A DNA stretch of 64,000 nt, taken from contig JBNGIO010006356.1 of NCBI GenBank assembly GCA_049999805.1, positions 1 through 64,000 of the forward strand, in the 5' to 3' direction. Position 1 is the first letter of the stretch. Every line of letters starts with the position of its first letter. The notes beneath the pieces were generated by a model, which saw only the letters and a program-made list of their open reading frames with translations, had not been told where the DNA came from and made no database searches. This document shows positions 1-64,000 of this stretch, piece after piece. The position numbers and the translations under genes are program-made. Source of the DNA: Folioceros fuciformis (Eukaryota).

Positions 1-2166
1 TCACTATATCAGAGATACAGCAGAACGAGGTGTAGTGAAGGTGGAGTCGCCTACGAATAGTGATGATGTCTTAGGTACCCCCTTGCAAGGCTTTTAGAAG
101 CTGTGGGTGCTAGAGTTTGTACCGCAGGGTGTACTGCTCGCAAATTTTTAGGGCTGCTGGTTGCAAAGGGGTTTACCGCCTAGGGCACCTATGGTGTAGG
201 GCTGAGGGCTGCTAGAAAGTGGTCGGGGAGATTCAAGAGGAATTTGGCATCCCGGTGCTATACATTCGTCTTATGTTAACCTGGTTGCAGGAAGGGATGG
301 AAGTGGTGATGAAGCAAGCTCTATTTCTAAAATCAGCAGTGGCTGAAGAGGAGTGGGGAGCCTATGACATGGAGGACTGGGGGGGAGACTCAGACACTAG
401 AAACGAAGAGGGTTTTGTGGAACTTGATTGAGCAATTTACGCCTCCACACAAATAGGGAATGGAGGCTCGTGGTCCTTTAGGGTGGTGTCAACAAAGGGT
501 CTCTTAGAGAAACAAGGTAGGAGTGAAGGACAACTTTCTTGCTAGTCCCTGCGACCCATTACACTCTTGATGAGGTCGATGTGGGCAGGACTATGGCTTA
601 CCTAGGAAGAACAAAATACTCACTCAGCTTCCACGAGCAAGCTGATGACTCGATGCTGGTTTTGCCTGGCGGAGAATTGGCAACTAACTCTACGACCTGA
701 TCTCTTCAGATGGCCTAAGTGGCCAGCAAAGGACCTCTAGGTCCTTTTTTAACTATGAAACGTCAGATATCTACCTTTGTTTGGTTCACTCGCAGAAAAT
801 CAGACAACGGCAGCCGTTGGCGCATAGGTGGAGCATATCCATCAGGCGTTAGAAGGTAGCCCTCTACCTCCTTTGGACGACGGCTGGAATTCCCCCTAAG
901 GTTAGATTGACGGTTTGGTGCCTCTTTCAGGCTTGTCTACCAAATGCAGATTGCTGGGATGGGTTGTTAGTTGCAGCAGGGGAGGACACATGCAGACTAC
1001 GCAGCAGTGGGGCTCCTCATAAAAAACAACATATGTTCTTTCAATGTGGGTTTGTCCAAGAGGTCTAGCAGGAGGTGGAGGTCTGGATGCAATGACTCTT
1101 TTCTTTGCTAAATCCGGTACTTACTGAGCAGTCCATCCTCTTTACCCTAGATCAAGCATCTGGTAACCCATTGATACCAAATCAATGGTGGGGTTAGGTG
1201 TGGAGTTCATGCATCTTTTGCCTCTAGTATAATTGGACAGCTGTTGTTTATGGCAGCAAGTCTTCGATGACTACCAAGGCAGTGCTATGACGAGTCTGGG
1301 AACAGGTCTCAACGGCGGCAAAGAATCTTCAAGCAACCTCTCCCTGTTATTTAAACGGAAGAATTGGAAGTTTGTAGACTTTTTGCAGTTAGGGGGCGAT
1401 GGTACGTGGATTCACAAATGCCCTTGGGGAGGATAATGAGGGAATCAAGACAAACAATACCCTCTCACCTGATTTTAACTCAGAGTGTTGGGATAGTGTA
1501 AGTTTCCTAGACATAGTGTTGTAATCCTCCTAGTAGGCTTCTGCTCTATAATCTGAACGCATTTTCGCGAAAAAAGATTGTTGGAGATTGGGGGAGGCTG
1601 TGGAAGATTGTTGAGGTATTGCTGGAGATTTGTGGACATTGCTGGAAGATAGGAGACATTTGGAATCAGGCCTGTGAGAAACGAGTGTGAACTAGAGGTC
1701 TTGTGTGTTTTGCATGTGTGGAGAGTCTTGCATGTGTGTGTGAAGGAGTATGGCTGATTCGCGGGGTTTCCCAAGGATTGGCATGTGCATGTATGGAGAG
1801 CATCGAATAAGGCCAGATCTGTGAGTCTGGAGCCCTTGGGGTAGAAACCCATGGTGGAAACCTACGGCGGCGCGTGCGCTAGAAAAATATTAGTTAGGGT
1901 TTTGGGTGGGTCCCACCAGGTCGAGGAAACAACTACCGGTCACGGAAACAGCAACCGCGGTCGTGGAGTGGGAACCGATGTCGTAGTGTAGGGTCTGTAG
2001 CAGCTGGACTAACTAGGGGCAGTAGTAGTTGAGCTGATAGGTAGTAGGGGTGGTAATAGGTGAAACCTGACTTAGGTAAGGGTCAATAGTGATAGAAGTT
2101 AGCATTCCTTGGTACAAATCATTCCCTTGGGAGCGAATCATACAACTACAATGACATAGAGGGTGA

Positions 2167-2249
2167 ATGTGGACCTCCCGGTGTCTTTAGACACAAGATT
2201 TCACTCCATGTGGACCTCCCGGTGTCTTTAGACACAAGATTTCACTCCA
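2167..2249. repeat. 41-bp direct tandem duplication (2 copies)
   Basis: atgtggacctcccggtgtctttagacacaagatttcactcc starts at 2167 and again at 2208. Confidence 0.9.
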
Positions 2250-3198
2250 CACAGGGGAACAACACACTAACTCAAGGATTTCGCATTGATTTAGAAGCCC
2301 TTGCTTCCATGCAAGCAAACAAAACGATTGCCGATTTTCGACCTATGCTAGGGATTCAATCTTGAAGAGAAGAATGACAAACAACAATATGAGGGAGAAG
2401 GTTGCCTATGATGCGAGGCTAGTTGGAGGCTTCAGGGGTCACAGACAATGGAGTAAGGTATAGCTTCTTCATAAGGTCAACATCTTCATTAGTAATCCCT
2501 CGTTCAAGGTTTGGGTTTGTTTCGACTCAAGATGTAAAGGAGAGACTGACTTGTATAGCGAGGGTCTACCGGGGAGAATGACTACCTTTCAAATAGAGTC
2601 AACTTGAAGAGGAGGAAGCTCCCGAGCCAGCACAAGAGGTCTTTGAAGCAAGCTTTCGATCAGATTCGTTTGCAGACCTAGCAAATGGAGAGTGGCACTC
2701 CCAAGATGACTTGTGATGCATCTCGAATTGAACCTCTTGCTTCTTCTGTAGTCGATCCCCCACTTACAGACTAGCTTAGTTTGCTCACTATCCCACTTGT
2801 TCTGAGAGAGTCACCACTCAGAAGCCAATGACTTCGAGGTTGAAGCAATCTAGATGTTGCCAACTGAAGGAAATCAAGCTCTTATGGTCTACTAAGGGTA
2901 TCCCTTCTAATGTTAGGATCATGATGAGGTGTTTCTTCCAACCTTGCCTACCTTATGCCGATAGGTGGGATGGTTTGCTGTTAGCGGTGGGGAGAGAGTT
3001 AATTGTATGATGTGCACTACGAGTATTGCCCATAAAAGTTATCACATATTCTTTAGTCGTGAGTATGCTCAAGCAGTGTGGCATGAGGTTGAGGAATGAC
3101 AACAAGGCCCTTTTCGTATGAAGAACATTGTAAAACAGCCCTTTCTGGTCATGAGAACTTGTTAGATAACCTTGTAGGGTTATTAAAGCCCAATGTGC

Positions 3199-3292
3199 TT
3201 AGACTAATGTGATTAGTCTAATTAAGCTAATGTGATTAGTCTAATTAAACTAGTGTGATAAGTTTAATTAGACTAATGTAATTAGTCTAAGA
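3199..3292. repeat. 23-bp tandem repeat of a self-complementary unit (about 4 copies)
   Basis: ctaatgtgattagtctaattaag-like units start at 3204, 3227, 3250 and 3273. The core ttagactaat-gtg-attagtctaa is a hairpin. Confidence 0.8.
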
Positions 3293-3916
3293 TTAATGTT
3301 TAATTAAGTATCATTAGCTTAAGCTAATCTTTAGGAAGCTTCCTGCATAGCTTTCTGTGAGCTTCTTGTGAAGCTTCCTTGGGAGCTTTTCTAGAGGGTA
3401 TAAATACCCTCTTGAGCTCCCTTTGCAATAGAGCTGTGAGAGACACTGTGAGACCTCTCTTTCTCCTCTCCTCTCCTCCTCCCTTCTTCTCTCCTCTCCT
3501 TCACCATTCTCCTCTAATGATCCTTTCAAACCTGACCCTTCAAAATCAATGGTGGGGTTTGGTTTGGAGCTCTTATTTGCATGGCCTATGGATCACTTGG
3601 ACAACAATTGTTTAGAGAGGCAAGGAACCAATAACTACTAGGCCCCTACTTTGGTATTTGGGAGCATCTACTAATTGCTGCATACGGCTTGAAAGTAGTG
3701 GCTCCTCATAAATTCAAGAGAAAGGAATGGAACGATAATCTTCCTGACGTCACGAAAAGATGCTCATTAAAATCATGCTTGTCCTTGGAGAGGGCAGCAA
3801 GGCAAGGGAGGTTAACCTAACCTTCAACTATGCATAACATGATAGTTATTGGCTTCCAATAGAGTTAAGAGTTGTTTTTATTTCCCATTAGGGGATGCTG
3901 TTTATGACATGATAGC

Positions 3917-4078
3917 CCCTCACGGATTAAGTTGTTTGCTCTATGGATATTCCCTCACGGATTNNNNNNNNNNTGGATATTCCCTCACGGATTAAGTTGT
4001 TTGCTCTATGGATATTCCCTTACGGATTAAGTTGTTTGCTCTATGGATATTCCCTCACGGATTAAGTCGTTTGCTCTA
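3917..4078. repeat. 35-bp minisatellite spanning an assembly gap
   Basis: tggatattccctcacggattaagttgtttgctcta is repeated at least 4 times on both sides of the N-run at 3964-3973. Confidence 0.9.
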
Positions 4079-4447
4079 TATAATCTCCACAACAGCTCCA
4101 TGCTCTCATAATCTGATCTATGTACACTAAGAAAAAGAAAGAAATGTTGACAGTCTTCATATTCAGGGAAGTACACCCGTATACACCCATAATTAGATGA
4201 CGTAGTGGTATGGCCCTGACGTACATTTATTTTCTGGAGATGAAAATCTGAAAATGAGATAAAGTGTTATCCAAAATTAGTATGTATTCTTAAACATTCC
4301 AGTTGCATACATGCCACACCGACGCTGGGACCGGTGTGGTATTCGATCGATAGCCCGGGAATGTGCGACCCTGATGCCCAGCCACTTTCAAGTGCTGCGA
4401 GTCCGAGAGCCTAGAGGGTACTACCTGTTTCTACACTACAGTATTGG

Positions 4448-9406
<4,959 letters not shown>

Positions 9407-11921
9407 GAAGCACAATCGGGAAGCCTGCCGGCTGGTACCTGCATAACGTGAGGGAATTCCATGAAAAGAACAATCCTCCTCCCTCCTGACACTGCAACAC
9501 ACAAGCTAGGCAAGTCGCAGACGCCCCCCATTCCTTCCCCTACCTCACTCAGCAGCCTGCAGTTGAGGTCATTCTCAAGGATTCCGTCTCCCTCCACGCT
9601 AAAATCGGGCAGTGAAAATCCGAGCCATCATGCCATCACCTGGACACGCGCATTCCGCAGCAGGAAGAGCGCACGCACCAAGAGGAGTGAGACGCAGGTG
9701 GCCAATGCACGGCCTGGACCGTGGAGCAGGCAATGACGAAGAAATGGCACAAGGCGCCCCACCCACTGCCCGGGAACCACACGCCAAAAAGGACGAAATT
9801 TCAACCATGTGCAGAAGGTATCTACACGGATAGCACACCTCCGCGCTCCCCTTCTTTCCCGCATCCGGTCGCAAGCTGTGAAATTCCGAGCACCCGTGCA
9901 AGGTCCTGCGCAGGTAGCTGAGACGCACCAGGCACTCTGTGCTAGAGACGAAAATCGATCAGCCCGACTTCCAAGGACAGTGGCTGGTGATGGACCCTTC
10001 CCTGGTCATGTGCCCGCACCTCTCGCCCCTTCGAGATCTCACATCCACCTCCCCGTGCGGTGCGGTAGCCATTGCAAGCCAATTCCCGTTGACCCAACGT
10101 CCATCGTCGGGTTCTCCCCACCGCAGGATACATACTCATATACATAGCCCGTGGCAGATAAATTTTATTCGGATGCACCTCCATTCCATAATAAGCCATG
10201 ACAGCCTGAGAGCGGCCACGTGTGAAAAACGTTATAAAAATCAGGTGAAAATTATCCTTCCGAACTGCTGCAGCATGCGGATACAAACCGGTACACCGAA
10301 TCTGCGGCAAAGCCATCATTTTCTCCCAAATTTGGGAAGGAAGGGGTATTTAAAAAAAACGAAAATGAATTCGAGCCTCCGAGGCTTGCGTCGGGTACAC
10401 CAGACATAATTGGCTTGAAGTCGCCGAGCTCGGGGGCTTCACGTCAAGGGGGGCAACACAGGTGTGCCACAAGCGTTTTCTAATGCTGGCTGCAATTGTT
10501 ACACAAAGGAGGGGCCCGTCGGCTTGTCCGCTTTGAAATCAGGAACGGAATGGGCCCCATGTGGCACGGCCACAGCATAGGTGCGGAATGTAGCCACTTC
10601 ATGCCAGCCCAGGCGCCAACCCGATACAAGACTATTACACTACATTGTACATGCGTGTTTAGGAGTGAGTATCGAGGCCCCAGTGGATCCAGCTTCAGTG
10701 AAAGGTGTGTTTGGGTAGTCACTAGCCAGTCGAAGAGCGAGGAGGTGGGGTGCTGCCCACATTCCAAGATTCTGGGACAAAGTCGGGTGTGACATTTCAG
10801 GACACACATAGCAGGAGGGCAGGCANNNNNNNNNNNNNNNNNNNNNNNNNNNNNNNNNNNNNNNNNNNNNNNNNNNNNNNNNNNNNNNNNNNNNNNNNNN
10901 NNNNNNNNNNNNNNNNNNNNNNNNNCGGGGGCTGTTGAGCATAACGTGCCTGCGGTTGAGTGCTGCACCTACTGTGCGTACGGGATCTGGTTCCATGGTG
11001 TCAGCACTGTGGAATTCTAGCGTACTGCGCATCACCGTCGACTGCCACCTTGCTTACATGATGTCGACTCCTCATCGTCCTACGCAGACACTGTGGTGCC
11101 GTTTGGGAGTCGGAACCATTTGCATGACGAGGTTGCCCGCCTCGCTAACGTGAATGCGACGCCTGTCTTCGTATTAGCCAAGAGTACATGGAACTTGGAA
11201 GGTACATGATATTTGAAGGAGCTCAAGAGGCGTGAGAATCTGGATCATTCGGTTGGGAAGGAGAAATAGAGGAATCCCAAAGGTTGTTAAGTAGTCTCCG
11301 AATTCAAGGGGTGCAGGAGGGGTGGAAGACTAAGTTGATGAGAAAAGCCCTTGGAAGGGGAAATTACAAGGAATTAGGCAGCAAGTGCATTACATTGTGC
11401 CCTCGGAGGACATTCAATCAGGATAACAGGTAGTCATATGTTTCGTTGTTAAGATTTTAGTAAGCTTTGAAAATATTGATATATTCTTGTCCAGATTATC
11501 GTACCCGTACCCTACCCTGCCCCTGTGAGATAAACCTGTGTTTCCATATCTGTATGTACTGTAAGTACAAAAGAACTTACTGAAGCGTAAACGCAAAAAG
11601 TTACAAAGGCTTGGCCAACCGCCCGAGTGTTGAGTCATGGTCCTGGGACACCCAGGCAGCCCGTGATCCCAGCGACGAGCTATGCACGCCGTGAGGACTG
11701 TTTGTGCAGCGTGCGGAGCAGTGGCGTGAAACAAGGAGAAGGAAGCGTCACCCAATCCTTCCTCCCTTCGGTTCAAAACTGAGGAGCCAGGGGAATGGCC
11801 GGGCCGCCATTGCAACGGGACGATCCATGGCAGCGACTGCAGCCGCGGCCGCAGCGGCAGAACTGGTGGCGGCGGGGGCCACGGATCGTTGACGACGGCT
11901 GCCAGAGGGGAAGGAAGAGCA

Positions 11922-17069
<5,148 letters not shown>

Positions 17070-18412
17070 GTCACTCCTGAGCTTAACATGACTCAGAATT
17101 GGTATGCTTCGTTTTCAACTTGTGTGTGTACGTTGTGTCCCTGCTCTCAAAATTCGAAGAGTGAGTCTACATGGACTGTGCCGGTTCGATCCCCTTGTCA
17201 TAGAAGACTGAAAGCCCAGGAAAACAGAAGTCGGGACGTTTGTTCTCACAAGATCGGAGCTCGAGCATCCAGCCACGCAACTTTCGCAACCAATTATCGC
17301 GTGCGTGATTGAAAAACGACACGCAAAGCCAAAGGAACAGCTTAGGGAAAGGAACTGGAGATAAATACTTTGACGAGCCATGAAAATTCAAGCACTTCAT
17401 TGTCAGCAGGTGGGAGCAGTGGTAGCTCAGACGCAGGCAACCAAATGCTGTCTTCTCGTGCTCCGAGGCCCACTAGTCTAGAACTAAATAGGAGAGGACG
17501 AGTTTGCATCGTGATGGCATAGTTCCTTTGCCTTTCAGAGTATTTTGCCTTTCAGAGTATACAAGAACAAGTGTAGCATAGGCCATTTGGACCAAACATT
17601 TGCTAGTTAGCAAATTGGATGACATCTCGTCTAAACTATGTAAACTGCGTATGTACTTTGCACCAAGAGGCCCTGGGTTACCTCTGGATCCCGATATCCT
17701 GCTAATCGTCGGCCATGCCAGAAGTGGAGTTCGGGAGGGCTAAATTTAGCCCCGATGTTCGTGGGAGCTAGTGCCTTTTTTTGGCTTTCCACCCCTGAGT
17801 CTAATTTTTGTTGAATGGAGCATCCGTCTCCTCTTCCAATGAAATATTCTTCCTGCAAGGTCCAGATCTGCAGCTTTCTTCTTCCCCGCCAGTGCGCGAC
17901 CGATTCAGAGATACCGCGCCGGATGTGTGAAAACGTTTCCCCTGCCTTCCTCACCTTCCATGCTAATCCTCAATTCATTCCACAAATCCAAACACCTTTT
18001 TGCTTGAGTGCAAAAGCTAGCATACTTTGCACATCTACCCCTCCAGGTGACGTCAGGTGCCAATGCTTTGAGCGCGGACGGAGCAACGTCTACGCGGGTC
18101 CACCCCCTAATGCACGTCGTGACCTCAGGTGTTCCTGTCACAATTACCAGATAAATCCAACAACTGGACCTCCGATTCCATCGCATGGGAGCCCAATTTC
18201 AAGCCTGCAGGCTGCACCCCTGAATCGTCAAGCCCTAGCCCCACTCCGTGATCCGGGACATCGCAAGCTAGCCAACCATCGCCATGTCTCAGTTTGAGGG
18301 AGATGGAGCTAAGCAAGCATATTCCCCTCACCAAAGGAAGTAGTATTCTCTGACTCCACACCTGGTACTGGCTGGCTAGCTGATCTTTGTCATCATCTTT
18401 GTCAGTTCAGCC

Positions 18413-21400
18413 TTAGGGACGACCCTTACAACTGCAGGAACCGTTTACGAAACGATGCACCCGGTATCCATCCCTCACGACAATGTCTCTCTGTTCGAGC
18501 CTTGACATGATCTCAGTGGAACTGTGGCAGTCACCGCACATGCGTAGGTTTTTCGTTACCATCAGGGTTGTCCCGCTCGGAGTGTTCAAGAGACCAAACG
18601 CCAGAGCTAGCTTCTCAGCGTGACCACAAAGTGCATCTTCTTTTTCGTTTTCAGATAGCGGCTTCAGTACCAAGTTAGTCTGAGGCAAGTGGCCTCCTTC
18701 CTGCTTCAGACGGGCATTGGTGCTCTTGACCTTAAGAGCTATATCTTCTCTCGTTTCTCCCACCACAAACCGATGTATCTGCTTGTTCACCTCGATGGTC
18801 GTGACTGCAGGTTTCTTGTTAGCTCCTGCTACCCTTCGCTGTGTTTCAATCTTGTCTACATCGGGCCACCTACCTGCATCTGCGTAGGCGTTGGCCATGA
18901 GAACATATGCAGTCGCATCCTGGGGTTCCAGCCTAACAATCCTTTCAAAACACCACAAAGCCCTGTCTACATCCCCGTGAATTTTGCAGGCATTCAACAA
19001 AGACCTCAAGCCCACGACATTACTCTGCCCCTCACATGACAAAAGCATCTTCTCCGCCTCCTCTAAATGGCCAGCACGCCCAAGAAGATCAATCATGCAG
19101 GTGTAATGCTCAATAGTAGGATTGATGCCGTGCCGTTCAGCCATGGAATCAAAGTGTTTGCAACCCTCGTGGACCAGGCCCTCATGACTGCAGGCCGTTA
19201 GAAGGCAAGTAAAAGTAGCTTCATTAGGCCGAACACCGGCCATTAACATCTCGTCAAAACAACCTAGTGCCTTGTGACCTTCATCACAAGCACCATACCC
19301 AGCAATAAGCGCTGTCCATGTCACCACATCCCTTTGGGTCATGCTGTCCAAAACGTGGCGTGCCTCTTCCAGTTCACCACATTTCACATACATGTCCACC
19401 AGGCGGTTGCCCACCACTACATCATCCAGCAGTCCCCTGTCGACAATCTGTGAGTGCAGTTGCCTGCCCTTCTGTAACGCACCAGAGCTTCCACAGGCCT
19501 TCAGAAGACAAGAGAAAGTGACATGGTCAGCCAAACCAAGGTCCGCCTCCTCCATTTGTCCATACACAGCAAGCGCCTCTTGGCCGAGTCCCTGCTCTGC
19601 ATACCCGGCAATCATTGTATTCCATGTCACCACATCTTTTGTGGCCATGTTGTCAAAAACATGGCGTGCATCTTCCAGTTCACCACATTTTGTATACATG
19701 CCCACAAGGCAGTTGCCCACCACAACCTCATCCAGCAGTCCTCTTTTGACTATCTGTGAGTGCAGCTGCATGCCCTTCTGTAAGGCACCACTGCTTCCAC
19801 AGGCCTTCAGAAGGCAAGCAAAAGTAACATGGTCAGCCAAAACGAGGCCGGCCTCCTCCATTCGTCCATACACAACAAGCGCCTCATGGCCTAGTCCCTG
19901 CCGTGTATACCCAGCAATGAGAGCATTCCATGTCACCACATCCTTTGTGGCCAAAGTGTAAAAAACCTGGCGCGCATCTTCCAGTTCACCACATTTTGCA
20001 TACATGTCCACCAGGCAGGTGCCCACCACTACATTATCCAGAAGTCCTCTTTCAACAACCTGTGAGTGCAGCTGCATGCCTTTCTGTAAGGCACCAATGC
20101 TTCCACAGGCCTTCAAAAGGCAAGCAAATGTAACATGATCAGCCAAAATGAGGCCCTCCTCCTCCATTTGTTCATACAGAACAAGTGCCTCGTGTCCCAG
20201 CCCTTGCTCGGAATACCCAGCAATCAGCACCGTCCATGTCACTACACTCTTTGTGGCCAAGCTGTCAAAAACCTGGTGTGCACGTTTCAGTCTGCCACAT
20301 TTTACATACATGTCCACCAGGCAGCTGCCCACCACCATGTTCTCTAGCAGCCCTCTTTCGACAATCTCTGAGTGCAGCTGCATGCCCTTCCATAAGGCAC
20401 CAGTGCTTCCACAGGCCTTCAGAAGACAAGCGAAAGTAACATGGTCAGCCAAAGTAGGGCCCGTCTCCTCCATTTGCTCATACACACCGAGCGCCTCTTG
20501 GCCGAGACCTTGCTGCGCATACCCAGCAATCATGACATTCCATGTCACCACGTCCTTTACGGCCATGCTGTCGAAGACCTGGCGTGCAGCTCCTACTTCG
20601 CCACATTTTGCATACATGTCCACCAGGCAGTTGCCCATCACAACGTCATCCAGCAGTCCTCTTTCAACGATCTGTGAGTGCAGTTGCATGCCCTTCTGTA
20701 AGGCACCAGTGCTTCCACATGCCTTCAGAAGGCAAGTAAAAGTGACATGATCAGCTAAAATAAGGCCCGCCTTCTCCATTTTTCCGTACACAACAAGCGC
20801 GTCTTGGCCTCGTCCTTTCTGCGAATACCCAGCAATCAGCGCTGTCCATGTCACCACATCCTTTGTGGCCAAGCTGTCAAAAACCTGGCGTGCATCTTCC
20901 AGTTCACCAAATTTCGCATACATGTCCACCAGGCAATTGCCTACCACTACGTCATCCAGCAGTCCTCTTTCAACAATCTGTGCGTGCAGTTGCATGCCCT
21001 TCTGTAAAGCACCAGTGGTTGTACAGGCCTTCAGAAGGCAAGAAAAAGTAACTTGGTCAGCCAGAATGGGGTTCGCCTCCTCCATTTGTTCATATACAAG
21101 TAGCGCCTCTTGGCCGAGTCCTTGCTGTGCATACCCAGCAATTAGGACATTCCATGTCACCGCATCCTTTGTGGGCAAGCTTTGAAAAACTCGGCGTGCA
21201 TCCTCCAGTTCACCACATTTGGCATACATGTCCACCAGGGAGTTGCCCAAAACAACATTACCCAGCAGTCCTCTTTCGACAATCTGTGACTCCAGGTGCC
21301 TGCCCTCTTTTAAGGCACGAGTGGTTGCACAGGCCTTAAGGAGGCAAGCAAATGTCACATGGTTAGCCAAAGTGAGGCCCGCATCCTCCATTTGTCCATA

Positions 21401-22852
21401 CACAGCAAGCGCCTCTTGTCCGAGTCCTTGCTGTGCATACCCAGCGATGAGGGCGGTCCATGTCACCACATTCTTTGTTGCCAAGCCATCAAAAACCTGG
21501 CGTGCATCTCCCAGTTCACCACATTTTGCATACATGTCTAGCAGGCAGGTGCCCATCATTACGTTATCCAGGAGACCTCTTTCAACAATCTGCGAGTGCA
21601 GCTGCCTACCCTCCTGTAAGTCTCCAGTGCTTGCACAGGCCTTCAGAAGGCAAGAAAAAGTGACATGGTCAGCCAAAATCAGCCCTGCTTCCTCCATTTG
21701 TCTATACACCGCAAGTGCCTCATGTCCGAGCCCTTGATGGGAATACCCAGAAATCAGCACGGTCCACGTCACCACATCCTTTGCCTTCATGCTCTCAAAA
21801 ACCTGGCGAGCGTCTTCCAGTTGACCACATTTTGCATACATGTCCACCAGGCAGTTGCCAACAATCAAATTAGTAGGAATGCCACTCTGCACTACATCAC
21901 AGTGCACTTTCCTGCCAGACTCCAAGTCAGCGGCAAAAGCACAAGCTTGAAGGACAGCTACAAAGACGTGAGCATCAGGTTGCACTCCCGACCTGCACAT
22001 CTCATGGTACAATTGTACGGCCTCATTAGGCTTCCCATGCTTAGCGTATGCGGAGATAATGGAAGACCACATGAAGGCATCCGGTTTCCCCACTCTGGTG
22101 AGCACATTCATGGCCTCCTCTAGCCTTCCTCGACATGCATACATGCGTAAGATATGGTTCCCCAAGTATGCATTCGACTCGTACCCAAGTTGGACACAGA
22201 GGTCATGAACTCGTCGTCCCACAACCAGATCCTTCTTAGCTATACATAGTTTCAGCACAGTATAAAACAGAGACAGAGAAACAGCAGAGTCTGTCTGCGC
22301 CAGAGATTCCAGGGCTCTAGCGGCCTCAGCAAGCTTCCCCTGCTGACATAACAAAGGCACGGTTCCAGCCGTTACGACACCCAGTTCCGATCCTGCACGC
22401 CTCCAGGGTTCAGGATTATCCGGGGAGCTGGTCTCAGAAGGGGAGGCAACATGGCCCATCTGGATATCCAAGGAAATGAGCTGCTCATCAACCCAAGCTG
22501 GCTTCAACATGTTGTTTAACCACAGGACCTCGCCGGACCCCTTACGCCTGAAGTCAGGCGAACGGGAGCCCTTCTTGTCTCGTCTGTTATCCCACCACAT
22601 GGAAGGGTTCAGAAAAAATTGTTGCCACAAGTGCTCTTGCTCCTGGCGACGACCATCCTGGGAAATCCCTTCCTCACCCACACATTTCATGGGAAGCGGA
22701 AGCGCTGGGCTCCTTACACACCTGCACCTGGCGGCATTGTTTGCAACGGATTCAGTCCCTACAGTGAGGTGAGCTGGAGCTCCCAGCAGAATCCCAGTAA
22801 ACACACCAAGTTGTTGGGTCCACAACGGGTCCGCTTGCCACACGGTGGCCAT
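18413..22852 (-). CDS. PLS-class pentatricopeptide repeat protein with E and DYW:KP (GRP-ending) domains and an N-terminal PDF motif; candidate organellar RNA-editing factor
   Basis: Intronless 1479-aa ORF with about 32 P/L/S motifs and E motifs. The C-terminal domain has a KKPAVTTIEV box, HAEKLA and CGDC zinc ligands, and ends HRFVNGSCSCKGRP. The N-terminus carries WWDNR..K...SPDF. Confidence 0.95.
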   Translation of the reverse strand: MATVWQADPLWTQQLGVFTGILLGAPAHLTVGTESVANNAARCRCVRSPALPLPMKCVGEEGISQDGRRQEQEHLWQQFFLNPSMWWDNRRDKKGSRSPDFRRKGSGEVLWLNNMLKPAWVDEQLISLDIQMGHVASPSETSSPDNPEPWRRAGSELGVVTAGTVPLLCQQGKLAEAARALESLAQTDSAVSLSLFYTVLKLCIAKKDLVVGRRVHDLCVQLGYESNAYLGNHILRMYACRGRLEEAMNVLTRVGKPDAFMWSSIISAYAKHGKPNEAVQLYHEMCRSGVQPDAHVFVAVLQACAFAADLESGRKVHCDVVQSGIPTNLIVGNCLVDMYAKCGQLEDARQVFESMKAKDVVTWTVLISGYSHQGLGHEALAVYRQMEEAGLILADHVTFSCLLKACASTGDLQEGRQLHSQIVERGLLDNVMMGTCLLDMYAKCGELGDARQVFDGLATKNVVTWTALIAGYAQQGLGQEALAVYGQMEDAGLTLANHVTFACLLKACATTRALKEGRHLESQIVERGLLGNVVLGNSLVDMYAKCGELEDARRVFQSLPTKDAVTWNVLIAGYAQQGLGQEALLVYEQMEEANPILADQVTFSCLLKACTTTGALQKGMQLHAQIVERGLLDDVVVGNCLVDMYAKFGELEDARQVFDSLATKDVVTWTALIAGYSQKGRGQDALVVYGKMEKAGLILADHVTFTCLLKACGSTGALQKGMQLHSQIVERGLLDDVVMGNCLVDMYAKCGEVGAARQVFDSMAVKDVVTWNVMIAGYAQQGLGQEALGVYEQMEETGPTLADHVTFACLLKACGSTGALWKGMQLHSEIVERGLLENMVVGSCLVDMYVKCGRLKRAHQVFDSLATKSVVTWTVLIAGYSEQGLGHEALVLYEQMEEEGLILADHVTFACLLKACGSIGALQKGMQLHSQVVERGLLDNVVVGTCLVDMYAKCGELEDARQVFYTLATKDVVTWNALIAGYTRQGLGHEALVVYGRMEEAGLVLADHVTFACLLKACGSSGALQKGMQLHSQIVKRGLLDEVVVGNCLVGMYTKCGELEDARHVFDNMATKDVVTWNTMIAGYAEQGLGQEALAVYGQMEEADLGLADHVTFSCLLKACGSSGALQKGRQLHSQIVDRGLLDDVVVGNRLVDMYVKCGELEEARHVLDSMTQRDVVTWTALIAGYGACDEGHKALGCFDEMLMAGVRPNEATFTCLLTACSHEGLVHEGCKHFDSMAERHGINPTIEHYTCMIDLLGRAGHLEEAEKMLLSCEGQSNVVGLRSLLNACKIHGDVDRALWCFERIVRLEPQDATAYVLMANAYADAGRWPDVDKIETQRRVAGANKKPAVTTIEVNKQIHRFVVGETREDIALKVKSTNARLKQEGGHLPQTNLVLKPLSENEKEDALCGHAEKLALAFGLLNTPSGTTLMVTKNLRMCGDCHSSTEIMSRLEQRDIVVRDGYRVHRFVNGSCSCKGRP

Positions 22853-23286
22853 AGTTTAGCTACCGCTGTCGGAAGATGGTTCCAACAACAGATAATGGCA
22901 GGATGCCCAGGTCCTGTGCACGATGACACCATACGGGGCTGGTTCTCATGAACACGGGCCGAACCCGACGGCCTTACATCCAAACAAATCTGCGGAGGTG
23001 CACAACTACACCAAATAAAATAGTCCAAGCCGAGATCTCAGACATGCCGATACAGAGATGAGCTCCCATAATTCCACGACCGGGGCATTCGTTGTGCTTC
23101 ATGAAGCATCGACCGGGCAGCGGCCACTACAGACTCCCCGTTCATGTGAACTGGTGTCCGCTGTCAAACGAGGCCCGGACGAAACCGTTCCCACCAAAAC
23201 GGTCAAATGGGATTCCCTTGAACCCGTTCCGTACAGAGCACCAAACTCTCTGCTCTCGGCCGTGATGCGACTCCGGGAGAAAAGCG

Positions 23287-23467
23287 AGTTTGGCTCCTCG
23301 GTGCTCACAGGTGCTAAGATGGTACCACCTACTGGAAACTGTTAAGATATTCAAAGTTGAGTCGATTCAGAAATCTAGTTTGGCTCCTCGGTGCTCACAG
23401 GTGCTAAGATGGTACCACCTACTGGAAACTGTTAAGATATTCAAAGTTGAGTCGATTCAGAAATCTA
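23287..23467. repeat. Perfect 90-bp tandem duplication
   Basis: agtttggctcctcggtgctcacagg...gattcagaaatct starts at 23287 and 23377. The ORF track shows the duplicated peptide LAPRCSQVLRWYHLLETVKIFKVESIQKS. Confidence 0.95.
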
Positions 23468-23739
23468 TGATGTTATGAAGGTCGGCAACCTCTATGGTTG
23501 ACCCAGAGACCCAACCAAAGGCTATCATAGCTAATGTGCTCATGTGAAGCCTTCTGCTTATCTCTAGATAAGTAACACAGGCCAACAGTGCGATAGAGAT
23601 TTTAAACTTTGAGAATATGTGGTGTTTTATACAATGTGAAAGCTTCATTTGACAAAGGTCCCTTAGATAAGAGATGGCCACACCATTAATGGTATGGTGA
23701 CCAATGAAAAGTGATTGATCAATGAAAAATCCTACCCAC

Positions 23740-24025
23740 CATAGAGCTCACCACATTCTAGTCTTTGTGGATAACTATACGTGGAGAAAATAGACTTACT
23801 TCTTGAAGGAAAATCCCAACTATTCTTATCTTTCAAGACATGGAAGACCTCGACAGAAACAGATGTGGTGAACACTTGAAGACTTTTCCAAGTGATAATG
23901 AAGGAGAATATATATCTTCTCAGTTCACAAGCTTTGATAAGGAGAACAACATACAACTCGAGATTCCGCACAAGCCAAAGCAAAATGAGGTGGTTGAGCA
24001 CAAGCTTCGAAGCCTCGGTTGAAGT
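23740..24025 (+). mobile_element. Degenerate Ty1/copia integrase fragment
   Basis: Peptide LKTFPSDNEGEYISSQF...IPHKPKQNEVVEHKLRSL resembles the copia integrase core (LRSDNGGEY...PYTPQQNGVAERKNRTL). Frameshifted. Confidence 0.7.
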
Positions 24026-24029
24026 TGCA

Positions 24030-24380
24030 TCTAACCATCCTTTCTCCAACATAATTCTGGGTACTACTACAGACAGAAATATGCTCAACACATAGATTGC
24101 TGTCATTACTGCCTTTCCAAAAAAATGTACCATGCACTTCACCGCTTCAACTAGGCTTCTTAGCTTGTGCTTTGCCACTCCACTTTTCTTAATGTGTGAG
24201 AAGTGGGGAGTTGTCATTGAATGTTGTACTCTTAACAAAACTTTAAATTGAGAAGAATCTTACACATATTCTGTTTCATTGTCATCATAACATATCTTCA
24301 AGCATTCTCCATATCTATTTCTACCAATGCCTTCCACTTCTTGAATGTCATGAACACATGGCATTCTCCTTTAAGATTTA
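24030..24380 (-). mobile_element. Second degenerate copia integrase fragment, opposite orientation
   Basis: Minus strand reads LKGECHVFMTFKKWKALVE...DDNETEY...SGVAKHKLRSLVEAVKCM...FFGKAVMTAIYVL, matching the copia integrase pattern (FKEWKALVE...NRTLVE.ARCM...FW.EAV.TA.Y). Confidence 0.7.
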
Positions 24381-25108
24381 AGATGTAGGGTCAAACCTAA
24401 ACCCTAAAGCACCATGATGTCTCACTCACCTATAACGCACCTTGATGCACACCATTAGAGGCCAAACAAGACAACTTCATCACAATTGGTCCTATAATGC
24501 ACCTTGATGTTTCACACACTTGTAAAGCACCTTGATGCATACAATTAGAGGCCAAACAACTTGAAGACAACTACTTCACCTTGATAACAATAACAAGCTA
24601 TACTAATTTGCATAGGCTCTTCCTGACATGTAGTCTTCAAAGCCACAAACATTGCAAATGAAACAAGAGATAACAATCCTATAAAACGTATTATTGAGTA
24701 CTCTAAACCTCTCATGAACCAGAGGGAGGACCTACGATTTGGAACTAGGGGAATTGATACACGATGAGTCCCAAGATCAAGTCACTTCAAAACATGAGAA
24801 CAAGAAATTCTTGCATATATATATAGGCTCTAAGCAAGGCAATATTCTGATAAGGGCTAACATTACCCCGATCGTGACCTTATCTATACAGGTGTAGGAT
24901 ATATTTTCCTAGGCTCTCTAGAGTAAATATTTTGTTGCACTTGCCCTATGGGTTTATGTGAGTAAAAGGCTAGAAGGGATGTTGGCTGCGGATCGTATCC
25001 CGTTGTGAATTCAGACGTGTTTCCCTACTACTAATGCCACACGCTACGAAACGCAAGTCTGACGAGTTTTTGGCTTGGAGTCATTTGACATGAGAAGGCA
25101 CATGGCCC

Positions 25109-26582
25109 TCAGAAGAGCAAGGGCTCGCCATTGATGTAGAGCAATTCCTCCTCTCCCTCCCTGTGATAGTAAACATTCTTGGTGCGGTCGAGATGTCGGT
25201 CGGGATGTACGAGGATCGCGGTTTTGGTGCGGTCAGGCTTGATCCCGCGATGAAAGGACTGAAGCACGTGGTCGGTTCGGTCCGCCTGCTTTCGCACCAA
25301 GTATCGAGCGGGATTGTGGTCATCGATGAGCTGCGGCGCGGGCCCAATGAATTCTTCCCGCCCGACATCGCATGTGGTGATGAAGGACTGCCGAGATCGA
25401 GTTCCAGCCGCAACTCTGTGGTACACCGCGTGGCACTTACCGTTGCTCAGAGTCTGCCATGTTTAATTGCAACGCATCCATGAGTCAGACAGACTTGAAG
25501 GCGGGCGGATCTTGCTAGCGCAATGTTGGCGAGCACGTTACCTCCATGTCCTCTCCGATGGTGAAGAGCGCGCGGTCGAGCAGCGGCGGCACGGTGAACC
25601 ACCCGCCGTCATGGAAGACCTCCAAGCCCGGCACGCCGTCGGCGACGTGGAAGTCGAAGAGGTTGCTGTCGGTGTGCGTGGGCAGGCCCACACCCTTTCC
25701 CTCGCCTGGGGGCCGGGCCAGGCGGCTGGCCAACACAAGGTTGAGCAGCAGCGGCCCGTAGGTGTCGGAGATGTAGGACTCTGACAGGCCCAGCCCCTCC
25801 GTGAGCAGGCCTCCCAGGAAGTGCGCCGCCGCCAGGATCCGGTCCCCGTACAGCGACATCTTCTCCCTGAAGCTGGGGAGCGCAGGAGGCCAGACCTTCT
25901 CCACTCGGTGGGATTCCGGGAGCACTCGGAGGCGGAACACCTCTCGAATCTTGGGCTCCGGCAGCGTTGCTCCTAGTGTGTCGGCGGCGTCGCCACCGAA
26001 GTCGACGCCGTAGCCGTAGGTACGCCCGTCGTTGATCTTCAACGTCGCTCTCGTCTTCACCTTCTCCTCCAGGGGCTGCGAGAAGAAGCGGAGGATTTCG
26101 GCCCGAACGTCGGCCAGGAGGGCCTGGTCCACGCCGAAGTTGGAGATGTAGAACAATCCTGTCTCCGCGCCCGCCAGCGCCTGCTCCACCAGCTCCGCCC
26201 GCCGCGCTGGCGACGGCTTCAGGCCTTCCAGATCCAGCGTCCTACCGACCAGCTCCTTCTGCACCCTGCTCCACTCGGCAGGGTCTTTCAAATCCTCTGC
26301 CGCCTCTTCCCTGACGGTCACGGCCATCCCACCAGCGGATGAGCTCGCTCGCCATCGGGCAACATGCCGCCGTACAGGACGCCCTGAAAGAACGAGCCCG
26401 GCATTGCCATCACGCCCGTATGCAGTGCGCCATTCCTTCAGCGATGACGTTGCAGCAAGTAGCGGTGAGGGTGCAGACCCACCTCCATAGTGTGCCTGCG
26501 CCGTGGGATGACCTTGGTGGGCGTCGCCAGAATTCTTGCCAGAGGTACAGAATGGGAACAATTGTTGGGGGTAGAGGGCCAT
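25109..26582 (-). CDS. 2-oxoglutarate/Fe(II)-dependent dioxygenase (DOXC-like), 2 exons
   Basis: Exon 1 runs 26582-25542 (GLFYISNFGV, FFSQPLEEK, HTD, PGLEV, IGEDME). A GT-AG intron follows. Exon 2 runs 25453-25109 (TLSNGKCHAVYHRV...RSRQS). HxD...H and RxS are intact. Alternative ATG at 26327. Confidence 0.9.
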
Positions 26583-27537
26583 TGCTCCCGCTTCTCAATC
26601 GGAACTGGGAATTGCAGTTTGTGGGCACACAACATTGTCGCCACTGGCAAGCATCTCTTTTGTAGGTCTCCCTGCAGGCGAAGATATTCGGCAACAAACG
26701 AAGCGAGGGTTGAACTGCGTTAACGACATGTCAAATGTCCTGTGAACGTCATTTCTGGCTTCATGTCTCTGTTCACGTAGCCGTTCGATGCTTATCAGGC
26801 AGACATGGCCCCACCGGAACCCACAGGAGTGTGCAGCTTACCCACGGTGAACTGCTGACCAAGGCAGAACCATCGTCTCCCTCGTGTATCAGACAGATCC
26901 TTTGCTGCTCATACACGTACAGTATGTACGTTCCATTCTCTCGGAAACCGCCTCGATGTGTTTCACTTTACCTGAGATGCCTCATCGTAGGATGCTTTCA
27001 AACGGCTAGAGCATCCACAGGCATGCGAACTTGTCGGGACTGGGCCTGGGTGACGAGCTCCCTCCCGTGTGCGATTACCGGGTCCATGAAAAGAAAACGA
27101 GGGCATCCATGCTCTACGTATTCCATGCTCTTCGTCTTCCATGACAAGGATGAAGATATGGCACATACAAGAAGAGAGGCGGATGGGACAGGCACTGTGT
27201 TTTCACACACCCAAACCCAAATTCCTGTATGCAACCAGCCGGTCATTTTAATGTTCCATAATTAATATAAGCAATGTTGCGATTTCGTGTCCTGAAGGTT
27301 CGTGAGGACCTTCCTTGGGATTGTCCACGAAAATCATACAACACGGCTACATTCGCCCCTCCACCAATGGGCAATGGACTTCTTGGGCCAGATTAGCCCC
27401 CACGAAGGTCCGGGAGGAGCTTCCTTGGAACGATTTCTCAACATTATGTTTTCCCGCCTCCGGATCTAGAGGGAAGTATTGTGGCCGACAAAAGAGTTCG
27501 ACACCTCGGAGCAATTGTGAGTTCGTGGGTTTTGAAA

Positions 27538-28924
27538 ATGGGTGACCACGCCATTTCTGTGAGTCCTGGAGATGTCGACGCTCTGATGACTCTTCAGCTT
27601 GCAAGCCTGCGCTCCGGAGTGCTGAGTGTAGCTGTAAAGCTCGGCATTGCAGACATCATTGCAGGGGCGGGGCAGGGCTCCCTGCTCACAGCTCAAGAGA
27701 TTGCCGCCCAGCTGCCCACATCCAATCCTGGCGTCGCAGCGCTCAGTCGCATTCTTCGATTTCTCGTTGCCCACAAGGTGTTCCGAGCGGAGTACGGTAT
27801 GTCTGGGCGGCGTTTGGATTTCGAGTGCACTCGCGTCCGCCTACATTGTGAAGTTCTGTTTCTGGTTTGTAAAACAGAGTGACAGTACTCGTGCTTGAAT
27901 GTGTAGGAGATGGCCCCTCGGAGGTCCGGTATGGTCTCACGCCCATTTCCCAACTTATGGTCAGCAGGACGGTCCGCTCAAATGTTCCGATTCTGCGGTG
28001 TGTTCTACATCCTACCTTCACCGCTCCATTTTGGTATCTTCAAGAGGCAGTTCTGAAGGAGGGCTCCGAGCCTTTTCGTGTGGCCAACGGTGGCAAGGAT
28101 CTCTGGGGCGTTTGCAAGGAGGATGAGGAGTTCGGTGCCTTGTTCCATGGACTCATGGCCACTCTCAGTAACCAGATTCTGGACGCCATCATTCCTGAGT
28201 ACCAGGGCTTCAAGGATGTCGGTGTGGTTGCTGACGTCGGAGGAGGTGTCGGCGCCAGTCTGCGCAAAATCGTCCAGACTAATCCCCACATCAAAGGGAT
28301 CAACTTTGACCTGCCCGAGGTGGTAGCCGAAGCTCCTGACATACCTGGTGGGTGAACGCATTGGACTGTTGCGTTGTGCCATGACTTCTTTCACACTCGT
28401 TGTGCCCACAATTGTCAATGAAGGATCTGACCGTGTGTCTTTCTTGGTCAGGGGTGACTCACGTTGGGGGAGACATGTTCAAAAGCGTACCTAGCGCGGA
28501 TGCCATCTACATGAAGGTAAACACTGTCGTTGCAGAAGCCCTACTGCCTCCCATGATCCTTCCCTTCTTTGTGTGCATAGCGTCTGGAGGAAGTAGTTCA
28601 GGAAATTCCTGCGTTTATGTGCAGTGGATTCTTCATGACTGGAACGACGAAGAGAGCATCCAGATTCTTAAAAACTGCTGGAAGGCGGTGCCGGAGGATG
28701 GGAAGGTTGTGCTCCTGGAGGCAGTGGTACCGGCCGTCATTGGTCAGGGGAACGAGAAGCCGTCCCGAGTCCTAGATGCCGACATGCTAATGCTTGCCCA
28801 TACCAATGGCAAGGAAAGAACCAGTGCCGAGTGGCAAGCAATCCTTTCTGCAGCAGGATGGCCCCGAGTAGAATTTATTTCATTCCCTGGCGACCTCTCC
28901 ATCATCGAAGGACACAAAAGATGA
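27538..28924 (+). CDS. Plant class II (COMT-like) SAM-dependent O-methyltransferase, 4 exons
   Basis: Exons approximately 27538-27796, 27907-28347, 28452-28516 and 28625-28924. Has the dimerisation domain (AVKLGIADII...RILRFL) and motifs VADVGGGVG, NFDLPEV, GGDMF, KWILHDWNDE and GKERT. Confidence 0.93.
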
Positions 28925-29440
28925 GCAATGGAAAGTTCTGCGAATTGGAGCCACAGCCAGGGTTTCGGTGTTCCGTGTTCCCAACTTGTGGTGTGCTACT
29001 CACTCTTCTCAAAATCTCCACACCTCTTCACAAACCGTGAGAGCTACAATCCCAGTCTTTTACCCCAGTATATTCCTTGTTCACTACATCATTCCATGGT
29101 GCTCCTATCCAACAGTCCTTCTGAACCCTTACGCATTTTAGTGGCTACTTGGCATTCCATCGTGCCGTCTTGTGTACTCGTTATCACACAAAGCTATCAC
29201 TAAGTGTCTTACCTTACTTGGCTCTGGATTTTGAATGACACAAAGAGTTGAAAGAACGAGTCTGAACGAGTACTCCCATGTTGTGTACCAAACGGGAAGT
29301 TGGGAGGCTGTCACCCAACGTCGGGGAATTTCGTGTGACGTGAAATTTCTTCAACGTGTTTCTATGCTTGCTTTTGAAGGGATTTGTGAATCGCGTGCAA
29401 CAAATCTGTTGCAGTTGGATGGAGACGCTGGGTACATTCT

Positions 29441-30620
29441 TCGCATTCTTCGATTTCTCGTAGCCCACGAAGGTATTCCGAGGCCGAAACGGTATATCTG
29501 GGCGGCATTTGGCTTTCGAGTGCAGTCACATCCGCCTACATTGAAGAGTTGTGGGTGTACTTTGTAGAACAGAGTGACAGCAATCGTGCTTGAATGTGTA
29601 GGAGATGGCCCTTCGGAGGTCCGATACGGTCTCACGCCCATTTCACAACTCATGGTCTGACTCAGCAGCTGGGTCTGCTCGAACGCTCCGATTCTGCGGT
29701 GTGTTCTACATCCTAGCTTCACCACTCCATTTTGGTTGCGTTAAGAGGCAGTTCTGAAGGAGGGGTCCGAGCCTTTTCGTGTGACCAACGACGCTAAGGA
29801 TTTCTGGGAGCTTTGCAAGGAGGATCAGGAGTTCGGCACCTTGTTCCCATGGCCAGTCTCAGTGGCCGGTTGCTGGACGCCATCATTCCTGCATACCAAG
29901 GTTTCAAAGATGTCGGTGTGGTGGCTGACGTCGGAGGAGGTGTCGGCATGAGTCTGCGCAAAATCATCCAGACTAATCCTCACATCAAAGGCATCAACTT
30001 TCACCTGCCCAAGGTGGTCGCCATAGCTGCCGAAATACTGTTCCTGGTGGGTGAACGGTAAGACAGTAGCAATGTGCCATGACCTGCTTTATACTCGTTA
30101 AGGCCTCAATTGTGACTGATCTGACTGTGTGTCTTTCTTGGTCCGGGGTCACGCACGTTCGGGGCGATATGTTCGAAAGCGCACATAATGCGGATGCTAT
30201 GTACATACATGAAGGTAAACACTGTCGTTGTACAAGCCATTTGGCCTTCCTTGATCCTTCCCTCCTTTGATACCGTCTGGAGGAAGTATGTAGAACCTTC
30301 AGGAAATGCTGCCTGCTTTCATGTGCAGTGGATTCTTCACGACTGGAACGACGAACGGAGCATCGACATTCTGCTACACGGCTGGATGGCGGTGGCGGAG
30401 GAGGGGAAGGTTGTGCTCCTGGAAGCAGTGGTCCTGGCCCCTGGTCAGGAAAACGAGAAGCCACCCCGAGAACTAGACATGCTAGTGCTTGCGCATACGT
30501 ATACCAATGGCAAGGAGAGATTCGACCGCTGCCGAGTGGCAAGCAATCCTTTCTGCTGCAGGATGGCGCCGAGTAGAATTTGTTCCATACGCTCCAGCTT
30601 GCGAAGGACTCAAAAGATGA
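29441..30620 (+). pseudogene. 5'-truncated tandem-duplicate pseudogene of the O-methyltransferase
   Basis: Exons and introns are colinear with 27747-28924, but there are premature stops (atggtctga ~29660, tgcgttaa ~29744) and frameshifts. Motifs are altered (DLP to HLP, GGDMF to RGDMF) and most of exon 1 is absent. Confidence 0.85.
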
Positions 30621-32742
30621 GCCGTATTTAGCTCTGCAAATCGGAGCCAGAGGCAGGGTTCCAGTGATTTAGCATCATGTTGCACGATTTGGTTTTGTTT
30701 GGAGTGTACACAAAGATGTGCACCCGGACACGTTTAACAACACGTGCCCGATACCTTCGTTTCAATGTTGAGTGACAGGACTCAAAAACCTTTGTCGGGT
30801 GACAGTTAGCTCATTGCATCTCAAACCGACTCTAAGACTTGTACATGATGGCATCGCTGTTGCAGAATGCTTGAACCGGTTGGGCTTGTTGCAAAACTTC
30901 GAGTGCACTAGCCTGATGAAAACTCCGCGATTTCATACTAGAACGACGGAGCGAAGGGAGAACGATGGAAAGAGAGCTCGGAGTCAACTGGAGAGCATGC
31001 AGGCCAAAGCTTCTGTCAGGATCAATGCTCTTGACATCTTGTCTTCTTCTTCTACACCCAGGAAGAGAAAGAAGTCAGGTTATGCGTGGTAGCCGAATCT
31101 CAGGTCTGGGCCACGTGACATCAAGAGAAGATTCCGGATCCTGATCTGCTCTGAGATAAGAGGCCGCTGTCTCCGCCGAATTTATGCACTTCACAAATGA
31201 CAACTGAGGTCCTTCCTGTGCTCCGGGCACAGGACGAACGTGTATGCTCCAGTCCATCCGGCTGGCAGCAGTCATGAATCCAGCAGTCCATGACCATCAT
31301 GAAAGATTTTGTGAACGGATACTACTTGAAATGGTTACAGACGCGGGCACCGAGACACGCTTACAACTGCGAGCTGAGCCTCGTGTAGGGTGACTGACAT
31401 CTGCCAGTAGAGTAGATAGACCTACCAATCCTTTGTAAAGCCACGAAAAAATGCAGAGAGTAGTAACTATCAAACCTCGGAAAACTTTGCGAGCTTTGCT
31501 GGATTTAGCTCGCACTGCAGATTCAGCTTGCGTCTTCTCATTGTCATGTACATGCACACACCCCATGATAGACGGAATGTTTGCTTTCTTGCATGCTCGC
31601 TCCACAAGGATAATTAATACCTTGACCAAAGGATCGTTGGCTGAATGTGTACCTCCACACAACAAACAACCTGGAGACGTGAGTCCACGTCTCCAGGTTG
31701 ACAGTCAGAGTAGGAGTCTCATGCTGAAGTAATCCAACTGTCCATCAGTAAAAGGGACCCGAGAGCAGTCCCATCCCTGTACCATTGGGGCGGCTGAAAT
31801 CGACAGGGGAATTACCACACTCAAGCTGTGCAAGTCGCGGGTGAGAACAACAGAGGTCACGGTTGAACTTTGGTGAAGAACCGTTGTGAAGGTCCGTGTC
31901 CAGGGTTCAGCCTCACCATCTGGAAGCTGTAGGTAGATGTAACGAGGTACACAGTATCAACAACATCGTGGCGCTCCAACACATGAATGTCCCTCCCCTG
32001 TACAGCAGGTGGTACCAGGTCTGAAGTTTACTTCTCGGGTATGGGATAATCTGACTTTCTGAAACAGAGCCACCAAATATCTCTCCAACTGTCGATTACA
32101 ACTTTGTGTTCAAGTGGTCGGTGAAACCCCTCACGATGTCGTCACAACTTTGTTTGAAAGACTGGATCAGGGAGGGTGTGGCAGCTGATTGTCGAAAGGT
32201 CATGAAGGAACGGGAGAAAGTTGTCTTCCTTGGCCACACCTTTTGCTCAAGAGGAATAACCGTCTGGAATGACGGCATTCACCCAGGATGGACCGGTAAT
32301 CAATTCAGAGGCCTGAAACTAATGTGAGTCTCTGGCCGAAGCCCGAGAGTGATCCGCAAGTTCAACCTGGTGCATTCAAAACATGAAGCCATCCAACAAA
32401 TGTACATTGCTATCGTCCTCGACAGTCAAGTGCACGAAAGGGGATAGTTCAGTCTACACACTTAGACACAGGAGACTCTCATCAAACTCGCCAGGCAGTA
32501 GACAAACGAACAGCCCAGGTGTTATTGACCACCAAGACTCCTTGCAGATGTCTGCTCATCTGCTTTCACGAATCGGTCTACACGTGCAACGATATCAATC
32601 AATGTACAGCCCAGTCTTCCTCCTCCTTCTTGGGCTCTGCGCTCAAATGGCACAACCATAGAAGGTTCAATTTCAAATCACCATCCAATTAGTATAGAAT
32701 GCAGAGTAATTAGGTCAGAGAGGGATTGGAAGGCAGGAAGGG

Positions 32743-33667
32743 TTAAGAAACCATCGTGTAACTCTGCGAGCAAGCATACCCAACCAACATCCCCAAGCAC
32801 GCTCCTGCAGCTACTTGCAAAGGCGTGTGCCCTAGCAGCTCTTTCAATTTCCTTTGACTGATGGGATGGCCTTGGAACAAATCCTCCACAATTATGTTCA
32901 GTATCTGTCCAACAAAGCCACCGGGGTTCAGTAAAACCCTGGGAACGGGAAACCCAGAACCAGGACCCCAAAAAAACCCAAACGCGAGTGAAACCCACCT
33001 CCGCCTGCATCCCAGCATGCCGTCTCACTCCAGTCGCGTCGTACATGACAATAAGGCTAAATCCCAGGCAAACAGGGAAGAGGGCGTCGCTCACACCGTG
33101 ACAGAGTGCCACGGACGTGGTCAACCCAATACACAGAGCGGAGTGCGAGGACGGCATTCCCCCAGACCCGATCAACATTTTCAAATCCCACCTCCGCTCC
33201 ACGAAATACGTAGTGAACACCTTCAAGGTCTGCGCCAGCGCCCAGGCCAGCATCCCCGACATGAAGATAGGGTTGGCGCGCAGGGCCTCAATAAAGGGAC
33301 TGATGTGGCTCCTGGCCACAGCCGACGTGCTGAGCAGGGCCAGCCCCAGACTCCCCTGTCTGCTCAGCGTCTCCCGCACCTCCTTCTTCCAATCCGTGCT
33401 CTCCTCCTCCTTACTCTGCCTCCGAAACCTAACAGCCCCCCGAGACCCAGCCACCAGCGGGTGCTGCTGCTGCCGACGCTGCTGCTCCTGCCACGACGTG
33501 CGCAGAATGCGCACCACAGGAAGAGGCAGGGGCCAGGCACGCATCGCCATCGCCTGGAGGCAGGGCGCGCAGGGCAGCGAGCCCCTGCTCTGGGCCTGCT
33601 CCTGCTCCAGCCTCCATACCTCCGCTCCTGCTGCCGCTCCCTGGACGCTGGCAGCCAGGTTGGCCAT
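32743..33667 (-). CDS. DUF212 / acid phosphatase-vanadium haloperoxidase-related membrane protein, probable plastid transit peptide
   Basis: Motifs GGMPSSHSA, VMYDATGVRRHAGMQAE|ILN and LKELLGHTPLQV. Exon 1 33667-32999, exon 2 32904-32743. Confidence 0.9.
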
Positions 33668-34418
33668 CCCGTCTTCCTACCTACCAAGAGCACCTTCTCC
33701 ACAACCAGCCCCTCGGTAGGAACGATGCGATGGTGGCCCCGGTCTCACCTCATCTGCCCTTGCAGGATACATCCAACCGCAGCAATTCTTGCACGGGAAC
33801 GCAGCGCCCGGCAGCAGAGTCCAGCGAAGGGAACCTGAGTTGCAGCCACTAGCATATCCCCCAGGAATGTCATATGACACAGAGTCGACCCAGTCAGTAT
33901 ATGCGTGGCGTAACTGCAGTTGGGGATAAAGTGTTTTCGTATTGGAGTAAATCGATACTGCGGTGGGTAAGGAAGTGTGTGACCTCGGGTCGGCGACGGC
34001 AGGAGCGCGGCAAGGAAGGCGGCAGATTCTCGTCGATTTGGAGCTTCCGCCAGTTGGAGCAGGAAGGTGACAGTTTAGCGGCTGGGAAAGTCCCGAGGAA
34101 TGTAACATCAACGCTGATGGTGTGGCGGGAACAGCGCTTACTGTATACTATCTAGGGCAAGCGGGGGAAGCTGTCGGGGACGCGGCATGGAGCTTTGACC
34201 TCGCTTTGTCTTGTCTATGGCCGGTTGGAATGGTCCCATCGGGAGTAGGATTCAAATTGGCTCTCCAAAACGAAGCTTTTCTTGGACTGTCGTACATCGC
34301 CACCCAGGGCCTGATTCTACACAGCAGGCTGCCTCCCCATGTCAGGGCTTCCGGGAGGAGCAGGATCTGTATTTTTGCTCCCTTGTGCGTGCAGAAGCTG
34401 ACGGAGCAGCCAACGACC

Positions 34419-36172
34419 ATGACTGGGCAGTGCACCGATTCCGGGCAGGATGATATTTGGGGCTTTGAATCGCACCTGAATCCTGCCAAGTATCGGAAGG
34501 GAGTGGTTCTAGGTGTGGATGGTGGTGCCACGTCGACTGTGTGCGTCTGCGTGGCTGTGCCGCTGCCCTTGTTCCTCGGGGATCCTCCCCCGGTTCTCGC
34601 GCGGGCAGTCTGCGGAAGCTCCAACCAGAACAGCGTGGGAGGTAGTAGAAATAACATTCTGCTGTCCGAGAGTGTGGAATTCCAGCTCTGAGCAGGGTAT
34701 TCTGTGTGGAGTTTGCTGACGTCGAAAATTGGTGCTTGAGCATGTCTCATTTTTATCTTCTGTAATTGCCGCCCACAGAGGAAGCATCGAGAAAGGCCAT
34801 AGAGCAGGCCATGGCCGGAGCGTTGCGTCAGGCAAATCTTCCCCGGTCTGTGGTGCAAGCTGTGTGTTTGTCTCTCGCTGGGGTTGACCGACCCTGCGAT
34901 GCAAAACGTGTACTATCATGGCTTAGGTGTGTTACCGTACTCGCTGCTTCCCTGGACCTGACTTCAGCCGGTATTTTATTTGTTCTCTGCAGTCGATTAT
35001 AGCATCCAGGCTCTGTGTCTGCTTGTGCATGTGCATGAACAAAGGGTGAACCGAAGTCGGAGTCAGAACTAACTGCCCTGGATTTTCCCCTTGAGTGCAG
35101 GGAGATCTTCCCCTTGAGTGTCGATCTCTCGGTATACAATGATTCTGTAGCTGCTTTGGCCAGCGGAACTGGTGGTCACGTACATGGTTGTGTCCTTATA
35201 TCTGGCACTGGCACAATTGCTGTAGGCTTTACTGATGATGGTAGGCAGGCTCGAGCTGCGGGTAATGGACCCTTGCTTGGGGACAAGGGCAGGTCAGTAG
35301 TACTTGAGTCCAAGGTCATAGCACTTCGCACAACCATTTGCTTCCTGGTCTGGGACTGAAATATGTTGCGACTGGTGTTAGCGGATATGCCATAGGTCAA
35401 CAGGCTTTAGCTGCAGTTATGAGGGCACATGATGGAAGAGGCCCAGCAACTGCCTTGAAGGCTGCTATTCTTGACAAGCTTCATCTTCGAGCAGCTGACG
35501 ATCTCATTGGGTAAGCTAAGGAATATTGTGCACTCTTGCTCTCAGTTTCGCACTTCATAATCTTTTAGGTGTAAATGCAGGGCATGTTCTAACTTGATGC
35601 TGAGCAGCTGGGCTTATGCAGACTCTTCATGGGCTCGTGTAGCTGCACTGGTGCCCACTGTGAAACGGTGTGCGGCAGCAGGTGATGTAGTTGCAATCAG
35701 CGTGTTGGGCGACGCTGTACAGGAGCTTGTGAATACTGTCCGGGCTGTTGTGAAGGGCCTTCGTCTGGGTGGGGCAGGTATTATTCTTTGATACTATGAG
35801 TCAAAAATTGTGCCGAGTTAGTTGCCTTTTCCTAGCGGGAAGTAAACCTGATGTGGTTTTCATATTTCGGGGGTGGGCAGATGGTAAGGACTCTTTTCCG
35901 CTGGTTATGGTCGGTGGAGTCTTGGAAAACGAGGATGGTTGGGACTTGAGAAAACCTCTTGTTCGCAGCATCTGTGAGGAGTTCCCTGGGGCTCAGCCAA
36001 TCTCGCCCAAGGTCATATGCTTTTACTCAAACAGTCGCTTGGTCATGAAGCCTTTGCTCTGGCACTGTTCTCACACCAAATGACGGTGTTTTTTCAGGTG
36101 GAACCTGCTGTCGGTGCTGCCATGGTAGCTTGGTCTCAATGTTTGGATTTGGTGGAAACCCAACACCATTAG
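34419..36172 (+). CDS. GNK: N-acetylglucosamine kinase (BadF/BadG/BcrA/BcrD ATPase family), multi-exon
   Basis: Motifs LGVDGGATST, SNQNSVG, VYNDSVAALASGT, ISGTGTIA, GPLLGDKGSGY, WAYADSSWARVAALVP, LVMVGGVL and VEPAVGAA. Stop TAG at 36170-36172. Confidence 0.9.
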
Positions 36173-36813
36173 CTGTTTCTTTCGACCTCGTCTTGTGGCC
36201 AGTAGAATCAACTAGACGGCTTCTAGGTGCATTCTTTGTACAGTTTTCTTGTCACAACAGCGCGAGCGGAAGTTCTATTTGTATGGTCTGTTCATGGATA
36301 GGGGATTCTCTGCTTTCATGGAGAGGGCTTGTTCATGGTTTCTTTGTTCAGGGTACAACCTAGTTCAAAATTAATTCATGTACGTCGCAAACCAGCTCTC
36401 CTTTCGAGAGAAAGAGGCTCTCACGCGCGCTACCTCATCTTCTCCTCTTCTCTTGGTAAAAGCTTCACGTAAACCCCAAGCGAGGTCAAGCTGGCCTCAA
36501 TTTAGGGACGACAATACGAAGCCCATACCTGATTCGTCTGATGAGTCTGACTCCGTCCGTACGAGAGTGTGGGGTGTACCACCATCATCAGACTGTTCAT
36601 GGCTTGGCAGAAACACGATGTGGGAACTTTTTTGTCACATGTGATGTTCCACTTTTCGAAATTGGCTCTTCATGCGATTTGGTTTCTCCAGCAGCCATTT
36701 TGTGGCCATGCTGCATTATTCACTTGCTACGCCGGAACCGAGAAAGACAAGCATAAACCTGCAGGACATTGCAAAAGAATAATATAAAAAATATACCGAG
36801 GTTGTAGAATAAG

Positions 36814-36851
36814 GCCGTCTTAGCTCAGTGGTAGAGCGCGTGGCTTTTAAC
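36814..36851 (+). tRNA. tRNA-Lys(UUU), 5' half only; the 3' half falls in the assembly gap
   Basis: gccgtcttagctcagtggtagagcgcgtggcttttaac gives the acceptor 5' strand, A-box/D-arm TAGCTCAGTGGTAGAGC and anticodon loop CTTTTAA, immediately followed by Ns. Confidence 0.85.
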
Positions 36852-37810
36852 NNNNNNNNNNNNNNNNNNNNNNNNNNNNNNNNNNNNNNNNNNNNNNNNN
36901 NNNNNNNNNNNNNNNNNNNNNNNNNNNNNNNNNNNNNNNNNNNNNNNNNNNCTCCATAAAGTCCAGCTTAGCACTAACTTGCTGATAATGCAACATTCAG
37001 TGCCTTACGTGTAACCATAAATTGGGTACCATGGTCACCATTGTCTACCACATGTTGTGATGGTCTTAAGAAAAGAGATGAGGTGGGCAAGTGGTCACCC
37101 TAGTTTCCACAAGCATGATTGCAAAGGAAAAAAATTTCTTAAATTTCTTCCTATTGAGGGATATGTAAAAAAAACTACGCAGCACTAAAAACTACGCAGC
37201 ACGTGTACTAGGCACAATTCAATGGAACCTAAACCCTAAAACTTAATAAAAAATGAGGACAAGGTACATTTTCAAAGTGATTAATGTGATAAAAAAATCA
37301 ATCAAAAATCTATTTAAGATGGAACATGAAGTACATATTGTTGTGGATGACATAGCAAAACTATTGTGGAGCTTGATTGAATCATTTATGATTTCATACA
37401 AGATTAGCTAACTAGCTATGTACCGACTGAACTCGAGCTGCCCTTTGTCTTGGGAATGATCGAAGGCCCGTGCAAAATCTTTTGAAAAATATAAAAGCAC
37501 CAAAAAGTGCAACTAGTTCATATTCTTTCCGTAGCTCGTAGTGGCAAAAATCGAGGTAGGAAAGTAAAAGTCTGTTTATGGATTGTTGTGGCTGGTACTT
37601 GGCAGAAGAAGTAGCTAGACGTTAGTGTAGGTGCATTTCTTGTGCACGCCGTTGTTACAATAAGACGATCTCGACAGGAGCGGTTCTTGGTCCAGAACAG
37701 GAATATAGACATCGTTTCTTCACACTCAAGAAATGGCACTAATAATTCAACACGAGGATGACCACAGGTAGGTGGCTGTTGCAGCGCGAATCCGTCTTCA
37801 TCTTGTAGCT

Positions 37811-38631
37811 CTACCGCCCGCCCTCGCCCACCCGCCGTCGTCCCACTAAGATGGACGACATCACCTGTAACTGGAGGCAGAGAAGGAGTGCTTTCAATCA
37901 GCAGAGAAGCACGGGCAACGACGCGACATGGATGGTGTGACTGGGTTAGGGCTAAGTTTGAGAATTATGCACCTGTTGCACCTGCTGTCGAATCAAATGG
38001 ACTATTCGTCGGTGTTGTTCCTCCATCCTCCGGTCCGCACGATACATGCTGACGACGCCTGAGATGGTCCCGACCAGACTGAAACTGGCTACAGTCATGC
38101 CCGCAATCAAACCAGCCCATAGGCCGCCGTGCCCGCTCTCGAAGGAGTTCCTGCAGGATCCATTCCCTCCAGACCTGCGAGGACCTATGTGCTCAATTTC
38201 AAGCTCTTTGATGAACGCTTTCGGTAGCTATTTGCTCCACAGTGACTCCGGACTGCATCGCATTGTGGACAGAAGGCTGCCAGCCCCTGCTTACTAAATT
38301 CCAGCTTCCGCATTCGGGCAGTGCCTGAAGCATACGAACCGTTGCGTGAATATGCACAGACTGTAAGCTGAGGAAGCCAACGGCCGCTCGGAGACAAACC
38401 GTTCCGGTATCCGGATAATGTAGCATCCTGCAAAGTGAGCAGTGAGCGACCTCAGGCACGGGCTCTTTCCTCTTTCACCATGGACATGCGACCACAAAGT
38501 TAGCAAACATACAACTTGCTCGTAGTCGAAGTACCCTGGAGAAAGCAGGACGCAGAGGTCCCTCCAGCCGCGTTAAGGGGCAGAGGCATGGAGGTTAATG
38601 CACTGAATCCACTTGCCGATCCACGGAACAT
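37811..38631 (-). CDS. Hypothetical small multi-exon protein with one predicted transmembrane segment
   Basis: Four GT-AG-joined exons can be spliced in frame (MFRGSASG...SKL/MLHYPDTG...SWNL/LPKAFIKE...GLWAGLIAGMTVASFSLVGTISGVVSMY...QVQQ/VMSSIL...GGR*). No recognised homology. Confidence 0.35.
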
Positions 38632-38953
38632 TGCTCAGCATGCGGGCCTTCTTGGTACCATTTCCCTTGTCCTCATTATCTGCTTATCAGGCATCTACAC
38701 GGCGTACGCTGTACAGTGCACGTCCAAGACGTCGGCGGTCACCAGGAACACTATCGAGCTGCAAATTTTTCTGGTGACCCTGGGTTTGCGTCACCCTGTT
38801 TAGGTTGGAGGCGATGATTTTCTCAAGAGGGCATACCCAGGGTAATGTAGTCTGCGACGCAGATTAAATCATTCAAATTAATTTATCTTATGAAAAAAAA
38901 AATTCGGCAAATGGAAGCCCAAAACCATGGCCCTCGACAGGTCTATGTACTTC

Positions 38954-41900
38954 TCAAATGTCGCTGTCTGCCATCGTCGCCGACTGTGTGGCATGAAAAC
39001 ATAACCTCCAAAACCTTCCAAGCGAGACTGCTGGTTGAGGTAGGGGTGGAGGCTTCTTGAAGCTCAGACTTGAAGGTAGACTGTGTTGACAAGAAATGAA
39101 ATGAAATATCAGTGTCAATCCACGAAAGTCAATGGATCAACTGTTTGGCACTTTGCAAGATGTCGGAATGAAACCTTCTCACCTTCCCCCACTGAGGACC
39201 TTGTACGTGTGCTCTCTCACGCTCGAAAGGCCCAAGGCACCCATGAGATGCTCCATGAAGGGCCACAGTAGATCTCCTGCCACAATGTCACTTCGTCTTA
39301 ATCCACTGACTACAGGAGAGGTTTATCAAGCAATAGCATGCGAATCGGTCAGCAAGAAAGTCGCGACAAATACCTGCTGTGGCATGCTTCCCACCCAATT
39401 TTGTCACAAGCCTGGACGATATCGGCACGGCCGACGAGTCTTGGGTCCTGAAGCTGTTTCTTGGGATGGAGGTGGCAGTCGATAGATTCTGGAACCATAT
39501 ACCAGAGGGGAATCTTTGTGGCCTGAGCAGCCAGTTAGCGACTTCGACGTATGGAAATCTATGGACTGCTTCGATAAGAACTTGCAGGCTGTAGCTTATC
39601 ATAGAAAGGCAAACATGGATAATAGTGAAGAACATGTAAAAGGCTGATACAGTGGGCAGAATGAGAAGCAAGGGGGTGAACATCAAGGACGCCACCACAA
39701 TTTCTTCCACCGAGCAATCATAGGAATCCAAACGTCCTCTCAAGGGGTTATGTTTACGTCCCCTGTTACAAAAACAAGCATTGACCAGTTAGATGCTACC
39801 CCAAAAGTTATGAAAACAACGCAGCTACGATGAAGATCAGCACCTAAACAATCGCAATAACGACGATAGTGATCGAAGCTGAAAGGAGTATACGCAGGCC
39901 AATGCTCTGTGGAGCATTGACAGATGGAGAGTGAAGAGAAGAAGCATGTCCACAAGTGTGGCTGCCTGCAACGTGATGCCCATCAGTATTCCAGATATGG
40001 CGACAATTTGTAAGATGATGTCAAACCCTGGCAGAATAGAATAGCACAAGGTTGACCACGTGTGTATCACGTGAAGAGATACTGTCCCTAGCACCCCAGT
40101 TAGTTCAGTATTCAGCTTGAAACCTGCTGGTACTCCCATTAGCCAAATAGAGCCCGAGCGCATAATGTCGTTGGTTAAGAACTGAGCCAGGCTGAGCATG
40201 CAATTCTGAACATGGACTCTGTTGATAAGCAGGAACATGCCTGCAAGCGCTCCAAAAAGTATATCAGAACAGACGGCCACAACAGTTGCATATTTAACAA
40301 GTGACAGTCTGTGAGCCACTGAAGCATCTGGCAGGTGTGGCCTGCATCAACAGTGTCGATCGGTGAGAACTCTGACCTGACTCCACACACGGCCACTAAC
40401 CAATAAAATGCATCAGGGCAAACATCTTACCCCGTGCCACCCCACATCAAGATAACTGGCCAAGCCCTCAATTCCTTGCATCGGAGGTGCAGGTTGCTCA
40501 GAGTGTGACTTGTTGGGAAAGACTTCGCACACGGCCAGGTCCGTAACCGGATGTCTAAAAAGCTACCAGCTTGAGCCAACAATAACATTGCCGTAGCATA
40601 TGAAGCTAATGCCATTGCTGACAGAAACCACAATTTGAAAAAGAGACTGAAGAAACTGTGTCAGCAGCATGTACGAACTACAAATTCACCAGATCTTCTG
40701 AAATCATCATTAGTGCCGGCTTATCAACCTACAGAGAAATCATAACCAGTTTCGACTTGTGAACCTACACAGAAATCATGATAAGTTCTGTTTTATCAAC
40801 CTACAGAACAGTCAGCTGCTTACCTTGAAGAAGTCTCGTCAGATTTTGGACATCGACCGAGGGACAGCCAGCAGTTTGGAACGGCCGGATTGATAAAGTT
40901 CGAGCAATTGAGTTGAGATATTATCCGATCCTGAACAAGGACTAATCATTCAGAACAAGCTGCAACATAGTCGAAGCTGCAAGGAACGAACAAAATGCGT
41001 GTGCACAGCCGACGACCTTCCTGGACCAGAAGATCCTGATCAGTGAAAGCATTGTTTCGTACCATGTTTGGAGCGCCATGCTGCTCCTCGAGAAGCAGAA
41101 CCCACTGAGGTTTCTTAGGACGGTTCCTGAGAACTTGGCCTCGGTCAGTGACATGCTCAACGCTCGGAAATGATACCAAATACTTCCATGCCCGAGAGGA
41201 GAAGTGGTGGCTCCAGAATTGGGGCTGCTCGTAAGTCACAATCTGCATTTCCGTCACCGTGAAGTGAGAACAAGCGCCCCTTTCATGATATTCATTGAAA
41301 ATCTGGAGGGCAGAGCGGGGGTTGCCACCTACATGGGCATTGATTGAGCTGCAGGGGAAATCAACATGCAGGGCAAGCAAAAACGGAAATGCCTGAACTG
41401 AGGAATCCCGCCCGTGTTCCGGGAAGAGCGCAATTTCAACCCAGATAGCAGATTCGCGAGACAAAGATCTCGATCGTGACTTGAGTTCCGGACCAGAAAC
41501 ATCCTCCGAATAGCACGACAATGATTGGGAAGCCACACGCGCTTTGTCTGCACACTTCCCTGGAACATCCAAATTCTCGGAACAGCCTGGTTCTTTGTCA
41601 TCGTCCGAGAGGATCAGTCCACTTAACCCGCAAATTTCCCCGACGATAGCAGGTTTCTCTCCCTGCTTCAAGATGTCGGGAAGCCGATGCCACAGCCTCT
41701 CTAAGTTTGTCTGCCAAAAGTGATCCTTATTCAGACATCCTGAGAGTCTCAACTACCAACCAATGTTCCCACAGTACAGGCAATTTGTTGACAAAAATTT
41801 CAGAAAACGAACCCAAACGCCTGAGAAACCAAGGTTAGCCGAGGAACGACCTGCAAGGCGGGATCGTAGGATGCCTGATCCAGGGAACATGTACCGGCGA

Positions 41901-42015
41901 TGACTAGGTCCAAGCATACATCACTCCAGTTGACCCAGCCCACCAAACCCAAGCTGCCACTCTGTGGATTGCAAAGATGCTGAGGTAGCCACACCCGACA
42001 ATGCTGAAGCTGCAT
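38954..42015 (-). CDS. PIG-Q: Phosphatidylinositol N-acetylglucosaminyltransferase subunit Q / GPI1, multi-exon
   Basis: N-terminus MQLQHCRVWLP. Gpi1 domain motifs RSGSIWLMGVPAGFKLNTEL, SLLRLFR|GRKHNPLRGRLDSYD and SLMFTPLLLILPT. Last exon ends ...FWRLCFHA...DI-TGA at 38954. Confidence 0.9.
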
Positions 42016-42030
42016 CCTCCTCTCCAGCTA

Positions 42031-42046
42031 AAACCCTAAACCCCTA
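42031..42046 (+). promoter_or_regulatory. Telo-box (AAACCCTAAA) in the short PIG-Q/DPH2 divergent intergenic region
   Basis: aaaccctaaacccta-like motif. The two ATGs are only about 170 bp apart (42015 and 42184). Confidence 0.5.
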
Positions 42047-42183
42047 TGATGCAAATTCCCTCATGCAAGTTGTGTCAAAAAAAGATGGTGCACCTTCTTT
42101 GGAGTAATTAGGATCCTCCATCTACGGGTTCTGGGAATAGCTATTTGCACCGATGCAAACTGGGCGTTGACATTCGAGGCGAC

Positions 42184-44654
42184 ATGGAGCGTGACGTGTT
42201 GGGGCGGTACGATGTCCGAAGCACAGCCTCATATATCGTCTCCAAAGGCTTTTCCATCGTCGCTCTTCAGGTGTGTGTCGTGTGAGTTGGTGATTTGTGA
42301 GGCACCATTAGATATTCTACATTGTTATCTTGGATCCTCTGGATTAGGCTCCTCAGACGTTGATATTGAGTCCCATTTCCCTATTTGTGCAGTTCCCCGA
42401 TGGGCTCCTGAAGGACAGCGTTGCTGTGACGATCGCCCTGCAGAAGGAGCTGTCCAGGGTTTCGGAAAACGGGCACCTCGTGAAACTCTTTGTAATGGCT
42501 GATACCACTTACGGGAGCTGCTGTGTTGACGAAGTTGCCGCGGCTCATGTGAATGCTGAGTGCATAATCCATTACGGGCACGCCTGCCATAGTCTGTAAG
42601 CAGTCATAGAAGGATGCGTTGTGAAGGGACCGGATTGTTTCAAGGCCGAAATCTGCTTATGCTTGTGGTAGGTGGAAGGACCAACCCCTCCATGCTTCTG
42701 TGGTGCAGGACGTCGAGGTTGCCGGTGTTCTACGTGTATGGCAAAGCAGAGCTGGATGTGGACCACTGCGGAAACATTTTCTGGAGTCACATGGCTTCGA
42801 AGGGACGTGTGCTGGTGTGTATGAATTCTCCCTTTGAACTTATTTTCAGATTCTACAAGCGGAGACCTGCAATATCAATGGTCGCCTTACGTCTGGGGTA
42901 CAGGTGCTGTTTGGGTTAGAATACTCTCATGCAATGCCGTACCTCAAGGAGAAGGTATCCCAAAATCACGTAGCAGGCCGCCTTGAGGTACAGTTTGCAG
43001 AAGTGGTCTGCAGAGAGGCAAGACCTGGAATTTTTGTGACAGGGAGCTGTGGCACAGCGAGACAGGGAGAGTTGAGTAGTGAGGATGAATCAGGAAACAG
43101 ATTATTGCGTGATGTTGAAAGGAGATCCTCTGCAGAACGAGCATCGACGACCGTGCCTGAAGTAGACAAGGGCAGCCAAGTTCACAGATTAGGAGGTCTT
43201 AGGTGGTGCGTAGGTGAGGGTATGGCGATGGAGGACTTCACCATTCTCTGGGTTGGAGACGAAGGTCCAGCCTTGGCAAATGTTATGCTGACCTACAACT
43301 GTTGCAGTGTGAGTGCGTTACTTGCTGCATTTTGCAGCCGTTACAGTTGTGCAGTTGGTTGAACTGGCCTGGGTGGTTCTTTGTCATCCACAGGTGCTTA
43401 GATATGATGCAGCTCAAAAGCTGTTATGTTCCGATGTTGCCAGTCAGAGCCGGACCCTCAAACGAAGGTATTTCTCTTGTCGTCCTGGTGATTCGGCATC
43501 TCCATGGAGGTAGCTGTTGATCCTTGCTGTCTTTTGATCACAGGTATTACCTAGTGGAGCGAGCAAAGGATGCAAACATTGTGGGAATTGTGGTCGGCAC
43601 GCTTGGAGTCGGTGCGTAGCAACCAGAGTCTGTGAGTAATGGTTGTGAGGAGAAATGGTTGAAAGAGTTACTTGTTCCCGGATCTTCACCATTTATATTC
43701 CACGTCTGGCATCCTGCAGCCGGTTACAAGGAAGCCATTCAGCACCTCAGGGACATCATTACTGCGGCTGGTAAGAAATCATACGTCTTGCTGATGGGCA
43801 AGCCAAACCCAGCAAAGCTTGCAAACTTTCCCGAGGTATTCAAGGTTTCTTCTGCCCTTGTTGATTATTGTCTGCATGCGTAGTGTGCTTTCACAAAGAG
43901 GAGTGATGTTTTACTGGCAGTTGTGAGAGCCTGTTTCTTAATTGTCTACGGACATGGCTGTGCCTGGGCAGTGTGAAGTATTCGTCCACGTAGCATGTCC
44001 CCAAACAGCTTTGCTAGACAGCAAGGAGTATTTGGCCCCTCTGATCACCCCGTACGAGGCACAGCTTGCATTTTTAAGGTGGTGTGGCCACCTTCAGTGA
44101 TCTTATCTCCAGTTTTAACAGGCTTCATGCTTGTGGTTGAGTCCTGGATTCACTACTGACTTGCGTGGTCATGAGCTTGTAGGGGAAGTGAATGGAGCGG
44201 AGCATACAGGCTGGATTTCCAGAGGCTTGTGCCCGAACAGTCTGCACCTACAGCAGATGAGGGCCCTCGCTTCTCACTAGTGCAAGGGCATTACGTTGGC
44301 GAAGAACCTAGTACCTCATCGCCAGCAGCCGGTCGGTAATGTTTCCTGAATGGTTATGTTGGCCAAATCTGAAAAGCCATTGCATGACCAGTCTCGTGTC
44401 CTTTGTTTCCTTTCGCAGACGGGGAAAAGAGGTCGTCCAGAGCATTGGTCCTGGCAAAGGCTGCAGAGCATGCCCTCCAGCTGAACTCGACCTCCAATCT
44501 CAAGCCGACGATTAAGTCCAGCGCTGAGTACCTGGCCGTTAGAAGCTACCAAGGTCTCGAGGTTCACAGAAAAGGAGAAGGCCCCGACCCCCCAGCTGGA
44601 GTATTGATGGGCAGGAAAGGGCGGGCCGCTGGGTACTCCGAGGAAGCGTCCTGA
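42184..44654 (+). CDS. DPH2: Diphthamide biosynthesis protein 2 (DPH1/DPH2 family), multi-exon
   Basis: Motifs VALQ|FPDGLLKDS, MADTTYGSCCVDEVAAAH, IHYGHAC, GKPNPAKLANFPE and VACPQTALLDSKEY. The C-terminal RSYQGL...GRKGRAAGYSEE is typical of DPH2. Confidence 0.92.
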
Positions 44655-47600
44655 ATCAGAGGAAAGGAAAGGATAGCACTGGTTGCTTGCATCTCGAAGG
44701 CTCATTCGAGAGAAGGCCTTGGGTTTAATAACGGCATCTTGATTTGCGTGTTTGCGTCGTCGAGGGGTCAACCGGAGAGAGGAGGGTGTGCCCAGAGCTT
44801 CAAAGGGGCACGCCAAAAAACATGTGGGTGCAGGTGAGGCTGGGGCCAGGGCATCCGGATGCAATCCTGCTACATCCCAGAAACAGTGGCTGTGCACCGA
44901 AATGCTGTCACCTTCTCGAGGTCCGAAGCCCAGCAGTTGAGCCGAAAGATGGAAACAGGCGGTGCTGGTACCGTAGGTGAGGCAAGTGGGGCCTGGGCTG
45001 GTTTGTCCTGTCGTCTCGTCGCGTCTGGATGTGGGATAGGACCGGCAGGATTGTGCCATCTTGCGGGGTCCCACAACCCCTAATTCTGGGGACGACGCTC
45101 TTTTGACTGGTCGCTGCAACTCTTCCTGTCTTCCGCTTTCACACGCCATCTCTCACACCGTCCGTGATGCTGCAGCTAATCCCTGCCCACAGCCGATTGC
45201 GAGCGCCCAAGCCAATGCCATTGGCGGTGTCTATGTTCTTACACGTATCACTCAACTCACTGTGCATGCGGACATGTACGCATGTATGTACATCAGTGTG
45301 TCCTTGCAACGGCGTGCGCTCGTTTATGGCCTAGCGCTTTGTAGTGCATGAGGTGCATGATTGGGGCCCCAGAGCAAAGACGCGGTGACTTCCAATTTCA
45401 TCAGGAGCACGGAGAAGCAGTGCAGCGCACTGGCCGTCGTAATTCCCTCCTCCTGCTGCGTCTGTACTGCTCGTGTCCGGGGTCCCCGGCCAACGTGAAC
45501 GGGGTTCACCCGGTCCCTGCTCCTGCTGCTGGAATGACATCCGATGGCTGGCCCGCGCCTTCTTTTTTTATTTCCCCTCCTCTCGCCTCCTTTAGCAGGT
45601 TGCTGTTGGAAGTTGCAACTCGGCGACGGCGTGGTTGGTTTGAAATTTGAAAGGCTGCATGCAGCGGCTATGCCGGGACCCGTTCCTGTTGCTGCCAAAG
45701 GCTTCGTAGGGCTAACTTGGACTGCCTCACTGCGGCCATCTCCTGTGTGGCCTACACCTTTCTTGCAAGCCATGGAGCTAGGAGCCATCCGGCCGCCATG
45801 CCCTACGAGCCGGGGCCGGTATTCGATTCTTTGCAAGGGGCAACAGGTGAGGTGCGAGTCGGGACTTTCAAATCTTGAACGCCACGCCTTCGCTCAGCAA
45901 TGTTGTCACTCCAGGATCTCCGCTTCGCCCTTTCTCCTAGGATTCATCATGCCAGATGGCCCCTCGCTTTCCGTCCGCTGCTGAAGGATGCCACACGAAA
46001 GCTTCCTTGCTGAGGATGAAGTAGATATGTTTGTACATATATGCCAATCTACATCTATTGCACTACACCACATGTAGAAAAGTAGAAAGCTTGTGGACAG
46101 GTGCCAAGTCCAGCCTTTCGCCTACATGCGTAGGCTACTTGTTGTGATGATGCAATGCAGTGGGCAAGCAAGAGGTGCGGCCATCATCGGCAACATGCGT
46201 GTGCCGGTTCCAGCTCCCGCTCCGCGTTCACTTCTGTTGCTGCTCATGTCATGTCATGGATCACAGCTCGCGGCGGGAATCTACGTCACGACCGACACCT
46301 ACCGTCGGGCTCGGTCATTAATGGCGGGGGCGGGCAGAATAGTCGGGCAAATCAGCCTAACCTGATTGGCGTTCTCATTCTTAATTTGTAAAGAACCGTT
46401 ATAAAGATTTGAATCTACTGATTTGTATGGACTGGTTATTTCCGTTGGCTGTAAAAAACGCAAAAGGCGCAGCAGGCGGCCAGGCTCTCACCACAGTCCG
46501 GTCCAGTGCAGTGCCGCGGTGGCGTCTCGTCTCGGTTCCCCCGTCGTCGCCTCATCAGCCTCTCGCAGCCTTGCAGCAGGTCTGGCAGCATCTGCGGGCG
46601 AGTGCGCGAGCGGAGCCCAGCTCTCGCTCATCACCGGCATCCGCTACAGCCTCCGCTCCCGCCCCAAGGCACTCAAACCGCCCACACATCCTCCTCCAAT
46701 CGGCCCGCGCTGCGCCGACGGCGGCCGGCGCCTGTTTACTGCACTCTCCGACGACTCCTACTAGGTACCGTCCCGTCACGCAATTCCATGCCTCCCTTCA
46801 TCGCTGCCGCATCGCTGCCTCAGCGGCACAGTAGCAGCTCAGATGCGCCATTACCTTCTCTTGTGGCCTCTACCTGTTTCCCGCCTGCCTGCTTGCCTCC
46901 TAGCTCTGGTACGTGCATCACCTCCGGCTGCGTAGGAGCGAAAGCAGGAAAATATCTCGCATTTCGGCTCAAGAAATTTGTAGGCTGCGTGAATGCGTTC
47001 CTATGCTTCTGTGCTCTTGTTGAGCTCCGGACATGGAGTTTTTCTGCATGTGTAACTTGTAGCTTTTCGCCGCTGTAGCGTACTGTTGCAGTGAGGCTGC
47101 CAGTCCCTTGTAGTGAGTCTGCTCAAGGATTTCGCGCCCGCCTTTCCGCTCCTCGATCGCAATGTTCGGGGCCAATCGCATCCTGGTGTGATGTATGTGT
47201 GATCGTCCGGAAGTTCCACATTCTGCTACATTCCGCGGGATGTATAGGTCGCATTTGTCTGAATCTGTCGTGAGATTTGAATTGCTTCCGAGCTCTTCTC
47301 TCTCCTGAAGCCATTGCGAGGCTCTGAGCCTTTGATGCTGTGAGGTGGTAGTGAAGGGAGCCTGTCGCATGCGGTTGTCTGAATTCGAAAGTTTCGCGGT
47401 GTGATTTGGGCTGTCGGGATTTGCAGGAATGTTGAGGGATTTCCGCAAGTTGTACGTCGGGCGCGCGCGTGACCGGCTGCTGCGAGCAGGGCTTGGAGGA
47501 TTTGATTCGTAGCTTTGAGCTGCACGACATTGGCCACTGTGGTTGTGTGCTATGAAGGACTCTAGTATGTGCGGGATTTTGGAGGCATTTTGAGTGACCG

Positions 47601-47700
47601 GACTACGCCCTGTCCGAAATGGAAGTGGACAGGAGAGTTGGAGACTGACAGAGCTGGAAGAGCGGGGTAATGCGAGAGACGTAACAACTAGGAAGACAGG

Positions 47701-50315
47701 ATGAAGCCAGGCGTACACCCAGACCCCGAGCTCGAGGAATACGTGGCCACGTCCCGGGGGCTTATTGAGGCCGTACTGGCATCGGACGAGGCCGCAGTCT
47801 CCGCATCTCTTGAGAACAAGTACTGTGACGTTAACTATAAGGGAACCTTCAGCTTCCGAGTCAAGTTTGCAGATTCTGTGCAACATGAAGAAGCGGCAGA
47901 TGAAGTCACCATTGGGTACGAGCAGTTCAAGCAGGATATAACACCGCTGTTTGCTGCTGCTCACGTTGGCCACATCGAGATTGTCAAGAAATTGGTGGTC
48001 AGTGTCTGCCGTTCTACTCTACCCAGAGTCAAACACCTTGGACAGCATGTCTTTCACAATCTTTGTACTTGTCATCTTGTTCCTGCCATCCTGTTTACTC
48101 CCTGCTAATTGCACACTAACACGCAGAGTGATGCCTCCCTTTCTTGCCCCTTGTTTATCGTCAGGCGGCAGGAGCGGATGTGAACGAGAAACACTTTCGT
48201 GGTTACTCCACAAGTGCCGCTGTCAGGGAGGATCATTTTGAAATACTGAAGATCCTTCTCAGAGCAGGGGCTCAACAGCCTGCCTTAGAAGCTGCTCTTC
48301 TAGAAGCTTGTCTGTTTGGACGAGCAAAGGCAGCCGAGCTTCTGATAAGCTCAGAAATGATTCGCCCCGAGATTTTAGCCCAGGGATTTGTACATGCAAG
48401 CAGCCGTGGTTTTGTTGACACAGTTGCGACTTTGATTTCGGTACAAATCTCTACTCCTTCCCTCTTATTTTGCTGTATATCATGAAGGCCATCACTAACG
48501 TGTGATGTGTCTTGCCTGTCTGTAGAGTGGAGTGGATGTGAATTTAATCCATAGATATCTTCTTCGGTCAGCAAAACCTTCTCTGCATGCCAACCTGAAC
48601 TGCACACCTCTTGTTGCTGCAATAGTCGCACGACAAGCCTCTGTGGTGAAGTATCTCTTAGAGGTAAGCTATAAATCCACCCTGAAGAACCATTCAGCAC
48701 TTTTCAACTCTACGGTGCGGGCCGCTCATTGCTCGGGTGCTGGTTCCTATTTCCTGTGCAGGCAGGAGCGAAAACTGATTGCCTTGTTACCCTTGGCGCA
48801 TGGTCGTGGGATGCTGGCTTCGGGGAGGAATTGCGTGTTGGAGCCGGGCTATCAGAACCTTACAATGAGGCGTTCTGTGCAGTGGAATATTGGGAGACGA
48901 ACGGTGACATCTTGCGAATGCTCCTTCAGCATCTGTCACCCGACTGTGCATCGAATGGTAGAACGTTGCTCTGCCATGCCATTCTCTGCCGGAACGCCCC
49001 TGCTATCAAGGTCCTCCTGGTAGCTGAAGCTGATGCAGATCGCCGTCTACACACAAAGGACGGTCACGAGTTTCGCCCGCTTCATTTAATAGCAAAAGCT
49101 GGATTTACAGAGGGCCTAAAGCTGTTTCTAGCTCATGGGTGCAACATGAATGTGATAATGGACAATGGGGATACACCCCTTATGGTAAGTGCCAGGTGCA
49201 AGCACAGGGATTGTCTGAAAGAACTTTTGTACGCCGGTGCTGATTTCGGGCTGCTCAATAGAGATGGTCACAGTGTGATGAGCATTGCTGAAGCAAATGG
49301 AAGTGGATCCCTGTTGAAGGTCCTTGTGTGGGATGCTTTAAGGGCTGGTCAACCTATTTATTCCAGCGATCCGCAGGTGTTCTCGTCTTTGCACATGGTT
49401 GCCCGTAAAGGTGATGCTGCATTGCTTCAGAAGGTGCTGCAACAACCTAATATTAACCTCGACTCTAGAGATAAGTATGGCTATACGGCAGCTATGATAG
49501 CTGCACAGGAAGGGCAGATTGAGCTGTTTAAATTGCTCGTATTTGCTGGGGCAAATATCGGTCTGAAAACTAGGAAGGGGGAGACTGCTATTGCACTGGC
49601 CCAAGGGAAAGGGATTGTAGAGGGCTTGGAATGGATTCTTTTAGATGCTATCATGGCCAACATTTTGAAAGGTGAGGATTTTAAGCCTCTCCACTTTGCT
49701 GCCCGTCGGGGGCATCTAGAAGCCTTGTCTCAACTGTTGCAAAGAGTAACCAGCATTAATTCCTGGGATGATGAAGAGTACACCCCCTTGATGTACTCAG
49801 CCAGGGAAGGGCATGTGGAGGCTTGTAAGCTTTTGCTTCTTGCTGGGGCAGATTACAGTGTGACGAACTCCAGAGGGGAAACTGCGTTATTGCTCGCAAG
49901 AAAGAATAGCTCATCCAAAGCGGCGGAGGAAGTCATTCTTGACCACCTGGCTAGAAGGTTTGTCATCATGGGGAGCCAGGTGTATAAGTATGTTAGGCAA
50001 GGCAAAGGGAAACCTCACGTCAAGTCTCTCCGTATCACGAAGTCTGGTGTGCTGACTTGGGGTGATTCCAAGAGACGCAATGTGGTTTGCAAAGAAGCAG
50101 TCCTCGGTTCAAGCTCTACTTTCCAACGGAATCGTAGGCACAAGGGAGACCCACACAAACCTGAGCTTTTTATGGTCATCACAGTCTCAGGTAGGGAGAT
50201 ACATTTTGAAGCACCCTCTGCTTCCAACGCCGAGCTGTGGGTTAGGGGTATCAACCTGGTCGTTAAAGAGGCAGCATCCTCAATCACTGCTGTATCTGCG
50301 AAGTACCCGCACTGA
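47701..50315 (+). CDS. Ankyrin-repeat protein with a C-terminal PH-like domain (plant-conserved family), multi-exon
   Basis: Multiple ANK consensus repeats (TPLFAAAHVGH, GDTPLMVSA, GYTAAMIAAQEG, PLHFAARRGH, YTPLMYSAREGH). C-terminal GKPHVK...GVLTWG...IHFEA...AELWVRGINL is PH-like. Confidence 0.9.
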
Positions 50316-51400
50316 AGGACGTGATAAGGAGCGGAGTTCTCTTTTCATACACTGCTGCAGGATGCGTTGGTGACTCGTTTTTCCCACTGGATCTCCTTGT
50401 GGTGGTTTTTTGCCATCTTCACAGGACATGGTGAGCCTACTCCCTCTACTCCTGTCATCTTCTTAAGCAATGGGATACGAACCTGAGCAAAGTTCTTATC
50501 CTTTTTTTTAAGAGCTTATGACGGTGGACTTCAATAGCAGTACTGTACCGCTTCCCCTGCTTTCGTCAAAGCCGAAGCTGCGTACGAGCCAGCCAACCTT
50601 TGTGGTGGCATGTCAGGTAGTTGTATGTATCTGAAGTAAGGATCGCACGTCATGAAAGTTTTTAGTCTTATATATATATTGTGGTCTGTTTCTATCATCG
50701 TCAAGCGCAGGAGAGTTGTGAATATAGCTGATGCTCCTGAGTGCATTGCTCGATGTCCACAACAGAAGCTTGTCTCAAGTCCGTCTGTCAGCGTTTGTAT
50801 CAACTATCACAGTGCGCTCCTGTCTCATAATTGCACCATGGCTTGCATAGTTAACAACATAATAGAACCCTGACCTATTGCATGACTACATCGACAACGT
50901 ACCCTGGGTGTGCTATATCACGTGCAACGTCGGCCGTTCAGAGGACAAATTAACTGTAACTGACGCAAATTGATAATATGGCTCTAATTCGAGCGGCGAT
51001 ATGGCACCTACAACATCTTCCAAGCTGCAACGCCGCAAGCTAAGCAAAGCAGAGGCAGAATTGGCACTAGCATTCCACAGAATTATCACTACCTGCAAAT
51101 CTATCCTGCCAAGGCAACTCCAAATGTAAGTAATGTAGAGGGCGTCACGGAATGTAACTCAGGAATATGAACAAGTCGCTACAAGAGTAATTACAAACTA
51201 GGTTGTCGAAAATTGTAGGCACCTCCAAAATTCTTCCGACCTCGACCTACACTCTCAAAATGGGGCCATTCTCTTCCGACTTGGATAATTACAGGTGAAT
51301 CTAGAGGATCTAAGAATCGAAGACCCCAGCTGTCGAAAACACGTAATGTACAAAACAACTGCAAGCAGCGGGATGCTTTCAACGCGATAAGGGGAAAAAC

Positions 51401-53175
51401 TTATCTGTTCGCCGCATTGGAGGGAGATTTGAACGGGGGACTCATGGACTCGGCCATCTTGCTTGCCATCACACCAGAATTACCCATGTCGGCTTTGCCC
51501 TTGAGCTTCGATACCGGCATAGAAGGTTCCGAGCTTCCAGTAGAGGCCGCTTCATTTGTTTCGTGCTCGGAACTCACATCCAGCTCGATAAACAGATGAT
51601 CAAGCTCCTGAGATCTGTTAGTGACCAGCAGTTCTTCACTCAGAAACTGGATGATACCATCCATGGATGGCCGTCTCCTCGGGTGGTCCTCCATGCACAA
51701 GATTGCCAGCTCCAGGATTTTCTTTACTTCCCACAGAGGAGGGTGTGACTGAGAAGGAAGGTGGGTCATCTGAGGATCTACTAGGGACTGGACATTGGCG
51801 GCCAGTGATGCCCTCACCTGAGTATCAAGCAATACACAGACAAGGGTCGGCATAGCGTTAAGCAACACTTGATCCTACAAAGGAGCAGCATCTCAGAGAG
51901 CTTTCTTTCCAGACTGGGAATCCTTACCCATTCTTTCTGTTTCAAGTTTCCAGAATTTGCAGCAGTTAGCAGCCTCCAAGGCCGTCTTCCGGTGATCATC
52001 TCTAACAGCAGAAAGCCATAGCTGTAGCAGTCGCTCTTCACACAAGGTATTTCCACCTTTAAAGCCAGTTCTGGCCGCAGAGACGGAAACATACGATCGA
52101 TGAGCACAGCTAGCAACATAGTCGAATCGGCTTTAGGGACTTAGGGTTCTCAGGCGAGGGACATCTTACCAGGGGCCATGTAACCCATAGCCCACTCAAT
52201 GTCTGGAATCTGAGTGGGCTTTTTACGAATGACTGGGCGGCCGATGTGAAAATCAATCAGCTTCGGTGTCAAATCGTCGGTTAGCATAATATTGCTAGAC
52301 TTCAGAGCTCCGTGGATTATGCAAGGCTTGAGATTATGCAGGTAGTTGAGCCCCTCAGCCACTCCAAGCATTATTGCCTTCCTTTTGTCCCAGTCGAGAA
52401 ATACAGGCCCTGTGCTGTCGCCTGTGTTTGAACACACGCACGAGTTAGGAGACTGTCCTTGTCATGCGACGGTCGCAAAACCCATAGGGAAGCCAACAAT
52501 TTGGAACAGTGGAGGGAAACGAACCATGGAGCATCGCATCCAGGCTGCCCTGGCGGAAATACTCGAATACGAAGACCTTTTCCAGGAACGTGCTGCTATA
52601 TCCCAATAGCTTGGCCACATTCTTGTGAGACGTTCGTGCGATGCAGACCACGTCAGATTCAAACTCGTGCTTAGGCTGTCCACAACCGTAGTCACCGTTA
52701 GCAAAAACTGAGACCAAACCTTCAACCATCGTGTGCAGGGGTGACGGGATGAATACCCTGCTGCGAGCACTTTTCAGGCGTTTCACTGCTATCGTTGAGC
52801 CCTCCAGTGTATTCCCCTTGTAGACAGTCGCGTAGGTGTTCTCCCCAACCACGAAATCCGCACCGAATCCACGGGTAGCAAGCTTCACATCATGCCAATG
52901 ATAGCGCTTACCAAGAAGTATCGTGGATGCATAGTCAGCCTCATCTGCGAGCACAAAACCAATGGTTACGGAAAAGAACCAACCCACAGCTGCCCTCCCC
53001 CTACCAGCAACTCACAACCATGAAACATGATTCCGAATGTGAACTCACCGCGGGGAGGCGAATTCTCAACACGATGTTTTTCAGTAAAAGACATAATCAG
53101 AAGACAGGCAAGATGCCTGGAAATCCAATCGCCACGAGGGCTACCCTGGTTGCGGCAATGCTGTGGGTCTGGCAT
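51401..53175 (-). CDS. Receptor-like cytoplasmic kinase-type protein, probable pseudokinase, multi-exon; start uncertain
   Basis: RLK/Pelle motifs: ATRGF, IAVKRL, HKNVAKLLGY, FEYFRQGSL, LDWDKRKAIMLGVAEGLNYLH, GYMAPE, KSDCYSYGFLLLEMITGRRP and RRPSM. The catalytic loop reads HGALKSSN and DFG reads DFH. Confidence 0.8.
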
Positions 53176-54849
53176 TCGCACTCCGACAACAATTCGAATG
53201 CTGGAAATCACCAGCTGCAGCCTGCAGCAGGACAACGCCACGCACACACATGGCAGCTCAGCATTTCACTGGGATCCGTAAGTCCACTCATCTGCTGTCC
53301 ACTTCCGGACTTACTCACTTTGAGAAGAGGAGAGCTGACAGGAAGTTCGCAAGATCCGGCCGGGATGCGCACACCCGTGCCCAACAATCGCAGGCCAGTC
53401 GTCCACCGGAATCAAGTAGCAGTTCAGAACTCTAGCGATCGTTGCTGGCCCAACCTCGTCCTCCGTTCCGCTTAGGGCAGCTGGCCTGGACATTGGCTTG
53501 CCTTGAGCTCAGTCTCACGCCTCCATGGACGACCACGCTCCCCATGGCGGCTTCTCCAGCCCCGAAATTAGGAGAGGGCGCTTAGTAGACGCCTGATCTC
53601 CGACACCATCGATTCCCGCAAAACCGCACGAAGCCCGAGAGCAATCTAATCCAGAGGGGCGGTCCAGGGGCAGCGCACAACCCACGAAGCTGGCTTGGCT
53701 CACAAGCAATTCGCACCCACACAGGTGCCGAGAGGAGCTGCAGGGTGGAAGCGGGAGGACCGGATGTGAAAAAAGAGACGAGCGGACGCATTGGGGGCAC
53801 GTAGGAACGGACCCACCTCGGGGGAGGTCGAGATCTACTCGCTTGGAACTGACCCGGCGCCGCAAACACTGTCGAAGGTTCCGTTGACATGCCGGACATG
53901 CACATACACATCCTTACATCAATATGCACATATGTGTGTGTAGTTGCAAGAAGGAGCACCTTGTAACGTCCTTTTGTTGGGCTACATGGCTCCATGGAAT
54001 CGATTCAGGTGTGGATATCCTGTGCAGATCCTGATGCTGTGGGTGTGGCCGTGCAACTATGCCAACCTCTTGGAAGCCTACTGTGTGTAGTTGCGCAAAC
54101 GATTCTCCTATTCATGCCCATGACCCTGGGGCCCGGAGCCGGTGGCCCGGGGACTGGGGCCTGGAGGCCTGGGCCGGAGTACAGTCATCAGGTACGCCAT
54201 GCCTCCCTCCTTGCTTTAGGGGGCAATTCGGGAACCGAGGGCCTCGCCTCCAGTGGCGCTTTCGTATTTGGAGACAAACCAGCAGGCACAAATCTGGCGC
54301 AGTGGCGCATACATTTGTACCTGTTTACCTCCGATCTTTCCGCTGGCAACAGCTGCCAACGAAATCTGTCGCATGTCCGTCTCCTATTGCGACGCACCAG
54401 GGCTCGGGTCAGGGCCAGCGAGGGCCGGGGCAGGGCCCATCCAGTTGCGCACACGGGACTTGTCTCCCCTCTTGCTCAAGAACGACGGAAGACTCTTAGA
54501 TGCCAACAACATTTCCTTACCCCCACAACGGCCACGAGTAATTAATAAATCCATTTTATTTCTCATGAATCTGTATTAACGTCAAACAACAAAACAGAGC
54601 CCTCTCCCGCTTTCGAATCCCCTAAATCTGTACTGTAAGTCTACAGATATCTACACACATATGCGGACAGGGTAGCATTGAGAGCAGAATTCCTAGAGCT
54701 GTGCAGTGATATTTGGCCGGAGACGACGCACACTGGTGCTGTGGAGGTTGTGAGGGCGCGTACTGTGAATTGTGCCTGCCCAGCTTGATTTCCGCGAAGT
54801 CGCCCTGCAAGCCAGCGGATTGGCGGGAAATCTGGAATGCCAGATTTTA

Positions 54850-57515
54850 ATGTCATTCCTCGTGCGCGACTGCTGTGATGCGTCTTGTGCCAAGACCGTA
54901 AGGCTCACGGAACTGACTGCTCCTCGCTCTCTCGATGCCCTTGCTGTTCCACTCTCCCCCTTGGTGAGCTTCCACGGCCGTCTCCGTAGCGTGTGGAGCA
55001 GGTGCACCTCGGGGCAGAGCTCCGCAGAATGTAGAGCCTGGAGCAGGCCTCGGGGGTATGCGTCCTGGAAAACTGTATTCGCCTCTGCATCGGCCGCGCC
55101 GCAGCGAGGTCTCCAGGCAGATGGAAGCAGTCCCCTTGCCGAGAAGGCTAGGCTGGAGGAGATCCACAGCTTCATTTCATTACCGGCATTGGCATCCAAA
55201 ATATCTGGCCGGCCCACTCTCCTGGACAGACAGGCGAATGCGCTGGAGGGCTCTGCTAATTTCTCATGGCGGGAGCGGGCTGAGGCTATGAATGGGCTGC
55301 TGGACTTGCTGGAGCAGGAAGGGGTTCATTCCGCATATGCCTTTGAGTTCGTCCGTTATGCCGGGGATTTGGTTGATTTGCTCATCATTGAGGCCAAGGA
55401 GTTCTTCGGCAGCTACTGTGATGCCCCTCCGTTGGCGTGCGGGAATGGCATCGACTCGCAGTCTTCGGACGGCCATGCTGGGACCCGGTTGGCAGCAGAG
55501 ACTGTTGGAGAACGTGGCTCGCACGCTGAACGAGACTTTCTGCCCTTGTTGGATATGAGGAGGCTGAAAGACCTCGATGTGCATCCGGTTACACTGGATG
55601 ACAACATAACCAGACCAGCACTTCCTCTCAGCGTTAGTGTTGCAATCATTGCTGGCAATCTTGGTTTATCGAGGCTGGCTTTGTACTTTCAACAGATAGG
55701 CATGAGGGCCCCTGATCTCTCCAAGCTGCTCCCGTTTGTAAGCCGGAACATTGACGACGTCATGGCCAAAGTGGAGTTTTTGAGAGCCATCGGAGTCCAG
55801 ATTGCCCAGCTTCCGCAAATTCTCACAAGGTGTCCACAGCTGCTAACTTTCCAATATGAACGGCTTGCTCCAGTGGCAGAGTATTTGAGAAGCCTGGGCT
55901 TGTCAGATACTGAGATTGGGAAGATAGTGACAAAGACGCCACAAGTTCTAGGTTGCCAGTTGGAGGAGTTGCTCGAGACTGTGCAGTATTTCGACCACTT
56001 AGGTGTTGCCTCGGGAGACTTCAAGAAACTGGTCGTTCGATATCCTATCCTTCTGACTGATGCTAAGTTCCGGGTGGAGTCGCTGATTGCCTTTCTGGAG
56101 GGTATAGGCGTACAAAAGAAGCACTTTGGGGGACTACTGAGACGAAGGCCCGTGCTACTGGAGAGCAATATAGAAAGGGATTTGATGCCAATAGGGAATT
56201 ATCTCAAGGTCATCAATGCCAAGCCAGATGACATCGACAAGATTGTTACCTCGTTCCCAGGACTTTTTTGCTATGATCTTGAGCAGGTATTCTTTCCCTC
56301 GTGCCTGTCCTCTCCACCAGTTAACTCCTTTTCTGATAAAGCTTTCTTTGGTTTGCTGCCCCGCTTGTGCTGCGATAGGACTTCAAGCCAACTGTTCAAC
56401 ACCTCCAGAGCTTGGGAGTAGAACTAGCCCTCATGGGCAAGCTGTTTAGAAGGCATCCTCAGTTGCTAAGGAATCGGCACAGCTTTCTTCGTCGAACAGA
56501 ATACCTTCTCAGCTTGGGGCTCGATCGCAACGACCTTGGTAAGGTGGGTAACTGCCTTGCATGTCGTTTGACATTCGTCGTGTAGTACATCATCTGGTCG
56601 GATATCAGATTTCTGTGGCTTTGCTTTGTTGAATGGCCGTTGGTTGCGTGCACCAGGTTATTTATAATGCACCTCAACTGCTTGGTCTAAGTGTGGAGGA
56701 AAACATGATGCCAACTGTGCAGTTTCTGCATGACATAGGTGTTGAAGGGCCTGGCTTACTGAAGGTATTAACATTGCTGCTAGAAAGTTCTAGAGCAAGT
56801 GATAGGATGTACGCATGTCCGTTCTCATGCTGTGATTTGTCCACGCTGGGCAGGTTCTCAGATTGAAGCCCATGATACTGGCACATAACGTGAACTCTAA
56901 GCTTCAGCCAAATTTGAGATACCTTGCAAGTATTGGGATCAAATCTCGAGATCTTGCCAAGTAATGGACTCAACACTGCTTTCATTTTTGAAGCACAACT
57001 TTTCTCGTTTATGTCGTCAGCTGAGGATCTGTGGTTGACAGGCTAGTCACACGTCATCCACAGCTGCTCACGTTAAGTGTGGAAAATAATCTCATTCCAA
57101 CCGTGAAGTTCTTCCACAACCTTGGGTTCAGCAGGTGGGCTCATGGTGATGCTCTTCTTGCTCCTTCAACAGGTTTGGTCTCTAGTGTGGTTGACAAGCT
57201 TGAGAGGGCTGCCTGGATGGTTGCAGGTCGGAAATCGCAGAGATGGTAAGGAGATTACCCTCCCTTCTCGGATTTAGTGTGTGCACAGCTTTGGAGCCCA
57301 AGTACAAGTACTTAGTTGATGACATGAAAAGGTCCCGGCAGGAGGTGGTTCAGTTCCCTCAGTTCTTCAGTTATAGTCTATCAAAGCGCATAGCTCCCAG
57401 GTTCGAACGTCTTGGGTTAGGGCAACTGCTCTGTTCCCGCTCGCTAAATAGCATCTACGGCTGTAACGATGCAGTGTTTGAAAGGAAGTTGCGCAGGTGG
57501 CATTCCACCTTATGA
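54850..57515 (+). CDS. mTERF family protein (organelle-targeted), multi-exon
   Basis: Repeated mTERF motifs (KVEFLRAIGV..ILTRCPQLL, VAEYLRSLGL..KIVTKTPQVLG, LIPTVKFFHNLG). C-terminal FPQFFSYSLSKRIAPR. Ser/Arg/Ala-rich N-terminus. Confidence 0.9.
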
Positions 57516-57855
57516 CTAAAACGCCTGATTTCATAATCGCTGCGTCGAGCATGGCCTTTCCGACGACTGACACTTGGTTCAGTGTCTGGGATGCCATTTC
57601 CCTGTTGTAGAGAATAGTCATTGTTAAGTGTGTGCAGATGCAAGACTGATAGCAAGAATGAAAGTATAAGGACTTTGAGTCCAACCTTGACTCACTGCCG
57701 AATTGTCAAGGGATGCTTGCATGAACTAGCAGAAATTGTTTCAGTCCACTTGGATGTAATTTTCCTATGATGGGACATGGAGCTCGAAAAAGCCTACGAG
57801 AAATAACCCAGGAAAGGTCACCAGGCATAGGGCCCTCGTGTTCGGAATCGGAAAG

Positions 57856-59370
57856 TCACTCTATGGTGACCTTGCTGCACACGCGTACTAAAGACAGCAC
57901 TCTGAAAAAGAAGTCGTCGGCAGCTGCATCGCATGTCTTCATCATCTGAGTAACTTTCACTGCCAACCGTCGAAGTGAGGGGCAGCATTTGATAAACGAG
58001 TGCAAAGTTGCGAGTTTCTGATCCCCGTTTAGAGGGGACCTGATCGTCACCCAGACCTCTTCAAGGCAGGAAAATCTGGTCATGGGAGTGACCTGCGAAC
58101 GTGGGTTGTAGATTTAGAGTCTGCAATAGATGAGAAAAACAGTGGCAATGGCATAATTAGAGAATTTAGAGGGTCAAAGGCGGGAGAGAGAATTTCTGAC
58201 CTGCTTCAGACTGGACTTTTGTGCCAATGCCGCAAACATCGCACCTTGTGCTTCAAACACCTTGAGCTTCGGGTGACTGGCAAAGAAATTAACGATATCA
58301 ATTTCTGGAAAGGGCTCCATCTTGTCTCCATCCCCGCAAAACTCCACCCGCATTCTGAGCTCCCGGATCTCCGTGGCCGACTGTAAAACAGTGGTTATGG
58401 AGTCCCAGGACCACTGCACACCTCGAAGTGACAGTGACTCCAAATTGGATAGTCTTCCCACCTCAAGCTTGTGAACTTTGCCTGCTCCGTCACAAATCCA
58501 AATCAAACATTACAGACGTGTGCAGGGATACTCCAGAATATCCGCGCGATTGTAGCAAGGAAAATAAGCCTTACCGACGCTGTTCGCCAATGATAGTTGC
58601 CGCAAACACAGGGTATGCCTGAGGCGCACCCAACAAGCACCTTGGATCTCACAGACTTGTAGACGTGGACAGCTAATGGTGACAAAGCAGTCCCCACCTG
58701 CGCAAAGGTCCAATCTGCACTCGAGAAGATGCTCGAGCTCCACTGACAGCACTCGAACACCCTGGCATCCGAGCAGAGTCAACCGGGACAAGATGGGACA
58801 GGCACGGAGAACGTTTTGCAACACACTCTCCTCGAACAGGGCCCCGACGATCTCCAATGTCTTCAGATTACCGAATGAGCGCAAGTCATGGGGTTGCTGC
58901 GTGAAGAGAACACCCCATAGCCGAAGCGTTTTGAGGTGCAGGAAGTGTGCAATACAATCCAGCTTGCTTACACTTGCCGTGGCCGGCCTCTTGTCCCCTA
59001 GTTCATCCAGACGCAATTCCAAGGTTTCAAGCGAATTCTTGGCGTGCGAAATCCATGCGAGCATACTGTCATTGGAGAAGGGGCAGTAGACGACGAGCTC
59101 TTGGAGGCACGTCGTCCGTAGAACCATACGGGTCACAATGCCATCACTGCTCCTGTTCCGATCCTCATCACAATTTTCCCCGGAAGAGCGCTTCACTTCA
59201 TTGCTCACGTTCCTGGCGAAATAGAGTCGATAACCTTGGCACATGGCCTCTTTCCATTTCTTACAAACACATGAGCAAGCTGCCACATCTCTTGCATTAT
59301 GAATGAAACTTAGCATATGCTGCACAACGGCGTCAGGCAAAACATCCAGCACGCCGTCATCTCCTTCCAT
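57856..59370 (-). CDS. F-box/LRR (RNI-like) protein, 3 exons
   Basis: N-terminal F-box LDVLPDAVVQHMLSFIHNARDVAACSCVCKKWKE followed by LRR-like repeats (LQELVVYCPF, LKTLRLWGV, LESLSLRGVQWSW). Ends KVTIE-TGA. Confidence 0.9.
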
Positions 59371-60109
59371 GTCCACTGCTTCAAGCAAGAAAGCCTGCGT
59401 GCCAGGGCAAACACTCACGAATCCACCGACCTGACACCCTGAATCATACAGCGCAAACGAGCACCTACACAATGCGCCAGCAGTAGGTCAGAAACCAGGC
59501 ATCCAGCAGCAGTTTGCATTCACATCAGGAAGGATGCAAATTTCAAACCGCCGGTTAGCGAATCCCGTGCAGCTCTTACGGAGAGAAAGCAGGTTTGCTA
59601 CAGTCACTGCTAGTTTCTGAATTCCGCAAGCCTAGGGGAAAACCAGGCTCGAAAGACACTGAAAAAACATTACCTGCAAAGCGCACGGTCGTCCGCGCCA
59701 CGCGCACAGGGCGAGCTCCATCGGCATCAGAGGAACCTGGACGCTCGGTTGTGAAGCTGAGACTCAAGAGTCTGGAGAGTGGCCAAGAGGGACGGAAAAT
59801 GGAACTGTCAGATTTGGCGGGAACGCGGCCAAACGTTTTTGGCGGGAGCTTCCATATTACCCGGTCATGTACTCCGCTCAAGTACTCGATATCTACAGGT
59901 TCCGTCATAAATGTTCTTTGGTTTAGCTCAATGTAACTCAATTCACTCTCATAGCCCTAAAATCCTGGCACTTTTTTGAGAGCAACATAGCTATAATCAG
60001 CGTTCATAGTTATATTATTTTTGTTGGATTAGGTGAAGATTTTGAGTCCTTGTTGAGTTGACGTGATTGCGGATAATATAGGTGAGTGCATCATATTTAA
60101 TTGGTGTAC

Positions 60110-60275
60110 TTCGTGTGAAAATAACAAACTAAGATCGGATCTAATTCATACACTTGGTGTGAAAGCTACGGACTAAAATCCATATGTGATTAGTACATTT
60201 GGTGTGAAAACTATCAACTAATATCCATATGTGATTGATATATTTGGTATGAAAACGATATAATTAAAACTATAT
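60110..60275. repeat. Degenerate ~45-bp tandem repeat within an AT-rich island
   Basis: tt(g/c)gt(g/a)tgaaa cores at about 60110, 60154, 60199 and 60244, with a shared atccatatgtgatt segment in two of the units. Confidence 0.65.
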
Positions 60276-60754
60276 TTACTAAATATTTATATAAATTAAA
60301 TAAATATGTATATGTATATAAATATTTATTTAATTTTTACAATTGGTGTAAAAATGAACAATTAATTTGCTCAAAACCAGTGGTGCACTGATCGTATATA
60401 TGTACATGTTATAAATCATCGTACACATTGATATGGATTAAATGTTTGCAACTTATATCTTCTGGTAGGTGAAGTTGGTTCGAAAACTTGACAAACCAGA
60501 GTGAAGATCACCAAACTCTTAAGGGGCGAGACAAAAGGCGAAAATGATCTTTCAGAACTTGGTGTCTAGAATCACCAATTTCAGTTTTGCAGTCATTAGA
60601 ATACACTGGAAATACAGCCTGCAACGGTTGTAGCTGAGAGTGCAGCGTGCAAGCCAAGGGCGTTCTGGAACTCTGGTCTTCATGCCATGTCCATCCACAA
60701 GGTCTTGCAGCGGTGGGGGGCCTGGGTCACGGGGATGACTTCCAGACAAGGAGG

Positions 60755-61912
60755 CTAAGCCTGTCCACACTTTCGGAGAGATCGTAACCCCTCTTCCTCA
60801 TACTCGTGCCTGCTTATCCAGAACTCTGGAGTGTCCTTCATGATGTCTGCCAGGACGGCACCTCCAAGGTATACCAAGTGCTTACGACGAGGGGGATCCT
60901 CAATTCTGAGCCTCAGCTTGGAAAGACCGTCCTTGTTCCCCTTGAGGACAGTGTGAAGATAGCGTTCACGGATCTCCTTCTCCAGCCTGCTGGGCAGACC
61001 AGGGTACATGGTGCTCCCACCGCTGAGGACGATATGTTGGTACAAAGTCATGCGATTGTCAATATCCATCTCCTGGATGCACCTGAAAACAAGGTCTGCC
61101 AAACCATCTCCTTCCACATCGATGAGCTCTGGGGTGAAGAGAGCTTCAGGGGCCTGGAAGCGTTCGGCACCAACCTTGATGACCCGACCGTCAGGCAAGG
61201 TGTACTGCTTCACCAGGATGGTTGTCTCCAAAGCAAGCCTCATCTCCCGCTTGTAGTCGATGCTCATGTAGCAAAGCTGCTCCTTGATTTCCCGCACACT
61301 CTCCAAGTCAGCTGTTCTATTCAAGGAGTATCCTCTCCTGAGCAGCAGGTCCAAGAGGTACGAGGTGATCTGCCTCCCAGCCATGTTCATCCGCTTGGTG
61401 AGGTGAGGAAAGGAGAAGCCATCCACCACAGGCACGATATGCGTCACACCGTCGCCCGAGTCCACAACAAGTCCAGTCAAGAGCCCCTGCGCATACAGTG
61501 TGAGCACCGCCTGAATTTGCACAAAAACAGCTGCGAAGTTGTACTTCTCGAACATGGTTTGCACCATCCTCTCCCTGTTCTTGATAGGGTTGAGAGGCGG
61601 GTCCGTGAGCAAGATCTTGCATTCGGAAGGCTCAATTTGAAGCACCTCATGGAATGTGTGATCCCACACTTGGCTCATATCATCCCAATTCTGGATGACT
61701 CCCCTGGATATGGGGTACGAAAGCTCCAGCTGATGCCGCAGCTCTTGGCAGCTGTTGCCTACAAACACTCCCTTGGAATCATGGTCGTCCTCCCGGGGCG
61801 TGGAGCGTCCCACCATACACGGGAAAACTGCTGTAGGGAAGTTGTCTCCAGCGAAACCGCACTTGACGAAGCCCGTCCCATTGTCGCACACAATCACGTC
61901 GTGCGCACCCAT
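60755..61912 (-). CDS. ARP2: Actin-related protein 2 (Arp2/3 complex), intronless
   Basis: 385-aa single ORF with [72 protein letters not shown] and IEDPPRRKH, all diagnostic of ARP2. Confidence 0.96.
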
Positions 61913-62307
61913 TTCTCCTCGTCTCCCTCCCCGATCCGGCCCGCCGCTACAACGTTCTTCCTCGCCACCACCCGATCACACCTCGCTCCTTCATCTCTCA
62001 ACCCTACCCGATCCGCGCCCGCTATACCCTCCTCGCATCACTCAGTCAACAAAACAAAATCACCGGGCGGAGTCGCCCATGCGGATTCCAGAACCACGCC
62101 TACGCACCTCCCTCGCACAGCGCACGAAAACTTGGAAGCAACAATGCCACGAAACTGTTTCGCCAAATGCCCCCACTCCGGCCGGCATCGCATCAATTGG
62201 GAAAACACAAAATACATGTTTCACTTTTACAAGCAAAAATTGCCACTGCCGTCGCCGTTGCCTTCGCCGTGCAGTATGCGCTGTTAGCGCACGCCCTCTT
62301 TCCCTAG

Positions 62308-62855
62308 CTAGCTGATAACGAGCCTATCGGCGACATTATACACAGCGAGATGCTTCCACGCGGAACCGAAGAGCCCTTCTCCACCTACTGCAAACGCGAG
62401 GGCCCAAGCCAAGAGCACGGTCGTGAAGATGACAAACCCGATCCCGGAGTTGACGACATCTGCAGCCCGGGGTTGAAGAGGGGGGGGAAGACAAGTGCAG
62501 GTCGGATCAGACACAGCCCGATCGAAAGCAAGAAGATGAACTTCCCTCAAGAAACCAGCACAAGGAGTAAGTAGCTAGCAAGAATGGCAGCGACAAGCGC
62601 AGCAGACAGACACGGACATGGACGAATGTGCTCATCGGAGTAGCGGTGCCGCAGAACTGGCCAGAAGTAGAAGCAATTGGCGAACCAGAGCCAAGGAAGC
62701 AACGCAAACCCGCCGTAGAAGAAGGCCCGAGCAAGCTTCACTGCCTCGTCCTTGTCCAACCCTAGCGGCCCGTCCACAGTCGGCCAGTGCGAAGAAGGAG
62801 CAGACGCGTCCAGCTCCCCAGCGTTCCACTGACCTGCCGCATGCCCGTCGTCCAT
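62308..62855 (-). CDS. PEN2: Gamma-secretase subunit PEN-2, 2 exons
   Basis: Exon 1 62855-62618 (WPTVDGPLGL...ARAFFYGGFALLPWLWFANCFYFWP...HIRP). Exon 2 62459-62308 (YVVNSGIGF...LLAWALAFAVGGEGLFG..W). Confidence 0.9.
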
Positions 62856-63919
62856 GTTGCAGATGCAAAGCGCTCGGGATTTCCTGTCTGTGTCTGGGCT
62901 TTCATTGGCCAGTCTTCCGTTTCCCGGCTTGGTCACTTTCCATGACCCCTATACATACTTACATGCATGCATAAAATTAACCCTTCCCTTCTTGGGTTCG
63001 AGGAAGATGGACGACATGTCTCTCTCCTTTGTTTTCATTTTAAATGAAAAATAAAATAAAATCCAACCCTGAATCCCCCGTTTCAATTATCTCTGTGTTA
63101 CTTAAGATGGATTATACCTAAGAGCGGATCCTTGTCTGGACTAGATAGGCACTACCTGCCTGCAGGTTCCCTCTGTCTCGGGTAAAAAGGTTCTTTTTTG
63201 CTTTTTCAATCGTGAAGTCTCCGCTTCCCATATGTATGTGGGGGCAAGAGAAACGCTTGATAGGACCCCCCCGCCCCCACGTTTTTGGCTGCGATCCTGT
63301 GCGGGTTGGTGATTGGGAGGCCTTACTGGAGAGAGGCCAGTCTAAGGCGACGGCCACCTGTGCCACTTCCTCTGCCCATAGGCTGCTGGCGCCATAGGCC
63401 TGTCACCTCCGGGCCCGCATGGCGCACCAGTCCTGGGCTGGGCAGGGCAGGGCAGGCCTGGAGCACCGAGGAGTGGCCGGTAGAGCGGGCTGAGTGACAG
63501 TGGACGCTTTCTTTAGTGGCGTGGGACTGTAGGCCTGCTGCGGCTCGGGGCCTGAGAGAGCCGGCATCCAGCAAATGCAGAGACAGAAACGGAGGAGTCA
63601 CGAGCACGAGACGAGGCTGGGAACCGGGACGAAGAAGCGCAGGGCCGTCCCCCCCGCTGCACGCTGCTGCCGCTGCCGCTGCCGCCACCGCCACCGCTAC
63701 CGTGTGTTGAACAGGATTTCTCCTCCCGGGGGAGTGGAGTGGCGATTGCGGCCGTGCCCGCGCCAGGTGAGCATCCGGCCACGCCAATTTTATGCCCGCC
63801 ACGGTCTGAATGCGCGTCCTTGCGACGGGGACGGTGAGGCGGGGCCATCGCCGGCCGTGTGTTTGCTGTACGTGTGCCGGATCGCGGTGATGAGGCTCGC
63901 GGAATCGTGGGGGGCAGAC

Positions 63920-63951
63920 GCAGGTGCAGGTGCAGGTGCAGGTGCAGGTGC
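63920..63951. repeat. (GCAGGT)n hexanucleotide microsatellite
   Basis: gcaggt repeated 5 times. Confidence 0.9.
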
Positions 63952-64000
63952 GGGGGACGATCGGCCGGCTTCTGGCGGTTCTCTGGAGTAGATCCAGGTA

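Follow-up and report, generated by a model that had tools for sequence, protein, structure and literature searches.

An intact PLS-type PPR gene of Folioceros fuciformis with a GRP-ending DYW:KP domain: a candidate native factor for U-to-C RNA editing

The Gene and its Product

The window analyzed here is a stretch of 64,000 nucleotides from Folioceros fuciformis, the minus strand of which carries a stop-to-stop open reading frame (ORF) at 18413..22855. Translation of 18416-22852 (-) yields a protein of 1479 residues, named P0001 here, with zero stops and no frameshift over a 4.4-kb ORF, and a stop codon lies immediately upstream of the first ATG. The C-terminal part of the protein reads ...KKPAVTTIEVNKQIHRFVVGETRED...LCGHAEKLALAFG...VTKNLRMCGDCHSSTEIMS...VNGSCSCKGRP and is directly followed by the TAA codon. 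The gene is thus intact, with a full PLS-E1-E2-DYW architecture (Table 1). The initial annotation dealt with the span 18413-18830, which takes in the whole DYW domain together with the stop codon behind it and four E2-motif residues ahead of it; it named no strand, and all the motifs that it listed are found on the minus one.

Table 1. Features of the P0001 gene, in positions of the window.
Feature	Position	Strand	Basis
P0001, complete intron-free CDS, 1479 codons	18416..22852	-	ORF list and translation
Stop codon TAA	18413-18415	-	translation
N-terminal extension, residues 1-66, putative organelle-targeting presequence	22655..22852	-	few acidic residues
OSB-type PDF motif, residues 67-132 (LWQQFFLNPSMWWDNRRDKKGSRSPDFRRKGSGEVLWLNNMLKPAWV)	22457..22654	-	HMM envelope, OSB2 similarity
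Degenerate leading PPR motifs (a partial P followed by L and S), residues ~163-258	22079..22366	-	motif parsing
Nine P1-L1-S1 triplets, residues 259-1175	19328..22078	-	motif parsing, Tandem Repeats Finder
P2-L2-S2 triplet, residues 1176-1278 (35, 36 and 32 residues)	19019..19327	-	motif parsing
E1 and E2 motifs, residues 1279-1345	18818..19018	-	Pfam E_motif
DYW:KP domain, GRP subgroup, residues 1346-1479, 134 aa	18416..18817	-	Pfam, alignment, tree, profiles
KP box KKPAVT in place of the PG box	18800..18817	-	alignment
H1411-A1412-E1413: zinc-binding His, Ala for Ser, catalytic Glu	18614..18622	-	alignment
K1434 in VTKNLRM, counterpart of designer-KP Lys88 and OTP86 K915	18551..18553	-	alignment
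C1439-G-D-C1442, CxxC zinc ligands, preceded by M1438 (Val95/Met92 position)	18527..18538	-	alignment
G1477-R1478-P1479 triplet replacing DYW, after C1473-S-C1475	18416..18424	-	translation, alignment

Pfam recognizes DYW_deaminase (PF14432) at residues 1387-1477 (E 3.1e-33, 113.9 bits for a cut-off of 24) and E_motif at residues 1292-1354 (E 1.3e-14), and its PPR families match with E-values down to 1e-166, so that these matches cannot be put down to chance. Taken together, Pfam and motif parsing find P-L-S triplets, then P2-L2-S2, E1 and E2 ahead of the DYW domain, which places P0001 in the PLS class. The array holds about 32 PPR-type motifs, and the first triplet-HMM match begins at residue 169; the P2-L2-S2 boundaries were set by motif lengths that we take to be the usual ones. 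At the other end of the protein, the extension that precedes the PDF motif may well act as an organelle-targeting presequence.

A protein collection of about 15 billion entries contains neither P0001 nor anything near-identical to it. The gene is adjoined by an actin-related ORF, an exact look-up of which gave no match in the protein collection. No RNA run carrying the P0001 gene is listed, and the 24 sequencing runs that are listed contain 0.09-0.17 of the sampled words. Mapping of four of these 24 runs gave thousands of 56-130-nt contigs with 95-99% likeness, many of them fitting two places; run X1 gave one contig of 5609 nt lying on 18000-18518 with one mismatch.

A DYW Domain with the Marks of the KP Class

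The DYW:KP class and its GRP subgroup are already published, and so are assays of consensus GRP designs. Hallmarks of the class are a KP box replacing the PG box, an alanine or cysteine after the zinc-binding histidine and a variable C-terminal triplet (PMC11845758), and the xHP residues are absent from most KP domains according to PMC9478123. The same source describes GRP as a DYW:KP subgroup of hornworts (Gerke et al. 2020, as cited in PMC9478123), recognized by its Gly-Arg-Pro end, by the loss of a conserved Asp and by the replacement of “K103,” typically by Glu.

P0001 fits these descriptions. The initial annotation had assigned it to DYW:KP on five readings: KKPAVTTIEV at the PG box, HAEKLA instead of HSEKLA, an intact CGDC, a shortened segment after FVVGE and a protein end CSCKGRP in place of DYW. 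Translation and alignment bear out all five, and the features agree with what is described in PMC11845758 and PMC9478123. The segment from VG to the zinc histidine is 48 residues long in P0001; among the PG-side rows of our alignment its median length is 51, and a length of 49 or less occurs in only 3 of these 113 rows. Compared with OTP86, three residues are missing near what should be the start of the gating domain (H837, on an inferred numbering map). At the zinc histidine, 35 of 45 KP-side rows have HAE or HCE and 110 of 113 PG-side rows have HSE. A methionine precedes CGDC in 34/45 rows on the KP side vs. 12/113 on the PG side, and a DYW C-terminus, found in 69 of the 113 PG-side rows, is seen in none of the 45 KP-side rows.

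The catalytic equipment is complete. Residues H1411, E1413, K1434, C1439, and C1442 are invariant in 36 aligned domains, among which C1473, C1475, H1443, and H1466, candidate residues for a second zinc site, are conserved as well; the roles of the zinc and catalytic residues, and of the DYW-specific active-site lysine (K915 in OTP86), are set out in PMC7611903. P0001 shares these zinc ligands, the catalytic Glu, the active-site Lys and the PLS-E1-E2-DYW architecture with canonical DYW:PG factors of C-to-U editing, and its DYW sequence matches those of the solved structures 9kfx (synthetic PPR-DYW, E 4.9e-38), 7w86 (DYW1) and 7o4e (the DYW domain of OTP86), with E-values ranging to 3.7e-28, a family of folds that is recognized here by sequence. 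It differs from them in having KP for PG, HAE for HSE and GRP for DYW, and the reaction expected of it would be the reverse one.

Within the KP class, it is the GRP subgroup of hornworts that P0001 resembles, through its KP box, HAE, Met before CxDC, lack of xHP and Lys88 counterpart, but also through its GRP end and the loss of both the conserved DYW Asp and the Lys that follows CxDCH. This Lys, whose alignment column would be that of the “K103” of PMC9478123, is E1447 in P0001, and the four GRP rows have E, T, E, and Q here; the remaining HAE-clan rows, unlike P0001, retain both this Lys and the triplet Asp (14/14). One may speculate that E1447 pairs with R1478, which would mimic, with the charges exchanged, the bond between Lys and Asp in PG domains; we put this pairing forward as a candidate only.

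Placement among KP and PG Domains

Profiles and a tree were used to place the domain. P0001 scores 193.9 bits with a KP profile from which all GRP rows were left out and 165.0 bits with the PG profile, so that KP is favored by 28.9 bits; all 113 PG rows, which are also the training set of the PG profile, score 24-59 bits better on the latter. The tree was built on 143 columns, with 45 KP-side and 113 PG-side rows, and read as clans with SH-aLRT support. P0001 falls in a four-row GRP clan (support 96) nested in an 18-row HAE clan (97), which it has in common with the DRH subgroup and other HAE-type KP domains; its nearest non-GRP row is P0003, which ends in DRH. The three other GRP-ending proteins are singletons with 66-71% domain identity to P0001, and the best database relative stands at 71%.

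The deeper split is only moderately supported: the branch between KP and PG has a support of 88, and an AU test in which P0001 is forced to the PG side gives a log-likelihood 5.08 lower and a p-AU of 0.479, a placement that is not rejected. This outcome probably reflects uncertainty over where the PG group attaches to the KP subtree. By its sequence, the P0001 domain is best assigned to the KP/GRP group.

An OSB-type PDF Motif in Front of the PPR Array

OSB proteins act in genome maintenance, and it is with one of them, a Brachypodium protein named OSB2, that residues 67-132 of P0001 show 45% identity over 64 aa (E 2e-17). The other PDF motif of the same protein is 37% identical to this region (E 7e-9), and the Pro-Asp-Phe signature is retained in P0001. 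P0001 shares this module with the OSB family but is not an OSB itself, since it is without the OB-fold and carries its PDF motif at the N-terminus, before the PPR array, rather than C-terminally behind an OB fold. No Pfam family matches residues 1-200 at E-values up to 10, and no OB-fold or SSB-like domain is found there. A word-based search with the N-terminal motif alone against shorter proteins brought up seven candidates, none of them with E <= 0.01. A search of the PDB with residues 55-150 returned only CP29, at chance level (E 0.42-0.69), and this match was discarded.

A profile made from five motifs finds proteins named OSB2 or OSB3 together with many PPR proteins. We examined 122 PDF-bearing proteins; 88 of them are PPR proteins (P0001 and 87 others), and in 87 of these 88 the PDF motif comes first; those with a name belong to Diphasiastrum, Sphagnum, Calypogeia, and Selaginella. 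SSB (PF00436) occurs in nine of the 120 PDF proteins listed, by hand count. A DYW domain is present in 33 of the PDF-bearing PPR proteins, 29 of the PG type and four that score as KP. As for the closest relatives of P0001, the motif is found in three of the four GRP-type proteins and in none of the 12 full-length proteins from other HAE-clan rows.

The PDF motif of AtOSB1 is reported to suffice for binding single-stranded DNA (PMC6963530), and our literature searches found no mention of PDF and PPR in combination. We tentatively suggest, as a possibility still open to considerable doubt, that PDF-PLS-DYW is an unreported architecture in which the single-strand-binding module of OSBs is fused before the PPR array of editing factors.

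Proposed Function and Direction of Editing

What would such a protein do? We consider it likely that P0001 is encoded by a native nuclear gene and is a PLS PPR protein of the DYW:KP GRP type that is targeted to an organelle and acts there as a site-specific U-to-C editing factor. Organelle targeting, editing direction and chemistry are inferred, as are the target and what the PDF motif does, and these would combine as follows. P0001 would be imported into an organelle, where the ~32 PPR-type motifs would align on one single-stranded transcript, each motif reading one base by means of its residue 5 and its last residue. E1, E2, and the DYW domain would then be positioned over a uridine some four nucleotides downstream of the one that S2 recognizes, and the zinc site (H1411, E1413, C1439, and C1442) would, along with Lys1434, turn this uridine into cytidine, probably via a Schiff-base intermediate between the lysine and C4. 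By the PPR code, the P and S motifs would call for a target that reads U G n U G n A A n U U n U G n U U n (A) G n G U n U U n U A n A between -34 and -4, the edited base being 0. The PDF motif would probably add sequence-independent affinity for single-stranded nucleic acid.

The chemistry rests on work with designed proteins. Consensus GRP designs KP2 and KP3, in which three PLS triplets are followed by the C-terminal motifs, reach ~26 and ~22% U-to-C editing in E. coli, with C-to-U reported as undetected (PMC9478123). The U-to-C reaction requires Lys88 (PMC11845758), and a model in which the lysine forms a Schiff base has been put forward for it (PMC11332814). Unlike these consensus designs, P0001 is a single native gene with ~32 motifs and an N-terminal PDF.

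P0001 might instead edit C to U in vivo, or perform both reactions, in the manner of the designer protein KP6. A hydrolytic deaminase site (HxE, CxxC) is indeed complete in P0001; KP6 edits C to U both in human cells and in vitro, and one substitution can be enough to reverse the direction of editing (PMC11845758; PMC11332814). The HAE/HSE position is reported not to decide between the two reactions (PMC9478123). However, it is the GRP-based KP2 and KP3, U-to-C editors with no detectable C-to-U in E. coli, that P0001 resembles, the counterpart of Lys88 is present as Lys1434, and K88A mutants suggest that KP2 and KP3 are better optimized for U-to-C than KP6 (PMC11845758). We thus hold C-to-U or mixed activity to be unlikely, and U-to-C remains the direction that we favor.

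The Triplet Array and the State of the Gene

The last eight P1-L1-S1 triplets are all 102 residues long (P1 36, L1 35, and S1 31) and have mutual identities of 69-80% (about 74%) in protein and 78-85% in DNA. Tandem Repeats Finder describes the same region as 8.4 copies of a period of 306 at 19294-21859, with 82% matches. Eight consecutive near-identical triplets are unusual, and could be a recently expanded array without a matched target. P0001 would then be an idle paralogue, be it a young product of internal duplication, a protein that binds without editing, or a gene in decay; the absence of P0001 from the protein collection, the lack of a listed RNA run carrying the gene and the size of the family, with up to 2,308 PPR genes per hornwort genome (PMC13386178), all lend themselves to this reading. 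Yet dS among the eight triplets is ~0.44, and the duplications are therefore not recent, while a dN/dS of ~0.33 argues for purifying selection on the array. Moreover, the specificity positions (5 and last) vary from triplet to triplet, as expected of an array that reads RNA, the ORF runs over 4.4 kb free of stops and frameshifts, and the catalytic and zinc residues are all retained. On this balance a catalytically idle or target-less paralogue appears improbable, and a functional editing factor the more likely description.

The last alternative, a canonical PG-type C-to-U factor misread as KP, can hardly be maintained: it draws on the unrejected PG-side placement in the AU test and on the 165 bits still given by the PG profile, but P0001 has neither the PG pair nor HSE, xHP or a DYW end, motif tests that contradict a PG type, it scores better on the KP profile, where every PG row (the training set) scores better on the PG one, and it shares a supported clan with GRP and DRH-type sequences.

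Significance for the DYW:KP Family

In the literature that we found, published U-to-C activity comes from synthetic consensus proteins, U-to-C editing being the one pyrimidine transition with no characterized native enzyme there, and the titles retrieved in our search include no knock-out of a native DYW:KP factor. In bacteria, the synthetic consensus KP proteins stall at a protein-RNA crosslink (PMC11845758; PMC11332814), and the authors of PMC11332814 ask whether their consensus origin is the cause. Hornwort genomes contain very many genes of this kind, and P0001 therefore has no special claim among them; but because the activity data come from consensus designs that stall, an intact native GRP gene is a usable test object.

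Two features of the protein add to this. Many PPR proteins of bryophytes and lycophytes have an OSB-type PDF motif ahead of the PPR array. If functional, this motif could tether editing factors to the nucleoid or to nascent single strands, or increase their on-rate; it would then be relevant to native U-to-C factors, the synthetic, crosslink-stalled counterparts of which are devoid of it. The eight near-identical PLS triplets of P0001, for their part, form a natural “designer-like” scaffold. P0001 thus offers a test object for the mechanism of native U-to-C editing and for the engineering of RNA base editors.

The gene and its domain architecture

The minus strand of the window carries a real and complete PLS-E1-E2-DYW gene, and a chance pattern is ruled out. 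Its coding sequence runs unbroken for 1479 residues, from the first ATG (22850-22852), itself directly preceded by a stop codon, to a TAA (18413-18415), within a stop-to-stop frame of 18413 to 22855. Pfam recovers DYW_deaminase (E 3.1e-33), E_motif (E 1.3e-14) and PPR families (E to 1e-166) on the protein. The terminal 134 residues read KKPAVTTIEV...FVVGETRED...CGHAEKLA...VTKNLRMCGDCHSSTEIMS...CSCKGRP, so that the motifs quoted in the initial annotation (KKPAVTTIEV, FVVGE, HAEKLA and CSCKGRP) are all present exactly. Motif boundaries were set by the lengths customary in the PPR literature: P 35, L 35, S 31, P2 35, L2 36, S2 32, E1 34 and E2 33.

Features of the PPR-DYW protein and of neighbouring genes
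Feature	Residues	Window position	Strand	Remarks
N-terminal extension	1-66			
PDF motif	67-132	22457-22654	minus	
Degenerate first PPR motifs	about 163-258			
Nine P1-L1-S1 triplets	259-1175			starts 259, 360, 462, ... 1074
Eight-triplet array	360-1175	19328-21775	minus	
P2-L2-S2	1176-1278			
E1 + E2	1279-1345			
DYW domain	1346-1479			
ABC-transporter gene, multi-exon		about 5060-9505	minus	ABC_membrane + ABC_tran
ABC-transporter gene, multi-exon		11730-16900	plus	ABC_membrane + ABC_tran
mTERF ORF, 550 residues		54769-56418	plus	mTERF domain E 4e-28; 32 kb from PPR gene
Actin-related protein, intron-free ORF		60758-61912	minus	Pfam Actin E 1.5e-97

Assignment of the DYW domain

One study defines DYW:KP domains by three marks: the N-terminal box has a KP pair, the zinc His is followed by Ala or Cys, and the C-terminal triplet varies. 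It also shows that U-to-C editing requires Lys88 (PMC11845758). According to a second paper, the hornwort members form two subgroups, DRH and GRP, named for their final three residues and credited to Gerke et al. 2020; it adds that GRP proteins miss an Asp conserved elsewhere and carry Glu where others have "K103," that Val95 of PG domains is the counterpart of Met92 of KP domains, and that most KP domains are without xHP (PMC9478123). On every sequence point in the accessible parts of these two papers, the window protein agrees with the DYW:KP/GRP description.

Relatives were gathered as 27 proteins from a word-indexed search and the best 150 of 2505 hits of an exhaustive representative search. 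Near-complete DYW domains from 158 of the 175 stored proteins were aligned (17 were left out for partial coverage), and a maximum-likelihood tree was computed over 143 columns (IQ-TREE quick search, LG+G4). It splits into 45 and 113 domains along a branch with an SH-aLRT of 88, the query lying on the smaller, KP side. There the zinc His motif is HAE in 21, HCE in 14 and HSE in 10 domains, against HSE in 110 of the 113 on the PG side; the position before CxDC is Met in 34 of 45, against Val or Ile in 98 of 113; DYW ends none of the 45, against xxW in 103 of 113 (DYW in 69); and the median VG-to-His segment is 48 against 51. The query's own clan (SH-aLRT 96) consists of four domains, the sole GRP-ending ones among the 158 (best 150 of 2505 hits plus 27), and is nested in an 18-member clan (SH-aLRT 97) with HAE throughout. 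Within this same sample, the closest non-GRP neighbour ends in DRH.

Profile scores point the same way: the query reaches 193.9 bits with a KP-side profile built without GRP sequences and 165.0 with the PG-side one, which gives it a KP-minus-PG difference of +28.9; for the aligned domains, which lie inside the training sets, this difference spans -59 to -24 for PG and +6 to +60 for KP. The phylogeny upholds the nested clans, but not a firm KP/PG division: holding the query with the 113 PG domains is not rejected by the AU test (log-likelihood 5.08 lower, p-AU 0.479). That constraint could be satisfied by re-attaching the PG group beside the GRP clan, and the test would then gauge the unsettled rooting of the KP subtree. 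KP and PG are therefore not polarised by the tree alone, and the classification leans on supported clans, profile scores and motif criteria together.

When the second Lys of KKPAVT is taken as position 1, Lys1434 falls at 88 and Met1438 at 92, matching the published positions. The column of E1447, which probably corresponds to the published K103, holds Lys in 14 of 14 other members of the HAE clan and E, T, E and Q in the four GRP domains. The zinc ligands, catalytic Glu and DYW-specific Lys, whose roles in OTP86 are described in the accessible part of PMC7611903, are invariant across a 36-sequence alignment, and the domain matches three solved DYW structures in sequence. On these sequence grounds, the initial annotation's reading of a DYW:KP domain in a candidate U-to-C editing factor is supported, and narrowed to membership of the published GRP subgroup.

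The N-terminal PDF motif

Residues 67-132 (LWQQFFLNPSMWWDNRRDKKGSRSPDFRRKGSGEVLWL..KPAWV) have counterparts at the N-terminal ends of several PG-type PPR-DYW proteins and of the stored relative P0002; the stored carriers are P0002, P0031, P0060, P0128, P0161 and P0176-P0291. One of them, P0176 (908 aa), has zero precomputed Pfam domains. A profile from five segments found 221 proteins at E <= 1, 120 of them among the matches listed. Six of those listed are source-named OSB2 or OSB3 (e.g., Eucalyptus E 3.8e-28, Brachypodium 1.5e-24), and many are PPR proteins from Diphasiastrum complanatum, Sphagnum species, Calypogeia fissa and Selaginella, the named carriers of both modules comprising a lycophyte, mosses and a liverwort. 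By BLASTP, the window segment aligns with both C-terminal motifs of Brachypodium OSB2 (45% over 64 residues, E 2e-17; 37%, E 7e-9). In OSB proteins the motif has 50 residues and alone suffices for ssDNA binding in AtOSB1, according to the accessible parts of two papers (PMC6963530; PMC4166229). The window protein shares this module with the OSBs, yet it contains no OB or SSB domain and is therefore not an OSB itself.

With PPR matches called by an HMM from the window protein's own triplets, 88 of the 122 PDF-bearing proteins examined have a PPR match and 34 have none; the motif precedes the array in 87 of those with a match. Of the 33 with a DYW domain, profile scoring assigns 29 to PG and four to KP; these four are the three GRP proteins plus a Selaginella protein whose margin is only +6 bits. 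The motif occurs in three of the four GRP proteins vs none of 12 full-length other HAE proteins. Among the matches listed, some proteins, P0176 being one of them, carry the motif many times over: one protein has 11 copies, two have four and eleven have three. A literature search covering the main text of freely available papers turned up nothing that describes proteins combining PDF and PPR, a secondary point that merits a note.

The triplet array and its predicted target

A second such point is the regularity of the last eight P1-L1-S1 triplets, which is much greater than expected in natural PLS arrays. They follow one another directly, each with 102 residues, P1(36)-L1(35)-S1(31), and Tandem Repeats Finder reports a 306-bp repeat of 8.4 copies with 82% matches. 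Pairwise identities are 69-80% for protein and 78-85% for DNA; the mean dN of 0.148 and mean dS of 0.444 (ratio 0.33) argue that the internal duplications are not recent and that the scaffold is under purifying selection.

Residue 5 and the last residue vary between triplets. These two positions make up the PPR code, in which TD/SD specify G, TN/SN A and ND U, and S2 is placed at -4 when aligning to RNA. For positions -34 to -4, the P and S motifs accordingly give the predicted string U G n U G n A A n U U n U G n U U n (A) G n G U n U U n U A n A, with n standing for L motifs. E1 is placed at -3 in the accessible part of PMC9478123.

Genomic surroundings

The window is gene-dense nuclear DNA, with two ABC-transporter, 2OG dioxygenase, DUF212, ankyrin, mTERF, F-box and actin-related genes. 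The ABC-transporter genes are arranged head to head a short way beyond the PPR gene's 3′ end, and some 430 bp upstream of its start codon there is a perfect 90-bp tandem duplication (23287-23467; 2.0 copies, 100% matches). mTERF proteins are another family of organelle gene-expression factors. The exact sequence of the actin-related protein is absent from a collection of about 15 billion proteins.

Significance for U-to-C editing

The gene is a new, uncharacterised addition to a known and very large family, and for that reason will not surprise specialists. In E. coli the GRP-based consensus designs KP2 and KP3 convert U to C with efficiencies of about 26% and 22%, and C-to-U goes undetected (PMC9478123). 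Among the titles listed by a literature search, none announces the knock-out of a native DYW:KP factor; in the literature searched, U-to-C editing by any native DYW:KP protein still appears to be inferred. As far as the accessible part of PMC11332814 goes, synthetic KP proteins in bacteria stall at a crosslink, possibly, according to its authors, owing to the consensus origin of the designs, whereas fern edited RNA is without crosslink. This makes native genes such as the present one worth testing, and its value is that of a native test object for the unsettled mechanism of U-to-C editing.

Follow-up and report, generated by a model that had tools for sequence, protein, structure and literature searches.

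The window – the whole 64,000-nucleotide stretch of Folioceros fuciformis DNA under analysis (positions 1 to 64,000 of contig JBNGIO010006356.1) – carries on its minus strand an open reading frame of 1479 amino acids plus stop (18413..22852), in which translation and Pfam indicate no intron and whose first ATG is preceded, two codons to the 5′ side, by an in-frame TAA. The order of its parts, all on that strand, is a disordered N-terminus, a single PDF motif, a linker, a PLS-type PPR array, an E motif and a DYW:KP domain. The first 60 residues (22673..22852) form a putative organelle presequence, judged by composition – just 2 acidic residues in aa 1-54 – and by predicted disorder (pLDDT <50). 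The PDF motif (aa 72-130; 22463..22639) is enclosed in a folded module delimited by AlphaFold2 (aa 65-131; 22460..22660), and a flexible linker rich in Ser and Pro (aa 135-157; 22382..22450; pLDDT <50) leads from the module to the PPR array.

The array itself spans aa 164-1291 (18980..22363) and is recognised by Pfam as 21 PPR stretches (PF01535, E 1.4e-166); followed as it is by an E motif (aa 1292-1354; 18791..18979; PF20431, E 1.3e-14), it is of the PLS class. Period analysis finds within it, again on the minus strand, a tandem array of PLS triplets (19294-21859) with a period of 306 bp, or 102 aa, in 8.4 copies with 82% matches. The C-terminus is a 133-aa DYW:KP domain (aa 1347-1479; 18416..18814; PF14432, E 3.1e-33). 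The marks described for such domains are KP replacing the PG box, HAE, Lys88 and Met92 (PMC9478123, PMC11845758); that of the window begins with KPA, contains K88, M92 and the HxE...CxxC zinc site of DYW-type deaminases as H65-A-E67 and C93-G-D-C96, and ends ...CSCKGRP, which assigns it to the GRP subgroup described for hornworts (PMC9478123) and bears out the DYW:KP assignment of the initial annotation. Read from its sequence, then, the locus encodes a PLS-class PPR protein with a GRP-type DYW:KP domain; the gene is nuclear and has no intron. Designer domains KP2 and KP3 were constructed from GRP sequences, and GRP-type proteins are regarded as candidate U-to-C editors (PMC9478123, PMC11845758); we propose that the product belongs to this class of candidate U-to-C organelle RNA editors. 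In its PLS array, its E motif and its 133-aa KPA...GRP domain with HAE, CxxC, K88 and M92 it resembles the PPR-DYW:KP GRP proteins. It differs from them in the N-terminal PDF module, of which the accessible parts of the same two papers make no mention (PMC9478123, PMC11845758).

In OSB proteins the PDF motif is a stretch of about 50-55 aa with a conserved Pro-Asp-Phe, which follows the OB fold (PMC6963530). The initial annotation had based its recognition of an OSB-type motif on a peptide, LWQQFFLNPSMWWDNRRDKKGSRSPDFRRKGSGEVLWLNNMLKPAWVDEQL, that is indeed present on the minus strand as aa 75-125 of the ORF, although its upper coordinate, 22635, was placed 5 nt too far: the codon for L75 starts at 22630 and that for L125 ends at 22478, and the plus-strand frame of 22478-22635 encodes unrelated sequence and a stop. 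The Pro-Asp-Phe signature is found as P99-D100-F101 inside aa 72-130, within the wider pattern LW..FF.NP..WWDNR..K.....PDF..K..G..LW.....P.WV. Against a profile of 59 model positions, made from 200 PDF instances in OB-fold-containing (OSB-architecture) proteins alone, aa 72-130 scored 71.4 bits (E 1.9e-24; model positions 2-58), the OB proteins of this profile having been fetched using the window's own motif. Shuffling of aa 1-200 (2000 shuffles, 1508 of which yielded a score) reached at most 8.2 bits, and we reject a chance match. All 13 columns that are invariant in an alignment of 32 sequences – W, P, W, D, R, K, PDF, LW, P and W – are retained in the window's protein, and the six frames of the window contain one PDF motif only, that at aa 72-130.

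Pfam has no family for the PDF motif, and from aa 1-251 it yielded sub-threshold noise alone. Nor did the ESM Atlas provide a usable match to the motif region, and in word-indexed protein searches with that region none of 11 and none of 16 scored candidates passed. The word-indexed blanks reflect a limit of sensitivity, because an exhaustive phmmer search of 1.84 billion representatives, with a 61-aa stretch as query, yielded 630 matches at E<=1e-3, of which 165 reach E<=1e-10. The best 150 of the 630 comprise 80 proteins with an OB fold and a PDF motif, 61 with the motif only and 9 PPR proteins; four matches (P0103, P0107, P0121 and P0122) are labelled OSB1 or OSB2 by their sources. On this evidence from sequence we regard the identity of aa 72-130 as a true OSB-type PDF motif, claimed at the outset, as confirmed.

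[quoted passage not shown] It shares with OSB proteins a motif of about 50-55 aa, the invariant residues and a full-length profile match. Whereas the motif stands C-terminal to the OB fold there – the OB fold precedes it in 82 of the 83 OB proteins of the collected set – here it stands N-terminal to a PPR array, so that its partner is an RNA-reading array with an editing domain. In keeping with what had been proposed, motif and array occupy the same uninterrupted ORF, at aa 72-130 and from aa 164 respectively. After LW, its loop exceeds that of the OSB consensus by 2 residues.

Modelled by itself with AlphaFold2, the PDF module attains a mean pLDDT of 92.3 and a pTM of 0.78, and consists of a helix, a small three-stranded sheet and a second helix. 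The same elements recur in a model of aa 1-330, in which the module is flanked by disordered stretches (aa 1-60 and aa 135-157, pLDDT <50) and the first PPR helices begin at aa 164. The motif is thus predicted to fold as an independent small module, tethered by a flexible linker some 25-30 aa long that differs in length and sequence between homologues. Comparison of the model with the PDB by Foldseek gave no match at E<=0.001 (best E 5.1), and with VIA-align the top Z over 48,161 chains was 4.3, inside the stated noise range; both results are silent on the novelty of the fold. A sequence profile search of the PDB found matches to the OSB rows within their OB part and none to the PDF columns. 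The predicted module is compact and exposes many aromatic residues.

The arrangement seen in the window is not confined to it. At least 19 further PPR proteins have one to three PDF motifs, their named sources being the ferns Adiantum, Ceratopteris and Pteridium and the lycophytes Selaginella and Diphasiastrum; recurrence of the fusion in relatives, on which the original proposal depended, is therefore upheld. Examples are Selaginella XP_024517303, Adiantum KAI5076972, Ceratopteris KAH7429238 and Diphasiastrum P0157-P0166, all annotated merely as hypothetical or PPR proteins. Like the window's protein they are collinear – presequence, PDF, linker, PLS array – and in the best cases their motifs are 53-62% identical to its own; in all 20 PDF-PPR proteins, that of the window included, every PDF motif precedes the first PLS match. 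They differ in carrying one to three copies of the motif, and in ending with an E motif only or with a DYW:PG domain, never with DYW:KP. Of the 20 proteins, a set for which 150 of the 630 library matches were inspected, one has a DYW:KP domain (the window's), four, all from Diphasiastrum, have DYW:PG, and 15 have no DYW domain, although some of these 15 are truncated gene models and several of the PDF-PPR matches are short. A fusion specific to DYW:KP, raised as a question at the outset, is rejected by these numbers.

The PPR-linked motifs equal OSB motifs in score against the OSB-only profile. On a motif tree of 60 columns, for which the bootstrap has not settled, they cluster together: the labels change 3 times, where shuffling gives 27.4 changes on average (none of 500 shuffles was as low). 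The window's motif shares a starred clade with motifs from ferns and from two Logan proteins. Because the collinear layout is common to fern and lycophyte PPR proteins whatever their C-terminus, it is a family trait and not a one-off fusion: in seed-free plants, PLS editing-type PPR proteins seem to have in the PDF module a conserved accessory that has so far escaped notice. In motif identity, architecture and conservation, taken together, we have high confidence.

That the architecture had not been described was also part of the initial annotation, and our search agrees: no paper was found that joins PDF motifs and PPR proteins in the literature covered, though fusions of this kind could appear in the supplementary tables of PMC13386178 and PMC13393729. 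A kingdom-wide survey of editing-factor domain fusions from 2026 mentions neither OSB, nor PDF, nor single-stranded, and a survey of OSB evolution from the same year makes no mention of PPR. Since Pfam is without a PDF model, the module would escape domain surveys based on Pfam; a PDF profile built from OB-fold proteins would permit a simple census of PDF fusions. Natural editors of seed-free plants act with high efficiency on thousands of sites, and the engineering of PPR editing factors into programmable RNA base editors is under way. A conserved, putative single-strand-binding module built into the editor offers a concrete part for questions of affinity, site choice and placement at the nucleoid.

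What might such a module contribute to an editor? A PPR tract lies on its RNA with the protein N-terminus towards the 5′ side, and an N-terminal PDF module could therefore hold the strand just upstream of the specific footprint. We suggest that it would anchor single-stranded nucleic acid irrespective of sequence, supplementing the PPR tract. Its candidate ligands are nascent or 5′-flanking RNA on the one hand and exposed ssDNA of the nucleoid on the other; with either, anchoring would raise the local concentration of the editor and its dwell time at the target. There is a precedent for a plant organelle ssDNA-binding module that serves RNA metabolism in the Whirly proteins, such as maize WHY1, which bind organellar ssDNA, bind RNA too, and act in RNA maturation (PMC2532728); the analogy is functional only, Whirly proteins being of unrelated fold and family and acting in trans, unfused to PPR. 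By analogy with OSB1 and OSB2, which prefer ssDNA to dsDNA or RNA (PMC4166229), the RNA-clamping half of the anchor reading is argued against. Weighing these points, we put the chance that the module may have some role as a nucleic-acid anchor at about even, RNA and ssDNA sharing that chance roughly equally; to the best explanation as a whole, in which firmly placed motif and proposed function are blended, we incline by a little.

A rival reading, the leading idea of the initial annotation, is that of a nucleoid tether: the PDF module would bind organelle ssDNA – at transcription bubbles, R-loops, or intermediates of replication and recombination – and so tether the editor to the nucleoid for co-transcriptional editing, leaving contact with RNA to the PPR tract alone. 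Retention of all OSB-invariant residues in the PPR-linked motifs, and their undiminished scores against the OSB-only profile, fit this, as does the presence of one to three PDF copies in PPR proteins, which mirrors the one to five or more in OSB proteins and would suit avidity on long strands. The PDF motif of AtOSB1 is reported to suffice for ssDNA binding (PMC6963530), and the preference of OSB1 and OSB2 for ssDNA over RNA points the same way (PMC4166229). Against it, co-transcriptional editing is not known to require such a tether, and most PLS editors described from other plants function without one. We hold a tether to be possible, if somewhat unlikely. In its broadest form the argument would make PDF-PLS proteins an old, unrecognised class of editors in hornworts, lycophytes and ferns, coupled to the nucleoid by an OSB-derived ssDNA-binding module, so that C-to-U and U-to-C editing in these hyper-editing lineages would be largely co-transcriptional and part of the job of the trans-acting helpers of seed plants would be done in cis; this we consider an unlikely, speculative extension.

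If the module instead binds proteins, the PDF fold in its PPR context would serve oligomerisation, or docking to proteins of the nucleoid or editosome. AtOSB2 has been reported as a tetramer (PMC6963530), and the compact helix-sheet-helix prediction with its many exposed aromatics would lend itself to such a use; the fold comparisons, silent as they are on novelty, found no solved nucleic-acid-binding fold alike. However, ssDNA binding is the sole function given for the motif in the accessible parts of PMC6963530, PMC4166229 and the survey of OSB evolution, and its conserved residues, among which Trp, Phe, Arg and Lys abound, seem like those of many single-strand binders. Such a role in place of nucleic-acid binding is, in our estimation, improbable.

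The motif might also have no function at all, whether as a relic of exon shuffling, because translation starts at a downstream Met, or because it is lost with the transit peptide. Met85, Met115 and Met132 lie within or after it, and the PPR array seems to have been expanded recently through tandem duplication, so that the gene could be young. Conservation speaks otherwise: motif, position and the 13 invariant residues are kept across the window, ferns and lycophytes, and the fold is predicted with confidence (pLDDT 92.3). Sequence from related organisms adds to this. In all four of four public runs, whose contigs are of uncertain kind (DNA or RNA), 1166-1901 contigs per run match 21900-22925 at >=90% likeness, with, for example, 63 + 36 contigs over position 22505 in run X8; no contig from the four runs covers 22980-23500. 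The PDF-coding N-terminus is multi-copy in these organisms. Dozens of paralogous contigs retain the stretch, and among the 10 differences listed within the motif four are synonymous and none falls on an invariant column. Likeness among the paralogous contigs extends through the first ATG and ends about 20-70 nt upstream of it. A functionless motif is accordingly very improbable.

That the module lets the DYW:KP domain work on ssDNA by pyrimidine exchange we consider extremely unlikely: the juxtaposition of an ssDNA-binding motif and a deaminase-type domain is all that favours it, whereas 15 of the 20 PDF-PPR proteins carry the module without any DYW domain, the PPR tract reads RNA, and the DYW:KP literature, in the accessible parts of PMC9478123 and PMC11845758, concerns RNA only.

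A further difference between the window's protein and the PPR-DYW:KP GRP proteins lies outside the PDF module, in the PPR array: the anchors of its PLS triplets are spaced 102 aa apart, in an unusually regular run of eight.

The PDF motif is encoded on the minus strand, within an uninterrupted ORF of 1479 aa (18413–22852) recovered by ORF scan and translation of the window; an in-frame TAA lies two codons 5′ of the first ATG. The peptide LWQQFF...VDEQL corresponds to aa 75–125 and maps to 22478–22630 of that strand: the upper bound given in the initial annotation was therefore 5 nt too high, while every remaining detail of the observation was exact. Read on the plus strand, the frame of 22478–22635 specifies unrelated residues, one stop included. 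Pfam, which holds no model of the PDF motif, recognized 21 PPR stretches (E 1.4e-166), an E motif (aa 1292–1354) and a DYW_deaminase domain (aa 1387–1477, E 3.1e-33), with no match above threshold in aa 1–251. The motif, which occurs once across the six frames of the window, thus shares its ORF with the PPR array and precedes it, as had been proposed: in a structural model of aa 1–330 the PPR helices begin at aa 164.

Evidence that aa 72–130 comprise a genuine PDF motif came from an exhaustive phmmer search with aa 70–130 against 1.84 billion representatives, which returned 630 matches at E ≤ 1e-3 and 165 at E ≤ 1e-10. Domain classes were assigned to the best 150 of the 630 using custom profiles: 80 combine an SSB-like OB fold with 1–13 PDF motifs, 61 contain PDF motifs alone (many being short fragments) and nine are PPR proteins. 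Some matches are named OSB1 or OSB2 at source (Tanacetum, Drosera, Linum, Bidens), and Pfam saw an SSB domain in 10 of 30 submitted matches, seven of them above its cut-off. A profile built from 200 PDF instances drawn exclusively from OB-containing proteins matched aa 72–130 at 71.4 bits (E 1.9e-24, model positions 2–58 of 59); shuffled versions of aa 1–200 reached at most 8.2 bits with the same profile (2000 shuffles, 1508 scoring). Moreover, all 13 columns that are invariant in a 32-sequence alignment – W, P, W, D, R, K, P-D-F, L-W, P and W – are kept. On the profile score and these residues the original assignment to the OSB-type PDF motif holds. The protein is nonetheless not an OSB protein, since neither Pfam nor the custom profiles found an OB fold in it; in the whole set the OB fold precedes the PDF motifs in 82 of 83 OB proteins. 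Extremes of organization were also encountered: a Kingdonia uniflora protein (P0002, KAF6142360, 1160 aa) contains 13 PDF motifs, and one from Coptis chinensis (P0036, KAF9616283, 1526 aa) has an OSB-like N-terminus, with an OB fold and three PDF motifs, followed by a kinesin motor, a join that may be a merged gene model.

At the other end of the protein, the last 133 aa show a KPA start, H65-A-E67, K88, M92, C93-G-D-C96 and a terminal GRP. DYW:KP domains are described as distinct from DYW:PG at the PG box, in the active site and at the terminal triplet, with the alanine of HAE being KP-specific and Met standing at position 92; the KP proteins of hornworts are reported to form two subgroups, DRH and GRP (PMC9478123). 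Lys88 is reported as essential for U-to-C activity (PMC11845758). These features identify a GRP-type DYW:KP protein, in agreement with the editing-factor class first suggested, and the GRP type would suggest that the window derives from a hornwort.

The fusion is not peculiar to this gene. The nine PPR proteins among the best 150 of 630 matches, all with N-terminal PDF motifs, come from Adiantum capillus-veneris (two), Ceratopteris richardii, Pteridium aquilinum (two), Selaginella moellendorffii, Diphasiastrum complanatum and two Logan assemblies, one of the latter with three PDF copies. Searching with aa 1–330 yielded 12 proteins, 10 of them Diphasiastrum PPR proteins with 1–3 PDF motifs each; no PDF motif was present in the long Ginkgo and Bertholletia matches of that search or in an ENA protein. 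In the resulting set of 20 PDF–PPR proteins, which also counts the window's protein and a further cluster member from Selaginella, every PDF motif lies N-terminal to the first PLS match, and 12 members align collinearly through motif, linker and first PLS motifs. The fusion is thus conserved, at the level of sequence, across three seed-free plant groups. It is not tied to DYW:KP, contrary to what the initial annotation had led us to look for: four proteins, all from Diphasiastrum, end in a canonical DYW:PG domain (xGCSWIEV, HSE or HSV, CGDCH, GDYW), 15 have no DYW domain (E-type or truncated gene models), and DYW:KP occurs just once, in the window's protein.

The PPR-linked PDF motifs may have a single origin. 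On a motif tree with 31 PPR-linked and 80 OSB-linked members (the latter a random 80 from 200), built on 60 columns with the bootstrap not settled, the PPR label changes three times, compared with a shuffled mean of 27.4 and with no value as low in 500 shuffles. A starred clade (96/91, on the same 60 columns and unsettled bootstrap) unites the window's motif with fern motifs and those of two Logan proteins. A second clade, of lycophyte and some fern motifs, adjoins OSB motifs, including that of P0116, an OSB-type protein of Diphasiastrum complanatum with an OB fold and a single PDF motif. The position of P0116 hints, if faintly, that the host's own OSB gene was the source from which PPR genes acquired the motif.

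An AlphaFold2 model of aa 64–134, with the 32-sequence PDF alignment as input, gave a small, confidently predicted domain (mean pLDDT 92.3, pTM 0.78) in which short strands, arranged as a small sheet, lie between two helices. The module folds alike (aa 65–131) in the aa 1–330 model, where it is flanked by a disordered aa 1–60 (pLDDT below 50) that could be an organelle presequence, and a disordered Ser/Pro-rich linker (aa 135–157). Lying folded between disordered segments, the PDF unit is predicted to be an independent module, joined by a flexible tether to the N-terminus of the PPR tract, the end that in PPR–RNA complexes points towards the 5′ side of the RNA.

What a conserved, independently folded PDF module would do on a PPR protein may be judged by analogy with OSB proteins. 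In AtOSB1 the PDF motif is reported to suffice for ssDNA binding, while the OB fold seems non-binding (PMC6963530); OSB1 and OSB2 are reported to prefer ssDNA over dsDNA or RNA (PMC4166229), and OSB proteins differ in how many PDF copies they carry (PMC13393729). We infer that the module serves as a sequence-independent single-strand anchor. Its ligand could be either nucleoid ssDNA or RNA lying 5′ of the PPR footprint, and holding it would increase dwell time or local concentration; a copy number that varies from 1 to 3 fits an avidity device. Docking of a protein partner is a less likely role, as is the reading that the motif has no function in its PPR context. That the editing domain itself acts on DNA is very unlikely, because 15 of the 20 PDF–PPR proteins have no DYW domain.

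The PDF–PPR architecture, a conserved combination of two known parts, appears so far undescribed. The literature searched contained no link between PDF or OSB and PPR proteins, although an earlier mention elsewhere is possible: the words OSB, PDF and single-stranded do not occur in a survey from 2026 that covers domain fusions of editing factors, nor PPR in a 2026 paper on OSB evolution (PMC13393729).

Public sequencing data point to relatives of the gene's 5′ part. No public run shared half of the sampled words of the stretch, and none was recorded as RNA. When contigs of four runs from four studies were aligned to 21900–23500 at a likeness of at least 90%, 1166–1901 short contigs per run were placed, all between 21900 and ~22925, with zero cover from 22980 to 23500; similarity stops ~20–70 nt upstream of the first ATG. 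Many distinct contigs cover every place in the PDF motif (at 22505, for example, sequencing run X8 has A in 63 contigs and G in 36), and thus the PDF-coding N-terminus is multi-copy in these related organisms. Ten differences listed within the motif – four synonymous, six non-synonymous at five variable positions – leave the invariant columns untouched, a placement that weakly hints at constraint.

The PPR region itself contains a tandem array (19294–21859, minus strand) of a 306-bp unit (102 aa, one PLS triplet) in 8.4 copies with 82% DNA matches, the triplets being near-identical at the protein level. Such repeats imply that duplication within the array was recent and that the predicted RNA target is periodic; the long ORFs running antisense to it on the plus strand (20148–22123) are probably by-products of the repeat.

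Elsewhere in the window, which includes 210 N, ORFs match pieces of an ABC transporter (6431–12932), the N-terminus of a 2OG-type dioxygenase (25515–26582), DUF212 (32678–33667), ankyrin repeats (48918–50315), an mTERF protein (54850–56421), an F-box/LRR protein (58510–59370) and actin (60755–61912), a neighbourhood that fits a compact, gene-dense plant nuclear genome. Some 435–615 bp upstream of the PPR gene's start codon lies a perfect 90-bp tandem duplication (23287–23467; 2.0 copies, 100% matches).
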